Assembly: GCA_965219445.1 (NCBI GenBank)
Contig: CBDCNQ010000004.1
Location: 800,001-864,000, forward strand
Length of the DNA: 64,000 nt
DNA from: Longimicrobiales bacterium
GTDB taxonomy: Bacteria; Gemmatimonadota; Gemmatimonadetes; Longimicrobiales; Gaopeijiaceae
Reading direction: 5' to 3'
Of this stretch, positions 1 through 64,000 are shown piece after piece. Each line of letters opens with the position of its first letter. Positions within the stretch are counted from its first letter, which is position 1. The notes beneath the pieces were generated by a model that worked only from the letters and a program-made list of their open reading frames with translations, did not search any database and was not told the origin of the DNA. Both the position numbers and the translations under genes were made by a program.

Positions 1-514
1 CCGTAAGCCGACTGCCTCCTGCTGCACCGACAGCCAGCGCGATACCGAAGTCGGCGATCAGAGGCTCACCACGACTAAGAAGGATGTTGGCGGGTTTGAT
101 GTCGTGGTGGATGATGCCCTGCTCGTGGGCAGTCTGGAGCGCACCCGCCACCGCCGTCGCTATGCGGACAGCTTCATCAACAGGAAGCTGCTTCTCTCGG
201 TCGATCCGGTCACGGAGGGTCTCGCCCTCTATGTATGGCATCACGTAGAACAGGAAGCTGTCGGCCTCACCCGAATCGAAGAGCGGCAGTATGTGCGGAT
301 GCTGGAGGTTGGCCGTGGTCTTGATCTCGGCCAAGAAGCGTTCGGCACCGACGACTGCGGCCAGCTCGGGTTTGAGCACCTTCAGTGCGACCTTGCGATC
401 GTGCTTGATGTCCTCGGCCACGTAGACCGTCGCCATGCCGCCTTCGCCAAGCTCGCGCTCGATGGCGTAGCAGCCTTCGAGGGCGGCGTTTAGACGGGCG
501 ACGAAGTCGGACAT
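1..514 (-). CDS. Ser/Thr protein kinase, N-terminal part (runs off the window edge); paralog of the kinases at 53885-59227
   Basis: Manual translation from ATG at 514: MSDFVARLNAALEGCYAIERELGEGGMATVYVAEDIKHDRKVALKVLKPELAAVVGAERF...IIHHDIKPANILL...ADFGIALAV. Absent from the ORF track because no stop lies in the window. Confidence 0.92.
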   Translation of the reverse strand, partial: MSDFVARLNAALEGCYAIERELGEGGMATVYVAEDIKHDRKVALKVLKPELAAVVGAERFLAEIKTTANLQHPHILPLFDSGEADSFLFYVMPYIEGETLRDRIDREKQLPVDEAVRIATAVAGALQTAHEQGIIHHDIKPANILLSRGEPLIADFGIALAVGAAGGSRLT

Positions 515-557
515 GGGGGACAAGATGCGTCGAGGCTGCGCAAAGCTGCAAGCACCT
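515..557 (-). promoter_or_regulatory. Candidate leaderless promoter of the kinase (TTGCAG-N18-CATCTT-N7-ATG)
   Basis: Same spacing and motifs occur upstream of the paralog at 59227 (TTGCCG-N18-CATGTT-N7-ATG); no Shine-Dalgarno in either. Confidence 0.5.
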
Positions 558-617
558 CCAACGTACCCACGTGGCTTCGGTCGATGAAGACCCGGGTCGG
601 CATGTCTTGGGCCTCAA

Positions 618-683
618 TAGCCGGGCTTCAGCCGGACCTCAGCCGGACCTCAGCCGGACCTTAGCCGGACTTCAGCCGAACTT
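618..683. repeat. 11-bp tandem repeat (CAGCCGGACCT), about 6 copies
   Basis: tagccgggctt cagccggacct cagccggacct cagccggacct tagccggactt cagccgaactt. Confidence 0.9.
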
Positions 684-761
684 CGAGCATGCTGTCCAAG
701 GAGCCTGTGCCGAAAAGGGCGACGAGGCGCTTCGGTTCCTGGGGCCGAGGGCCTCGATGAG

Positions 762-792
762 AAATCTGTCCAATCCAGACATGGACAGATTT
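762..792. repeat. 11-bp perfect inverted repeat with 9-nt spacer
   Basis: AAATCTGTCCA-atccagaca-TGGACAGATTT. Confidence 0.85.
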
Positions 793-1024
793 GGGCGCTC
801 GTGTTCGGGCGTGTCCGGGACATCAGTGCCGTTGCTCCCTGCACGCCCGTTAGCTGGCGGCTGAGCCCAATGACGCCATAAGGCCCCGCTCGATGCCCTG
901 CCGACCCCCGTTCGGCGCTCTCGTGGCCCGTGAGAGACTCCCGAAATCCACCGTTATATTGTGACATAACTCGTTGTCATAACTGTATTTGAGAGGGATC
1001 GTGAGAGGAGTCACGGGAGGGATC

Positions 1025-2521
1025 ATGGAAGGGAGCATGGGGAGGACGTCTCAGGAGGCGAGGAGCCCAGATCAGCAGGCGCTGGAGTCCGATGCCCGCT
1101 TCGAGCGCATGGAGCGAGTCGCTGTGCTTTACGGTGAGATCACGGCCGCGACCCGGGAGTTCTTGGCGGCGCTCGCGCGCTCGGATCGGCACGGGGACTG
1201 GGAGGAGGAGGGCTTCGGCTCCTGCGCCGAGTGGCTCGCGTGGCAGATCGGCATTACGCGCGGTACGGCGAACGAGAAAGTCAGGGCCGCTCGGGCGCTC
1301 GAGGATCTTCCGCTCATTTCCGAGGCGATGGCCAGGGGCGAAATCTCGTTTAGCAAAGTCCGGGCGTTGACACGTGCGGCCACGTCACAGAACGAGAGCG
1401 AGCTTCTCGAGTTCGCTCGTGCGGGTTCGGCCGCCAATCTGGAGCGATTGGTGAGGGGCTGGAAGACGCTGAGCCGGTCCGACGAGCAGCAGGCGGACCA
1501 GGTCCGACACAGCAGGAGGTGCTTCTCGGTCTTCCCGGACGAAGACGGGATGTACGTGGTTCGGGGCCGGCTGGACCCGGAGGTCGGAGCGGCCCTGATG
1601 CGTGCGGTGGAGGCGGCGAGCGATGCTTTGTTTGCGGAGACGAGCAAGAACAACGACGACGGGAGGCGCGACCGGGAAGCGCCCGAGCCCGTTCAGCTGC
1701 GAGCGGACGCGGTCGGTCTGCTCGCCGAGCGGGCGCTCGCGGCGGGGTTTGCGGTCGGAGTCGGGGTCGGAGACCACGCCCCCGTCAGCGGCTCCCGGGC
1801 GCAGCGGTACCAGGTGGTGCTCCACGTCGAAGCCGCGACCCTCGCGGCGGAGGGCGAGCCTGGCCGCTCCGAGCTCGAAGACGGCACGCGAGTTTCCGCG
1901 GAAACTGCCCGCAGGCTGGCGTGCGACGCGAGCCGGATCGAGGTCCGTCACGCCGCCGCCAGCTCCGCTCCGGGGTCAACGGTCGGCTCAGCTCCGGGCT
2001 CAGGTCTCGGCTCAGCCCCGAGCTCAGCCCTCGGCCCAGCCCCGGGCTCAACCCCACGCTCACCCGATGGCCCCGTGCTCGACGTGGGCCGCAAGACCCG
2101 CACGATCCCGCCGGCGCTCCGCCGTGCGCTCGATGCCAGAGACCGCGGATGCCGGTTCCCAGGCTGTGGGCTCCGCTTTGCTGACGCCCACCACATCGTG
2201 CACTGGGCGGACGGCGGCGAGACGAGCCTGAGGAACGTCTGTCTCTTATGTCGCCGGCATCACAGGAGGGTCCACGAGGGCGGCTACCGGGTCTGTAGCG
2301 ACCGGAACGGGCAGGTCGTGTTCTTCACACCGAAGGGGAACCCATTGTTCGAGGCACCGCCGCTACCCGAGCTACCACCGGATCCGGTGGAGGCGCTGGT
2401 GCGTGACAACCGAGAACGGGGCATTAGGCCCAACGGCTTGAGTGGAGCGCCCAAGTGGAGACGGGATTGGGACATCCCGTGGGCGATCGAGGCAGCGGCC
2501 AGGGAGTCCGTCGATCCTTAG
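1025..2521 (+). CDS. DUF222-domain HNH endonuclease (13E12-repeat-like family)
   Basis: N-terminal 'DWEEEGFGSCAEWLAW...ARALEDLPLISEAMARGEISFSKVRALTR'; C-terminal 'RRALDARDRGCRFPGC...DAHHIVHWADGGETSLRNVCLLCRRHHRRVH'. GGAGG precedes ATG 1025 (track ORF starts at 989). Confidence 0.88.
   Translation: MEGSMGRTSQEARSPDQQALESDARFERMERVAVLYGEITAATREFLAALARSDRHGDWEEEGFGSCAEWLAWQIGITRGTANEKVRAARALEDLPLISEAMARGEISFSKVRALTRAATSQNESELLEFARAGSAANLERLVRGWKTLSRSDEQQADQVRHSRRCFSVFPDEDGMYVVRGRLDPEVGAALMRAVEAASDALFAETSKNNDDGRRDREAPEPVQLRADAVGLLAERALAAGFAVGVGVGDHAPVSGSRAQRYQVVLHVEAATLAAEGEPGRSELEDGTRVSAETARRLACDASRIEVRHAAASSAPGSTVGSAPGSGLGSAPSSALGPAPGSTPRSPDGPVLDVGRKTRTIPPALRRALDARDRGCRFPGCGLRFADAHHIVHWADGGETSLRNVCLLCRRHHRRVHEGGYRVCSDRNGQVVFFTPKGNPLFEAPPLPELPPDPVEALVRDNRERGIRPNGLSGAPKWRRDWDIPWAIEAAARESVDP
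1961..2065 (+). repeat. In-frame 12-bp degenerate tandem repeat (GSAP/GSTV units) inside the HNH gene
   Basis: Encodes SSAP GSTV GSAP GSGL GSAP SSAL GPAP GSTP. Confidence 0.8.
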
Positions 2522-2524
2522 GAC

Positions 2525-2614
2525 GAGCCGGAAGCGGACGAGCCGTCCATCCACGGGTCATCCGTCCACCAGCCGTCCGTCCGCGAGTCGGCTGTCACCG
2601 GGTCGGCCGTCTAC
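2525..2614 (+). repeat. 15-bp degenerate tandem repeat (about 6 copies) just after the HNH stop codon
   Basis: gagccggaagcggac gagccgtccatccac gggtcatccgtccac cagccgtccgtccgc gagtcggctgtcacc gggtcggccgtctac. Confidence 0.7.
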
Positions 2615-2808
2615 CCGTCCTCCTCGTCCGCAGTTTCCGCGGGAATCGCCGCAGCTTCAGCGCCGCGGCTTCTTCGGTTCGAGGGCACACACCGGGGACG
2701 CGCCGTCTAATGAGGACTGCGGGAGCCTCTTACTCCAAAGCGTGCCTGACGCACGGAGTTTTCACGCGTCGCACCCTCGCGACTCTTAGCCGGGAGGCCT
2801 CTCAACCG

Positions 2809-2858
2809 TTGCCAACGGCCCAGAAGTATTGTATCCTTTAATCCGGATTTATGGATAC
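2809..2858 (+). promoter_or_regulatory. sigma70-type promoter with an overlapping palindromic operator (candidate SahR site)
   Basis: TTGCCA(2809-2814)-N17-TATCCT(2832-2837); 28-bp imperfect palindrome GTATCCTTTAATCCGGATTTATGGATAC (2831-2858). Confidence 0.7.
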
Positions 2859-3801
2859 TATAGCAGCTGAACCTCGTGTCTTCGATCGAATGAGCGCTTT
2901 GGGCGACCTGGCCCGAGGACGCCTTCTCCTTCTTTTGGAGCAGGGCGAGTTCACGGTCTCCGAGCTCGTTCGGGTCTCCCAGCTGCCGCAGTCGACGGTG
3001 AGCCGCCATCTGAAGATTCTCGCGGATGACGGATGGGTGACGTCCCGAGCGAGTGGGACCAGCCACTTTTACCGGATGGCCGTATCTCTCGAGCCGGCGG
3101 CCCGCGAGCTGTGGGCGTTGGTTCGTCCCGATGTGGCCGCGGCGGGGTTGGCGGAGGAGGACGGAGAACGGGCCCGCGCGGTCGTACGTGATCGGCGAGG
3201 ACGCTCGCGCAAGTTCTTTTCGGGTGTGGCCCGGCGCTGGGACAGCGTCCGGGAGGAGTTGTTCGGAAGTGACTCGGAGATGCTTCCTCTCTTCGGCCTC
3301 CTGAACCCCAGCGCCACACTGGGTGACCTCGGCGCGGGGACGGGACACTTCGCGGCCCGTGTGGCTCCCTTCGTGAGCCGGGTCATCGCGGTGGACGCTT
3401 CGGATGAAATGCTCGAAGCGGCGCGCGACCGCCTGGACGGTACGGCCAACGTGGAGCTGCGTTGTGGTGACCTCGAGGACCTTCCGATCGACGACGGCGA
3501 GTTGGACGTGGCCGTGCTCCTCCTGGTGCTTCACTACGTGGTGGAGCCCGAGGCCGTACTGAGGGAAGCGCGTCGGACGCTCAAGCCGGGCGGTCGCGTC
3601 GTGATCGTGGACATGCGGAGCCACTCTCGGGAGGGGTACCAGGAAGAGATGGGCCATGTGTGGCCCGGCTTCGATGATGCGGAGCTGGCCAACTGGCACC
3701 GAGAGGCGGAGCTCCTCGACTTCGCCTACCGTCCATTACCCGCCCGTCCCGAGGCATCGGGACCTCTGCTCTTCGTCACGTCGGCGACCCGCGCATGCTG
3801 A
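2851..3801 (+). CDS. sahR: ArsR-HTH / SAM-dependent methyltransferase fusion regulator (SahR-like)
   Basis: ArsR HTH 'VSELVRVSQLPQSTVSRHLKIL' plus methyltransferase motif 'DLGAGTG' and 'LKPGGRVVIVD'; directly upstream of ahcY. Confidence 0.85.
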   Translation: MDTIAAEPRVFDRMSALGDLARGRLLLLLEQGEFTVSELVRVSQLPQSTVSRHLKILADDGWVTSRASGTSHFYRMAVSLEPAARELWALVRPDVAAAGLAEEDGERARAVVRDRRGRSRKFFSGVARRWDSVREELFGSDSEMLPLFGLLNPSATLGDLGAGTGHFAARVAPFVSRVIAVDASDEMLEAARDRLDGTANVELRCGDLEDLPIDDGELDVAVLLLVLHYVVEPEAVLREARRTLKPGGRVVIVDMRSHSREGYQEEMGHVWPGFDDAELANWHREAELLDFAYRPLPARPEASGPLLFVTSATRAC

Positions 3802-3906
3802 ATTCACCTGGAGACTGAAGTGGTGCTACCGTACTCAATTCGTCTTTCCGTACTGGAATCGTTTGTTCGTACTCACTTGTCCCTTTCATAGTTGAGGTCT
3901 GAACCC

Positions 3907-5394
3907 ATGGATACCGCAGTCATAAACGAGAAGGGTGGCTCGGCCACCGATGAAGCCCGCCCGGGCTACAAGGTCGCCGACCTTTCACTCGCCGAATGGG
4001 GACGTAAAGAGATCCGCCTGGCCGAGCAGGAAATGCCCGGCCTTATGGCAGCCCGTGCGGAATACGGCCCCGAGAAGGCCCTCGCCGGTCTCAAGATCAT
4101 GGGTTCACTCCACATGACGGTGCAAACCGCTGTGTTGATCGAGACGCTCGTGGACCTCGGTGCCGACGTGCGTTGGGTCTCCTGTAATATTTTTTCGACT
4201 CAGGATCACGCGGCTGCAGCGGTCGCGGTGGGCCCCGAAGGCACACCAGACGCCCTCAAGGGCATTCCTGTCTTCGCCTGGAAGGGTGAGACGCTGGCGG
4301 AATACTGGTGGGCCACCGAGCAAGCGCTCGAGTGGCCCGACGGCAGCGGCCCCGACCTCATCGTGGACGACGGTGGTGACGCAACGCTCCTGCTTCACCG
4401 AGGCGTCGAGTACGAGGCCGCGGGCCGTGTCCCCGATTTCGACCCTGAGACCGAGCCCGAGGAGTGGAGGATCATTCTCGAGCTTCTGCATAGCTCCCTG
4501 GCCCAGGACCCCCAGAAATGGCATCGCATCTCAGCGAACGTCATCGGCGTCTCCGAGGAGACCACGACGGGTGTGCATCGCCTCTACGAGATGGAGAAGG
4601 ACGGCACGCTGCTCTTCCCCGCCATCAATGTGAACGACTCGGTGACCAAGTCGAAATTCGACAACCTCTACGGATGCCGTCACTCGGTTATCGACGGATT
4701 GAATCGGGCAACCGACGTGATGATTTCCGGAAAGATGGCCGTTGTTTGCGGTTACGGCGACGTCGGGAAGGGCTGTGCCCAAGCGCTCAAGAGTCAGGGG
4801 GCCCGGGTGGTCATCACCGAGATCGACCCGATCTGCGCGCTTCAGGCTTGCATGGAAGGCTTCACGGTGCGTCGTATCGAAGACGTGCTCGGCGAAGCCG
4901 ACATCTTCGTGACGACCACTGGAAACAAGGACATCATTACAGCCGAGCACATGGCGGGCATGAAGGACAAAGCCATCGTCGGCAACATCGGCCACTTCGA
5001 CAATGAGATCCAAATGGCCGGCTTGGAACGGATGCCCGGTGTCCGAAGAGACAACGTCAAGCCGCAGTACGACGAGTGGATCTTTCCGGACGGCCACAGC
5101 GTGATGATCCTGGCCGAGGGGCGTCTGCTCAACCTGGGATGCGCCACGGGTCATCCGAGCTTCGTCATGTCGGCGAGCTTCACTAACCAGGTGATCGCGC
5201 AGATCGAACTCGCCCGGAACCGGAACTCGTACGAAAAGAGAGTCTACGTACTCCCAAAGATTCTGGACGAGAAGGTCGCGCGGCTCCACCTCGATAAGTT
5301 GAGTGCTCGGCTTACCGAGCTCTCAGACGAGCAGGCGGCCTACATAGGCGTGGAAAAAGGGGGACCGTATAAGCCGGATACGTACCGCTACTAG
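3907..5394 (+). CDS. ahcY: Adenosylhomocysteinase
   Basis: [63 protein letters not shown]-terminal YRY. Confidence 0.98.
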
Positions 5395-5419
5395 CGTGCC
5401 CTCATTCGGTCGGTGCCGG

Positions 5420-6967
5420 CTAGGGTGCCCTCGTCCGGTCGGCGCCCGCCATCACCCGCACGATCTCGGACCGGTCCTCCTCGGAGGGAAAGCCCCATCC
5501 CGACCGGTACCCGAAAAGCTCCAGAAGCGTCGCGGATCCAAAGCGGCCATCCAGGATCTCGATCATGTCTGCCGACAGGAGCCCGGGATGGGCCACGCCG
5601 CTCGCGCGGCTCAGTTGCAGGATTTCCTTACGAAGCGTGATCACGTAGTTGGCCAGACGGGCGGCCTTCGACGTCGGATCCAAGCCCCGCACCAACCAAC
5701 GATTCTGGGTCGTCACTCCAGTGGGGCAGCGTCCAGTATGGCACCTCTGCGCCTGAATACATCCGATGGCCATCATCGCCTCACGCGCCACGTTGATCGT
5801 GTCGCACCCAAGCGCAAAGGCGACCATCGCGTTGACCGGCAGACCCAGTTTTCCCGACCCCATCAGGACCACATTCTCGTGGATCCCAGCTTCGGCGAGA
5901 ATGGGATACACACGGCTGAATCCGACCTTGAAGGGCAACGCTACATGATCCGAAAACGCGAGAGGTGCGGCTCCGGTCCCGCCCTCTCCCCCGTCGATGG
6001 AAATGAAGTCGACCCCCCGATCCTCCTTCGACATGAGGTTCGCCAACTCCTCCCAGAAGTGGTGCTCCCCGACCGCGGATTTGATGCCAATCGGTAGTCC
6101 CGTCGCATCGGCCAACATCTCCACGAAATCCAACATTTCATCGACGCCCCCGAAGGCGGAGTGCACCGCCGGACTGAACACGTCCTCTCCCACCGGAACG
6201 CCCCGAATCCGGGCGATCTCCCTCGTCACCTTGGCCCCCGGAAGTACTCCGCCAAGGCCGGGCTTGGCCCCCTGGCTGAGCTTGATTTCCACCGCACGCA
6301 CGGGACTCATTTCGACTTGGTCCAGGAACAAGTCCATGTCGAATCGACCCGCCTTCGTTCGGCAGCCGAAGTAGCCCGTCCCCAGCTGCCAGATCAAGTC
6401 ACCACCCTGAAAGTGATAAGGGGAGATGCCCCCTTCGCCTGTGTTTTGGAGGCAGCCCGCGATCCTGGCGCCCTGGTTCAAGGCGCTCACGGCGGCGCTC
6501 GACAGCGAGCCAAAGCTCATTCCAGAGATGTTCACCGCCGAATCGGGGCGGAAGGACCGTGCCCGCCCTCGGGCCCCACCCAGAACCTTCGCGCACGGAA
6601 GGGGATAGGTCTCGTCGGCTCCTGCCTGCCCGTACGCCTCACCTGCAGCACATCGGCCGGCACCCATGACCCTATGCTTGATGATGACGTAGTTGGACGT
6701 CCCTTCGACGTCGTTGTCCGTGCCGAAGCCGAAGTAGTTGTTCTCCTTCTTGCTCGAGGCGTAGACCCACCTCCGCTGGTCCCTCGAAAAGGGCAGCTCC
6801 TCGTCGTTGTCTGTAACGATGTACTGCCTCAACTCTGGGCCGACCGACTCCAAGATGTATCGGAAGTGGCCAATGATCGGAAAATTTCGAAGAATGGCGC
6901 GGCGTTTCTGGAGGACGTCATAGAGAACGACTGCCACCAACGCGAGTCCTACAACCCAAAGACCCAT
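5420..6967 (-). CDS. FMN-binding glutamate synthase family protein
   Basis: NISGMSFGSLS, NTGEGG, EIKLSQGAKPGLGG, DGGEGGTGAAP, GCIQAQRCHTGRCPTGVTTQ; N-terminal TM segment. Confidence 0.92.
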   Translation of the reverse strand: MGLWVVGLALVAVVLYDVLQKRRAILRNFPIIGHFRYILESVGPELRQYIVTDNDEELPFSRDQRRWVYASSKKENNYFGFGTDNDVEGTSNYVIIKHRVMGAGRCAAGEAYGQAGADETYPLPCAKVLGGARGRARSFRPDSAVNISGMSFGSLSSAAVSALNQGARIAGCLQNTGEGGISPYHFQGGDLIWQLGTGYFGCRTKAGRFDMDLFLDQVEMSPVRAVEIKLSQGAKPGLGGVLPGAKVTREIARIRGVPVGEDVFSPAVHSAFGGVDEMLDFVEMLADATGLPIGIKSAVGEHHFWEELANLMSKEDRGVDFISIDGGEGGTGAAPLAFSDHVALPFKVGFSRVYPILAEAGIHENVVLMGSGKLGLPVNAMVAFALGCDTINVAREAMMAIGCIQAQRCHTGRCPTGVTTQNRWLVRGLDPTSKAARLANYVITLRKEILQLSRASGVAHPGLLSADMIEILDGRFGSATLLELFGYRSGWGFPSEEDRSEIVRVMAGADRTRAP

Positions 6968-7147
6968 GGCATAATTCCTGTCGTGGTCAGTGAAATGAAC
7001 ACTTACTTCATACCGTCCTAACGGACCACCTACAAGGTCCCTCCGAACAATCCCGCTGGGCTCCAGGGAAGCCTCAGTGCATATTACGTAGAGGAGGAAC
7101 AAGATCGGAGTACCATGAACCTCATTTCCTGAGCCATCCTGTCATCC

Positions 7148-7684
7148 ATGGACGAGAAGCACGAGGAAGAGCGCAAGCCGATCAACTGGCCAGGATCCAG
7201 CGAATATGGGGATGCCCTAAAGGACATCCTGCAGGACCAGGCGCGTCGAACTGAACGTCGGGGTGCCGCGGGTCCGAAGTCCGGTCGGCCCCGTCTGCAC
7301 CCCTCCGTTCCCCCTGTCCTGGCTCTCGTGTCGGTTTGGCTTTGGGCCTTCCCACCTGCTGCACTAGGTCCAGAGGCGCCGACGATCCCGCTCGCTAATC
7401 AAGAGGCCGGTCTTCGCATGGAAATGTTCATACAGTTCAACAACATCCAGCGATATATGGCGGAGAATGGGCGCCTACCCAGCAACCTTGGGGAAGTGGG
7501 CGACAGTCCCGTTGCCCTGCAGTACGTTCCTCTGGGCGGGAATGTCTTTCGACTGAGCGGCCAGAGCGGGGACATCACGGTGGATTTCAACTCTACCGAT
7601 TCGGTAGAGGACCTCCTCGGCGACGCGATGGCGATCGTTTCCGGAGGCTCGCCGTCGGCTCCCAGAGAGGTACCGGCGATATGA
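7148..7684 (+). CDS. Hypothetical membrane-anchored protein with a pseudopilin-like C-terminal region
   Basis: 178-aa ORF with one TM segment; 'IQRYMAENGRLPSNL' resembles a pilin alpha-helix end; ATGA overlap with the next gene. Confidence 0.6.
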   Translation: MDEKHEEERKPINWPGSSEYGDALKDILQDQARRTERRGAAGPKSGRPRLHPSVPPVLALVSVWLWAFPPAALGPEAPTIPLANQEAGLRMEMFIQFNNIQRYMAENGRLPSNLGEVGDSPVALQYVPLGGNVFRLSGQSGDITVDFNSTDSVEDLLGDAMAIVSGGSPSAPREVPAI

Positions 7685-8118
7685 TCAGGGGCACCACGAA
7701 GGACCGTAAGGGGTTGAGCCTGATCGAGCTCATCACCGTGATGGTCGTCATCAGCATCGTCGCTGCCATCGCAACGCCCATGCTCCGCGACGTCATTGTC
7801 AGGGCCCGGGCGGCGGATGCCATCAGCGACATGCAGCTCGTTCGGTTGGCCGCCTACAACTACCAGACGGATGAGCAGGCTTGGCCGTCCGAGGCGACTA
7901 GCGGCGTCGTTCCGTCGGGGCTCGAGGCGTACCTCCCGGAGGGCTTCGACCTCGTGACGAACAACTACACTCTGGACTTCGAGAATTGGGGCGGATCGCC
8001 CTTCATGGTCGGTGTCACCCTGATCACACCGGACACGACGTTCGGACGCACGGCACTGGGCATGCTGGCTTCACCCAAATGGAACGCGGGGGACAAGTAC
8101 ACCTGGGTGATCGAGTAA
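7681..8118 (+). CDS. Type IV pilin / prepilin-type N-terminal cleavage-methylation protein
   Basis: RKG|LSLIELITVMVVISIVAAIA class III signal peptide. Confidence 0.88.
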   Translation: MIRGTTKDRKGLSLIELITVMVVISIVAAIATPMLRDVIVRARAADAISDMQLVRLAAYNYQTDEQAWPSEATSGVVPSGLEAYLPEGFDLVTNNYTLDFENWGGSPFMVGVTLITPDTTFGRTALGMLASPKWNAGDKYTWVIE

Positions 8119-8244
8119 CCCCCAAATGGCGGAGTCCTGCCACCCCAAACCGCCTGGTTAAGCCATCCGCACTACGTTCCTTTTGTCGCCCGTAGCGCGG
8201 GTGTGTAGTATGGGGAAACCAAGGGCATCTGAGACCGGCCACAC

Positions 8245-11200
8245 GTGAGCTTCGTCCACCTCCACACGCACTCTGAATACTCGCTCCTCGACGGAGCCAA
8301 TCGCCTCACCGACCTTGTCCGCCGGGCCAAGGAATACGAGATGCCCGGCCTCGCCCTCACCGACCACGGTTGTCTCTTCGGCGCCTGGGCCTTCCACAAG
8401 CTGGCCAGCAAAGACGGGATCAAGCCGATCATCGGCATGGAGGCGTACGTGGCGCCGAGCGATCGGCGGGACCGCTCCAAGGCCGGTCATGGAGAGCGAG
8501 CCTACTACCACCTCGTGCTCCTGGCCCGGGATATGGAGGGCTACAAGAACCTGGTAAAGCTGTCCTCCATCGGGTACACGGAGGGCTTCTACCACAAACC
8601 GAGGGTGGATCGGGAGGTCTTGGCGGCCCACGCCGGGGGACTGGTGGTCAGCTCGGCGTGTCTGGCGGGAGAGGTCGCTCGGCATCTTACGGCGGACAAC
8701 TGGGAGGGTGCCCGCGAGGCCGCCACTTGGTACGCGAACCTCTTCGAGGACCGGTATTACCTGGAGGTTCAGGCGCACGACTCCGAGGGGCAAGCAGATT
8801 TGAATCAGAAAATCTTCAAGCTCTCCGAGGAGACGGGCCTTCCCGTGATCGCCACCAACGACGCGCACTTTCTTCTGGCCGAGGATCACGAAGCGCACGA
8901 CGTCCTGCTGTGTATCGGACTCGGAAAAGACCGAAGCGACACGAGCCGTATGCGGTACGACGACGGTCTCTACTTCAAGAGCGCTCCCGAGATCGCCGAA
9001 CGCTTCCCGGATCGGCCGGACGTTCTCGAGAACACGTTGAAAATCGCCGACGACGTGAACCTCGGCTTCGAAAAGACCTACCACTTACCCGCGTTCCCGC
9101 TTCCCGACGACCACACGGACGAGAACGAATATCTCGTCTTTCTGGCCACGCAGGGGGCGGAGCGGCGCTATGGAGACGTCCTGCCCGCAGCGGTCCGGGA
9201 GCGCCTCGACTACGAGTTGAGAGTCATCACCGAAACGGGGTATGCCGGCTATTTCCTGATCACGTGGGATTTCATCGACTGGGCCCGGCGCCACGGCATT
9301 CCGGTGGGACCGGGCCGGGGTTCGGCCGCGGGGTCCATCGTCGCCTATTCCCTCTGGATCACCAATCTCGATCCTCTGGCCTTCGACTTACTCTTCGAGC
9401 GTTTTCTGAATCCCGAGCGGATTTCGATGCCGGACATCGACGTCGACTTCTGCTATGAACGGCGGGGCGAAGTCATCGAGTACGTGAAGGAGAAATACGG
9501 GAAGAGCGCCGTCGGGCAGATCATTACGTTCGGGACCATGAAGTCCCGCGCGGTGATCCGCGACGTCGGCCGAACCCTCGGGATGGAGCCGTCCGAAACC
9601 GACCGGATCGCCAAGATGATCCCCAACACACCGGGACAGGCCTTCACCGTCGAAGAGGCGATCAAGAAGCTCAAAGAGGTGAAGGACCTGTACGACGAGG
9701 GGGGCCGATACAAGCAACTCTTCGACTACTCCATGACGCTCGAGGGTCTTTCCCGGCACTCGTCGGTGCACGCCGCGGGCGTCGTGATCGCGCCGGGCCC
9801 GCTCGACGACTACGTGCCGGTCTGCATCCAAACGGGAAAGAACGGCTCGAACGGAGACGCCTCCGAGGCGATGCATGTCACGCAGTACGACATGAACTGT
9901 CTCGAAGATGCAGGTATGCTCAAGATGGATTTCCTGGGTCTCAAAACACTCACGGTCATCCACGACGCCGTGGAGGCGGTCGTGGCAAGGATCGGTGAGC
10001 TCCGGCACCCGGATACCGGTACCGTCTTCGAATCTATGGACGACGTTCCTCTGGACGACCCGTCCGTCTTCAAGATGCTCGCGAGAGGTGGGACGTCGGG
10101 CGTATTCCAGTTCGAATCGAGGTTGGCGATCGAAAAGCTCAGGGCCATGCGCTGTGACCGCTTTGATGACCTGGTGGCCACCAACGCGCTGATCCGCCCC
10201 GGTCCGCTCGACTCGGGCATGGCAGATGCTTATATCCGGCGGAAGACAGGCCGGGAAGAGGTCCGTTACGACCATCCCGACCTCCAGCCCATCCTCGAGC
10301 CCACGTATGGCATCATCGTCTACCAAGAGCAGGTGATGCGGATCGCGAACGTCCTGGGCGGCTACAACCTGGCCGAGGCCGATGTGCTCCGGAAAGCGAT
10401 GGGAAAGAAGATCGCCTCACTCATCCGGGCGGAGCTCCAGCAGTTCATCACGAAGGCCGTCGCCCGGGGCGTGGAGCAGCGCACGGCGGAGAACCTGGCG
10501 GAGCAGATCGAGACCTTCGGACGTTACGGCTTCAACCTGTCGCACTCCGCAGCGTACTCGGTAATCGCCTATCACACCGCCTGGCTGAAGGCGCACTACC
10601 CTGCGGAGTTCATGGCCGCCATGCTCTCGGCGGTCGTCTCCAACACCGACGACGTGGTCAAGTACATCGGAGAGTGCCGGGAACTCCCTCGCTATCTGCC
10701 GAAATTGGACGATGGCATCCAGGTCCTCCCGCCCAACGTGAACGAGTCGGGCTGGAAATTCACAGCGGTCGGTGAGACGCACATCCGCTTCGGCCTGGGT
10801 GCCATTCGGGGCGTGGGATCGAGCGGGGTCAAATCGATCCTCAGCGCGCGTGAAGCCGAGGGGCCCTTCAGCGCCATGTTCGAGTTCTTGGAGCGTGTCG
10901 ATCTCCGGGCCCTGAACAAGCGCGCCGTCGAAGCGCTCATCACGGCGGGAGCCCTGGATTCGTTCGGGTATCGCGCGCAGCTCGTGGCCGGGCTCGACGC
11001 CGCCTACTCGGAGATCAGCGCCCGAAAGGCCGAAGAAGAAGCAGGCCAGGCCTCTCTCTTCGGCACCGGAGACGCAACCCTCGAGCGCAAAGACCCCGGC
11101 CTTCCGAACGTCCCAAAATGGCCGGAGCAGGAGCTGTTGAAGAGAGAGAAGGAGGCCCTGGGTTTCTTTATTTCTGGCCACCCACTCGATCGGTTTGCCG

Positions 11201-11811
11201 AGGTCGTGCGGGCCTTCGATGGCGTGAACACAGCGAATTTGAAGGAACATCTCGGACGGCCGCTCGAGCTGGCCTGCGTCGTGACCAAGGTCCAAAGGCA
11301 GATCTCACGCCGTGACAACTCCGAGTGGGGTAAGATCACGGTAGAGGATTTTCACGGTACGGCCACGGCCCTCGCCTTCAAGGACAACTGGCAGAAGTAC
11401 AAGGAGACGCTTCAACAGGACGCGGTGGTGCTCATCTCCGGAAAGGTGAGCGGACGGGAGCGCGACGAGGAAGACCCACCGGTTTTCCTCGACGAGGCCG
11501 TTCTACTAGAGGGCGTTCCCAACAGCGGCCAGCTCGCCCTTCAGATCGAGTTGTCGGTAGGCGCGGAGCTGGACGACGACGTCTTCGCCAGAGCCAAGGA
11601 GGTCTTGGCCGCTCACCCCGGAACGGCCCCCGTCGAGCTCATCTTGGGCAACGACAACGGGGTTGCGGCACCAGTCCTGCGGTCACGGACGCTCAAGACG
11701 GACCCCAGCCACGACACCATTGAGGCGCTGCAGGAGATGTTCGGGAAGGCTCGGGTACGCTTGGTGAGGGTCGCGGATGGAAGGAGCGTGCCGGATCCAG
11801 AGGCGTACTAG
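8245..11811 (+). CDS. dnaE: DNA polymerase III alpha subunit
   Basis: FVHLHTHSEYSLLDG PHP domain, GPGRGSAAGS, FERFLNPERISMPDIDVDF, KMDFLGLKTL, YGFNLSHSAAY. Confidence 0.98.
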   Translation: MSFVHLHTHSEYSLLDGANRLTDLVRRAKEYEMPGLALTDHGCLFGAWAFHKLASKDGIKPIIGMEAYVAPSDRRDRSKAGHGERAYYHLVLLARDMEGYKNLVKLSSIGYTEGFYHKPRVDREVLAAHAGGLVVSSACLAGEVARHLTADNWEGAREAATWYANLFEDRYYLEVQAHDSEGQADLNQKIFKLSEETGLPVIATNDAHFLLAEDHEAHDVLLCIGLGKDRSDTSRMRYDDGLYFKSAPEIAERFPDRPDVLENTLKIADDVNLGFEKTYHLPAFPLPDDHTDENEYLVFLATQGAERRYGDVLPAAVRERLDYELRVITETGYAGYFLITWDFIDWARRHGIPVGPGRGSAAGSIVAYSLWITNLDPLAFDLLFERFLNPERISMPDIDVDFCYERRGEVIEYVKEKYGKSAVGQIITFGTMKSRAVIRDVGRTLGMEPSETDRIAKMIPNTPGQAFTVEEAIKKLKEVKDLYDEGGRYKQLFDYSMTLEGLSRHSSVHAAGVVIAPGPLDDYVPVCIQTGKNGSNGDASEAMHVTQYDMNCLEDAGMLKMDFLGLKTLTVIHDAVEAVVARIGELRHPDTGTVFESMDDVPLDDPSVFKMLARGGTSGVFQFESRLAIEKLRAMRCDRFDDLVATNALIRPGPLDSGMADAYIRRKTGREEVRYDHPDLQPILEPTYGIIVYQEQVMRIANVLGGYNLAEADVLRKAMGKKIASLIRAELQQFITKAVARGVEQRTAENLAEQIETFGRYGFNLSHSAAYSVIAYHTAWLKAHYPAEFMAAMLSAVVSNTDDVVKYIGECRELPRYLPKLDDGIQVLPPNVNESGWKFTAVGETHIRFGLGAIRGVGSSGVKSILSAREAEGPFSAMFEFLERVDLRALNKRAVEALITAGALDSFGYRAQLVAGLDAAYSEISARKAEEEAGQASLFGTGDATLERKDPGLPNVPKWPEQELLKREKEALGFFISGHPLDRFAEVVRAFDGVNTANLKEHLGRPLELACVVTKVQRQISRRDNSEWGKITVEDFHGTATALAFKDNWQKYKETLQQDAVVLISGKVSGRERDEEDPPVFLDEAVLLEGVPNSGQLALQIELSVGAELDDDVFARAKEVLAAHPGTAPVELILGNDNGVAAPVLRSRTLKTDPSHDTIEALQEMFGKARVRLVRVADGRSVPDPEAY

Positions 11812-11838
11812 AAGGCCCTTCAACGGGTCGCGCATCCC

Positions 11839-13086
11839 ATGATCACGATCACCCCGGTCCGCCGCGCGCTCATCCCCGTCGATTCGTCTGCGGCCGCCCG
11901 TATCAGTGCCCCCAACTACGACGAGTTCCAGAGCGATCACGAGATTTGGGACTGCCTTCAGGACAGTCCCATGAGTGTGCTACGTGTGACCATGGCTCAT
12001 TGCCACGCGAGCTCCCCCGATGCGATGGGCCTCGGCGATTCGCCAGATGCTCTGGCCAAGGCGGGCGTCAATATGGAGGAGCTCAAGGCGAGTGAACTCA
12101 CGCAGGAGGTGCACGACATCCTCTGGGTCTACGAGATCGAAGACCCCAGCCGCCCGGATGTTCGCCAGATCGGTCTGGGCGGGATGGCTCGGACCGACGA
12201 GATCCGGACCGACGCGACCCCCCGAGGGACCATCATCCGGAACGAGGGAGTCCGTGGGCCGAAGGCACGCGGCCGGGCCGACTTGATCCAGGCCACTCAT
12301 GCGATCATCGGCATCGTGAACAACGGAGTCGACGACGCGTCGGGCGGGTTCCAGAGCCACTTGGAGGCACACGCGGACGGCACTCCGCCTGACTTCGAGG
12401 TTGTCGATCGACACGCGAACCGACACCGCGTTTGGATCGTCCTCGACGGGGGGGCCATCGAGCGGTTCCAGACGCTCCTCACGGAGGAGCCACAGGCGTA
12501 CGTGGCTGATGGGAATCACCGGAGCGCGGCCGCGGCCATGCTCGGATGCGAGCACTTTCTGAGCGTCTTCTTCCCAACTCGCACGATGGGTATCCGGCCG
12601 TACAACCGGCTCGTGCGGGCCTCAGCGCCTCCGTCGGATCTGCTCACGGGCGCAATCGAGGAGAAGTTCGGAGTCGATACACCCGACGAGGCGGGCCCCT
12701 ACCAGCCTACCGAGACCCATGACATCGGGCTCTACACCGCCGACCATGGCTGGCTGCGTCTAAGACCGATTCCGGGGACGTTCGATCCGGACAACGCGGC
12801 CGAAGCCATCGATTACGGCATCGTCCAAAGGAACCTCTTTGCGCACGCCTTAGGGATCGCAGACGCTGGCGACGACCGGCTCACCTTTGTCGGCAGTAAC
12901 AGGGATGCGACGTGGCTGCAACGGGAGGTGGACGAAGGGAGGGCGGCGTACGCAGTAACGCTCGCGGCGGTCACCATGGACGAATTCATCGAAGTGTGCC
13001 GCCAGAACCGGCAAATGCCACCCAAATCGACCTGGTTCGAGCCGAAGGTACGGAGCGGGCTGGTGATGGCGTTGCTGGACGTATAG
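11839..13086 (+). CDS. DUF1015 family protein
   Basis: APNYD, YVADGNHR, MPPKSTWFEPKVRSGL. Confidence 0.88.
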   Translation: MITITPVRRALIPVDSSAAARISAPNYDEFQSDHEIWDCLQDSPMSVLRVTMAHCHASSPDAMGLGDSPDALAKAGVNMEELKASELTQEVHDILWVYEIEDPSRPDVRQIGLGGMARTDEIRTDATPRGTIIRNEGVRGPKARGRADLIQATHAIIGIVNNGVDDASGGFQSHLEAHADGTPPDFEVVDRHANRHRVWIVLDGGAIERFQTLLTEEPQAYVADGNHRSAAAAMLGCEHFLSVFFPTRTMGIRPYNRLVRASAPPSDLLTGAIEEKFGVDTPDEAGPYQPTETHDIGLYTADHGWLRLRPIPGTFDPDNAAEAIDYGIVQRNLFAHALGIADAGDDRLTFVGSNRDATWLQREVDEGRAAYAVTLAAVTMDEFIEVCRQNRQMPPKSTWFEPKVRSGLVMALLDV

Positions 13087-13128
13087 AGAGGCGCGGTTGA
13101 GAAGTGCAGCGGGCCTCTCAGCGGGCCT

Positions 13129-15255
13129 CTAGGTAACCTCTGCGACGAGACGGGGCTCAGGACCACCACGTATCGGCGCCTCGGCGACCTGAGGGGCCGC
13201 TGTCCGTGAGCGGATCAGGAACGCACCGAGGTAGGCCACGATCGCGATCAAGGTCAGAGCCTTGAGACCCAGTGACATCGAGAAGAACTCCATAAGGCCC
13301 CCAGCCACTGCCCCCAGTAGATTCCACCCGAAGGCGATGTCCGCTGCTGGACGGACGCGGAAGCGCAGGGCAAAGCACACGGAGGCGAAGAAAATCGGAC
13401 CGCCGACCATGAGAACGGACAGCATTAGGCGAACGGCCGTGGAGCGTCCGACCAAGGCTTCCGTCGGAACCAAATAGGTGGCGAACAGCGCAAGAACGAG
13501 CCCGGTGCTTGCCCAAGCCCAGGGAAGGGGACGCAACGCCATGAGCACGGTTCCGACCAAGATCGTCGCCAGGATGGCCCCGAATACTACCGCACTCGTG
13601 AGCCATGTGGCCCCCCAGGCCAGATTCATCGTGGTCACGAACTTGGTCTCGATCAGGAGAAACGCGAGACCGAAGAGAAGCATCTCCCAGTCCACCTCAC
13701 CCCGCTGGAGCAGCCCCTCGCGCATCTCACGAGAACTCACCAGGACCCCGACGACGGCGATGATGAGGAAAATGGCCATGAGCGACAGATAGAACCCGCT
13801 GATCCCCCTTTCTTCGAGGTACAGATAGGGCCAATCGTCCGTGGGAAGATCCAGCGACGGGAGGGTCACGTTGTAGTAGTCGTCGACTTCCTCGGGCGTC
13901 GGCTGCGAAAGATGGGCAAAGGCGGGCCCTGACGCGAAGATCGTGTTGAAGAGGGCGTAGTCGTTGATATGAACCGCTGGAAGAGCCTCGAAACTACTAG
14001 CAAGGATGCCAACGAGATGGTCGTGGATATATTGCTCCCCGATCATGAAATACAGGACGAGCCCTCCTTCGGGAGTCAGGCGTGAGGCGGCCGCATCGAT
14101 CGCCTCCCTCGTATAGACGAAGTTGTCGAGGCGCACGCTCGAGAGGGCGGACAGGCGGGTCATCGAGTCCAGAGTCCCGAATACGATCAGGTCGTATGTG
14201 TACTCGGTGTCCCTCAGAAAGGCGCGCCCATCCTGATTGAACACTTTGACCCTATCCGAGTCATACGGGCGGTTCGGATGGTTTCGTCCCATCCGGAGAA
14301 TCACCGGGTCGATCTCGACGGCGTGAACCTCCGAGAATCCCTCGTCCAGCAACATCGCCACGTCGTTGCCGGTGCCCGCTCCCAGGACGAGGGCTCTCCC
14401 CCGCGGGCCCATCATCTGCTGGACGGGCAGGTGATATCCTGTACGCGTGAGCGAGTATGCACCGTCATCCCCGGAGGACGGTTGTACGAGGCTAAGCGCA
14501 CGCTGGTGGAGGGAGCCGTTGGCGACTACCGCAAACCCGGCCTCAACAGGCGTGGGTACCGAGGCCAGGGCATAATACGGACTGTAATCCGTCGCCGGCT
14601 CGGTTCGCTGCACGGCCACCACGATGGCTATCATCGCCACACCGTAGTACACCCAGAGCTGCTTCTTGTCTGCGATCACTAAAAGCCCCACGAGTCCGAC
14701 TACGGCGAACCACGTCACCGGCCACGCTCCAATGAACGACACGATGGCGAACCCGATGACCCCGAGGAGGGATCCAAACAGATCGAGGCTGTAGCCCCAA
14801 AGGGAACTCGACTCGCGACGAAAACGATCGAGCCGCTCACCGACGAACTGTCCCAGCGGCACGAAGGAACTCGCCGAAAGTACGAAGAGCAGGATGATCG
14901 GCAGACGGATACCATCGATGACGAGGGCGTCAGGTCCGAGGTCGTAGTACAGCAGCCAGAGATGCTCGCTCACCGAGTCGGCGGTAAAGGCGATCCTGCT
15001 CAAACCGATCGCCACCCCGACCACGAGCGCCAATAGGAGGGGCCAAAGCCAGAGCATCGACTTCTTTCTTCCCCTCAGAGCTCCGATTCCCAACCCGAGA
15101 AAGGAGCTGATCAGGATAAGATTTGGGAAGTACGCGATGACCCGGACCTGAGCCGGGAGCCAACGAATGAGCGCCAACTCTTGGAACAAGACCACGAAGG
15201 AGGCCGCCGCGATCTCGAGGCCGGCGCGACGCAACGTTGTCGAGGAATGTTTCAT
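13129..15255 (-). CDS. Membrane-bound spermidine-synthase-like SAM-binding protein
   Basis: Multi-TM N- and C-termini around 'LVLGAGTGNDV...AVEIDP...DGRAFL...YDLIVF...PTDDWPYLY'. Confidence 0.8.
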   Translation of the reverse strand: MKHSSTTLRRAGLEIAAASFVVLFQELALIRWLPAQVRVIAYFPNLILISSFLGLGIGALRGRKKSMLWLWPLLLALVVGVAIGLSRIAFTADSVSEHLWLLYYDLGPDALVIDGIRLPIILLFVLSASSFVPLGQFVGERLDRFRRESSSLWGYSLDLFGSLLGVIGFAIVSFIGAWPVTWFAVVGLVGLLVIADKKQLWVYYGVAMIAIVVAVQRTEPATDYSPYYALASVPTPVEAGFAVVANGSLHQRALSLVQPSSGDDGAYSLTRTGYHLPVQQMMGPRGRALVLGAGTGNDVAMLLDEGFSEVHAVEIDPVILRMGRNHPNRPYDSDRVKVFNQDGRAFLRDTEYTYDLIVFGTLDSMTRLSALSSVRLDNFVYTREAIDAAASRLTPEGGLVLYFMIGEQYIHDHLVGILASSFEALPAVHINDYALFNTIFASGPAFAHLSQPTPEEVDDYYNVTLPSLDLPTDDWPYLYLEERGISGFYLSLMAIFLIIAVVGVLVSSREMREGLLQRGEVDWEMLLFGLAFLLIETKFVTTMNLAWGATWLTSAVVFGAILATILVGTVLMALRPLPWAWASTGLVLALFATYLVPTEALVGRSTAVRLMLSVLMVGGPIFFASVCFALRFRVRPAADIAFGWNLLGAVAGGLMEFFSMSLGLKALTLIAIVAYLGAFLIRSRTAAPQVAEAPIRGGPEPRLVAEVT

Positions 15256-15337
15256 GTCCCTCAAATATTCCCCACAACGGAGCAGGCCATCAAGCTATTT
15301 CTACCGAAGCCTACCGTGTCCCCGCACCTATGGCGAT

Positions 15338-15757
15338 TTAGCTGTGTGTACCCTCTGGGCGGTCGCTGTCATCTTGCATGCCGATCGGGGCATCCGGTCC
15401 GGGGGGTCCGTCTTCGGTCTCGCTCGGACGCTCGCCCAGCTGAGGTTGGACGGCCGCGTAGAGCCGCTTCCCCTCCGACGCTTCGCGAGTTCGGCTACCA
15501 TCCCGGACCTTCAGCAGGTGGACCGTGGACGAAACAGCCACCAAGACCGCCGTAACGAGCCCCAACCGAGAGGCGGCCTCCAACGATCCCGACCCGGGAA
15601 GTGACACAACCATCAACACCAATCCCGAGATTCCCTCCAGCACCGCGAGGGCGACACCCAAGAGGGCCGTAACACGGGCGCGGCTCTTTAACACCGCGGA
15701 GAGAACGGCAAACGCCCCGAAAAGGAAAAGGAGAATGAGCGGCAGGAGATCTCTCAC
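15338..15757 (-). CDS. Hypothetical membrane protein
   Basis: 139-aa ORF with three hydrophobic segments. Confidence 0.6.
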   Translation of the reverse strand: MRDLLPLILLFLFGAFAVLSAVLKSRARVTALLGVALAVLEGISGLVLMVVSLPGSGSLEAASRLGLVTAVLVAVSSTVHLLKVRDGSRTREASEGKRLYAAVQPQLGERPSETEDGPPGPDAPIGMQDDSDRPEGTHS

Positions 15758-15951
15758 GGTAGCTCGCAGGCCGTTGGCAACGGAGGATTCATCTCACAGT
15801 TCTGCTCGAACAGACTTTTAGTACGACGACGTGCGAGTTCGGTTCCGCCCCTTCAGGACTCGAGAGCAAGCGCCCACGCAGCCATCCAGAACGAGTTGTC
15901 ATGGAGCCGGCCTTGCCACACCTCGGTCATGCAGCCCAAACTACCCCCGCC

Positions 15952-16239
15952 ATGACACATCCTCCTGACCCTCGCACCGGCTCCAGTCGAAGCTACTGGC
16001 GCAAGAATCTCACGTACGTGAGCACTCTGCTGGTGGTCTGGTTCGGAATTTCGTACGGCGCGGGAATCTTGCTCGTCGAGCCGTTGAACCGTTTCCGCTT
16101 GCCCGGAACCGGCTTCCCGCTCGGGTTCTGGTTCGCGCAGCAGGGCTCCATCTACGTTTTTGTCGGCCTGATCTTCGTTTACGTGTACCTCATGAACCGC
16201 CTCGACCGTGAGTTCGGAGTCCACGAGGACGCGGAGTGA
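15952..16239 (+). CDS. DUF4212 family small subunit of a solute:sodium symporter
   Basis: YWRKNL...LLVVWFGISYG...GFPLGFWFAQQGSIYVFVGLIFVY; precedes an SSS gene. Confidence 0.9.
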   Translation: MTHPPDPRTGSSRSYWRKNLTYVSTLLVVWFGISYGAGILLVEPLNRFRLPGTGFPLGFWFAQQGSIYVFVGLIFVYVYLMNRLDREFGVHEDAE

Positions 16240-16249
16240 GGGGGGATCG

Positions 16250-17971
16250 ATGACCGTCCTAGCCTGGACCTTCGTCTTGGTGGGCCTTTCCTTCGCCCTA
16301 TACATTGGGGTCGCTGTCTGGTCCCGGGCGCACTCCACGAGCGAGTTCTACGTAGCGGGCACCGGCGTTTCGCCACTGGCGAACGGTATGGCCACCGCGG
16401 CGGACTGGATGTCCGCGGCGTCTTTTATTTCCATGGCGGGGTTAATCGCCTTCCAGGGCTACGACGGGTCGGTGTACCTGATGGGGTGGACCGGCGGGTA
16501 CGTACTCCTGGCGCTACTCCTCGCCCCTTACCTCAGAAAGTTCGGGGCCTACACCGTGCCCGATTTCGTAGGGGACCGATACTATTCGCAAGCGGCACGC
16601 ATCGTGGCGGTGGTTTGCGCCATCTTCGTGTCGTTTACGTATGTGGCCGGCCAGATGCGCGGCGTCGGGATCGTCTTCAGTCGCTTCCTGGAGGTGCCCA
16701 TCGAGATTGGTGTGTTCATCGGCATGGGCATCGTCTTCTTCTACGCCGTCCTGGGCGGCATGAAGGGCATCACCTATACGCAGGTCGCCCAGTACTGCGT
16801 GTTGATCTTCGCGTACTTGGTGCCCGCGATATTCCTCTCGCTCCTGATCACCGGCAACGCGATCCCTCAGCTCGGCTTTGGAGGAGTCGACCAGACGAGC
16901 GGGACCTTTCTGCTCGACCGTCTGAACGATCTACACGCAGAGTTGGGCTTCACGGAGTACACGTCCGGCAGAAAATCCATGATCGACGTCTTCTTCATTA
17001 CCGCGGCCCTCATGGTGGGTACCGCCGGTCTTCCGCACGTGATCATCCGCTTCTACACGGTTCCCAAAGTGAGGGACGCCCGCATCAGCGTCGGCTGGGC
17101 CTTGGTGTTCATCGCCCTTCTTTACACGGCGGCGCCCGCTGTGGCGGTCTTCGCGCGAACCAACCTCCTGACCACGGTGTCGGAACAGCCGTATTCAGAG
17201 ATGCCCGAATGGTTCACGACTTGGGAAAGTACGGGCCTGATCTCCTTCGAAGACCGGAACGGGGACGGCGTCATCCAATTCGTGGGCCCCGAAGCACGGG
17301 ACGCCGCAGGAGCACCGATCGAGAACGAGCTCACGATCGATCAGGACATCATTGTCCTGGCCAACCCGGAAATCTCAGGCCTGCCCAACTGGGTGATCGG
17401 CTTGGTCGCGGCCGGTGGGCTGGCTGCGGCCCTGTCCACCGCCGCCGGACTTCTCCTCGTGGTCTCGTCCGCGGTCAGCCACGACCTCCTGAAGCGTGGC
17501 TTCAGGCCGGATATCACGGAGCACGGAGAGCTCATCGCGGCCCGCGTCAGCGCAGGACTCGCCGTGGTGGTCGCGGGCTACCTCGGGATCAACCCTCCCG
17601 GATTCGTGGCGGAGGTCGTCGCGTTCGCGTTCGGGCTCGCGGCGGCTTCTTTCTTCCCGGCCATCATCTTGGGGATTTTCTCCAAGCGCATGAACCGGGA
17701 AGGGGCCGTCCTGGGGATGATCGCAGGGATCACGTTCACGGCCACCTACATCGTGTATTTCAAGTTCATCAACCCGGGGGCGAACAACGCCGAGTACTGG
17801 TGGTTCGGAATCTCACCTGAAGGGATCGGCACGCTCGGCATGCTACTGAACTTCGCGGTCGCGCTCACGATCTCCCGTTTCACTCCCCCACCGCCCGCCC
17901 AGATCGCGCATCTCGTCGACCTCATCCGTGTACCCCGAGGCGCCGGGGAGGCCCACGAAATCAGCGGATAG
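16250..17971 (+). CDS. Cation/acetate (ActP-like) sodium:solute symporter
   Basis: NGMATAADWMSAASFISMAG, GGMKGITYTQVAQY, GTAGLPHVIIRFYTVP, GGLAAALSTAAGLLL. Confidence 0.92.
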   Translation: MTVLAWTFVLVGLSFALYIGVAVWSRAHSTSEFYVAGTGVSPLANGMATAADWMSAASFISMAGLIAFQGYDGSVYLMGWTGGYVLLALLLAPYLRKFGAYTVPDFVGDRYYSQAARIVAVVCAIFVSFTYVAGQMRGVGIVFSRFLEVPIEIGVFIGMGIVFFYAVLGGMKGITYTQVAQYCVLIFAYLVPAIFLSLLITGNAIPQLGFGGVDQTSGTFLLDRLNDLHAELGFTEYTSGRKSMIDVFFITAALMVGTAGLPHVIIRFYTVPKVRDARISVGWALVFIALLYTAAPAVAVFARTNLLTTVSEQPYSEMPEWFTTWESTGLISFEDRNGDGVIQFVGPEARDAAGAPIENELTIDQDIIVLANPEISGLPNWVIGLVAAGGLAAALSTAAGLLLVVSSAVSHDLLKRGFRPDITEHGELIAARVSAGLAVVVAGYLGINPPGFVAEVVAFAFGLAAASFFPAIILGIFSKRMNREGAVLGMIAGITFTATYIVYFKFINPGANNAEYWWFGISPEGIGTLGMLLNFAVALTISRFTPPPPAQIAHLVDLIRVPRGAGEAHEISG

Positions 17972-18027
17972 GAGAGCTCTGCACGAGCGGCCGCGCAGAT
18001 CATGCCAATGAGCGAGGCGGGAGCGGA

Positions 18028-18138
18028 GACCGGCTTCTTTACCTTCCATACATCGCGCTCACCAAGAAAAACCCAGGAGATGAGTGTCTCCACCACTTCG
18101 ATTCCAGCTTCCACCAGATCGTCTCTCAGGCTTCCCAT
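18028..18138 (-). pseudogene. N-terminal remnant of an aminoglycoside-phosphotransferase/AAA-kinase fusion family gene
   Basis: MGSLRDDLVEAGIEVVETLISWVFLGERDVWKVKKPV matches the family 'ETHISWVFL...YKxKKPV' start; the frame then runs antisense into the symporter gene. Confidence 0.6.
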
Positions 18139-18328
18139 GGCTCGTCAACAACCCCGCTTCGAGTGCAGGTTCCTCTTGGTTTTACCCCTCAAGAGAGCAA
18201 TGCGGCCATCCCCCTTGAACTCGCCCCGCCACCCCGTATTATGGACCCCCATCAATACTAGGAACGGTCGAGCATGGGCGGATCCCCTCGCCGCGCTTTG
18301 CCGGGCCCACAGAGACCGGACAGTCAAC

Positions 18329-18628
18329 ATGACGTACATCGATCCATGTGAAGTTTCTCCAAACCACTACCGAGAGCTTTTCAACAACGAGCACCTGAGG
18401 GTGGTCGAAATGTCGCTACCAGCCGGAGAGAAGGACAACGAGCACTCCCACCCGAACGAAACGGCCTATTTCATCAAGGGTGGCAAACTCAAGATCTATG
18501 TGGGTGACGAGTCGATGGAAGCCGAGATCCCCGACGGCCACGTGATGTACCACGAGGCCTGGACGCACACCGTGGAGAATATCGGGGATACGGATGTCCT
18601 CGCCATCATCTACGAGCCCCACCCGTAA
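18329..18628 (+). CDS. Cupin domain protein
   Basis: 'ELFNNEHLRVVEMSLPAGEKDNEHSHP...WTHTVENIG'; candidate TTGAAC-N16-TATTAT promoter at 18215-18242. Confidence 0.85.
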   Translation: MTYIDPCEVSPNHYRELFNNEHLRVVEMSLPAGEKDNEHSHPNETAYFIKGGKLKIYVGDESMEAEIPDGHVMYHEAWTHTVENIGDTDVLAIIYEPHP

Positions 18629-18651
18629 CGGGCGCGAAACGGCTCTTTCAG

Positions 18652-19263
18652 ATGGAAAGTTGGTGGGCCAAGGGCCTCCTTTTCGAGAACTGCAACTGCC
18701 AAGTCGTGTGTCCGGGTCACGTCCACTTCTCCAACAAATGCACGCACGAGCGCTGCATCGGCTATTGGGCGATCCGATTCGATGAAGGCGCATACGGGGA
18801 CGTAGACCTCGCGGGCGTGAGAGCCGTCGTCGGGTACGACTCCCCGCAACACATGGTCTCGGGACGGTGGACTGAATCCCTCATCATCGACGAGCGTGCT
18901 TCCGAGGCACAGCGAACAGCTGTCGAGACCATTCTCACCGGGCGCGCCGGCGGCCCCTGGGCGGTGCTGGACCGCTTTGTGGAGCGGCGCCTGCCGACCC
19001 GGACGCTTCCCGTCGAGATCACCGACGAGGATGCGGTTAAGGGGGTCGCGATCGAAGGGCTTCTGGAGAGCGCCATCGAGAACATCCGAGGGTGGGACCG
19101 GAGCCGGCCTGTTACTTTCATGAACATGTTCAACCAGATTCACGGCTCCACTCAAGTGATCGCGGAGGGTGACACCGCCTACGACGACGGTGAGATTGTT
19201 GTGAAGAACGAGGGCACACATGCGCTTCACAGCCACTTCGACTGGTCGGTGACCCCGGAGTGA
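18652..19263 (+). CDS. DUF1326 domain protein
   Basis: W..KG..FENCNCQVVCPG, 'IDERASEAQRTAVETILTGRAGGPW'. Confidence 0.85.
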   Translation: MESWWAKGLLFENCNCQVVCPGHVHFSNKCTHERCIGYWAIRFDEGAYGDVDLAGVRAVVGYDSPQHMVSGRWTESLIIDERASEAQRTAVETILTGRAGGPWAVLDRFVERRLPTRTLPVEITDEDAVKGVAIEGLLESAIENIRGWDRSRPVTFMNMFNQIHGSTQVIAEGDTAYDDGEIVVKNEGTHALHSHFDWSVTPE

Positions 19264-19276
19264 CGACCAGCACTCG

Positions 19277-19879
19277 GTGATGGCCCCGACCCCGCACCAA
19301 GCCGGTATCTTGGCCACGACTGCCATGTGGATGGCCATGATGACGGTCATGATGTTACCCGTGATCACTCCGTGGCTGCTCGGCTTCGCGGCCCTGTCCC
19401 GCGACCGGGAGTCTGGAACCATTCGGCCGGGGTGGGTCGCTCTCTTCGCTCTCGGGTACGCCGCCGTCTGGACCGGCTTCAGCGTGCTGGCCGCGTCGCT
19501 CCAGGTCGGGATGCAAGGCTGGAGCCTCCCGCCTCTAGGTGGACTCGTCCTGATCGGTGCCGGCCTCTACCAAGTGACGCCTGCCAAGGCGACATGTCTC
19601 GACCACTGTCGGACACCGTTGAGCTACTTCCTCACGCACTGGCGGAACGGCCCAGGGGGCGCCTTCAAGATGGGACTCTCGCACGGGGCTTTTTGTGTGG
19701 GCTGCTGCTGGGCATTCATGCTCTCCGGATTCGCCCTCGGACTGATGAGTCTGGTGTGGATGGGCGGTTTCACAGCGATCATCGGTATCGAAACCCTCGC
19801 GCCCCACGGAAAACGGATCGGCCGGTTCGCAGGAGCCGGAATGGTCCTATGGGGACTCACACTACTAACGGGATTCTGA
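19277..19879 (+). CDS. DUF2182 predicted metal-binding membrane protein
   Basis: WMAMMTVMMLP, YQVTPAKATCLDHCRTP, GAFCVGCCWAFM. Confidence 0.88.
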   Translation: MMAPTPHQAGILATTAMWMAMMTVMMLPVITPWLLGFAALSRDRESGTIRPGWVALFALGYAAVWTGFSVLAASLQVGMQGWSLPPLGGLVLIGAGLYQVTPAKATCLDHCRTPLSYFLTHWRNGPGGAFKMGLSHGAFCVGCCWAFMLSGFALGLMSLVWMGGFTAIIGIETLAPHGKRIGRFAGAGMVLWGLTLLTGF

Positions 19880-19881
19880 GG

Positions 19882-21630
19882 TTGGCCAACCGTACCAAAG
19901 TCACCGGAAACAGCCTCCGGCATGCCTTTCAGGAGATTATTTGGCCCCGCCGCAAACTCATCGCGGTGGGCCTATTCCTGATACTTCTCAATCGACTCAG
20001 CGGGCTGGTCCTTCCAGCCTCCACGAAGTACCTGGTCGACGACGTACTCGTCCAAGGTCAGTTCGATCTGCTCTTCCGTCTGTTGGGTCTCCTGGTGGTG
20101 GCCGTGTGCATTCAGGCAGCCTCTGGCTACCTCCTGACGCTCCTCCTCAGCGTCGAAGCGCAACACCTGATCGCCCAGCTCCGCTCCCAGGTCCAGCGGC
20201 ATGTCCTCACGCTGCCCGTGCGTTTCTTCGACAGTATGAAGTCCGGAGAGTTGGTCTCGCGCATCATGAACGACGTGGAAGGAGTCCGCAATCTTGTGGG
20301 AACCGGCTTGGTTCAACTGGTCGGAGGCACGATTACGGCGATCGTCGCGTTCATCTTCCTCGCACGGATCGATTTCGTTATGACCCTGCTGGTCCTGGTT
20401 CCTTTGGGGCTCTTCGGCTTCGTGTCGACCCGGGCGTTCCAGACGCTGCGCCCCGCATTTCGCGAACGGGGGCAGATTCGCGCGGAAGTCACCGGGCGCC
20501 TTACCGAGGCGCTCGGCGGCATTCGCGTCATCAAGGGTTTCCACGCGCTCGAGAAGGAGGGCGAGATCTTCGAGGACGGTGTGCTCCGCATCTACCAAAA
20601 CGTCAAGACGACGCTGACAACGTCGAGCACGGTTAGCAGCCTCGGCACGTTCTTCATCGGCACCGCGAGCGTGCTCATCATGGGCTACGGTGGCCGGCAG
20701 ATCCTTCAGGGGTCGCTAACGCTGGGGGATCTCTTCTCTTTCACGCTCTTCATGGGATTCCTGATCGCGCCGATCGTGCAGATGGCCAACATCGGGACCC
20801 AGATGACGGAGGCGTTCGCCGGCCTCGATCGGACGGCGGACCTCCTCTCCTGGCCCTCGGAGGACGACGATCCCCGGCGCACTGAGACCATGCCGATTGT
20901 AGAGGGACGTGTCGTGTTCGAGGACGTCAGTTTCGCCTACGAAGAGGACAAACCGGTCCTCCGAGGTATCAATTTCGAGGCTGATCCGGGCACCGTCATT
21001 GCCCTCGTAGGCAGTTCGGGCTCCGGAAAGTCGACTCTGGCTGGATTGGCGGCGACCTTCCTGACCCCTGATTCCGGCCGGGTTCTGATGGACGACGTAG
21101 ACCTGGCCACCGTGAGGCTGTCGAGTTACCGGTCACAGCTCGGCCTCGTGCTGCAGGACGACTTTCTTTTCGACGGCACCATCCGCGAAAACCTGCTCTT
21201 CGCACGACCCGATGCCAGTGACCCGGACCTACAGGATGCGGCAGATCAGGCCTACGTCACGGAGTTCACCGATCGCTTCCCGGAGGGCTTGGACACGGTC
21301 ATCGGCGAGCGCGGCGTCAAGCTTTCAGGGGGCCAGCGCCAGCGGGTCACCATCGCCCGGGCACTGCTGTCCGATCCACGTGTACTGCTGCTCGACGAGG
21401 CCACGTCCAGCCTCGACACGGAGAGCGAGGCACTGATTCAGCAAAGCCTGGGAGGACTCCTTCAGGACCGTACCACGTTCGTCATCGCCCACCGTCTCTC
21501 GACCATTCAACGAGCCGATCTCATCCTGGTCATCGAGGACGGTGAGATCGTCGAGCGCGGCCGCCATGACGAGCTGATCGAAATAGACGGGCGCTACCAC
21601 CAACTCTACACGGTACAGGCGAGGATCTAG
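19882..21630 (+). CDS. ABC transporter ATP-binding/permease fusion (exporter type)
   Basis: TM domain plus GSSGSGKST, LSGGQRQR, LLLDEATS, IAHRLSTI; TTG start inferred (the track ORF extends upstream across DUF2182). Confidence 0.92.
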   Translation: MANRTKVTGNSLRHAFQEIIWPRRKLIAVGLFLILLNRLSGLVLPASTKYLVDDVLVQGQFDLLFRLLGLLVVAVCIQAASGYLLTLLLSVEAQHLIAQLRSQVQRHVLTLPVRFFDSMKSGELVSRIMNDVEGVRNLVGTGLVQLVGGTITAIVAFIFLARIDFVMTLLVLVPLGLFGFVSTRAFQTLRPAFRERGQIRAEVTGRLTEALGGIRVIKGFHALEKEGEIFEDGVLRIYQNVKTTLTTSSTVSSLGTFFIGTASVLIMGYGGRQILQGSLTLGDLFSFTLFMGFLIAPIVQMANIGTQMTEAFAGLDRTADLLSWPSEDDDPRRTETMPIVEGRVVFEDVSFAYEEDKPVLRGINFEADPGTVIALVGSSGSGKSTLAGLAATFLTPDSGRVLMDDVDLATVRLSSYRSQLGLVLQDDFLFDGTIRENLLFARPDASDPDLQDAADQAYVTEFTDRFPEGLDTVIGERGVKLSGGQRQRVTIARALLSDPRVLLLDEATSSLDTESEALIQQSLGGLLQDRTTFVIAHRLSTIQRADLILVIEDGEIVERGRHDELIEIDGRYHQLYTVQARI

Positions 21631-21671
21631 GATCCCCACCATCATAGGAACGTCGTACATGGAGAAGAGAA

Positions 21672-22328
21672 ATGCCTGACAGGACGGACGAGCAGAGAAT
21701 TCGTGTATTGAATGGCGGTCCGTACCGGGTCGAAGGAGGAGTGCCGATCCTCGATCACGAGGGCACCGGAATCGAGGCTCCCCCGGCGTACTCTCTCTGC
21801 CGCTGCGGGGGATCGGAAAACAAGCCGTTTTGCGATGGGACCCACATGGACAACAACTTCAACGGTCAGGAGTTTGCCAGCAAAGACACCGCTGCGGATC
21901 GGGCGGAGAGCTGCGCGGGCGAAAGCGTCACGATTCACGACGATCGCAGCCGCTGTGCCCACTCGGGCCTGTGCACCGATAATCTGAGTGAAGTGTTCAA
22001 ATTGGGCGTTGAGCCGTGGATCGATCCAAACGGTGCCGAAGCAGACGAGATTATCCGAGTGGTGAGCTTGTGTCCGTCGGGCGCTCTGAGCTATTCGGTG
22101 GGGGACTCTGCTGAGCCTGTCGAGAGCCCCGAGGGGCCTAGCATCACCGTGGCGAGGGATGCGCCCTACTGGGTGCGGGGTGTGCAGGTGGTGGCGGGGG
22201 ATGGTGAGGCATACGACGTCCGCGAACGGCAGGCTCTTTGCCGCTGCGGTGGATCACACAACAAGCCGTTCTGTGACGGGTCGCACTGGTATATGGGCTT
22301 CAAGCATGAGATGGGGGCCGACAGCTGA
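21672..22328 (+). CDS. CDGSH iron-sulfur protein with a central 4Fe-4S-type domain
   Basis: Two LCRCGGSxNKPFCDG(T/S)H motifs flanking 'CAHSGLC...CPSGAL'. Confidence 0.9.
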   Translation: MPDRTDEQRIRVLNGGPYRVEGGVPILDHEGTGIEAPPAYSLCRCGGSENKPFCDGTHMDNNFNGQEFASKDTAADRAESCAGESVTIHDDRSRCAHSGLCTDNLSEVFKLGVEPWIDPNGAEADEIIRVVSLCPSGALSYSVGDSAEPVESPEGPSITVARDAPYWVRGVQVVAGDGEAYDVRERQALCRCGGSHNKPFCDGSHWYMGFKHEMGADS

Positions 22329-22352
22329 GATTCACCTTGACCGCCTCACCGA

Positions 22353-23219
22353 CTAACTACTGGGTCCGAATCGCAGCCGGCTTTCCTCGAAGTACTCCTC
22401 GTCCGTCATCTCCCGCCCCATGTCGATCCACTCCTCATCGGTCATTCGGGCACGGCCATCGATGACTCGTGGCGCACGCTCTCCGACGAGATAGCGAAAG
22501 CGTGGATCAGGATCGTCGAGCGCGTTGGCGATCACCTCGGCGACCACGCTCGGTGGCTCCGCGCCGCCTCGAGCATGCCTGTACAGCGCCTGCATCCTTC
22601 GCAAATGAGGGGCGTACGGCCCATCGCCGACCTCGATGTCGCCAACCTTGTCGAGAATCGGCGTCGTGATAAAACTGGGCTCGATCACGATGACTCGGAT
22701 CCCGAGGCGCCTCGTCTCGATGGCAACAGCCTCACTCAGGGCTTCCAGGGCAAACTTGCTCGCGGCGTAGATGCCGTGTCCAGCGCTCACCATGCGACCC
22801 GCTACCGATGAGACGTTCACTATCGTGCCGCTCCTCCTCTCTCTCATCCCCGGAATCACGGCCTGCATCATCCGGAGCGGTCCGAAGACGTTTGTCTCGA
22901 AGAGGGCCTTGGCGTCCTCGATGGGCACCTCCTCGACGCTCGTGAGCATTCCCAACCCGGCGTTGTTGACGAGAGCGTCAATCCGGTCGGAACGTTCGAT
23001 GACTCCGCCAACCGCCGAGGCCACGGACGCGGAGTCGTCGACATCCAGCGCAATGAGCTCCAGATCCAGCCCTTCCTCTTCCACTGCACGTCGGAGCCCG
23101 CCACCGGAAGCCTCGGGCGTGCGCATGGAGGCGTAGACCGTATGGCCCAGCCGCGCAAAATGGAGGGCGGTGGCTTCGCCGATCCCGGTGCTGGCCCCGG
23201 TGACGAGAGTAACCATCAT
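22353..23219 (-). CDS. Short-chain dehydrogenase/reductase
   Basis: TGASTGIG, NNAG, YAASKFALE. Confidence 0.92.
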   Translation of the reverse strand: MMVTLVTGASTGIGEATALHFARLGHTVYASMRTPEASGGGLRRAVEEEGLDLELIALDVDDSASVASAVGGVIERSDRIDALVNNAGLGMLTSVEEVPIEDAKALFETNVFGPLRMMQAVIPGMRERRSGTIVNVSSVAGRMVSAGHGIYAASKFALEALSEAVAIETRRLGIRVIVIEPSFITTPILDKVGDIEVGDGPYAPHLRRMQALYRHARGGAEPPSVVAEVIANALDDPDPRFRYLVGERAPRVIDGRARMTDEEWIDMGREMTDEEYFEESRLRFGPSS

Positions 23220-23764
23220 CGATCCTTGAGCTTGTGAGCGAACTTCTTCCTTAGTTTCGCGACTTTGGGGTCGATCACCACCTGGCAGTAGGGCTGGTTC
23301 CGGTTTCGTCGAAAGTACTCCTGATGGTCCGGCTTGGCCGGGTAGAACACATCGAAGGGTGTGACCTCCGTGACGATCGGATCGGCCCAAACGCCCTGTG
23401 CGGTCAACTCTGCTATCACCGCCTCCGCGGTCTCCCTTTGCTCCTCAGAGTGATAGAAGATCGCCGATCGGTATTGAGCCCCGACATCTCCCCCCTGACG
23501 ATTCAGCGTCGTGGGGTCGTGCATAGCAAAGAAGACCTCGATGATTTCCCGAAAGCTCGTGAGCGACGGGTCCACCCGAAGCTGGACGACCTCGGCGTGC
23601 CCGGTGAGCCCCGAGCAAAGTTGCTCGTAGGTCGGATTCGGCTCGGGACCGCCCGAGGCACCCGACACCACGCTCTCGACACCCTCGAGTAACTCGAAGA
23701 CGGCCTCCATGCACCAGTAGCAGCCCCCGCCGAGGGTGACGAGCTCCAGCGATCCGCCGTTCAC
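23216..23764 (-). CDS. msrA: Peptide-methionine (S)-S-oxide reductase
   Basis: GGGCYWCMEA, TGHAEVVQ, HDPTTLNRQGGDVGAQYRSAIF, HQEYF, YCQVVIDPK. Confidence 0.95.
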   Translation of the reverse strand: MNGGSLELVTLGGGCYWCMEAVFELLEGVESVVSGASGGPEPNPTYEQLCSGLTGHAEVVQLRVDPSLTSFREIIEVFFAMHDPTTLNRQGGDVGAQYRSAIFYHSEEQRETAEAVIAELTAQGVWADPIVTEVTPFDVFYPAKPDHQEYFRRNRNQPYCQVVIDPKVAKLRKKFAHKLKDR

Positions 23765-23827
23765 GAGTCCCGAGGAGTCAGGGCCGGAGCTCCGGCGACC
23801 GTATCGGTCCGACCGGTGACTCGGACT

Positions 23828-24277
23828 TCACGCCGCCGCAATGCATTCGATTTCCACGCGAGCGGTCCCCGACATGCCCGCCCCGACGGCGGTCCGGGCC
23901 GGCTTGTTCTCCGGGAAGAATCCCATATAGACCTCGTTCATGGCACCCCACTCAGCCATATCGGCCAAGAAGACGGTGCACTTCAAGACGCGGTCCATCG
24001 AGGATCCGAAGCGTTCGAGTGCGTCTTGAATGGATTCGAGAGCACGGCGAGTTTCGGGCTGGACTCCGCTCTCCCCTCCCCCCCCGAGCTTTCCGGCCAA
24101 GAAAAGTAGTCCACCGTACCGAACTCCTTCGGAGTACGGCGCCCGAGGGTTGGGATTCAGATACTCGGGGGCGGCGTCTTGCTGGATCGCCGGCTGGGCG
24201 GCGCCAGTCTCTGATACGGGCGGTTGGCAAGCGACGATTGCGAGGAACAGGGCGAGCGCGGTCGCTCCTCGAAACAT
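23828..24277 (-). CDS. RidA/YjgF family protein with a lipoprotein-type signal peptide
   Basis: MFRGATALALFLAIVAC; APYSEGVRYGGLLFLAG, VLKCTVFLADMAEWGAMNEVY, PARTAV, VEIECIA. Confidence 0.88.
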   Translation of the reverse strand: MFRGATALALFLAIVACQPPVSETGAAQPAIQQDAAPEYLNPNPRAPYSEGVRYGGLLFLAGKLGGGGESGVQPETRRALESIQDALERFGSSMDRVLKCTVFLADMAEWGAMNEVYMGFFPENKPARTAVGAGMSGTARVEIECIAAA

Positions 24278-24437
24278 GGTGATCCTCCTGAACGAGATGA
24301 GTGGCTGGTAGAACCTATGCCCGCAGCCCCCGGATGCGCACGGGCACGTCACTTTCCCGCCTTGCGGCAGAGGCACATACCCACCCAATTGGTCGCTTGC
24401 TCGGATCTCCCTCGAGGAGCCGAAGGGTGGTGGATGG

Positions 24438-25130
24438 ATGCATCTGACCCGATCCAAGTTCGAGGCGACAGAAAGCTCGGGCGACGTCTCGGCGTTGCTC
24501 ATGCGCCCGGTCGACGCCGATTGCTTGCTCGTGCTGGCGCACGGCGCCGGCGCTGGGATGGAGCATCCTTTCATGGAGGCTCTGGCCGTCCGGCTGGCCG
24601 ACCGGCGGATCGCCACTTTTCGGTACCAGTTCCCCTACATGGAGCATGGACGTGGGCGCCCCGATTATCAGCCCATTCTCCTGAAGACCGTGCGGTCGGC
24701 AGTATCTGCAGCCTCGGTGCTCTCCGACGGGCTTCCCCTTTTCGCCGGGGGCAAGTCCATGGGTGGCCGAATGACGTCATTGGCCGCTGCGAAGCAACCT
24801 CTTGCGGCTGTGCAAGGTATCGTCTTCTTCGCCTTCCCCCTTCATCCCGCCCACAAGCCCGGTGTCGAACGGGCCGAGCATTTGAGGGAAGTCGATGTCC
24901 CGTTGCTTTTCCTACAAGGGACCCGGGACAAGATGGCCCCCCTCGATCTGCTGGAGGCCGCTCGTCAAGATCTCCTACAGACCGCTACGCTCCACGTGGT
25001 CGAGGGAGCGGATCACGGCTTTCACGTCTTGAAGAGGTCCGGTCGCACGGACGACGAGGTTCAGGACGAACTCGCGGATGCGACTCGATCCTGGATCGAC
25101 GGTCTCACGAGTAGCGCCCCGCCGTCCTAA
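24438..25130 (+). CDS. Alpha/beta hydrolase (KANL3/Tex30-like)
   Basis: LAHGAGAGMEHPFM, GGKSMGGRM, FPLHP, QGTRD, GADHGF. Confidence 0.88.
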   Translation: MHLTRSKFEATESSGDVSALLMRPVDADCLLVLAHGAGAGMEHPFMEALAVRLADRRIATFRYQFPYMEHGRGRPDYQPILLKTVRSAVSAASVLSDGLPLFAGGKSMGGRMTSLAAAKQPLAAVQGIVFFAFPLHPAHKPGVERAEHLREVDVPLLFLQGTRDKMAPLDLLEAARQDLLQTATLHVVEGADHGFHVLKRSGRTDDEVQDELADATRSWIDGLTSSAPPS

Positions 25131-25209
25131 ATTCCGAAGAACGCTGAAACCGCGACGTTGAGAATTCCGAGGAACAGACTGTCACGGTCCTGCCGGTACC
25201 ACCCCGAGT

Positions 25210-27852
25210 TCACCCCGCACGCCGAGCCAACCGCTCGAGCGCGCCGATCAGATCAGGCCGGTCCTTCAGAACCCCCAAGAACGGGTCGCCGCCCTTGAGC
25301 CGCTTCATGCGGGCCGGTACCGTTTTGACCGTATGCTTGCGGATGTCCAGCCGCCCCGTGACTTCGCTCCACTTGAGCGGTGTGGAGACCGCAGCCTCGG
25401 GGACCGGACGGACGCTGAACGGGGCGACGAGGAGCTGGCCGCGGCGGTTCTGGAGAAAGTCCACGTAGACCCTCCCTTCGCGGTCTCGGATCGTCCGCGT
25501 AATGGTGGCGATTTCGGGGAGCTCCGTGACCACAACCTGCGCCAACAAGTGGCCCAGCTGGCGGGACTGCTCATAGTCGCACTGTTGCCCCAGCGGGACC
25601 AGAACGTGAAGACCCGAGGAGCCGCTCGTCTTCACGTACGTGGGCAGCTCGATCTCGTCGCACACATCACGGATGACACGGGCGACTTTCACCACATCCC
25701 CAAAGGGAGCCCCCTTGGGATCGAGGTCCAGAATACACCAGTCCGGCTGGTCGATCGTCGCAATTCTGCTCGACCAGACATGCAGAGGTATGGCGGCCGA
25801 GTTGGCCACGTAAAGGAGGGTCTCCAGGTCTTCCACCACGAAGTAGTCGATCGGCTTCTCGGAACTCTCGCTCCAAACGGACTCAGTCCGTACCCAGTCG
25901 GGCGCCCAGTCGGGGGCGTTCTTCTGATAGAAAGACTTTCCGTGGATCCCATCCGGGTAGCGGGTGAGCACGAGACAACGATCCCCCAAATAGGGCTCGA
26001 TCCACTCCCACGCGGCTCGGTAGTAGTCGATGAGGTCACCCTTCGTGTAGCCCATCTCGGGCCAGAGCTCCTTGTCGAGATTCGTGAAGTGAACGGTACG
26101 ATCGACGGAGTCGTCCGTGACGGGCATTGGAGCGCCCTCTCCACCCTCGCGAGCTCCTCCACCGTCCTCACTCTGTCGGACGCACTCCTGCGGACTCTTG
26201 TCATCCCGAAGGCGCACGAAAGCGGGGTGTCGGATCACTCCTCCCTCGGTGAACTCCTTATAACGGACCTCGGCGACGAGCTCCGGCCGAACCCAGTGAT
26301 GACTGGGACTCTTGGGGACGTTTCCTCCGAGAGCGGGAGCGTTCGCCTTCCCCCCCAGGCCGCCTGAATCCACGTCGGTGGAAGCCTCTAAAGCCCGGAT
26401 GGACTCCATGATCTCATCGAGCATGTCGTCGCTGAAGCCCGTGCCGACACTTCCAGCATAGACGAGCTCCCCGTCGTTCACCTCATCGTACTGTGCCAGG
26501 TGAAGCGCGCCGAAGCCTGGTCGTCCACCTTTCGGATCGGTGTAGCCCACCACGACGAAGTCATCGGTGCGAACAGCCCGAATCTTGTACCAGGAGGTCG
26601 AACGTCCGGACCGATACGGACTGTCCGACTTCTTGGCCACGATGCCCTCGAGCCGCATCGCCGTTACCTGTTCGTACATCGCCTGGCCCTGGGTCTCGAC
26701 GTGATCCGAATAGCGAACCGGACCCACTGTGGGAAGGACCTCACGCAGGATTGCCTTGCGAGCTATCAACGGGAGATCCCGAAGGTCCAGCCCCGCGAAC
26801 GCCAGAAGATCGAAAGCATAGAACGCAGCCGGAAGATCGAGCGCCGCGCGGGCGATGTCGGAGCTCCGCTGCAACCGACCCCTCCGTTGGAGGCGGGAGA
26901 AGCTCGGAAGGCCCGCGTCATCGTGCACCACGACCTCTCCGTCCAGAACGATGCCTCCATACGGAAGGCTACGAACGGCTCGAGCGATGTCGGGGAAGGT
27001 CCCTGTGATGTCGTTCCCGTTTCTCGACCACAGAACCGGCTCCCCCCCTGCCCCGTCCGCGATGAGACGGTATCCGTCGTATTTGATCTCGAAGACCCAC
27101 CCCTCCTTTGTGAAAGGCTCCTCACGCGCGGTGGCCAGCATCACCCTGAGACCTCCTGCCCTGCCGGAAATCGAGCTGGGAGCGGCAGAGCCAGTCGATG
27201 CGGACGAGCCCGCCGGCTTCGACGAGTCGCCTGGCACCCCGAGCTCCCGTGCCTTATCCACAATTTCCCCTTCACGCTCCTGCGGATGGGCGAGTTGATC
27301 GACCAGGAGTCCCGAGTAGATCGAATCGTCGGGAAAGGCTTCCGTGCCGCGCCCATCGACGTAGCCGTCCCGCTCTTTGATGAGGAGCCAGTGGCTCTCA
27401 CCCCGCTTGGGGGTATGTACGAGAGTCCAGCGGCCCCTGAGCTTGTAGCCATGCAGCTCGAATAGCAGCTTGCCATGCTCGATTCCATGGTCGTCCCCCG
27501 GGATTTCGCTCCATACGCCCTTGTCCCAGCAAATCGACGGGCCGGCACCGTACTGGCCCTCGGGAATGACCCCCTCGAATTCCGCATACTCCAATGGGTG
27601 GGGCTCCACGTGCATGGCAAGCCGCTTGTCCGCTGGATCCGGGGAAGGCCCCTTCGGAACGGCCCAGGACTCCAGAACGCCGTCCATCTCGAGCCGCAGA
27701 TCCCAGTGGAGCGAGCTGGCGTGATGCTTTTGAACCACGAAGATCCGCCGCTCGCCCAGGGGGGCTCCCCCCCCGAGCGGTTCCGGAGTTTCTCGGGCTG
27801 AACGCTTGTCGCGGTAGCGCTCGAGCTTGTCATCGCGGGAGCCTGTAGACAT
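25210..27852 (-). CDS. ligD: NHEJ DNA ligase D (phosphoesterase-ligase-polymerase order)
   Basis: FVVQKHHASSLHWDLRLE (PE), EIKYDGYR and EGIVAKK (ligase), LDLDP and KTSGSSGLHV (polymerase). Confidence 0.96.
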   Translation of the reverse strand: MSTGSRDDKLERYRDKRSARETPEPLGGGAPLGERRIFVVQKHHASSLHWDLRLEMDGVLESWAVPKGPSPDPADKRLAMHVEPHPLEYAEFEGVIPEGQYGAGPSICWDKGVWSEIPGDDHGIEHGKLLFELHGYKLRGRWTLVHTPKRGESHWLLIKERDGYVDGRGTEAFPDDSIYSGLLVDQLAHPQEREGEIVDKARELGVPGDSSKPAGSSASTGSAAPSSISGRAGGLRVMLATAREEPFTKEGWVFEIKYDGYRLIADGAGGEPVLWSRNGNDITGTFPDIARAVRSLPYGGIVLDGEVVVHDDAGLPSFSRLQRRGRLQRSSDIARAALDLPAAFYAFDLLAFAGLDLRDLPLIARKAILREVLPTVGPVRYSDHVETQGQAMYEQVTAMRLEGIVAKKSDSPYRSGRSTSWYKIRAVRTDDFVVVGYTDPKGGRPGFGALHLAQYDEVNDGELVYAGSVGTGFSDDMLDEIMESIRALEASTDVDSGGLGGKANAPALGGNVPKSPSHHWVRPELVAEVRYKEFTEGGVIRHPAFVRLRDDKSPQECVRQSEDGGGAREGGEGAPMPVTDDSVDRTVHFTNLDKELWPEMGYTKGDLIDYYRAAWEWIEPYLGDRCLVLTRYPDGIHGKSFYQKNAPDWAPDWVRTESVWSESSEKPIDYFVVEDLETLLYVANSAAIPLHVWSSRIATIDQPDWCILDLDPKGAPFGDVVKVARVIRDVCDEIELPTYVKTSGSSGLHVLVPLGQQCDYEQSRQLGHLLAQVVVTELPEIATITRTIRDREGRVYVDFLQNRRGQLLVAPFSVRPVPEAAVSTPLKWSEVTGRLDIRKHTVKTVPARMKRLKGGDPFLGVLKDRPDLIGALERLARRAG

Positions 27853-28067
27853 GGGTCAGGTTAACGAAATCCTGGCCCGACGCACCACCGCTTTCCCCTC
27901 TTTTCGGAATAGGCCGAGGTCATTAGCGTAGGAACTCCCTATTCCCGCCTGTGCCGTGAGCACTTTCGATCGTGAGATCGAGCCCCCCGTCGTGATTTCC
28001 GTTGCGCTGCGTGAAGCCATGAACATATGTTTAGGCCCGCACCCCCGGTTTAAGGAGTAGTCTTCAC

Positions 28068-28916
28068 ATGGCCGCACGCTCAATCGCAACTTCGACGATC
28101 TCGTTCGGGCTGGTTTCGCTCCCGGTAAAGCTGTATGCCACGGCCGAATCGAAAGCACGCATCTCATTCAACATGGTGCACAAGACCTGTGGCACGCGCG
28201 TGAAGCAGCAGTATATCTGCCCTAAGGACGACGAGATTGTCCCTCGGGAAGACATCGTTAAGGGTTATGAGTTCGCCAAGGGCCAGTATGTGCTATTCAG
28301 CCCTGATGAGCTCAAAGCAGTCGAGCAGCCCAAGACAGACTCGATCGAAATCACCGAGTTCGTGCCCGCGGACCAGGTGGAACGGCTCTATTTCGATCGG
28401 GCCTATTACTTGGGGCCGGACAAGGGTGGCGCCCGTGCGTACCGGCTACTCTCGGCTGCGCTGGCGCAGACCGACCGAGTCGCGATCGCAAAACACGCCA
28501 CGCGAGGCAAGCAGCATCTCGTAATGGTCCGCCCTTTCGAGGGAGGCTTGCTCATGGAGCAACTTCGTTACGCCAATGAGGTCCGCTCCTTCTCGGAAGT
28601 TCCGCTGGAAGAGGGTGACGTGGACGACTCGGAACTCGACCTCGCGGTCAAGCTCGTGGACCAGGCATCGTCCGACGCATTCCAGGCGGCCGACTACCAG
28701 GACGATGTTCACGAGCGCATGCTCGAGCTCATCCAGCAGAAGGTCGACGGCGAGGACATCGTCACAGTGGCCCACGAGGAGCCTCAGACTCAGATCATCG
28801 ACCTGATGGCGGCCCTTAAGGCGAGCCTCGCCGAGGAGGGTACTGAACGGAAACCGGCGAAAGCGGCGTCGGGGAAGAAAAGGAAGGCGCCCGCCCGAAA
28901 GAGGGCCTCGAGCTGA
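28068..28916 (+). CDS. ku: NHEJ DNA end-binding protein Ku
   Basis: ARSIATSTISFGLVSLPVKLY, IVKGYE, IIDLMAALKASL, basic C-terminal tail. Confidence 0.95.
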   Translation: MAARSIATSTISFGLVSLPVKLYATAESKARISFNMVHKTCGTRVKQQYICPKDDEIVPREDIVKGYEFAKGQYVLFSPDELKAVEQPKTDSIEITEFVPADQVERLYFDRAYYLGPDKGGARAYRLLSAALAQTDRVAIAKHATRGKQHLVMVRPFEGGLLMEQLRYANEVRSFSEVPLEEGDVDDSELDLAVKLVDQASSDAFQAADYQDDVHERMLELIQQKVDGEDIVTVAHEEPQTQIIDLMAALKASLAEEGTERKPAKAASGKKRKAPARKRASS

Positions 28917-29731
28917 GAGGGTACACGACCCGACAAGTGACCGAGATTCTCGGCATCCCTGCGTCCCGCCTTCGTTCGCTCGCGCGTTCGGGCCTCGTCG
29001 AACCGGAGCGTGGCAGCAGGAACGAGTATCGTTTCTCCTTCGCCGACGTCATCCTCCTCAGAACCACCCGAGACTTGATGCAGTCTGGCATCCCCTTACG
29101 CCAAGTGAAACGCGTGCTGAACTCGCTCCGCCGCCAGCTCCCCGAGGATCAACCCCTCAGCGCCCTCCACATCACTTCCGACGGCGATTCCGTCGTGGTC
29201 AAGGAAGAGAAGACCGTGTGGGATCCGCAGACCGAGCAGGTGCATCTGGATTTTTCCGTTCAGGAACTGGCGGAGAAGATCGCACCCATCGCGGGAGCGA
29301 TGGTGGAGCTCACGCCCCTCTCGGAAATGACAGCCGACGATTGGTACAACCTGGCTCTGGATCTGGAGGGTGTGGCGACCGACCGTGCCACCGAAGCTTA
29401 CAGTCGTGCAATAGCACTCCACCCTGGCCACGTGCATGCCCATCTCAATCTGGGACGGCTGCTCCACGAGGCCGGCGAGATCGCATCGGCCGAGGTCCAT
29501 TACCGCCAGGCTCTCTCCGCGAATCCCGAGTCGGCCCTCGCGGCATTCAATCTAGGTGTGGCGTTGGAGGATCTGGAGAGAGTGGGGGAAGCGATTGAAG
29601 CCTACGAGAGGGCCATTCACTTCGAGCCAGACACGGCTTCGGCCCATTACAACCTTTCTCGCCTCTACGAGAAAAAGGGCCAGACCAAAGAGGCGCTCCA
29701 GCACCTCGCAGATTATAAGCGCCTCGTTTAG
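28913..29731 (+). CDS. MerR-type HTH + tetratricopeptide repeat protein
   Basis: Extending the ORF to CTG 28913 (overlapping the Ku stop) gives 'RGYTTRQVTEILGIPASRLRSLARSGLVEPERGSRNEYRFSFAD' (MerR); C-terminal TPRs (AHLNLG, AAFNLG, AHYNLS). Confidence 0.85.
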   Translation: MRGYTTRQVTEILGIPASRLRSLARSGLVEPERGSRNEYRFSFADVILLRTTRDLMQSGIPLRQVKRVLNSLRRQLPEDQPLSALHITSDGDSVVVKEEKTVWDPQTEQVHLDFSVQELAEKIAPIAGAMVELTPLSEMTADDWYNLALDLEGVATDRATEAYSRAIALHPGHVHAHLNLGRLLHEAGEIASAEVHYRQALSANPESALAAFNLGVALEDLERVGEAIEAYERAIHFEPDTASAHYNLSRLYEKKGQTKEALQHLADYKRLV

Positions 29732-29742
29732 AGACCAGTCGA

Positions 29743-30546
29743 CTAGGGACCCGTCGACATCCGATCAAGGAACCGACGCTCCTCCGGCGAGAGGGACCCC
29801 ACTCCTTGCCGATCGACTCGAGCCAACAGTTCCTCGACTTCATTCCGATTGAGGTCGTGTATCGACGCCAAGTCGATGGACGCCCAGCGCCCCCTAGCAT
29901 CGCGCTCGGAACCCTCCATCGAAGCGGTATGCTGAACCTTGCGCTGGAAGTCCCGCCGATCCTTGCCCAAACGCCGGTCGCGCAGGCGAAGATACCCTGC
30001 GCCCACCGCGAGCCCGCCCAGGTGGGCGAAGTGTGCCGTGCCGCCATCCGATCCCGTGATCCCACTGTATAAGCTGATAGCCACGACGGCGACGGCCAGC
30101 CAGCGAGTTTGGACCGGCAGCACTCCGTAGATGTAGATCGGCTCCCGGGGCCAATACATGGCAAACCCAATAATGATGCCGTACACGGCCGCCGACGCCC
30201 CCACGACGGGAGCACCGTAGGAGAACGCGAATGTAAAGGCCGCGCCACCGAGACCACTCAGGAAGTAGAGCCCCAAGAAGCCTCTCGCCCCAAGGCGCGA
30301 TTCGAGGCGCGGTCCGAAAAAGAAGAGGCCGATCATGTTGAAGAGCAGGTGCATCAGCCCTGCGTGCAAGAACATGTACGTGAAGAGGGTCCAAGGCCGG
30401 AACGGCATTGCCGGGATGAAAACCTGGTCGAGCCCCACGACGGCCGGTGGAAACAGAGTCAGGAGGGCGTACGGGAGCGTTCCCGACGGCAGCACCAGGG
30501 CCACCATCACATTCGTCACCAGAAGCCGGGTCACCCAAGGTGTCAT
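29743..30546 (-). CDS. Rhomboid family intramembrane serine protease
   Basis: YMFLH..LMHLLFNM, GASAA, AHFAHLGG. Confidence 0.92.
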   Translation of the reverse strand: MTPWVTRLLVTNVMVALVLPSGTLPYALLTLFPPAVVGLDQVFIPAMPFRPWTLFTYMFLHAGLMHLLFNMIGLFFFGPRLESRLGARGFLGLYFLSGLGGAAFTFAFSYGAPVVGASAAVYGIIIGFAMYWPREPIYIYGVLPVQTRWLAVAVVAISLYSGITGSDGGTAHFAHLGGLAVGAGYLRLRDRRLGKDRRDFQRKVQHTASMEGSERDARGRWASIDLASIHDLNRNEVEELLARVDRQGVGSLSPEERRFLDRMSTGP

Positions 30547-30692
30547 ATGCCGATCGCTTCTCCTGTGGAGAGGGGAATTTTCATGAAACGATAAAGCCGT
30601 GATCCCTAGATCCCAAGCGAATCATCCCACGATCCCTATGCCCTCTCCGGTGTCCCGCCCCCGCTCCGGAGCAACAAAATCAGCCGAGCTAC

Positions 30693-31949
30693 TCACCTCA
30701 GCCGCTCCAGTCCGAGGGGGCCCGCCGGAAGTGACGTACGTTTATCCAACACGTACCCCTCGATCAATTTTCCGGTCACTGGACCGAGTGTAAGCCCGAG
30801 CATCGCGTGCCCTGTTGCCACAAAGAGCCCGGATTGCCCTGGGACCGGACCCACGTACGGAATCCCGTCGGGAGTGCACGGCCTGAGCCCGCACCACTCC
30901 GAGCGGATCACCGCACCCCGTACACCATCCAAGTAGGTCTCGGCGGCGGCGGTCAACTGCTTCAAGCGCTGCGGTCGCATCTCGTGGTTGACGCCTGAAA
31001 ACTCGAGGGTGCCGGCCAAACGTGTGAACCCGGCCATTGGCGTGCAAAAGACGGAAGTCTCGGTAAGAACACACGCGATACTCAATGGGCGGGGGCCAGC
31101 AGCCGCGTGCTCGAGATCCCGGTGATAGCCCTTCCCGGCTTGGACCGGAAGACGGAGCCCGAATTTCCTCGCCAGGCCCCCGCCGTAGGATCCTGTCGCG
31201 AGGACCACCGCATCCGCGTTCAGAATTCTGCCATCCTCGAGGCGCACGCCCCTCACCTCGCTTCCAGTACTCAGGATTTCCGAAACGCCGTGCCCTGTCT
31301 CGATCCGTGCTCCACGGCGAACCGATCGGTCCGCCAGCTCCACCACGAACCGATGGGGGTCGCATGTCGCCGCCTCCGGGAAGTGGACGCCGCCCACGAC
31401 GCCCTCGAGAATGGCGGGCTCGATCTCGCTCAATTCGTCTCCGTCCATTTGGCGGGGGTGATATCCGTACTGCCTCATCATGGCTGCATCATGCGTCACT
31501 TCGGCGAATCCCTTCTTGGTGCGGCAGATCTCGTAATAGCCACTGCGCTGGTAGTCGCAACTCAGGCGCTCGGATTCGACCAGGACGTCGAACAGGTCGA
31601 GAGAGGCCTGCCCGAGCGGAGCCAGCGCACCCATGCTCACTGAAAGGTGGTGGTCGGTGCAGAACGTGCGGAACATCCACAACCATCGAAACAGGCTCGG
31701 ATCCCACCGCACCGGGATGTAGAGCGGGCTCCTTGGGTTGAGAAGCTCCAAAAGAGAGCGCCGGATTCTGCCTGGCTTGTTGAGGGGTGGATGCCCAGGC
31801 GCAATCGTTCCAGCGTTGCCGAATGAAGCCCCACCACCGATCTCGTCCCGCTCCACCAAAGTGACGTCGGCACCCGCCTTGGCCAGGAAGTAGGCGGAAC
31901 ACACACCGATCACGCCGCCACCGACGACTACGACGCGATGTTCGGCCAT
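30693..31949 (-). CDS. FAD-dependent D-amino acid dehydrogenase family oxidoreductase
   Basis: VVGGGVIG, ASFGNAG, GKGY, WCGLRPCTPDG, TGHAMLGLTLGPVTG. Confidence 0.9.
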   Translation of the reverse strand: MAEHRVVVVGGGVIGVCSAYFLAKAGADVTLVERDEIGGGASFGNAGTIAPGHPPLNKPGRIRRSLLELLNPRSPLYIPVRWDPSLFRWLWMFRTFCTDHHLSVSMGALAPLGQASLDLFDVLVESERLSCDYQRSGYYEICRTKKGFAEVTHDAAMMRQYGYHPRQMDGDELSEIEPAILEGVVGGVHFPEAATCDPHRFVVELADRSVRRGARIETGHGVSEILSTGSEVRGVRLEDGRILNADAVVLATGSYGGGLARKFGLRLPVQAGKGYHRDLEHAAAGPRPLSIACVLTETSVFCTPMAGFTRLAGTLEFSGVNHEMRPQRLKQLTAAAETYLDGVRGAVIRSEWCGLRPCTPDGIPYVGPVPGQSGLFVATGHAMLGLTLGPVTGKLIEGYVLDKRTSLPAGPLGLERLR

Positions 31950-32128
31950 GGGGGCTCGCCCCGCCACTTGGGGGGCGGGGTGTCCGCGGTCCTCCGGTGG
32001 TCCATTCTGGGTCTCGCTCGTGTCCTGAAAGGCGATGCAGGGCCAGCTAGTTATACCTAAATCCAATCACCTTCCCTGGCGAACCCGTTGAGGACGACAC
32101 GGGACCGCGCGTCTCAGGGCTAGACCTG

Positions 32129-34028
32129 ATCGGGATAGGGGAGGACCGGCGATCCCGGTCCTTCCCCTCCCACACCACCAGGCATGCGGGTCCGCACCTG
32201 GCGGTTCGGTGAGTTGAGGTCAGTACGGCGTGAGCCGGGGCACACCCAGCTCGTCGAAGTACGCCCCTGGCAAGGCCGTGTGCAGGGCGTGGTGCGCGGC
32301 CACGTGCCACCAGCTTCGCGCGAACCGAGCAGCTCGCCAGGCGAGGTTCTCGCTCACACCGCGAGCCCTCAACTCCCGGTACGCTGTCCTTCCCCGTTTC
32401 CACTGGCGTAATTGCAACGTACGCAGCCGGCGGTGGATCCATTGGTCCAGGTCTCGGAAAACCCCCGGTGTATCCGCTAAGCCGAAGTATGCCTTCCACC
32501 CCAGCACGTAGCGCCGTAGCTCTTCTGCCACCTGTTGCAGGCTCCGCCCGCCACTCCGGCTTGTAATCTGCCGGACTCGCTCCTTGAACTTCGTCAGGGC
32601 CTTCTTGCTGACCCGGCGCTTCACGACCTTCCCTGCCGCTACCCAGAAGCTGTAGCCCAGGAACTGTCGATCCCACACTCGCGCCACCGCGCTCTTTTCC
32701 TCGTTGACCTGAAGCCGAAGTTTCCCGTACAAGTGCCTCAGCGCCTGCATCACACGTTGTCCTGCCCGCCTCGACCGCACGTATACATTGCAGTCATCGG
32801 CGTACCGGACAAACGCGTGTCCGCGTAGCTCCAACTCCTTGTCCACTTCGTCCAGGAGCACGTTCGCCAGCAACGGCGACAACGGTCCGCCCTGAGGCGT
32901 CCCCATGTGCCGCTCCATCACCACCCCGTTCGCCATGACTCCGGCTTCCAGGTAGCGACGGAGGATCCGCAGCATCGCCTTATCCTCGATCCGCTTTGCC
33001 AGCCGCCCCATCAGCACGTCGTGGTTCACCCGGTCGAAAAACTTCTCCAGGTCCACATCCACCACCCATCGTCTCCCTTCCTGGATGTATTGCTGCGCTT
33101 CGCGCACCGCATCGTGTGCTCGGCGCCCAGGCCGGAAGCCGTGGCTGTGCCGACTGAACGTCGGGTCGAACCTCGGTTGCAGCACCTGCAGGATGGCTTG
33201 TTGGATGAACCGGTCCAGCACGGTCGGAATCCCCAACTCCCGGACCCCTCCCCCACTCTTCGGTATCTCCTGCCTTCGTACCGGCTTCGGTTGGTAGGTC
33301 CCCGCCAGCAACCGCTGTCGGATCTCCCCCCAGTGCCTGCGCAAGTACTCTGGCAGCTCCTCCACGTTCATCCCGTCGATGCCCGGACTGCCCTTATTCT
33401 GCCGCACGCGTTTCAACGCTCCTACGAGGTTGGCACGCCCGACCACCTCCTGCATCAGGAGATGCTCGCTTCCTGAGCGCTCGTCTCCATGGGCCACCGT
33501 TCCGGCTTCGCCACTCCCCTCTACCTTCGGGGCTTCACCCCTATCCTCCAGTGGGAGCCCCAGTTGCCTGGACTCCTGGCGCATGGCCTTGCCGAGGTCC
33601 ACGGTCGTCACGCTCTCCTCTCCGTTCGGCCCTTCGTCCGACAAAGCTGGGTCCAAGCGCATCATGCACTTCGTCGGCCTACTATGGCCTCTGCTGACTT
33701 CTCGCTCCGCCGGCAGGCCCAACAGCGCAGTGCCGGCGTCACCCTTTCAGGCGTCAGGCGAGACCTCCCCGGGTAAGAACGATGACCTTCCCCGCACAAT
33801 CGCCGGATCTACGCCGCTTCCCCTTGGTCGCAGGAGCTTCGCGGTCAGTGGTCCGCTCGCCCCGGTCCGCAGCGCCTCGTATCCGGTTCCTGTTCGTCGA
33901 CTCACGGGTTCGTTTCACGCTTCGTTCAGCGTACGCCTCACGACGAACGCCTTGCGCTTCCCTTCGGTCCCTGCGACCAGGTTCCGGGAGGACTTTCACC
34001 TCCAAGTCATCGCCCATGCCGGGCCCAC
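32129..34028 (-). mobile_element. Group IIC intron (complete ribozyme plus RT ORF), about 1.9 kb
   Basis: 5' end GTGGGCCCGGCATGGGCG at 34028; domain V GAACCGCCAGGTGCGGACCCGCATGCCTGGTGGTGT with the IIC-type CGC triad; domain VI hairpin with bulged A ending CCCGAT at 32129; lies downstream of a 13-bp hairpin. Confidence 0.92.
32220..33611 (-). CDS. ltrA: Group II intron reverse transcriptase/maturase (no endonuclease domain)
   Basis: NKGSPGIDG, RELGIPTVLDRFIQQA, SHGFRPGR, DLEKFFD, GTPQGGPLSPLLAN, RYADD, FLGYSF, domain X 'GWKAYF'; GTG start after GGAGAGGAG inferred (track ORF starts at 33722). Confidence 0.95.
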   Translation of the reverse strand: MTTVDLGKAMRQESRQLGLPLEDRGEAPKVEGSGEAGTVAHGDERSGSEHLLMQEVVGRANLVGALKRVRQNKGSPGIDGMNVEELPEYLRRHWGEIRQRLLAGTYQPKPVRRQEIPKSGGGVRELGIPTVLDRFIQQAILQVLQPRFDPTFSRHSHGFRPGRRAHDAVREAQQYIQEGRRWVVDVDLEKFFDRVNHDVLMGRLAKRIEDKAMLRILRRYLEAGVMANGVVMERHMGTPQGGPLSPLLANVLLDEVDKELELRGHAFVRYADDCNVYVRSRRAGQRVMQALRHLYGKLRLQVNEEKSAVARVWDRQFLGYSFWVAAGKVVKRRVSKKALTKFKERVRQITSRSGGRSLQQVAEELRRYVLGWKAYFGLADTPGVFRDLDQWIHRRLRTLQLRQWKRGRTAYRELRARGVSENLAWRAARFARSWWHVAAHHALHTALPGAYFDELGVPRLTPY

Positions 34029-34044
34029 CACCAACCTGGACGAA

Positions 34045-34082
34045 CGCGGAGGGGGGCGGATGCCCCCCTCCGCGCTTTTTTG
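34045..34082. terminator. Intrinsic terminator-like hairpin (intron target structure)
   Basis: CGCGGAGGGGGGC-ggat-GCCCCCCTCCGCG followed by C and a T run on +; lies just past the stop codon of the DUF4399 gene. Confidence 0.8.
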
Positions 34083-34088
34083 CCAGGG

Positions 34089-34535
34089 CTACGGGACGAC
34101 GAAGCGTACGGTGTCGACCACCGTGGGGACCAAGGGCATGTGCGCCCCGTCGCCCACCACGGCGATCACCGTGTGTTCTCCAGACGTGAGATCTGTGAGT
34201 TCGTATTCGGTCTGCGCCTGCCCCATGTGGATGTGGACGCCCGGGGTCGAGGGAATCGGCATACCGCCAGCCGGAAGTGCGGCGTCCACCACCAGGTGAT
34301 GGTGGCCCGTTCCGGGGTCCATCGTACCCGCGGGCGCGATGGTCAGCCCTGAGACCTCCAGCGTCACCAGCACCGAACCGCCGGCCACCGTCGCTCCGTC
34401 GGCCGGCTGGGAGATCTGAACGGATGGGCCAGCCGCGGCGGGTGCACCCCCTTGTCCGCTCTCGGGCGCATCGCCACACGCGACGAGCACAAGTACGAGA
34501 GCACCGGCGGCCAGCCCTCTGACTCGTCCGTTCAT
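34089..34535 (-). CDS. DUF4399 family lipoprotein
   Basis: LVLVAC lipobox; 'PADGATV', 'GTGHHHLVVD', 'HIHMGQAQTE', 'GEHTV...GDGAH'. Confidence 0.85.
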   Translation of the reverse strand: MNGRVRGLAAGALVLVLVACGDAPESGQGGAPAAAGPSVQISQPADGATVAGGSVLVTLEVSGLTIAPAGTMDPGTGHHHLVVDAALPAGGMPIPSTPGVHIHMGQAQTEYELTDLTSGEHTVIAVVGDGAHMPLVPTVVDTVRFVVP

Positions 34536-34725
34536 TGCCGTTCGGACGTCAGGGGGTAGAGCGTGGCTTAGCAAGGCCATGACAGGCGAGATCATTGCAT
34601 TACTCCTGGCGGGAGGAAGGGCTTCTCTTAAGGCTCTCGAAGGAGCAACCTATTCCCGGGCTACTGCAGCGGGCAATATGTGCATCCGCAGTTGATCTTA
34701 GCCGCCATCCGCACGCCACCCAAAC

Positions 34726-35958
34726 CTAATCGGCTGGCACGTGAGCTCGATCGGCGGGAACTGGGGAATGCTGCGAAGGCGCAGGGGTTTTGTCTTCGTG
34801 GAGGGTGGAGAGTCGAGGTTCCCATTCGCCCATCATCGCTATAAACGCATTGGCGAGTGCCCCGTCGAATTCGGTCCCGGATTTTGCCTCGATGTATGCC
34901 AACACCTTCTTGGCAGGCCACGGATCCCGGTAGGGGCGCTTCGTGCGTAAAGCGTCGTATACATCACAGACATGCACGAGCTTGCTGGCAAAATGGCAAT
35001 CACGAGGATACCGCAACGACGGATAGCCTCCACCGTCGATCATGATGTGGTGCTCGTACGCGACCGAAGCCGCCAGGTCCAGCTGTTGATCGGAAGTGAG
35101 GATGATGCGAGCTCCTTCAGCGGCATGTGAATTCATGATCTCCCGCTCTTCGTCGCTGAACCTTCCGGGTTTGTTCAGAATCTCTTTTGGGATCTTCACC
35201 TTCCCCAAATCGTGCAGCAGACCGGCTACCCCGACCGCACGGATATCCCGCCCATCGAACCCTACCCACTCGGCGAGCCCCATACTCAGGACGCTGACGT
35301 TCAAGGAATGTGTCGTCGTGTACTCGTCGAATTGGCGGAGCCGCAGCAGCGGCAGCATCATCTGCCGATCGTCATGCATGGCCACCGTGAGCGAGCGGAC
35401 CACGGCCTCGGCTTCCATCAAGGGCAGCTCGCCGCCCTCCTGCAGCACGTTGTGGACCCACACGACAGCCTCCGCCTCCTCGTTGAGGCTGAACGGAATG
35501 GTCTCCGTCGCGACCTCTCTCGCCTCCGGTTTTTCCTCCGGGGCGCTTTCGTCACCAACCCCCACCGCCCCGAAGCGAATGCCCGTCACCATCTCCTGCC
35601 GTGCTACCGACGAAGACGTGGGCCGGAGCGTGAGGCGGGCGACGATGTCGTCCAGGAGTGCGTCGAGTTCTTCGATCGAGATCGGGACACTCGAGTCGAA
35701 CTCCAGCCGCTGCATGCCAATTCCGGCGAGGCGACCACTCCACTCCCAGTCGCGCATCTCCCGAAGCGGTTGTTTCCCCAGAACAACCTCGTCCCCCAAG
35801 AACGAAAATACTGGCCGCTCGTCCACCGCAAGGAGATCTAACAACCGTTGATATGCGTCGGTGAGGGCGCCCTCCCTTCTTGCGTGCCCCGGGGGATACA
35901 GCGCCACCACGGCAAGCGCCCGCGCAAGCGCGTGCAAGAACTCCACCGCTTCAGACAT
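34726..35958 (-). CDS. HD-GYP domain cyclic-dinucleotide phosphodiesterase family protein
   Basis: YTTTHSLNV, GLLHDLGK, HHIMIDGGGYP, DVYDALRTKRPYR. Confidence 0.9.
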   Translation of the reverse strand: MSEAVEFLHALARALAVVALYPPGHARREGALTDAYQRLLDLLAVDERPVFSFLGDEVVLGKQPLREMRDWEWSGRLAGIGMQRLEFDSSVPISIEELDALLDDIVARLTLRPTSSSVARQEMVTGIRFGAVGVGDESAPEEKPEAREVATETIPFSLNEEAEAVVWVHNVLQEGGELPLMEAEAVVRSLTVAMHDDRQMMLPLLRLRQFDEYTTTHSLNVSVLSMGLAEWVGFDGRDIRAVGVAGLLHDLGKVKIPKEILNKPGRFSDEEREIMNSHAAEGARIILTSDQQLDLAASVAYEHHIMIDGGGYPSLRYPRDCHFASKLVHVCDVYDALRTKRPYRDPWPAKKVLAYIEAKSGTEFDGALANAFIAMMGEWEPRLSTLHEDKTPAPSQHSPVPADRAHVPAD

Positions 35959-38077
35959 CTATGTCGTCTCCTTCTCGCGCTGCTTCTGCGATCTCGGGAT
36001 CGCGTCGCTGCCGAGCCAGGTCGAGCACCTTACGTACGCGAGGGTCGTAGGAGCTGGAGCGGAGTGCGCGGAGGGCCGCCAGATATATGGGATCCTTGGG
36101 AGGATGCTTGAGGCGGAATAGGCCCCGTTTGGGTTGGGTGATCTTCAGCAGTGCGGACAACGCCATCTCGTTGCCGACGGCTTCGAGGACGCGTATGGCC
36201 AAGAGGCGGATGTCCGTCGGTCCGGAAGAGGCCTGAGACACGACCCTCGAGAGCGCGGCAGGAGGACAGCTCTCCAAGGCCGCGGTGAGGGCAAAACGAA
36301 CCGTCTTCTCTTCCTCGTCGGTGAGCCCGCGGGTGATCGCTTTTTCGCGACCCTCCAGCAAGCGGGTGCCGAGCCGTACCGCTTCGTAACGCACGCGGTG
36401 ATCTTCATGTTGGAGGTAGCGATCTGGAATGAAGCCCTCGGGTACCGCGTCGGCTCCGTTGAGGAGCCACAACATGTTGCGCGTCACGTACCAGCGAGGA
36501 TCGTCGAGATGCCGGGTCGCTAGCGGCGCAACGTCGGGTTGCAGCATGACGAGCCGATCCATCAACAACCGCCGCACCTGTCGTGACTCCGTATCAACCA
36601 ACGCCTGCATCATCGGCTCGACAGCCGATTCGCCCACCAGTTCGATCAATGCGTCGAGAACAGTGGGATCCACGGCTTCGGTGTCGAGCAGCTGCTGCAG
36701 GAGTTTCCCAAACTCCTGGGTGCTGCCGACGAGGGACTGGGTCAGGGCGCTCGTCCTGTTGTCGGCGATGCGGGCGAGCAACCAAGACGCATCTTCCGTT
36801 TCGATGAGCTGCCTAACCGCGTTGGATACCGACTCTCCGACCACATCTATTTCGAACGCCATGTCCACGACGCGTCTTGGCTCCGCGTCGGCCAATCGTA
36901 TCCCTGCCGTGAAAGAGTCGGGATCGGCTGCGGACAGCTCGCTGAGCGCAGAGGTGTAATCCTTCGGGTTCGGGTCCTTTGGCGTCCAACCGGTGACCAG
37001 ATCGGAAACTTGCTCCTGAATGGATTCGAGAGCGTGTCGTCTCTTGATCCCGGTAGATCGGTCGGCATGCTGGGCGAGTTTTCCCAACATGCGGAGCATG
37101 GGATGTGAGACCCTTTTTTCTTCCGAGTGGGAGGCGGCTTCGATCAGACGGAGAACGGAGCCCCCCTTCATGCCCCGGGACGCGTTCACCAGGAATTGGT
37201 GCCGTTGTCCGCTGTCGCCGCCCATCTTGAGCAGCCGGGAGAGAGCATCCGGGTCCATCGCCGCTACCAGCTCCTCCATACGTTGGTTCAGTAGGACCGC
37301 CTCGGGACCGGTGGCGGTCTTCAGCTCCTGGACGATCTGGAGCAAGTAACCGACAATCACCTGATCGTATGCGTCGCTTTCGGAGTGTTCGGAGATGGCC
37401 CGCGCGACCGTCGCCGGGTCGCGCGACACCTCGTCGGTCTCCTCATCGGATGACGGGGCATCGTGCGCCGCCCGCGTCACCGCGGCTTTTGCCAACCCCA
37501 CCCAAAGCTGTGCGAACCGAGTGCGAGCTGCCCGGGCATCTCGATCTTCCTCAACGGTTCCGTCGTCGTCCAACAATCGGAGACTGTCATACGCAACCGG
37601 GTGCATATGGATGTTCGACTGTTGTTCTCTCCGCTCCTGCGGTCCCAGACCCAAGGGCTGTCCGGTGAGGTCGGGCTCCTCCGCCATGAGGTTGAGAAAC
37701 TGTATGACCTCGCGCTTGCTCACCCCCTGATGAAAGCTGACCGCACCCAGGTGATGCCGGCGCAACCGCTCCGCAAGCTCGCGCAGGAGAGGGTTGTTGA
37801 CGTCGGTTGCCACTCCCTCGATTACGAGCTGGTCTCTGGCGGCACCGATCGACAGGGTGCCCCTTTCTCTCAGTAAGTACTTGACCCGGTCGGTTACCTG
37901 CATCGCGGCGGGGTCCAGCGAAGGATGCCCGGGGGGATACATACCGTGTTGATGGATGCCGATCGAAAGCTCTATGAGAAACTCGCTGAGCTCGCGCGAC
38001 AAATTCGCCCCCGAAACATGAGGAGGGGCCGCCTGGTCAGGAGGCGTCGCTGGGCCGTTCTTTTCGGAAGGATTCAA
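35951..38077 (-). CDS. HEAT-repeat protein with a YPPGH N-terminal domain
   Basis: 'LDDPRWYVTRNMLWLL', 'HEDHRVRYEAV' HEAT-like repeats; overlaps the HD-GYP start. Confidence 0.75.
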   Translation of the reverse strand: MNPSEKNGPATPPDQAAPPHVSGANLSRELSEFLIELSIGIHQHGMYPPGHPSLDPAAMQVTDRVKYLLRERGTLSIGAARDQLVIEGVATDVNNPLLRELAERLRRHHLGAVSFHQGVSKREVIQFLNLMAEEPDLTGQPLGLGPQERREQQSNIHMHPVAYDSLRLLDDDGTVEEDRDARAARTRFAQLWVGLAKAAVTRAAHDAPSSDEETDEVSRDPATVARAISEHSESDAYDQVIVGYLLQIVQELKTATGPEAVLLNQRMEELVAAMDPDALSRLLKMGGDSGQRHQFLVNASRGMKGGSVLRLIEAASHSEEKRVSHPMLRMLGKLAQHADRSTGIKRRHALESIQEQVSDLVTGWTPKDPNPKDYTSALSELSAADPDSFTAGIRLADAEPRRVVDMAFEIDVVGESVSNAVRQLIETEDASWLLARIADNRTSALTQSLVGSTQEFGKLLQQLLDTEAVDPTVLDALIELVGESAVEPMMQALVDTESRQVRRLLMDRLVMLQPDVAPLATRHLDDPRWYVTRNMLWLLNGADAVPEGFIPDRYLQHEDHRVRYEAVRLGTRLLEGREKAITRGLTDEEEKTVRFALTAALESCPPAALSRVVSQASSGPTDIRLLAIRVLEAVGNEMALSALLKITQPKRGLFRLKHPPKDPIYLAALRALRSSSYDPRVRKVLDLARQRRDPEIAEAAREGDDIDV

Positions 38078-38191
38078 AGCTCGCTACGATTAAGCGGTTG
38101 GCGACCATGGTATATAACAAGATCATGCCGTCTACAGCTTCAACGCCACTTGTTTTTCGGGGGTCAACTTACAATGCGTGACGGTACTCCC

Positions 38192-39163
38192 ATGCGCCTC
38201 GGAGTGGTCGGAACCCTCGTTTGGGATACGATCAGCTATCGGGAGGGGCGACCCGAGCCGGTGGAAGAGTGGGGTGGAGTGGCGTATGCCTTGTCGGCTT
38301 TCGAGGCGACTCTCCCGGACAATTGGGAGATCGTACCCATCGTCAAAGTGGGGTCCGACCTGTCGGAGTCGGCCTGGAGATTTCTGCGATCCTTCCCGAG
38401 GATCGACGTGGAGACGGGGATCCGTGTCGTCCCCCAGCCGAATAACCGGGTGGAGCTCGTCTACACGGGGCCGGGGCGGCGTACCGAGCGCTTGAGTGGA
38501 GGAGTGCCTCCCTGGTTGTGGGCAGAGCTAGGGCCGTTGGCGGGGACGTGCGACGCCCTCTACGTAAATTTCGTCTCCGGCTTCGAGATGGAGCTGGATA
38601 CGGCTCGGTCCCTCCGAAGTGTGTTCCCCGGGCCTACCTACGCCGATCTACATTCACTCTTTCTGGGCGTCGGCCGAAGCGGCCTCCGCATCCCTCAGGA
38701 GTTGCCTTCGTGGGGAGCGTGGCTTCGGTGCTTCGACGCGGTCCAGATGAACGCCGAGGAGTTCGAGTTGCTCGGGCGGGCGATGGGAGATCCCTGGCAG
38801 CTGGCGGCTCAGATCGTGGGTCCCGAGTTGAAGTTGATCACCGTCACGCTCGGGCCCGAGGGGGCGGGGTACGTCGCGGGCCCCGCATTCAAGAGTGATC
38901 CTTTGCATTGGCCCGAAACCCGCCATCAAATGGCGATCCCCGGCCAAGCCCGCAGTGGAATCGCACCCGTCGAGGACGCCGAGGTGGTGGGGGATCCCAC
39001 AGGCTGTGGAGACGTCTGGGGGGCTACTTTTCTCGCCCGACTCTTAGGGGGGGATCAACTACAGCCGGCGATGATCCAGGCGAACCGGTTGGCGGCAAGA
39101 AACGTCGGTCATCAGGGCGCGAGCGAGCTGCACAAGTACCTCGGAGGTCGACTCTCCACCTAA
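38192..39163 (+). CDS. PfkB family carbohydrate kinase
   Basis: WGGVAY, QMNAEE, VTLGPEG, DPTGCGDVWGA. Confidence 0.88.
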   Translation: MRLGVVGTLVWDTISYREGRPEPVEEWGGVAYALSAFEATLPDNWEIVPIVKVGSDLSESAWRFLRSFPRIDVETGIRVVPQPNNRVELVYTGPGRRTERLSGGVPPWLWAELGPLAGTCDALYVNFVSGFEMELDTARSLRSVFPGPTYADLHSLFLGVGRSGLRIPQELPSWGAWLRCFDAVQMNAEEFELLGRAMGDPWQLAAQIVGPELKLITVTLGPEGAGYVAGPAFKSDPLHWPETRHQMAIPGQARSGIAPVEDAEVVGDPTGCGDVWGATFLARLLGGDQLQPAMIQANRLAARNVGHQGASELHKYLGGRLST

Positions 39164-39218
39164 GGGGGCCCCTGAGGCAACCTGAAATCGCCGCAACCGT
39201 AGGGCAGGAAGCCGCCGT

Positions 39219-40394
39219 CTACGAGGTGTGGACCACACCCTCCTCGCCGCCTTCGGACGGTGCCTCGGTCTCTCCCCGAGCCAGCGGGTAGGTGAGCTGA
39301 CGCATATACCCATCCGGAACGGGGCTCCCGACGATACCGTACTCCTCCGGCCAGTCCGCTCCGGGAAGATGGTAGGTCCCGAAGATCCGATCGATAACAG
39401 GGAGGTGCGCGGCGAAGTTGCGATTGTACTTCCGGGCGCTGTGATGCCAGTGATGAAATTGTGGCGTCACGAGTAGGTAGCGCAGGGGACCGAACCCGAA
39501 TCGCAGGTTCGCGTGGTTGAGAATCCCCTGGAACGACGCCCAAGTGAGATACACGACGATCGCGGCATCCGAGAACCCCAAGACGTAGAGCGGTATGAAG
39601 CCGAATCCCCGGGTCACGACGATGTCCACCACATGGAGCCGCGACGCAGCCAGCCAATCCAGCAGTTCGCTGGAGTGGTGAATCGCGTGAAAGCGCCACA
39701 GGAACGGGATCTCGTGGAACATGCGGTGGGCGATGTAGGCAAAGAGGTCCGCAACGAACATCGCTTCCATGAACTGTAGCCACAGCGGCTGGGAAGAGAC
39801 CCACGCCTGTAGTGCGTCGGAAACGGCCCAGCGAAAGAAAACCACCGCCGGAAGCATGGTCGCAAGCACCGTGACCTGAACCAGGATATGGCTCACCCCG
39901 AAATGGGCCAGGTCCGTCCTCCAACCTTTTCGGAACACACGCTGATCCTGAAGTCTGGCGAAGAACCGCTCCAGGGGGACGAAGACGAGGGCCAAAATGA
40001 AGATCGAGAGCAGGAACCAGTCGAGGCCCAGGAAGGGCCCCTCGGCGATGGGTCCCTCGATCTCCACCCGCGATCCGCCAAGAGCGAGGGCGAGCGCCGC
40101 CAGGCCACCACCGGCCAACCCGCGTGACTTCCGTTCGCTCAGAATAAAGCTGATTAGACCCAGGGCCAAGGCGGAAAAGAGCACGAGATCGATGAGCAGG
40201 CGTATGGCCTCCATCGGGTAGCTCGCACGCGCGTCGGGTGTCGAGAAGATCCCGGGAAAGCGCAGCACCACAACCGCACCCAAGGCCAAGGATCCCAGGA
40301 AGATCGACAACACGCCGCTGATCTTCCCCTCGCCGAATCTGAACTCGGGCCTGGTTTCCTTGAACGAGGAATCCTGGACGTGATAGGTGCTCAT
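39219..40394 (-). CDS. Sterol desaturase / fatty acid hydroxylase superfamily protein
   Basis: His boxes HRMFH, FHAIHHS, HANL, HHWHH; multi-TM. Confidence 0.9.
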   Translation of the reverse strand: MSTYHVQDSSFKETRPEFRFGEGKISGVLSIFLGSLALGAVVVLRFPGIFSTPDARASYPMEAIRLLIDLVLFSALALGLISFILSERKSRGLAGGGLAALALALGGSRVEIEGPIAEGPFLGLDWFLLSIFILALVFVPLERFFARLQDQRVFRKGWRTDLAHFGVSHILVQVTVLATMLPAVVFFRWAVSDALQAWVSSQPLWLQFMEAMFVADLFAYIAHRMFHEIPFLWRFHAIHHSSELLDWLAASRLHVVDIVVTRGFGFIPLYVLGFSDAAIVVYLTWASFQGILNHANLRFGFGPLRYLLVTPQFHHWHHSARKYNRNFAAHLPVIDRIFGTYHLPGADWPEEYGIVGSPVPDGYMRQLTYPLARGETEAPSEGGEEGVVHTS

Positions 40395-41116
40395 GACTTC
40401 GTCCCCTCACGGGCCTCGGGCCGTGGGCGGCCGATCGCCGCTCGAATGAGCCGTTCGGCCCTGCCGAAGAAGTCGACTCGATCGAGGATCACATTCATCC
40501 AGCCGTGTGTGACGCAGTAGCCATGCGTGTACGCGCTGTGGTGCAGGTCGTGCGCCTCGGGCGACAGGATGATGCCATGCCTTTGGAGCCACCGGACTCC
40601 GGGTGGGACACTCTGGGCGTGCGCCCACTTGTGGAAAATGTTCGTGCCCAGGGAGCCGAGCGCGAAGGCGAACAACAGCCCATGGATGAACACCGAGGCG
40701 GGATTCGTAACGTCGGGACCGCCGGCACTGAGAGCCAAGAGCAACGGGGGAATGATGATGATGTAGTTGGTGCTGTCCTGCTCTAGGAACCCGTATTCGT
40801 TGATGGCTTCGGGATGGTCGTGGTGATCACGAAACGGGTGGATGACGGTCCGGCCGATTAGCGGAGTATCGGGAGCAAAGAAAGAGTCGCAAAACCAATG
40901 GACGGTCCCTGAGAGGAGATCGGCCAGGAGATACCCGACGAGTGAGCCCGTGGCCAGCCAAGGCCAAGCCGAGGGCGTAAGCAGTGCATCGGCCAGCCCT
41001 ATGCTGAACATCCCGAGCACACTCACTGCAGCAACGAGCGCGCTCGCCTTCAGCACCGTGAGGGCACGGGGCTGATTGATGGGAAGCGGGGCGACTGTCA
41101 CCGGAGAATACGGCAA
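40391..41116 (-). CDS. CarF / TMEM189 (PEDS1) / FAD4 family lipid desaturase
   Basis: ADLLSGTVHWFCD..F...TPLIG..VIHPFRDHH.HP, HKWAH, WLQRHGIILS..HDLHH, YCVTHGW. Confidence 0.88.
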   Translation of the reverse strand: MPYSPVTVAPLPINQPRALTVLKASALVAAVSVLGMFSIGLADALLTPSAWPWLATGSLVGYLLADLLSGTVHWFCDSFFAPDTPLIGRTVIHPFRDHHDHPEAINEYGFLEQDSTNYIIIIPPLLLALSAGGPDVTNPASVFIHGLLFAFALGSLGTNIFHKWAHAQSVPPGVRWLQRHGIILSPEAHDLHHSAYTHGYCVTHGWMNVILDRVDFFGRAERLIRAAIGRPRPEAREGTKS

Positions 41117-41247
41117 TGGGTAGTCAAGTCTCGTGGGTTTGCTTCAGCCAAACCTTCGCATGATCTCTACCACGCTGTGACGATATCTGCGCCGGGGCAA
41201 CGATCTTAGTTGCGTGGCTTGCCTCTTCCACCCACGATATCCGCACA

Positions 41248-42531
41248 ATGAAGAACCCGACTCTTCTCGTACGCCGTGTTGTGGCCACCCGCTACAGCGT
41301 CCTCCTCACGCTGGCTCTGATCACCCCGTGTGGGCCTGCTGTCGCTCAGGGCCTCCCCACCACCGCACCCGAATCCGTCGGGCTCTCGAGCGCACGGCTC
41401 GACCGAGTGACCGACGGACTGCAGGCCCATGTCGATGCCGGGCACATCGCGGGCGTCGTGGGTGCGGTGGTCCGACACGGCCGACTGGCCTATATGGAGG
41501 CGTTGGGACAGGCGAACATCGAAGCCGCTCGCCCCATGCCCGAAGACGCCATTTTCCGTCTCTACTCGATGACCCGCCCCATTACCAGCGCAGCAGCAAT
41601 GATCCTTTGGGAGGAGGGGGCGTTCCAGCTCGACGATCCCATCTCGCGGTACCTGCCCCTGTTTGCGAACCAGAGGACCTTCGCCGACGCCGACTCGCCG
41701 AGCATGGACCGAACGCAGGCGCGCAGAGGTGATATCACCGTAGAGCACCTACTGCTGCATACGTCAGGGATGGGTAGCCGCAGTTCGTCGATCTACCGCG
41801 CCGAGGGCGTACGTTCGCGTTCGATCACACTCGAACAGATGGTCGACAACGCAGCTCGTACTCCCCTGTTCGAGGATCCGGGCACGAACTGGCGATACGG
41901 CATCTCGACCACGATTCTCGGACGCCTCGTCGAAGTCTGGTCGGGTAGACCGCTGGAGGATTTCCTCCAGGAGCGCCTTTTCGAGCCCCTGGGTATGACG
42001 GACACAGGGTTCTGGGTCGAGCCCGACCACGTTGACCGTTTGGCCACAGTCTACCGCCCGTCACCCGAGGGCGAGCTCCGGCCGTACCAGATCGAGGACG
42101 TCCCTTTCACCGAGCGACCCGTCCTAATCGAGGGCGGCGTCGGCCTGGTGGCCTCCACAATGGACTTCCTGCGCTTCTCACAGATGTTCCTGAACGGGGG
42201 AGAGTTGGACGGGAATCGGGTGCTCCAGCCCGAGACGGTTGCAATGATGACGGTCAATCGTGTTCCCGACGCACTCCTTCCGCTCAATCCTCGCTCCCTC
42301 GGGAGGGGGTGGACTCTGGGCTTCAGCGCAGTGATCGACGCCCGTGAGTTCCCCTATCCGGTGAATGACGGCGACTTCTGGTGGGATGGCTCTGCGGGCA
42401 CACGCTTCTGGATCGATCCAAGTGAGGACATAATCACGATTGTCATGGCACAGGTCTCGCCCTCGGGAGGCGGGGGCTTTCGGGAGGAGTTCAAGACGCG
42501 TGTTTACGACGCGATTATCGAGGAGCGTTAA
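41248..42531 (+). CDS. Serine hydrolase (beta-lactamase class C fold), exported
   Basis: Signal peptide; IFRLYSMTR, LLLHTSG, PGTNWRYG, PLGMTDT, WDGSAGT. Confidence 0.88.
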   Translation: MKNPTLLVRRVVATRYSVLLTLALITPCGPAVAQGLPTTAPESVGLSSARLDRVTDGLQAHVDAGHIAGVVGAVVRHGRLAYMEALGQANIEAARPMPEDAIFRLYSMTRPITSAAAMILWEEGAFQLDDPISRYLPLFANQRTFADADSPSMDRTQARRGDITVEHLLLHTSGMGSRSSSIYRAEGVRSRSITLEQMVDNAARTPLFEDPGTNWRYGISTTILGRLVEVWSGRPLEDFLQERLFEPLGMTDTGFWVEPDHVDRLATVYRPSPEGELRPYQIEDVPFTERPVLIEGGVGLVASTMDFLRFSQMFLNGGELDGNRVLQPETVAMMTVNRVPDALLPLNPRSLGRGWTLGFSAVIDAREFPYPVNDGDFWWDGSAGTRFWIDPSEDIITIVMAQVSPSGGGGFREEFKTRVYDAIIEER

Positions 42532-42765
42532 TCAGCCGACTTTGAGCTGCCCGTGTGCTCATTCTTTTCGTGTTTCCGGACCTCAAGAACCCGAGCCGGG
42601 CCCTCCGGTACATCCGTCCTCGGTCTGTGGGGCTCAGAAGATGGTTTCCAAAAGACATGGGCCTGACAACATTTGTTTCAGGACACTGTCCTGGCGCGAC
42701 GGCGTCTGGGATGGTGGTGAGAAGCCGTATGAGTGGACACACGAAACTATGGGGCCGGTAGGCTC

Positions 42766-43314
42766 ATGCTAGACTCTGACGACGGCACTGTCGTGCCTCA
42801 ACCCACAGAATCACCGCCGGAGCGGCAGCAGCACCCGCCGGGGAAAGCCGACGTTCCCTACGACGGGACGATCCGGCTGGTGGGTCATCGCGTGCGGGAG
42901 GTTCAGCGCGGCATGGTTCAGGTGGAGGCTCAGATCACCTGTGAGGGTCGCACCTTCAATGGCGCGGCATCAGGACCTGTAGGGGCCGCCGACCGGTTGC
43001 GAGTGCCCGCGCTGGCCACCCTGAGAGCCCTCGACACCTGCCTACAGATCTTTTATCTGGGCTATTCCGATCCGGCCCTCTCCCTCGACAACGTGATAGA
43101 GGTATCGGTCGGTGATTTTCCGGTGGCCGTGGTGATGATAACGGCGTCGGAGAAGGGGAATCCGACGCCTCTGGTCGCGGCGTGTCCCCTCGTCGGCATG
43201 TCGGATTTGGCCATCATTCTAGCGACTCTTCAAGCCACGGCCCGGACGGTGAGCCATTGGCTGACCTGGGGGGATCGAGCCTCCAATGCGGAGGAACAGG
43301 ACCGGCCACAATGA
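42766..43314 (+). CDS. Hypothetical protein (possible LeuA regulatory-domain-like fold)
   Basis: 182-aa ORF; ends 'IILATLQATA', echoed in the next gene; ATGA overlap with it. Confidence 0.6.
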   Translation: MLDSDDGTVVPQPTESPPERQQHPPGKADVPYDGTIRLVGHRVREVQRGMVQVEAQITCEGRTFNGAASGPVGAADRLRVPALATLRALDTCLQIFYLGYSDPALSLDNVIEVSVGDFPVAVVMITASEKGNPTPLVAACPLVGMSDLAIILATLQATARTVSHWLTWGDRASNAEEQDRPQ

Positions 43315-44183
43315 CGCAGACCGTCGATCAGGGCGCTGACGGAGGTGTGGTCGAGCGCGTGGAGCTACTTCTTGCATCACTCACGGCGGTCGTGTCGGCG
43401 CGAGTCATACTCGACGAGGAAAAGGGACCCCAAGTCCACATCATCGCGACTTCGGAGATGCCGGTGTCGGAGGTCTCCAGGGCGGTGATGTCGGCACTGA
43501 CCTGGGGACTCGGTTTCCAGGTCCCGTCGAGCCAAATAACCGTGGTACAGAGCAGCCTGTCGCGTGAGGAGTTGCACTCCCTCTTGGGTCCGGAAGCCGC
43601 CGAAATGGCACCTTCCTCGGACGTGCCCCCGGAGGCACCACCGTCCGCCGAATCCGATCGGAGATCGGCGGTTCCGGAGACCGGACTAGTGGAATTCAGT
43701 CTCGGCGGTTCCGGGGATGAGCCGGCGGACGGACCGGGGTTCGACATTCGGCGCCTCGAGCTTCAAGACCTTGAATTGACGAAGAACCCCCAAGGCGGAT
43801 TCAGCATCTCCGTGCATCTGGCTGACAACAACCGCTCCATCGGAGCCCAAAGGGAAGCGGCCGGAACGGAGGAAGATCTATTGGAGGTTCCGGCCAGCGC
43901 CGCTCTCGGCGTGATCCAGGAATTTCTTCGAGCCGGGCGCAAGGACGGACTCAACGTCGTGCTCAGATTCCTGGCTGCCAGGCGCCTCCGCCATCCGCAA
44001 CACGATGTCGTCGTTGTGGTGGTAGAGGCAGTGGTCCGCGGCCGCCGGATTCCTATGACGGGTGCCGCCTCTGCTGCCAACGGAGTCGAGAGGGGTTCGG
44101 TCCTGGCCACGCTTCAGGCCACCAACGCCTTTGTCCCGGGCACACTGTCTGCGAAGGCTGGCAACGGAGCCTCGGCGGAGTAA
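43311..44183 (+). CDS. Two-domain hypothetical protein; C-terminal domain similar to the upstream gene
   Basis: ATG at 43311 overlaps the upstream stop; ends '[10 protein letters not shown]'. Confidence 0.65.
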
Positions 44184-44320
44184 CTCTTTACTTGGCGAAC
44201 TTGGCGACGATCGACTCCACGATCGACCGTTGCACTCCCCACAAACCCCCGATAAGCTCGATCCAGTCGAGGCCCAACGGTCTTCGGCCCCGCACCGTCA
44301 CTTCGACTGGAGAGCCACTC

Positions 44321-45622
44321 ATGGCCACCCCGAACCTCGGCGCTTCAACTCGCCTGCGTTGGCGGGCCCTCCCGCTGGCCACCACCCTCGTTCTTGCTGT
44401 CGCACTCAAGCCTGCGACCGCACAGGACTTGCCGCGTGCAACGCCCGAGGAGGTCGGCATGTCGTCGGCACGGCTCGAGCGGCTGAGCGACGCGCTACAG
44501 GCCTACGTCGACAACGGTGAGGTGGCGGGCGCCACGACCATCGTGGTGCGCCGTGGCAAGATCGCCTACCTCGAGGCGTTTGGGCAGCGGGACCGCGAGG
44601 CGCGCTCACCGATGAGGACTGACGCGATCTTCCGGATCGCATCGCAAACGAAGGCACCGATCAGCGTCGGCGTCATGATGCTCCAGGAAGAAGGCAAGCT
44701 CCTGATTACCGACCCGGTCGGGAAGTACCTGCCGGAGTTCATGCAGACGACCGTGGGGATGCCGAACGGTGCAGGCGGCTACACCATAGTCCCGGCCGAC
44801 CGACCCATCGTCATCCGCGACCTCCTGACCCATACGGCTGGGATCAGCTATGGCACCGGTCTGGCGAGTGAGCGCTGGGAAGAAGCCGGCATCACCGGCT
44901 GGTACTTCGCGAATCGGGATGAACCGGTCGGTGCCACCGTGGCACGGATTGCGAAGCTCCCGATGAATGCACAACCGGGCACTCAGTGGGTCTACGGCTA
45001 CAACACCGACATCCTCGGGGCGCTCATCGAGAAGGTGAGTGGGCAGCCGCTCGACGTCTTCATGCGAGAGCGTATCCTGGAACCACTCGGTATGAACGAC
45101 ACGCATTTCTATCTTCCAACAGGCGACCAGGATCGGCTGGCGACGGTCTACTCCGCGACGAATGGCGGGCTGGAGCGTGCGCCCGATCCCGGCCATATGG
45201 TGGGCCAAGGTGCCTACGTCGACGGACCGCGTCGGAGCTTTTCGGGCGGGGCAGGCTTCCTTTCGACCGTCTCCGACTATGCCCGGTTCCTGCAGATGAT
45301 GCTCAACGGCGGGGAGCTCGAGGGCGTCCGCATCCTGACACCGAAGACGGTCGAGTTGATGACGACCGACCACCTCCGCGATATCCCCTTCCGGTCGGGT
45401 CAGGGCTTCGGCCTCGGCTTCTCCATCGTGACCGACCTCGGCGCCCGCGGCATCCCTGGCTCTGTCGGCGAATACGGTTGGGGGGGTGCCTATCACTCGA
45501 CGTATTGGGTCGATCCGGAGGAGGAGCTCGTCGTGGTCTACCTGACGAACCTGATCCCCGCCGGCGGCATCGACGACCACGGCAAACTGCGAGCGCTCAT
45601 CTATCAGGCGATTATGAACTAA
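44321..45622 (+). CDS. Serine hydrolase (beta-lactamase class C fold), exported
   Basis: IFRIASQTK (SxxK), [21 protein letters not shown]. Confidence 0.9.
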
Positions 45623-45673
45623 GGCAAAGACCGGGGGAGGCCGGCGTGCGTCAGGTCATCCGTAACCTCCGCA

Positions 45674-47401
45674 TCACTGATCGAGCGCGAACACCCAGAC
45701 GACGCCGCCCTGCGGAATGAAGGTACTCGTGCCTCGCGCTCCATCGATGCGCCGGCCCATGGACGCTGCGTCCACCCCCCACCCCGACTGGACCGCGACG
45801 AACTGCACTCCATCGACCTCGTAGGTGGACGGCACACCGATGATTCCGGAGTTGGTGCGCTGCTGCCACAGGATCTCACCGGTCCGGGCGTCGAACGCCC
45901 GGAAGTACCGGTCGTCCGTTCCGCCCGCGAAGACGAGTCCACCTCCGGTCGTAAGCACCGGGCCCCAGTTCTGAGAGTCGAACTCTTGGGTCCACACGCG
46001 TTCGCCCGTGTTCAAATCCCAGGCCTGCAGCTCGCCGATATGGTCGGCCCCGGGGGCCACGGTCATCTCCGTGTCTGCCCCCGTGAAGGAACGACCAGGT
46101 TGGTATTCGATTTCCTCTCCAACGCTGGTCCCGCAGAGGTTTTCGTTGGCCGGAATGTAGAGAAACCCAGTGTTCGGGTTGTAGGCGGCGGGCGGCCAGT
46201 CCTTGCCTCCCCACAGCGACGGGCAGAACTCGGCCGGCTTCCCGGTACCGGGCTTCCGCTCTTCATCGTAGGTCGGTCGACCCGTCTCCGGGTCGAGGCT
46301 GGTGAAAACGTTCTGGCGCACGAAAGGTTGAGCGTCCACGAAGCGAATGGCCTCTGAGTCACGCTCCAGAATCCACAGGTACCCATTCCGGCCCGGATGG
46401 ACGAGCCCCGGAATCGTTCGCCCGTCTCGCTCCACGTCTATGAGAAGCGGCGTCGAAACCTCATCCCAATCCCACGACCCATTCCAATGGTACTGGTGAT
46501 GGGTAACGAGCTCGCCGGTGTCGATAGCGAGGGCAATCACCGAGTTGGTGTACAGATTGTCCCCCGGGCGCTGGTCTCCGATCCAGGGGCCAGGGTTGCC
46601 CGTGCCCCAATACGTGAGTCCTAGACCAGGATCGTAGTGACCCGTGAGCCAAACGGCGGCCCCGCCGGTACGCCATGCCCCCTCCGGCCACGTATCGTTG
46701 CCCGGCTCGCCCGGTCCGGGCACCGTGTAGGTTCTCCAGACCTCCTCGCCTGTCTCCGTATCGAGAGCTACGACAAAACCGCGAATGCCAAGCTCGCCGC
46801 CTGAGACGCCCACCATGACCTTCCCCCGCGCAGCCAAAGGCGCCAGCGTCATGTAGTACCCTACGGAATTATCTGCCACCGGCGTGTCCCAAACGACTTC
46901 ACCTGAGCGGGCGTCGAGCGCCACCACCCGTGCGTCCAGCGTCGCCATATACACCTTGTCCCCGAACAACGCCACACCCCGGTTCGTGTTGTGAAGCGCG
47001 ATCCGATCCGGGCTGAGCCCATGCGAGTAGCGCCACAGTAGGTCTCCGTTCCGGGCGTCCAGAGCGAACAGTTGATTGCCCGGAGTGGTGATGAACATGA
47101 TCCCGTCATTGACGACCGGTGGGGACTCGTGACCCCCCGTTGCGTTTGTCGAAAACGCCCATACCGGGTTGAGATTCTGCACGTTGGACGCGTCGATCTG
47201 ATCGAGCGGGCTGTATCCCCACCCGCTGTAGCCCCCACGATATGACAGCCAGTTCTCGGGTTCGGGACTCATGAGCCGCTCGTCGGTAACCGGCCGGTAT
47301 GCCTGGCCAGCCACAGTGGCCGGGGCCAATGTGATCACCACTGCCAGGGCCATTAGACCTGTGTGCTTCGTGGTCACCAAAGGTCCCTCCTTTCCGCTCA
47401 A
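45674..47401 (-). CDS. PQQ-dependent dehydrogenase (alcohol dehydrogenase family)
   Basis: YSPLDQI..NV, beta-propeller 'ALDARxG...W' repeats, GGELGIRG, GTGNPGPW, WDWDE, CPSLWGGKDW. Confidence 0.9.
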   Translation of the reverse strand: MSGKEGPLVTTKHTGLMALAVVITLAPATVAGQAYRPVTDERLMSPEPENWLSYRGGYSGWGYSPLDQIDASNVQNLNPVWAFSTNATGGHESPPVVNDGIMFITTPGNQLFALDARNGDLLWRYSHGLSPDRIALHNTNRGVALFGDKVYMATLDARVVALDARSGEVVWDTPVADNSVGYYMTLAPLAARGKVMVGVSGGELGIRGFVVALDTETGEEVWRTYTVPGPGEPGNDTWPEGAWRTGGAAVWLTGHYDPGLGLTYWGTGNPGPWIGDQRPGDNLYTNSVIALAIDTGELVTHHQYHWNGSWDWDEVSTPLLIDVERDGRTIPGLVHPGRNGYLWILERDSEAIRFVDAQPFVRQNVFTSLDPETGRPTYDEERKPGTGKPAEFCPSLWGGKDWPPAAYNPNTGFLYIPANENLCGTSVGEEIEYQPGRSFTGADTEMTVAPGADHIGELQAWDLNTGERVWTQEFDSQNWGPVLTTGGGLVFAGGTDDRYFRAFDARTGEILWQQRTNSGIIGVPSTYEVDGVQFVAVQSGWGVDAASMGRRIDGARGTSTFIPQGGVVWVFALDQ

Positions 47402-47599
47402 TGCGCGTGGAGCCAGCGAGCCGCAGAACGTAGGAGAGCAGCCCAGGGAGCGCTAGCGGCGTGCGACCTGATGTTGACCGGCCTCAGCCCGCCTCTCACC
47501 TTACGCTGGCCGTGAAGGGGGCTGTAATCTCCTTTTGAGAACCCGTGACGGCGTCTTCGACGACGTGCGCGCCGGAAGAGTCCTTCGCCGGTAGACCAA

Positions 47600-49186
47600 A
47601 TGCAAATTCTTCGATACTCCACTCTCGGCCCGCTGCTCGCCCTTGTGTCGGTGCTGACCACCACGTCGACTACTCAAGCTCAGAGTTATGACGTCATCAT
47701 TCGAAACGGGAGAGTGATCGACGGAACCGGCAACCCCTGGTTCCGGGCCGACGTGGCCTTGGACGGCGACCGAATCGGGGCCATCGGAGATCTCGCGGCA
47801 GCCACGGCGGGGCGTGAGATCGACGCCACAGGACTGTATGTGACGCCGGGCTTCATCGATGCCCACTCTCACGCGGGGCCTGGCCTGGCCACGGTGGGAC
47901 TGAGCCACGCAGAGCCCTTGCTGGTACAGGGCCTCACGACAGTGGTGATCAATCCGGACGGCGGAGGCCCCGTGGACCTGGCTCGCCAGAGGAACCAGCT
48001 CCTCCGAGAGGGCCTCGGTGTAAACACTGCGCAGTTGGTGCCCCACGGCTCGATTCGACGGCTCCTTTTGCGAGCCGAAGATCGCGCGCCCACGCCTGCG
48101 GAGATGGAAGAGATGCGCGGCTTGGTGCGAAGGGGCATGGAGGAAGGCGCCTACGGCTTGTCGTCGGGGACGTTCTACGTTCCGGGGAGCTACTCGGATC
48201 CGGACGAGATCGTCGACTTGGCGAGGGTGGTGGCCACGTTTGGCGGGGCTTATACGAGTCATATCCGCGACGAATCCGACTACAGCGTCGGACTCATAGC
48301 GTCGGTAGAGGAGGTGATCGACGTCGCCCGCAGGGCCGGCATTCCAAGCGTGATCACTCATGTCAAAGCAATGGGCCCGCGAGTATGGGGGTTCGGAGCC
48401 GCCGTCACCCAGAGGATCGAAGCGGCCCGGGAAGAGGGCATCGAGGTCTACACCGATCAGTACCCCTACGCGGCGTCCTCCACCAGTCTCAGCGCGGCCC
48501 TTCTCCCCCGATGGTCCCAGGCTGGTGGCAACGATTCGCTCATGGCGCGGTTCGACCGTCCTGGGGTCATGGCTGACATCCGCACCGCAATGGTTGAAAG
48601 TCTGGACCGGAGGAGTGGCGCGGATCGTATCCAGTTCCGACGAGTCCGCTTCGATGAATCGATCGAGGGGCGACTCCTATCAGCCCTCGCGAGCGAGCGC
48701 GGTGAGGATCCGATCGACACGGCGATCGATCTTCTCCGACGGGGGGGGGTGAGCATCATCTCCCATAACATGCACGACGACGACGTCAGGACGCTGATGA
48801 CTCCCTCCTGGAACATGACGGCTTCCGATGGTGGTCTCGTACCCTGGATGGAAGGCGTTCCTCATCCCAGATCCTACGGGACGTTTCCCAGAAAAATCCG
48901 CCAATACGTGCTGGAGGAGGGGATCGTGGACCTCGCCTCTGCCATCCGGAGCATGACGGGACTCCCCGCGCAGGTCTTACGCATTTCCGATCGGGGCGTG
49001 CTGCGCGCGGGAGCCTACGCCGACGTCGCGGTCTTCGATCTCTCGCTCTTGAACGACCCCGCGACCTTCACCGAGCCCCATCAGCTCGCAGAGGGGATGA
49101 TCGAGGTATTCGTGAACGGAGAGGCCGCCCTCTCCTCTGGCAAGGTCACGGGTACGTTGGCAGGGCGAGCACTTCGGAAGCGCTAG
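47600..49186 (+). CDS. N-acyl-D-amino-acid deacylase family amidohydrolase
   Basis: IIRNGRVIDGTG, PGFIDAHSH, SHIRDE, DQYPY, ASDG, PHPRSYGTFPR. Confidence 0.9.
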   Translation: MQILRYSTLGPLLALVSVLTTTSTTQAQSYDVIIRNGRVIDGTGNPWFRADVALDGDRIGAIGDLAAATAGREIDATGLYVTPGFIDAHSHAGPGLATVGLSHAEPLLVQGLTTVVINPDGGGPVDLARQRNQLLREGLGVNTAQLVPHGSIRRLLLRAEDRAPTPAEMEEMRGLVRRGMEEGAYGLSSGTFYVPGSYSDPDEIVDLARVVATFGGAYTSHIRDESDYSVGLIASVEEVIDVARRAGIPSVITHVKAMGPRVWGFGAAVTQRIEAAREEGIEVYTDQYPYAASSTSLSAALLPRWSQAGGNDSLMARFDRPGVMADIRTAMVESLDRRSGADRIQFRRVRFDESIEGRLLSALASERGEDPIDTAIDLLRRGGVSIISHNMHDDDVRTLMTPSWNMTASDGGLVPWMEGVPHPRSYGTFPRKIRQYVLEEGIVDLASAIRSMTGLPAQVLRISDRGVLRAGAYADVAVFDLSLLNDPATFTEPHQLAEGMIEVFVNGEAALSSGKVTGTLAGRALRKR

Positions 49187-49337
49187 TCGGCCGAAGGCCG
49201 CTCAAAACGCACAGTTTTGTGTGAACGTGGTGCAGCGGCTGAGCGGACTGCTCGACGACTGATGGGAGGAGTAGATAGCGATTCTGAGTTGGATTGGCGC
49301 GCTGGTCGTTCTGCTTTAGTCTGAGCGGCGGTGCGCC

Positions 49338-50000
49338 TCAGGGACCGCTGTTGCCCCTGGTCTGGTAGATCCAAGGCCGCCTGGTGCGATCCCAGCTCCT
49401 CAATGCCCTGGCATCGTCGGCGTGCTCGCGGATCTCTTCCAGGTCGTCCAGACCCTCCAACAGCTTCCTGCGGACCCTGCTATCTACCTCGAAGGAAACG
49501 GGTGCCAGCCCGGGGGCTTGGATCACCTGTCGTTCCAAGTCGACCATCATCTCCACCCCAGGATTCGACTCGGCCCATTCCGCCAACTGTTCGATCACCT
49601 TCATCTCGAGAGGCACTGCCAACAGCCCGTATCGAAACGAGTTGGTGTAGAAGATCGGTCCGAAGCTGGGCGCGATGACCACTCGAATGCCCATGGCCAT
49701 GGGCCACGTGACTCCGCCGGGCCGCGAGCTTCCGGCGCCGAAGTTCCTGCCGGTGAGCATAATCGAAGCGTTGCGATAAGCTTCTTGATTGCTGAAGAAG
49801 TCCGGGTTCTCCGTTCCGTCGGGAAAGTACCGGAGGCCTTCGAAAGCCCGTTCGGCGGGCGTCCCATTTGGAAGTATCCGATTGCCGCTACTCGCTGGGG
49901 CGATGATATCGGTGTTGATATTGTGCTGTAGAAACGGGGCGGGTATGCCGGCATGCCGCACGAAGATCGGAGCGCCTTCTGCGGCCTGCTGGGCGCTCAT
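49338..50000 (-). CDS. leuD: 3-isopropylmalate dehydratase small subunit-like protein
   Basis: [46 protein letters not shown]. Confidence 0.85.
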
Positions 50001-50210
50001 GCGGGCTCCCCCGACACGAGGCGGCGCACGTCCGTGATCTCACCTGGAATGGCCGCCGCAGCCGCCATCGGCGTGCTGACGAGATGGGTGATGGCACCGT
50101 TACCGTGACGGCCGACGAAGTTGCGATTGAAATTCGACACGGGTGCTCCGGTTGGATGGAGCGGCTTGCCGTTCTGAACCTGCATCCCCCGTCTCCGAAC
50201 TCTTCCACCG
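49997..50210 (-). pseudogene. leuC: C-terminal remnant of a LeuC-type dehydratase large subunit
   Basis: '[38 protein letters not shown]' matches the LeuC C-terminus (STSNRNFEGRQG..THLVSPAMAAAAA.G...DVR); a degenerate 'EFGDGGC...IQPEHPC' lies in another frame upstream; about 400 aa missing. Confidence 0.8.
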
Positions 50211-50239
50211 GTGCTTCTCGCCCGGCGGCCTCTTGCTGC

Positions 50240-51172
50240 CTAATACACCGGCGAGCACTCGCTGCCAGTCACCTCCCCGCGAACCCACGCCGCAAGCGTC
50301 TGCCACTCCGAATTATTCCGGTTCTGCCACCGCCTCACGCCGTTGTGGGCATACGAACCGCCACCGTCCGGGTGCAGGGGCTTCAGCAGGAAGCGACTCC
50401 GCTCGGGATCGCCAGGCACGATCAGTCTCTGGAGCACCTCGAATCCCTGTCGGGCTTCCGCCTCCGTCAACGCGCCACCGCTGGCGCCGACCGGGGCGAA
50501 CCCTGCCGAGCCGCCTGAATGACACGACGTGCACGGGAGCTGCCCGTAATTCCCGACACTGAGCACCTGCGGGTGGACACAGCTGCGATAGAACTGGAAG
50601 TCGACGGCCACCCGCTCGTCGGCAGGCGTGAACTCCGCCGCCGGGAGGGCACGGATCCAGTCGAGTACGACTTGATACTCGGGGTCCTGAGTAGAATCCC
50701 AGTGGTTGCCACCCGTGTGAGGCAGCCCGCCGGCCACCTGCGCCAACGGCTTCAGTAGAAACCTGCTGGACTCTGGGTCGGAGGCATTGACCAGTTGGGT
50801 CACGACCTCGTAGTTCCGGCGAGACTGTTCCTCTGTCCAGGCCCCTCCATCCGATGTTTCGGTCGGCTCCTCGAGGGAGAAACGAACGCTCGTTTGCCAC
50901 ACGTGGCACATGACACATGCGGCCTGGCCGTCGGTCGACCCCGGGTAGCCGCGAGGCCTCAGGAACAGTGGCTCGATGTTCTGCCGGTAGTAGTCGAACG
51001 CAGCCTGTTGCATCGCACCGTCGGTGGACGGCTCCGTGGATGCTTGTAGCGGCTCGGCCAACCCCCAGCCCTCCGAGGTCGGGCCGAGACCAACAAGAAT
51101 GCCGACGCCAGCAATCAGGGAGAAGCCGGCCGCCCATCCCCCCAAACCACGCCCTCTAGTCTTCGGGTTCAT
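50240..51172 (-). CDS. Exported diheme c-type cytochrome with an internally duplicated domain
   Basis: CVMCH and CTSCH; repeated 'PESSRFLLKPL...GG..H.GG..W......EYQ....W' / 'PERSRFLLKPL...GG...H.G...W......EWQ....W'. Confidence 0.8.
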   Translation of the reverse strand: MNPKTRGRGLGGWAAGFSLIAGVGILVGLGPTSEGWGLAEPLQASTEPSTDGAMQQAAFDYYRQNIEPLFLRPRGYPGSTDGQAACVMCHVWQTSVRFSLEEPTETSDGGAWTEEQSRRNYEVVTQLVNASDPESSRFLLKPLAQVAGGLPHTGGNHWDSTQDPEYQVVLDWIRALPAAEFTPADERVAVDFQFYRSCVHPQVLSVGNYGQLPCTSCHSGGSAGFAPVGASGGALTEAEARQGFEVLQRLIVPGDPERSRFLLKPLHPDGGGSYAHNGVRRWQNRNNSEWQTLAAWVRGEVTGSECSPVY

Positions 51173-51243
51173 CCTTGTCACCACCTCATTCGTAGGTCGA
51201 CGCCCCAACTCTGGGCACACACAGCCTGCTCCACCGGAAGAAG

Positions 51244-52359
51244 CTACGGGCCCTGAGTCGTCGTCGTTTTCTCCACACGGTCCAGCGGAAGGACCGCCGT
51301 GTCAATGCGCTTGGGTCCGGCGCCTACGGTCATTTTCCCTATTATCTTGAGCTCCTGGAGGTCGACGGCCACCGTATAGTCAGCGCCCGAGACGGCCACG
51401 TACATGTACCGACTGTCCGGTGTCGGCGTCATCCAGTTCGCTGCCGGCCCCACCTCGACCGCGCCGATGTACTCGAAATCAGGCAGAGACCAACCGTAGA
51501 TTCGGCTATCCAAGCGGCTTGACGCCCAGACTGCGGAGCGATCCGGCAGCACTTCCAAGCCATGCATCGGAGCGCCCTGGTTGGCTTCGGCGCTCTGCTT
51601 CCACGCTGGCAGACGCGGCGGGTAGATGATTTGCTCCGTCTCCCCTGTCTCCCAATCGACCACCCAAAATCCGTTGACCGCGGCGCCTTGCGCCAGAATC
51701 TTGTCCGTCGACCCGTCCTCCGCGGCAAGGAACATCATTGGCCGGACTCGGTGGATCACACCCCTGGCGTCGGGTAGCGAGATTTCCCTCACCACTTCAT
51801 CGGTGCTGGCGTCGATGACCTGAATAGACCCCTCGTTCCGGCCGTTCAAACCGGCAACCACCCACTTTCCATCCGGGCTCACATAGACGTTGTGAATGCC
51901 GGTCGCCACCGGGATGCTCCCAAGCTTCTCGTGGGTGTCTAGATCGAATACGTCGACAAAGGGCGCCCTGGAGATCCCCACGTAGATCTTACGGTTGTAC
52001 TTGTTGTAAGCGGCCTTGTTGGGACGATTCGTGAGCTGGAGCTGCTCGACCAGCTGCAATGTGACCGTATCGAAGACGTCGAGCGTGTTTTCTGTTTCGT
52101 TCGTGCAGTAATAATAGGTCCCATCGGGATGCGAGAAGATATTATGAGCCCGCGGACAGCCCTCTATGTACCCGACGACCTCGTTCAGAGCCGGATCGAT
52201 GACGGCGTGCACGTTTCCGGCATTGTTGCTCTGCAGCATTCGTATCGCGACCCCGTCGTAGGAGTCGAGCCGTTCCACCTTTTGAGCGCCGAGCGGCGAT
52301 CCCGCGAACATCAGCCCCGCCAAAATCGGAAACATTATGGTCGCTCGCGTGCTACGCAT
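51244..52359 (-). CDS. YncE/YVTN-type beta-propeller protein, exported
   Basis: Signal peptide; 'HNVYVSPDGKWV', 'IQVIDASTDEVV', 'TPDSRYMYVA', 'VGAGPKR'. Confidence 0.8.
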   Translation of the reverse strand: MRSTRATIMFPILAGLMFAGSPLGAQKVERLDSYDGVAIRMLQSNNAGNVHAVIDPALNEVVGYIEGCPRAHNIFSHPDGTYYYCTNETENTLDVFDTVTLQLVEQLQLTNRPNKAAYNKYNRKIYVGISRAPFVDVFDLDTHEKLGSIPVATGIHNVYVSPDGKWVVAGLNGRNEGSIQVIDASTDEVVREISLPDARGVIHRVRPMMFLAAEDGSTDKILAQGAAVNGFWVVDWETGETEQIIYPPRLPAWKQSAEANQGAPMHGLEVLPDRSAVWASSRLDSRIYGWSLPDFEYIGAVEVGPAANWMTPTPDSRYMYVAVSGADYTVAVDLQELKIIGKMTVGAGPKRIDTAVLPLDRVEKTTTTQGP

Positions 52360-52517
52360 TGTCACCCCCGGATCGGGAAGTTTGTAGGCTGCCACTCTTC
52401 GGTACACACGGTAGATGCCAGTGCTCCGCAAGGCAAGTGAGCGGTTAAGTGCCTATGACCCAGCGAGCAGATCGAGGCGAGCTCCATCATGAGACCCTTC
52501 CAACGGAGGCCAGGTTG

Positions 52518-53069
52518 ATGAAGCGCCTACTGTTCCCCCCTTTCACCGCAGTTCTTCTGCCGTCCGCCCTGTGCGCCCAATCCGCTGACACAGATATCGA
52601 GCGGACGCTGCTCGCCGCGCCCGCGTCATTGCGTGCCGAGGCGACGATGCTCGAGCTCCGTCCTGACGGCAGCACAGCGGTGCTCCGCGGGGGCAGCAAC
52701 GGCCTGATCTGCTGGGACAATGAAGGCCGTCCCGGTCAAATGGCCCCCCTCGACGTCCAGTGCACCGCCGAAGCCAATCGTACGCGATTGGAGCAGAACC
52801 ATGCTTTCGAGAGCGCTGGAGGGACAGTGGCTGAAATCCTGGCTCGCTTCGAGCGGGCCGAGGCGGACGGAACTCGTGCCTTGTCTGTATGGGGGAGCAT
52901 CTACTACCACGTGTATGGGGACTCCGCCCAGGATTACCGAACCCACACCGTGGTGGCCGTGCCTTACGCCGCCCGAGACCTCGGCTTCCCGGTTGCTCGC
53001 GGTCCGGCCATGCTTTGGCTCATGGAGGCAGGTACGTCCGGAGCGCATCTCATGGTTTCGGGACGATGA
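52518..53069 (+). CDS. Hypothetical exported protein
   Basis: GGAGG then ATG; signal peptide; 'LLAAPASLRAEAT...LRGGSNGLICW...WLMEAGTSGAHLM'. Confidence 0.65.
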   Translation: MKRLLFPPFTAVLLPSALCAQSADTDIERTLLAAPASLRAEATMLELRPDGSTAVLRGGSNGLICWDNEGRPGQMAPLDVQCTAEANRTRLEQNHAFESAGGTVAEILARFERAEADGTRALSVWGSIYYHVYGDSAQDYRTHTVVAVPYAARDLGFPVARGPAMLWLMEAGTSGAHLMVSGR

Positions 53070-53160
53070 GATCCCAACTCCGCTCCCTCTCCTCAGCCAC
53101 CCGTCAGGAACCCTCTCGCCTCGCCGAGCTCCGGCCGGGTGGCCGCGCGATCCATTAGAT

Positions 53161-53207
53161 ACACAAAACGAAACGGCCCCCCGAGCCCAAAGCCTAGGAA
53201 GCCGTTT
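53161..53207 (-). terminator. Putative terminator downstream of tRNA-Asn
   Basis: Minus strand AAACGGCTTCC...GGGGCCGTTT followed by CGTTTTGTGT. Confidence 0.55.
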
Positions 53208-53227
53208 GATTCCTACCTTTTCTTCTA

Positions 53228-53300
53228 CTGGGGCGGGTGGGTTCGAACCACCAACCTCCTGGTTAACAGCCAGGCGCTCTGCCGGTTGAGCTACGCCCCA
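53228..53300 (-). tRNA. tRNA-Asn (GTT), CCA not encoded
   Basis: TGGGGCG TAGCTCAACCGGCAGAGC G CCTGG CTGTTAA CCAGG AGGTT GGTGG TTCGAAC CCACC CGCCCCA G; full cloverleaf. Confidence 0.96.
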
Positions 53301-53376
53301 TTTCAGATACTTCTTCCTGCAACTAAGCCACGAACGCCGACCGGCCGCAAGTGCGCCCGGGCGGACAGGGTTGGTT

Positions 53377-53560
53377 TCACCGCGCCTCCCGAAGTTGCCC
53401 GTGGTCCAAAACGACCTGCAAGATAGTCTCGTCGTCGGCCTGTGTGTAGATGTCCTGCACCATGGCATGGCCCTTCCACCCACCTGCCCGCGCCACATCC
53501 TGCACGGGCAGGTGCTTTCGCTCCGTCGCCCATTTGCGGCGGTAGGCGTGCCAGAGGCTC
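53377..53560 (-). pseudogene. Tyrosine recombinase/integrase C-terminal remnant
   Basis: LWHAYRRKWATERKHLPVQDVARAGGWKGHAMVQDIYTQADDET: H-x-x-R, GGW and catalytic Tyr; N-terminal part absent. Confidence 0.8.
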
Positions 53561-53561
53561 T

Positions 53562-53735
53562 GCACGTGCAGGCCTCCACCGGACCTACGTGGGCAAGGTC
53601 GAACGGGGGGAAGCCGCCACGACGGTGGACAGCATCGCAGCACTGTGCTCCGCGATGGGCACGACGCTTTCGGTATTCTTCGAGTCCTTCAGCCGACCCA
53701 TTGGGCTCCGAGGACCGCGCCGCCGCGGTTCCTAG
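53562..53735 (+). pseudogene. XRE-family HTH regulator C-terminal remnant
   Basis: ARAGLHRTYVGKVERGEAATTVDSIAALCSAMGTTLSVFF; first helices and start codon missing. Confidence 0.75.
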
Positions 53736-53884
53736 GGCATGATGGGACAGCAAGCGGCAGGGGGTTGCGGTCGTGGTTCCGTTGTCACACACACCGAATG
53801 CGATACTGCGAGGCCGCTAGTTCTCCACTTTGCCGACGATCACCACGCCTTCCACGAAGACGCGCAGCCTGGGGATCTGGTGGG

Positions 53885-56536
53885 TCAATCCGGCACGACC
53901 TCTCTCAGCATCTCAAAGAAGTTCAGGACGAGGATGTCTTCGTTGGCTTGGCGTCCCGTATTTAATCGGCCAGCGAGCAGGCGCTGATCGTCGGGTGCTA
54001 GCGAAAAAAGCCTGGCTCCGGTCCCGCCGTAGAATCCGGCCGCGGAGGCAAACGATTCCCGTGATTCAACTACGAACTCCGGGTCGGTGCGCACCGTAGC
54101 TATCATCCGGGAGGCATCGCCGGCCACATAGAAGATTTCCCGTTGGTTACTTGCCCAGATGGGCCTGAGTCCCCCTTCGAGGGAGACCGGTACGCGGCCG
54201 CCTGGGCCTGGGAAGGGGCGAACGTAGGCTTCGTGTCTGCCCGACTCATCGGACTGATAGGCCAGCCAGCGCCCATCAGGTGAAAGGGACGGCGCTAACT
54301 CATTGAAGGGAGTTTCCAAAATGGCGACGGATGTGCTGTCGGGGTGTGGCGCTCCGTAAAACAGGTCGTTTCCTCGCCCACCACCGGCACCCTCACGATA
54401 GACGAGCCACCTCCCGTCAGGCGTCCAGACGACGTCCTCCGGAATCCGCCCAGCTTCTTGAGGATTGCGTAGGAGTCGAGCACTTCCGCTTCCGTCCCAT
54501 GCCTGGGCGTACAGTTCCTCACCGAATCGGTAACCGACTTCGCGTCCATCTGGGCTCCAGAACGGGTCAAACATCCCACCTTCGAAGGTCAGCCGAGAAA
54601 AGGCCCCCCCCTGATCCATGTCGTAGATCCAGATATCCATAGTGGAGGAGCCAACGGGGGCGTGCTCCCACGCCACCCTCCTCCCGTCCGGAGAAATGGT
54701 CGGGGCTCGGAAGGCTCCCGTGAGTCGGGGGTCTAGGACTTCCTCTGACCCGTTCCGACTCACCCATACAGGGATTCCCCCGAGGACCTGGCCTCCTCCG
54801 GGGCGGTACACTAAGCTCCCGGTTTCCGAGAGCGAAAAGTAGCTGCCCAAAGCGGGGATCACTGTGATCCCTTCCAGCAGTGTGCGAGAAGGCCCCGTGA
54901 CCTCGAGGCGGCTCAGGTCAAATGGCGCAGCGAAGAGGGTTCCGTCGGCCGATGCGTACACGATGTGCCCTGAATGTGCGTACCTCGCCATCGTGCCCTG
55001 GAACAGCGGCCGGATCTCTCCAGTCTCGAACGACAGAACTGCGATCCCGCTTTCCGCGGCAGACCCAACGCGTCGGGTGAAGAGAATCCCCCTGCCGTTG
55101 GGGAGCGCCTCGGGGTAGGCCGGATTTGAGTTGTCCAAGCCACCATCCGTAACCTCCTCCTGCTCCCCGCCGTTCGCTGACACGCTCCAAATGCCCAGGC
55201 CCGCCTTTACGAAGTAGAGCCTCCCGTCCCGCCCCCAAGCGAGCCCCAAATTCCCCGCCACCGAATCGGTGACAACGGTCAGAGGGGGAGCGCCCGTGAG
55301 CGAGACGGTCGTGAGACCGCCGTTGAGCGTGAACGCGAGGGACGTTCCGTCTGGTGAGAAGCGTGGACTTCGAGCGTTCTCAGTACCGGAAACGGGAGTA
55401 GGTGCGAGTTGGTCTAGCGGTCGCTGCCAGAGTTGATTTTGCGATGGCTGCCCAGCGACAAAAACGATGCGCGATCCGTCGGGAGAGATATCCAGGTTAA
55501 CGCCTCCCCCGGTACCCCTTAGGAGATCCTCTGGTAAATCGAGCGAGAACCGAATGACGGGCTGTGACGGGTCTGGGCGAAGGAGCGACCAGCCGAGGAC
55601 CAGAGTCAAACCGAGGGCCAGAGCGCCCAGTGCCATCGCCACTGGAGTCCATTGACCTCGACCTACTGACGCACCCGCCGCAGCTTCGTCCCCATACCGG
55701 AAGTGCTCATCCTCCAGCGCCCTTACGAACTCCTGGACCGAACCGAACCGATCCGCCGGCAGCTTTTCCAAGGCGCAACGGACTGCTGCATCGACATTCG
55801 GTGGGACCGACGAGCGATGCTCTGTCGCCGAAACTGGCTTGCCCGCGATGATCTTGCCGAGCACAGCCTGAGTGGTCGTCCCTGGATAGGGCGGCTCACC
55901 CACCAGCATCTCATACAGCACCGAGCCCAGCGCGTACGTATCGGTCGATGATCCTACCGGCTGATCTCCGGTCGCCTGCTCAGGACTCATGTAGTAGGGC
56001 GTGCCCAAGCTGAGGCCGGTCTCTGTTAGGCGGTCGCCTCCGCCGGCACCCACAGCCAGGGCGATCCCGAAGTCCGAGACCACGGGCTCCCCGTCCTGGA
56101 TCAGGATATTGGCGGGCTTGATGTCCCGGTGGATGACATTGTGGCGGTGCGCGTAGTCGAGAGCGTTGGCCACGGCTGTAGCAATACCCACAGCCTCATC
56201 CACCGGGAGCTGCTTCTCGCGTTTGATCCTATCCTTAAGAGTCTCGCCTTCCACGTACGGCATCACATAGAAGAGGAAGCTGTCCACTTCGCCAGAATCG
56301 AAGAGCGGCAGAATATGCGGGTGCTGGAGGTTGGCCGTTGTCTTGATCTCAGCTAGGAAACGCTCGGCACCGACCACGGCGGCGAGTTCGGGCTTGAGGA
56401 CTTTCAGCGCGACCTTGCGCTCGTGCTTGAGGTCGTCGGCCAGGTAAACGGTGGCCATGCCGCCCTCGCCCAGCTCACGCTCAATGGCGTAGCGGCCCTC
56501 TAGAGCCTGGTTGAGACGGGCGACGGGATCGGTCAT
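53885..56536 (-). CDS. Ser/Thr protein kinase with TM segment and C-terminal PD40/TolB-like beta-propellers
   Basis: LGEGGMATVY, VALKVL, HRDIKPAN, DFG, GTPYYMSPEQ; repeated SPDG motifs; ATG overlaps the upstream stop (TGATG). Confidence 0.93.
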   Translation of the reverse strand: MTDPVARLNQALEGRYAIERELGEGGMATVYLADDLKHERKVALKVLKPELAAVVGAERFLAEIKTTANLQHPHILPLFDSGEVDSFLFYVMPYVEGETLKDRIKREKQLPVDEAVGIATAVANALDYAHRHNVIHRDIKPANILIQDGEPVVSDFGIALAVGAGGGDRLTETGLSLGTPYYMSPEQATGDQPVGSSTDTYALGSVLYEMLVGEPPYPGTTTQAVLGKIIAGKPVSATEHRSSVPPNVDAAVRCALEKLPADRFGSVQEFVRALEDEHFRYGDEAAAGASVGRGQWTPVAMALGALALGLTLVLGWSLLRPDPSQPVIRFSLDLPEDLLRGTGGGVNLDISPDGSRIVFVAGQPSQNQLWQRPLDQLAPTPVSGTENARSPRFSPDGTSLAFTLNGGLTTVSLTGAPPLTVVTDSVAGNLGLAWGRDGRLYFVKAGLGIWSVSANGGEQEEVTDGGLDNSNPAYPEALPNGRGILFTRRVGSAAESGIAVLSFETGEIRPLFQGTMARYAHSGHIVYASADGTLFAAPFDLSRLEVTGPSRTLLEGITVIPALGSYFSLSETGSLVYRPGGGQVLGGIPVWVSRNGSEEVLDPRLTGAFRAPTISPDGRRVAWEHAPVGSSTMDIWIYDMDQGGAFSRLTFEGGMFDPFWSPDGREVGYRFGEELYAQAWDGSGSARLLRNPQEAGRIPEDVVWTPDGRWLVYREGAGGGRGNDLFYGAPHPDSTSVAILETPFNELAPSLSPDGRWLAYQSDESGRHEAYVRPFPGPGGRVPVSLEGGLRPIWASNQREIFYVAGDASRMIATVRTDPEFVVESRESFASAAGFYGGTGARLFSLAPDDQRLLAGRLNTGRQANEDILVLNFFEMLREVVPD

Positions 56537-59227
56537 CAATTGCCCATCCGCTCGCGAAGCTCCTCGAACCAGTTGGTGACCAGGTGGACTTCGGCGCTCG
56601 CCGCACCCTCATCACCCGTCCGCAACATCACGAATCGTCGATCGTCGGGACTCACGTCGTACATCGCGTGAGCGCTGGCGGTTAGGTAACCATCCATCGG
56701 GAACAGCACCTCTTCTCGCACCGTGGCGAACGTCGGATCTTCAGTGAACTGGACCGCCACCAGTTCGTTGGCTCCGTTCCGGTAGAACAGTTCCCGTCCG
56801 TTGTGTGCGAACACCGGATCAAGCCCCCCATCAGTGGAGACCTGCACCAGGCCTGAGCCAGCATCGGGGGGGGAAGGGACGCACGTAGACCTCATCTCGG
56901 CCCGTATTGTTCGAGACGTAGGCCAGCCAACGATCGTTGGGTGAGAGAGAGATCGACACCTCTCCGAACTCCGTCACCTGCAGCGGCACCGCCACGCTGT
57001 CTACCCCGGGTCGGATGGCGGAGATGTCGCCAAGTTGAAAGGCTCCTTCACGAAAGACCAACCATGTACCATCCGAGGAGTAGCGCGCCTCCCAGATTTG
57101 GGCTTCGGTATGCAGCACCAGTTCAGCCGTGCCGCTCCCGTCCGCACGCTTGGTCCAGACGTCGTAATTCACTCCTGCACGATCCGATAGGAATCTCAGC
57201 GACTCACCGTTCGGCGACCAAGTCGCCCTTTGGTTTATCGTTCCCTCGAACGTGAGCCGTGACAGCGGCCCCGTGGGCAACTGCTTCACCCACAGGTCAA
57301 ACGTTCCCTCAGAGCCCGGTATCGAGATCGCAAGTCGATCCTCATTTGGGGAGAGAGCGAGGCTGGAAAAGTTCGGGGTTCCCTGGGTCCTCCACGCGGG
57401 ATCGATCTCGCGGGCGGTGCCGTCTCTTTCCACCCATACGGGTGTAACCGATTGGTCTGTGCCACCGCCACCTGTGAGGTACAGAAGCGTGCCCGTCTGC
57501 GATACGGCGAACTGCGAGGCACCGCTGCCAAACACGGCCATCAAGGGGAGCAACGTCACCGGCGCTCCCGTCACCTGCAGCGACTCGACATCGAACGGTA
57601 CGCCCATGAGCGCCCCGTCACCGTGTCCGTAGATCAGGTGGCCCGTAGACACGTAGCGCGGCTGATTCCCACTAGGGATAAGCTCGCGGACCTCGCCCGT
57701 CTCAATCTCGAAGATCAAGATGCGCGATACCTGTGCACCACCACCAGTGCCGAATAACACCGCCCTTCCGTTGGGCAGGAGATGCGGTCGGGCGACGCTC
57801 ACCGAATCGGAGTCCAGCAAGACCTGTGGATCGCCTCCCGAGGACCCGACGCGGTAGAGAACACCTCCGTCGTTGTAGACGATGGTCTCGTCAAAGCCCC
57901 AGTGCGGGTAACCGCCGGAAGTCGTAACCGGAAGGGCCGGTCCGCCAATTATCGAAACTTTCGAGATCCCGCCTCCGGCAGGGAAGGAGAAGGCCACCGA
58001 TTGCCCGTCCGGCGAAAAGGTCGGGTCGGCACCCCCCTCCGTATTGGGAAGCTGCCTCCACTCCGGGTCGTTCGCAGTACGCATGTGGATGGAGCCGGAG
58101 GCCTCCGGCACACTCAGAATCGTGCGGCCGTCTGGCGAGATCGCGAGCCTCCATCGGCCACCTTGGCCGAGAATGTCGAGGCCCGTCACTGTCGCCCGCG
58201 TCGGGACACCCGGTTCGGGGGCCGGAGGAGACCGGAGCCAGCCCCAGCCAGCGATCAACGTGAGGACGGCAGCGAGGGCTGCGAACGCCATCGTCAGCCG
58301 ATTCCAGGGACCAGGCATCGTGGCGGGCGTGGCTACCGGCTCCGGGGTCGAGGTCGTTGCGGCTGTCCGAGTCCGCGCCTTGTACGTGAAACTCTCATCG
58401 CCGAGCGCCGCTGCAAACTCCGCCGCGCTCGTGAAGCGGTCGGCGGGCAGCTTCTCCAGAGCCTGAGCCAGTGCCGCAGCCACATTCGGAGCCACAGTTC
58501 TTCGCGCACTCGTGATCGACGGAGCGTCTGTCGTGAGGATCTGGACCAAGACCGCTTGGGCAGTAGGCGCAGCGAACGGAGGCTGCCCGGCGAGCATCTC
58601 GTAGAGCACACACCCCAGCGCGAAGACATCCGACTTCGGGTCCACGTCCCGGTCGCCAGTGGCCTGTTCCGGGCTCATGTAGTGCGGCGTGCCCAAGCTG
58701 AGTCCGGTCTCCGTGATGCGTCCGGCACCGGCCTGAGCGACGGCCAGCGCGATACCGAAGTCAGCGACGAGTGGCTCGCCCTGCTCACTCAGGAGGATGT
58801 TGCCCGGCTTGATGTCGCGGTGGACGACGCCGTTCCCGTGCGCGTAGTCGAGTGCGCCCGCGACCTTCTGCGTGATAGCGACCGAGTCCTTCACACCCAT
58901 TTGCTTTTCACGGTCCAGGCGATCCCTGAGCGATTCTCCTTCAACATAGGGCATCACATAGAACACGACCCCGTCCGCCTCCCCGGAGTCGAAGAGCGGC
59001 AGGATGTGGGGGTGCTGGAGGTTCGCCGTCGTCTTGATCTCGGCTAGAAAACGCTCGGCTCCGACGACGGCGGCTAACTCCGGCTTCAAGACCTTCAGCG
59101 CGACCTTGCGCTCGTGCTTGAGGTCGTCGGCCAGGTAGACGGTGGCCATGCCGCCCTCGCCGAGTTCACGCTCGATCGTGTAGCGGCCTTCTAGGGCCGC
59201 ATTCAGGCGGGCGACGGCATCCGACAT
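56536..59227 (-). pseudogene. Ser/Thr kinase + PD40 paralog with a +1 frameshift in a C8 tract (56866-56873)
   Basis: ORF 56831-59239 ends '..EVYVRPFP|PRCW..'; the homologous tail 'PDAGSGLVQVSTDGG...VTNWFEELR' continues in ORF 56536-56895; C7 would restore the frame. Confidence 0.85.
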
Positions 59228-59325
59228 GGAAGACAACATGCGTCTAAGGCGCAGGGGGCGGCAAGCAGCTACGGTGATGATCGCGGGCGGTAAGGGTCGA
59301 CCGCGCTAGGGACTCACTCCTCGTT

Positions 59326-59349
59326 GGGGTTGGTTTCGGGGTTGGTTTG
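59326..59349. repeat. Tandem 12-bp repeat GGGGTTGGTTT(C/G), also present once at 53368-53378 (candidate integrase arm sites)
   Basis: ggggttggtttc ggggttggtttg; gggttggtttc near the other island end. Confidence 0.7.
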
Positions 59350-59450
59350 GCCCCGTTAGGGCCCCGTTTCGTGGGGCCAGGGCCCGCTAGGGCAACGGGC
59401 AAAATCCAGGCAGCACGCTAACTTCCCGGAATCGGGGGTTTCCAGGCGGG

Positions 59451-59491
59451 GGTTAACAGCCAGGCGCTCTGCCGGTTGAGCTACGCCCCAT
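59451..59491 (-). repeat. att-type direct repeat: 5' half of tRNA-Asn (acceptor 5' strand through the anticodon loop)
   Basis: ggttaacagccaggcgctctgccggttgagctacgccccat is identical to 53261-53301; no T arm follows. Confidence 0.92.
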
Positions 59492-59751
59492 CAACCGTCT
59501 CGATCCCCTCGACGGCCATACGAATCCGAAGGATCGATCCTGCCGATGAGGAACGTCGGGAAGAATCCTACGGAGGAGTCCCCACTCAGGGAGACGGGTC
59601 ATCACGCTGATTTCGCAGCCTACAGTAATTACACGCCCGGGAAAATGGAAGATAGTGTTGCCCTCCCCCCCGGTCGGGGACACCTTCGGGGGCTCGTGCC
59701 CTCCAACCACTTTTCGTTTTCGGTATACGGGGCGCCCGGACCGGAGAGCCA

Positions 59752-60525
59752 ATGAACCGTATCAAGGGAAAAACCGCTGTCGTCACCGGTGCCTCGTCTG
59801 GATTCGGGCAGGCCTGCGCGCGCGCCTTCGCTCAACAGGGCGCGAACCTCGTTCTCCTGGCCAGGAGACAGGACCGCCTCGAGGCTCTCGCTGAAGAGCT
59901 GTCAGAGACTGGCGTCGATGTCATCACCCGCGTCCACGACGTCAGAGACCGAGCGGCTGCTAGTGCCTTCGCGTCGGATCTGACGGGCCGGGGCATCGTA
60001 CCCGACATTCTTCTGAACAATGCGGGTCTCGCACGCGGCTTGGTACCCATCCACGAGGGAGAGATTGACGATTGGGAGGAGATGATCGACACGAACATGA
60101 AGGGTCTTCTCTATCTGACCCGAGCGATTCTTCCCCTCATGGTCGAGCGGGACGAGGGCCACGTCATCAACATCGGGAGCACCGCGGGCCGCTGGGTCTA
60201 CCCTGGGGGCAACGTATACAACGCGACCAAGTTTGCCGTGTACGCGCTGAATGAGGCGATGAACATCGACCTCGTAGGCACTAAGCTCCGAGTTTCGGGC
60301 GTCGACCCCGGTGCCGCCGAGACGGAGTTTTCGAACGTGCGTTTTCATGGCGACGACGATCGTGCCCGGAAGGTCTATGCGGGTTTTACGCCTTTGACGG
60401 CCGAGGACATCGCCGACGTAGTCTGTTATGTCGCCAACGCGCCACCTCACGTGAACGTCCTCCAAGTCGTCATTGAGTGCACGGCTCAGCGATCGGCGGC
60501 GGTCCTCCACCGAGAGGCCACGTGA
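59752..60525 (+). CDS. SDR family NADP-dependent oxidoreductase (YdfG-like)
   Basis: TGASSGFG, LARRQDRL, NNAGLARG, YNATKFAV, ETEFSNVRFHGD. Confidence 0.92.
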   Translation: MNRIKGKTAVVTGASSGFGQACARAFAQQGANLVLLARRQDRLEALAEELSETGVDVITRVHDVRDRAAASAFASDLTGRGIVPDILLNNAGLARGLVPIHEGEIDDWEEMIDTNMKGLLYLTRAILPLMVERDEGHVINIGSTAGRWVYPGGNVYNATKFAVYALNEAMNIDLVGTKLRVSGVDPGAAETEFSNVRFHGDDDRARKVYAGFTPLTAEDIADVVCYVANAPPHVNVLQVVIECTAQRSAAVLHREAT

Positions 60526-60538
60526 GGAGCCCACGCCC

Positions 60539-61786
60539 TTGACTCCACTGAAGGCCTCCCCGGGGATCATCGTTTTCGCCCTCTGGCTGCTGGTTTTCGC
60601 CGCCAGCAGCCAGATCATGATCATCACGCCCATCCTGCCACAGATCGGCGAAGAGTTGGCGATCGGTGAATCCGCGCTGGGGACCCTCGTCTCGGCCTAC
60701 TCGATCATGGTCGGGTTCTTCGCCATCATCGCGGGTCCTGTTTCGGACAAGATCGGGCGCCGCCGGATCCTGCTCCTCGGCACCGGCGTGATGACGGGCG
60801 CCCTCCTGATGCACCACTTCGTAATCGGATACTACTCCTTCCTGGCTGTTCGGTTGGGCACCGGCTGCGCGGGCGGGATCCTCAGCGGTTCCGCGGTCTC
60901 GTACATAGGAGACTTCTTCCCCTATAACCGGCGTGGGTGGGCCACGGGGTGGGTCATGAGCGGGATGGCCTTCGGCCAGATCGCAGGTATCCCGATTGGC
61001 ATCGTCCTCGCCGGAGCGTACGGATTCAAGGTGCCCTTCTATCTGTTCGCGGTCGCGATGGCGGCGACCTTTACCTTGATCTGGTTCCGGGTTCCCCAGC
61101 CGGACGTCCAGCGTGCCGTGGGCCCGCTCACCGTTGCGAGCGCGGTGCGGAACTACCGGGCGATGCTTGCACGAAGCGAGATCACCGCGGCGTCCGTCGC
61201 CTACTTCACGATGTTTATCGGAGTCTCGCTCTATGTGGTCTACCTGCCTTATTGGCTGACGCAATCGTTGGGTATGAGCTCGAATGCGATCGCCAGCCTG
61301 TTCGTCGTCGGCGGGATCGCGAACGTGCTCACGGGTCCCCGGGCCGGAAGGCTGTCGGATCGGATCGGCCGGAAACCCGTCATCATCCTCTCCTGCGTCG
61401 GGCTCTCCATCGTGATGCTTCTGACCACGGTGCTGGTTCGGGAGTTCTGGGTCGCGTATGTGCTCTATTTCTCTACCATGGTCCTGGTGGCGATGCGCCT
61501 CAGTCCGTTCTCGGCGTTGTTGACGGCACTTGTGAGCGATGAACGCCGCGGCTCACTGATGAGCATGACCATTGCGTTGGGTCAGGTTGGCTTCGCCGTG
61601 GGTGCAGCCGCGGCCGGGCCGCTCTACAGTCGCTTCGGATACGGAAGCAACACGGTCCTCGGAGCCGCCGCCGTAATGATCATGGCTGGGTTGGTCGCCT
61701 ACCTGGTGCCGGAGCCGGAGCTCCACGCCCATCATTCCGCAGATCGTGCCGACGATCCACTCCCGGATCATGCAGCCGCATCGTGA
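60539..61786 (+). CDS. MFS transporter
   Basis: About 12 TM segments; GPVSDKIGRR and GRLSDRIGRK motif A; TTG start after AGGAG inferred. Confidence 0.9.
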   Translation: MTPLKASPGIIVFALWLLVFAASSQIMIITPILPQIGEELAIGESALGTLVSAYSIMVGFFAIIAGPVSDKIGRRRILLLGTGVMTGALLMHHFVIGYYSFLAVRLGTGCAGGILSGSAVSYIGDFFPYNRRGWATGWVMSGMAFGQIAGIPIGIVLAGAYGFKVPFYLFAVAMAATFTLIWFRVPQPDVQRAVGPLTVASAVRNYRAMLARSEITAASVAYFTMFIGVSLYVVYLPYWLTQSLGMSSNAIASLFVVGGIANVLTGPRAGRLSDRIGRKPVIILSCVGLSIVMLLTTVLVREFWVAYVLYFSTMVLVAMRLSPFSALLTALVSDERRGSLMSMTIALGQVGFAVGAAAAGPLYSRFGYGSNTVLGAAAVMIMAGLVAYLVPEPELHAHHSADRADDPLPDHAAAS

Positions 61787-61978
61787 TCAGGGGACGCCGA
61801 CATTGAACCCGTATTGACTGGACGCTTGGAGATCATCTGAGGCCTAGGCGGTTAGACGGAGTGTAACCACTCCGGCGTCCGAGCCATTACAATTATGGAG
61901 GTTCAGACAGGGTCTTTCCGCGCCGCCGGACGCAGCTGCGTTCGGCGGCGCCCTTTCCCCACCGACTGGAGGGCGACG

Positions 61979-62965
61979 TTGGCCGGATCGCCGAGGCTTG
62001 ACTTCGAGCGTGACATCATGGAAGTCCAGGAGCAGATTGATGGACTCGTGGCTTCCGCCGAGCGCAGCGGCTTCGATGTCACCGACGAACTCAAGGAGCT
62101 CCGGACGAAATTGGACGCCCTCAAGCAATCCACATACCAGAACCTCACCCCCATGGAGCAAGTGCAGGTGGCGCGGCACCCGGAACGCCCCTACACACTC
62201 GACTACATCGAGGGGATCTTCACGAACTGGATAGAGTTGCACGGCGATAGAGCTTTTCGGGACGACGAAGCGATCGTCGGGGGCTGGGCGGCGCTCGGTG
62301 GGACTCCCGTCATGGTGATCGGCCATCAAAAGGGCCGTGACATGAAGGAAAACCTGCGACGTAACTTTGGAATGGCGCATCCGGAGGGCTACCGGAAGGC
62401 CCTGAGGCTCATGCGACAGGCAGAAAAGTTCGGGAGGGCGGTCGTTACCTTCATCGATACCCCCGGCGCCTATCCAGGACTCGGTTCGGAGGAGCGTGGG
62501 GTCGCCGAGGCCATAGCGATGAACCTACGGGAAATGGTGCGACTCAAAGTCCCGATCTTGTCGGTGGTCATCGGGGAAGGCGGCTCGGGAGGGGCGCTCG
62601 GCCTCGGTGTGAGTGATCGCATCTTGATGCTGGAGCACTCCATATATTCGGTCATCTCGCCGGAGGGCTGTGCCGCCATCCTGTGGCACTCTCGAGACTT
62701 CAAGGCGGAGGCGGCGGCGGCGCTCAAGATCACCTCCAAGGATCTATTGGAGTTGGGCGTGGCCGATGAGGTCATTCCCGAGCCGTCGGGGGGAGCGCAC
62801 TCGGACTGGGACGCCACGATCGCGGCCGTAAAGGAAGCCATCGTGCGTAACCTCACGGAGCTGGGCCGATTCAAGACGGACCGGTTGCTGAAGGCGCGCT
62901 GGGCAAAGTACGAAGGAATGGGGGCGTGGGGCGAGTCGGCGGCTAGTACGTCGGCCGACGCCTGA
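61979..62965 (+). CDS. accA: Acetyl-CoA carboxylase carboxyltransferase alpha subunit
   Basis: LDFE, ARHPERPYTLDYI, ELHGDR, RNFGMAHPEGYRKALR, IGEGGSGGAL, YSVISPEGCAAILW; TTG start after GGAGG. Confidence 0.96.
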   Translation: MAGSPRLDFERDIMEVQEQIDGLVASAERSGFDVTDELKELRTKLDALKQSTYQNLTPMEQVQVARHPERPYTLDYIEGIFTNWIELHGDRAFRDDEAIVGGWAALGGTPVMVIGHQKGRDMKENLRRNFGMAHPEGYRKALRLMRQAEKFGRAVVTFIDTPGAYPGLGSEERGVAEAIAMNLREMVRLKVPILSVVIGEGGSGGALGLGVSDRILMLEHSIYSVISPEGCAAILWHSRDFKAEAAAALKITSKDLLELGVADEVIPEPSGGAHSDWDATIAAVKEAIVRNLTELGRFKTDRLLKARWAKYEGMGAWGESAASTSADA

Positions 62966-62980
62966 GCAGGGCCCAGACCG

Positions 62981-64000
<1,020 letters not shown>

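Follow-up and report, generated by a model that had tools for sequence, protein, structure and literature searches.

Organization of the tRNA-Asn locus

The window, i.e. the whole stretch of DNA analysed here, comprises 64,000 nucleotides of a Longimicrobiales genome. Hereafter, G000 denotes the window's own genome, other G numbers the genomes of relatives, and L numbers individual loci. In the window, positions 53261-53301 recur at 59451-59491 as a direct repeat with 41 of 41 identical positions. The sole tRNA called there by ARAGORN and Rfam is a tRNA-Asn(GTT) on the minus strand (53228-53300), and the repeat comprises 1 nt upstream of this gene followed by its positions 1-40, thus running through the anticodon loop (32-38) and 2 nt into the stem. 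An earlier note, made from the letters alone, had reported this exact repeat from the tRNA 5' end to the anticodon loop, and the coordinates bear it out. They also confirm the order that it gave for the minus strand, namely the tRNA 5' half, an island of 6.19 kb (6,190 bp) and the intact tRNA-Asn. The repeat copies flank two kinase-TM-PD40 genes, an HTH_3 stub and what is left of a tyrosine recombinase gene, its tail. The features are as follows, in minus-strand order.

59492..59700, minus strand: native upstream flank of tRNA-Asn, now stranded ahead of the 5' fragment (77% identity to the G005 sequence preceding its intact tRNA-Asn)
59451..59491, minus strand: displaced 5' half of tRNA-Asn, left junction (repeat match and tRNA coordinates)
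59453-59459, minus strand: putative 7-bp crossover overlap, corresponding to the anticodon loop (from fragment ends in relatives)
59327..59450, minus strand: element arm in which a 10-bp direct repeat occurs twice, at 59327-59336 and 59339-59348 (homologous arm with the same repeats in G061)
56536..59239, minus strand: Ser/Thr kinase-TM-PD40 propeller, paralog 1 (Pfam Pkinase and PD40; frameshifted as assembled)
53885..56539, minus strand: Ser/Thr kinase-TM-PD40 propeller, paralog 2, 884 aa (Pfam Pkinase and PD40; 48% identical to paralog 1)
53817..53891, minus strand: short fragment of a repeated small-protein family (also in the tRNA-Ala island, see below; very high contig depth in this bin)
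53559..53735, plus strand: C-terminal remnant of an Xre/HTH_3 regulator, joined by deletion to the integrase tail (Pfam HTH_3, E 8e-6)
53377..53577, minus strand: integrase tail, the final ~65 codons of a tyrosine recombinase gene, with the catalytic Tyr codon at 53448 (PF00589, E 0.018; 60% identity to a longer paralog)
53420..53448, minus strand: candidate replacement promoter in the tail, TACACA (53448-53443), 17 bp, TATCTT (53425-53420) (family survey and native hexamers)
53368..53377, minus strand: arm repeat in one copy, at the integrase stop (two copies in G061)
53228..53301, minus strand: restored intact tRNA-Asn(GTT), right junction (ARAGORN and Rfam)
53160..53227, minus strand: terminator-like hairpin (53194-53175), similar to the arm of a different, 3'-type element (alignment with downstream arms of relatives)

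The stranded native flank is divergent from an SDR gene at 59752. Neither GC content nor GC skew marks off the island in the window, and an Rfam search of the window returned nothing besides the tRNA. The integrase tail, whose stop codon lies 76 nt ahead of tRNA-Asn, falls under the cut-off for PF00589, and its longer relatives match XerD-type models weakly. Among named records, its closest homologues belong to Longimicrobiales and Gemmatimonadota metagenome-assembled genomes; no match was found among 50,697 phage records, and viral contigs yielded 9 loci of the family. With its integrase truncated, the island is not an autonomous mobile element.

Insertion history in related genomes

The note had proposed to look in relatives for an empty site with an intact tRNA-Asn. 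Such a gene adjoins the SDR gene in 2 of the 24 SDR loci scanned (G005 and G019) and likewise in G084, which provides the empty site of the Islander scheme. The upstream flank in G005 is 77% identical to window positions 59451-59651. In G061, which belongs to a different genus, one contig harbours the SDR gene, the 5' half and a homologous arm, and another the integrase tail, the arm repeats and an intact tRNA. In G004, a 5' fragment is found behind a homologous flank.

Across relatives, the 5' fragments of tRNA-Asn end at positions 38-40 and the 3' fragments mostly start at position 32. We therefore place the crossover overlap, tentatively, on the 7-nt anticodon loop; at the sequence level, the 5' and 3' fragments overlap within this loop, as in the anticodon-loop class of sites. 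Three of the six copies of the 10-mer in the whole genome (4.56 Mb) lie in the island, two at its left end and one at the integrase stop. These repeats probably represent arm-type integrase sites. As in the Islander definition of a 5'-fragment island, the intact tRNA has a co-oriented fragment upstream, at a spacing, 6,190 bp, within 2-200 kb; of the tyrosine integrase gene that the definition places in the interval, the island has a tail below the PF00589 cut-off.

Judged from these sequence comparisons, the island is the decayed remnant of a tyrosine-integrase element and belongs to a known minority class in which the tRNA 5' half is duplicated. The relatives thus support the main reading of the earlier note, that an integrase made the island, carried the 5' half, crossed over in the anticodon loop and severed the tRNA from its native upstream region. 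The 5'-half element that the note described is real, but its novelty was overstated, 5'-fragment islands being already a known class.

It is extremely improbable that the arrangement reflects a misassembly, or a tandem tRNA duplication that decayed without an integrase. The contigs of sequencing runs do break within the 41-bp repeat, and only one listed record passes the 31-letter bridging rule at a junction, which the note had wanted spanned. On the other hand, contigs from three studies match the sides of the junctions with 0-4 differences, G061 has the same junction arms and integrase tail in another genus, arm repeats are present at both ends, and empty sites exist. Of the 93 joints, the 15 listed include no contig that links the two junctions as in a circle, and the 41-bp repeat is longer than contigs can bridge.

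It is also very unlikely that the intact tRNA-Asn is a complete element-borne gene, with a split host copy, as in tRNA-dependent lysogeny. In favour of this model, the genome has another tRNA-Asn besides this one, and the DNA downstream of the gene is similar to element arms; however, the entire 5' half is duplicated rather than a ~10-bp core, no tRNA-Asn 3' half was found downstream on the contig, and the gene is conserved beside the SDR gene in the empty-site relatives. Positions 53160-53227 align with downstream arms in G128, G061, G084 and G111, and with G005 over the first ~9 nt only. Because the downstream flank resembles the arm of a 3'-type element, both halves of the island tRNA-Asn gene may be element-derived.

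Kinase genes of the island

The start of paralog 2 overlaps the stop of paralog 1. The frameshift in paralog 1 lies in a run of 8 G (56866-56873), and one G fewer restores a single open frame; contigs with 7 G were found in 3 of 4 runs, and in the remaining run one contig matches the window exactly. The note's description of two full-length kinase-PD40 cargo genes thus applies to paralog 2, but not to paralog 1 as assembled. Among the run contigs the G run is 8, 7 or 6 long, which may reflect slippage, strain differences or paralogs.

The genome encodes 31 kinase-domain matches, 18 of them full length. Six of the 31 lie within 5 kb of a tRNA fragment, versus 1.4 expected (p 0.0015, one of 24 uncorrected tests, the locus itself being counted). 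For full-length kinases near island marks, the best result was 3 of 18 (p 0.049), and the other seven tests were not significant. Kinase starts occur in 8 of 112 integrase loci, i.e. 27 per Mb, versus 9 per Mb in the own genome and 0 of 29 SDR loci; one G025 locus is included both in this SDR control and in the tRNA scan of SDR loci, and enters into no further result. A kinase start is found directly behind the homologous left arm in G007, and a tandem kinase pair upstream of a tail of the island's orientation (class A, see below) in G071. Kinases thus recur in integrase islands, in many cases as truncated starts. Relatives also have tandem pairs elsewhere, as well as numerous paralogs, and in five relatives we detected no close orthologue of either kinase (best 61% and 52% identity). 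Carriage of kinases by these elements is plausible. The note's further suggestion, that elements help to spread the kinase family, receives only modest support: full-length kinases are mostly not significantly near island marks, and tandem pairs occur elsewhere.

Orientation and targets of the integrase family

Our survey of the family comprises 211 distinct integrase tails, drawn from two genome searches (121 and 201 genomes), from 80 of 533 metagenome hits, from 9 viral and 4 genome contigs, and from tRNA loci and the own genome. Tails located upstream of a co-oriented tRNA or tRNA 5' half were assigned to class A, and those converging on a tRNA 3' end to class B. The collection, which is biased towards relatives of the A-type query and contains a few doubtful A assignments, comprises 86 A, 55 B and 54 tails with no tRNA, and 16 short or other sequences. 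The A tails span 17 tRNA types. The tRNA-Asn of the island type is targeted in both orientations, and several tRNAs are flanked by tails on both sides. Trees were built by a quick method and with FastTree from 113 columns; many of their forks are unsettled, and on this weakly resolved topology the orientation switches at least 10 times. This Gemmatimonadota family enters anticodon loops in either orientation.

The note had proposed to test whether integrase homologues end just upstream of tRNA genes with 5'-half duplications. The first part holds for many tRNA genes, but the duplication was found in only 2 of 9 A loci in one set (G118 and G077) and in 0 of 14 in another; matching 5' fragments are otherwise present for the island tRNA-Asn and for a tRNA-Ala in the own genome (7.5 kb). 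In the set with 2 of 9, a 3' fragment was found for none of the 6 B loci.

Several additional arrangements were observed. The loci L047, L048, L049 and L247, whose integrases look intact and are not followed by a tRNA, group together in a well-supported subclade, which suggests a non-tRNA target. In L152, L166, L211 and L236, the integrase tail is followed only by a tRNA 5' half and a foreign arm; these loci might be tandem 5'-type insertions or excised circles. A distant integrase subfamily is also present in the own genome in ~18 copies; some of these face 3' pieces of tRNA-Val, and many lie away from any tRNA. In addition, the genome has many paired inverted repeats of ~23 bp, 300-370 bp apart.

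A candidate promoter in the integrase tail

The note had argued that the severed tRNA must be supplied with a new promoter. A candidate is indeed present inside the integrase tail, but the necessity is less strict than claimed: a second tRNA-Asn with its own TTGACA-type promoter is found elsewhere in the genome, and the island tRNA-Asn is therefore probably not essential. The candidate lies ~120 nt upstream of tRNA-Asn; counted from the first base of the catalytic Tyr codon, its -10-like hexamer begins 23 bp downstream. At this position, 65 of 86 A tails carry TAnnnT, versus 1 of 55 B tails and 2 of 54 tails without tRNA; 21 A tails lack it. The Thr codon at the site is ACT in 65/82 A, 2/31 B and 4/33 no-tRNA tails (background 10-14%), and the Leu codon is TTR in 52/78, 2/32 and 3/27, respectively (background 5-13%). 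The difference between A tails and the others thus appears to be largely synonymous.

When the 141 indel-free tails, in which silent sites are saturated (identity 0.34), are clustered at 85% identity, the silent-site T is found in 30 of 44 A tails, the top value of 37 columns (others 0-0.42), and in 3 of 43 non-A tails. On the tree, an independent-pairs test did not reach significance, with only 2-7 supported pairs and a median p of 0.6-1. We also searched for the T-form pattern irrespective of context, which yielded 68 matches in 34 of 201 genomes. Thirty of them were inspected and gave 28 A, 0 B, 1 without tRNA and 1 short, and all 18 non-T matches gave 7 A, 5 B, 5 without tRNA and 1 short; these loci overlap the survey set, and the search demands the Tyr segment, making it blind to remnants devoid of it. 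In a phylum-wide search, 15 of 301 genomes had matches, and 11 of 11 matches in other families sit before a co-oriented tRNA or its 5' part; one match in G005 has no tRNA. In many remnants the arms and the upstream codons are gone, and the tRNA starts 10-27 nt past the hexamer, never nearer.

Native tRNA promoters of the own genome use TATCTT and TACCTT, TATCTT preceding the native tRNA-Leu(TAG), and the TATCTT of the tail thus resembles native sigma70-type -10 boxes. The -35 candidate TACACA matches the consensus at 4 of 6 positions, under the scan threshold, and most other tails have 2-3 of 6. A consensus promoter scan was blank at both junctions and did not locate the native promoter. By eye, a GGCTTA-like motif is discernible ~25 nt before the tRNA in several A spacers. 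The tail probably has sigma70-type promoter activity.

Tails before tRNA genes in the own genome

All six tails of the own genome are located 56-169 nt before a co-oriented tRNA, namely Arg(CCT), Asn, Ile(GAT), Thr(TGT), Val(TAC) and Ala(TGC), and five of them are in the T form. Except for Asn, these tRNAs are single-copy in the assembly, which is 92% complete. The tRNA-Ala(TGC) locus is a second 5'-type island of 7.5 kb (G000:C4:297871-305460, L035); it holds an integrase tail and three IS elements, and arm repeats mark both of its ends. A 5' half of tRNA-Pro(TGG) is found 65.7 kb upstream of the intact gene (G000:C2:204119-269920; L036 and L037), with a short repeat common to both ends and no tail of the same integrase family; it possibly represents a second 5'-type integrase lineage. 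The genome also has an array of 17 tRNA genes in 2.4 kb (G000:C3:31920-34298).

Proposed mechanism

We consider it likely that the locus results from an insertion in reversed orientation at the anticodon loop followed by decay, that the tRNA is now transcribed from the integrase-tail promoter, and that the tail was retained for this reason. In this account, a tyrosine-integrase element recombined in reversed orientation at the 7-nt anticodon loop of tRNA-Asn. Because its attP, from the integrase stop to the crossover, included the tRNA 5' half, the gene was rebuilt downstream of the element, leaving behind the native 5' half and upstream region, as the comparison with relatives shows. The element has since decayed to two kinase genes, an HTH stub and an integrase tail. 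The restored tRNA would then be transcribed from a sigma70-type promoter written in the last codons of the integrase. The pattern of remnants suggests that the tail is spared when the remaining element is lost, owing to the dependence of the tRNA on this piece.

Alternatively, the island may be real and its tRNA made by read-through, from the kinase operon here and from the integrase promoter in intact elements, TAnnnT being a protein-binding site or an inherited quirk. The island genes all point towards the tRNA, no terminator was found on the tRNA strand between 53301 and 53900, the -35 is weak, and pTN3-type elements are described as using the integrase promoter (PMC8371274); the independent-pairs test, moreover, was not significant. 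Nevertheless, we deem this explanation rather unlikely, given that close B-type relatives have the same arms without the T, that minimal remnants retain the hexamer piece within unrelated DNA, and that the tail hexamers are identical to native tRNA -10 boxes.

Returning to the tail promoter, we are somewhat inclined, with less assurance, to extend it to the family: its members would repeatedly flip orientation and encode a tRNA promoter in synonymous codons after the catalytic Tyr, and hosts would keep the tails for good, as promoters of tRNAs present in one copy (in the own genome Ile, Ala, Val, Thr and Arg). The interest lies in a family-wide, orientation-linked promoter signal in the integrase tail together with its apparent retention by hosts. 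Promoter loss, an exception elsewhere, looks common in this one family, and its likely solution is a hexamer testable by two synonymous changes. If true, the proposal would account for integrase stubs lasting ahead of tRNA genes and would represent a case of domestication of bacterial mobile elements, with paired integrases aimed at one tRNA in opposite directions and part of the core translation machinery run by mobile-element fossils.

Comparison with known systems

The following comparisons are based on excerpts of the cited reports. In the Islander collection, 159 of 3,919 tDNA islands are of the 5'-fragment type and, as here, combine an intact tRNA with a co-oriented upstream 5' fragment, the island between them and an anticodon-centred site (PMC4383910). 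In our biased sample, by contrast, the upstream arrangement accounts for 86 of 141 tRNA-linked tails; the excerpted Islander account does not mention promoters (PMC4383910).

The pTN3-like archaeal integrases use the tRNA 5' half as attB, with a 41-bp shared stretch, and the restored tRNA is parted from its own promoter (PMC8371274, PMC5495485), as here. However, their integrase gene is split by the att site, and transcription of the tRNA is said to start from the promoter of the integrase (PMC8371274, PMC5495485), whereas here the gene ends before the att site and the putative promoter is internal, in C-terminal codons. The long open integrase frames of relatives likewise lie wholly on one side, unlike the split integrases of pTN3 and SSV. 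Use of an integrase promoter by a tRNA is described as occurring 'seldomly' in bacteria (PMC8371274).

The Klebsiella arg2 5'-end islands also involve an integrase clade inserting upstream of a tRNA, and islands on both sides of one tRNA, but with one tRNA target and a D-loop site, as opposed to 17 tRNA types and the anticodon loop; the excerpts describe no promoter mechanism (bioRxiv 2020.11.02.365908). Elements targeting dusA or prfC similarly provide their target gene with a new 5' end and a promoter, as shown with a reporter for dusA, but these targets are protein-coding and, in the excerpts, the promoter is not placed inside the integrase reading frame (PMC8409611). In tRNA-dependent lysogeny, tRNA function also comes to rely on element DNA, but through a short core, a split host tRNA and a complete phage tRNA (PMC10865867), whereas here half of the tRNA is duplicated over 41 bp, the gene is rebuilt and the contig has no downstream 3' half.

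According to a review, bacterial tRNA genes restored by integration retain, 'with very few exceptions', the promoter that they had before (PMC8371274, citing Williams 2002). Our literature searches found neither a published tRNA promoter within integrase C-terminal codons nor work on this Gemmatimonadota family, and the exceptions of Williams 2002 may include the mechanism. The 5'-type tRNA island is thus a known class, and what seems to be new is the location of the putative replacement promoter.
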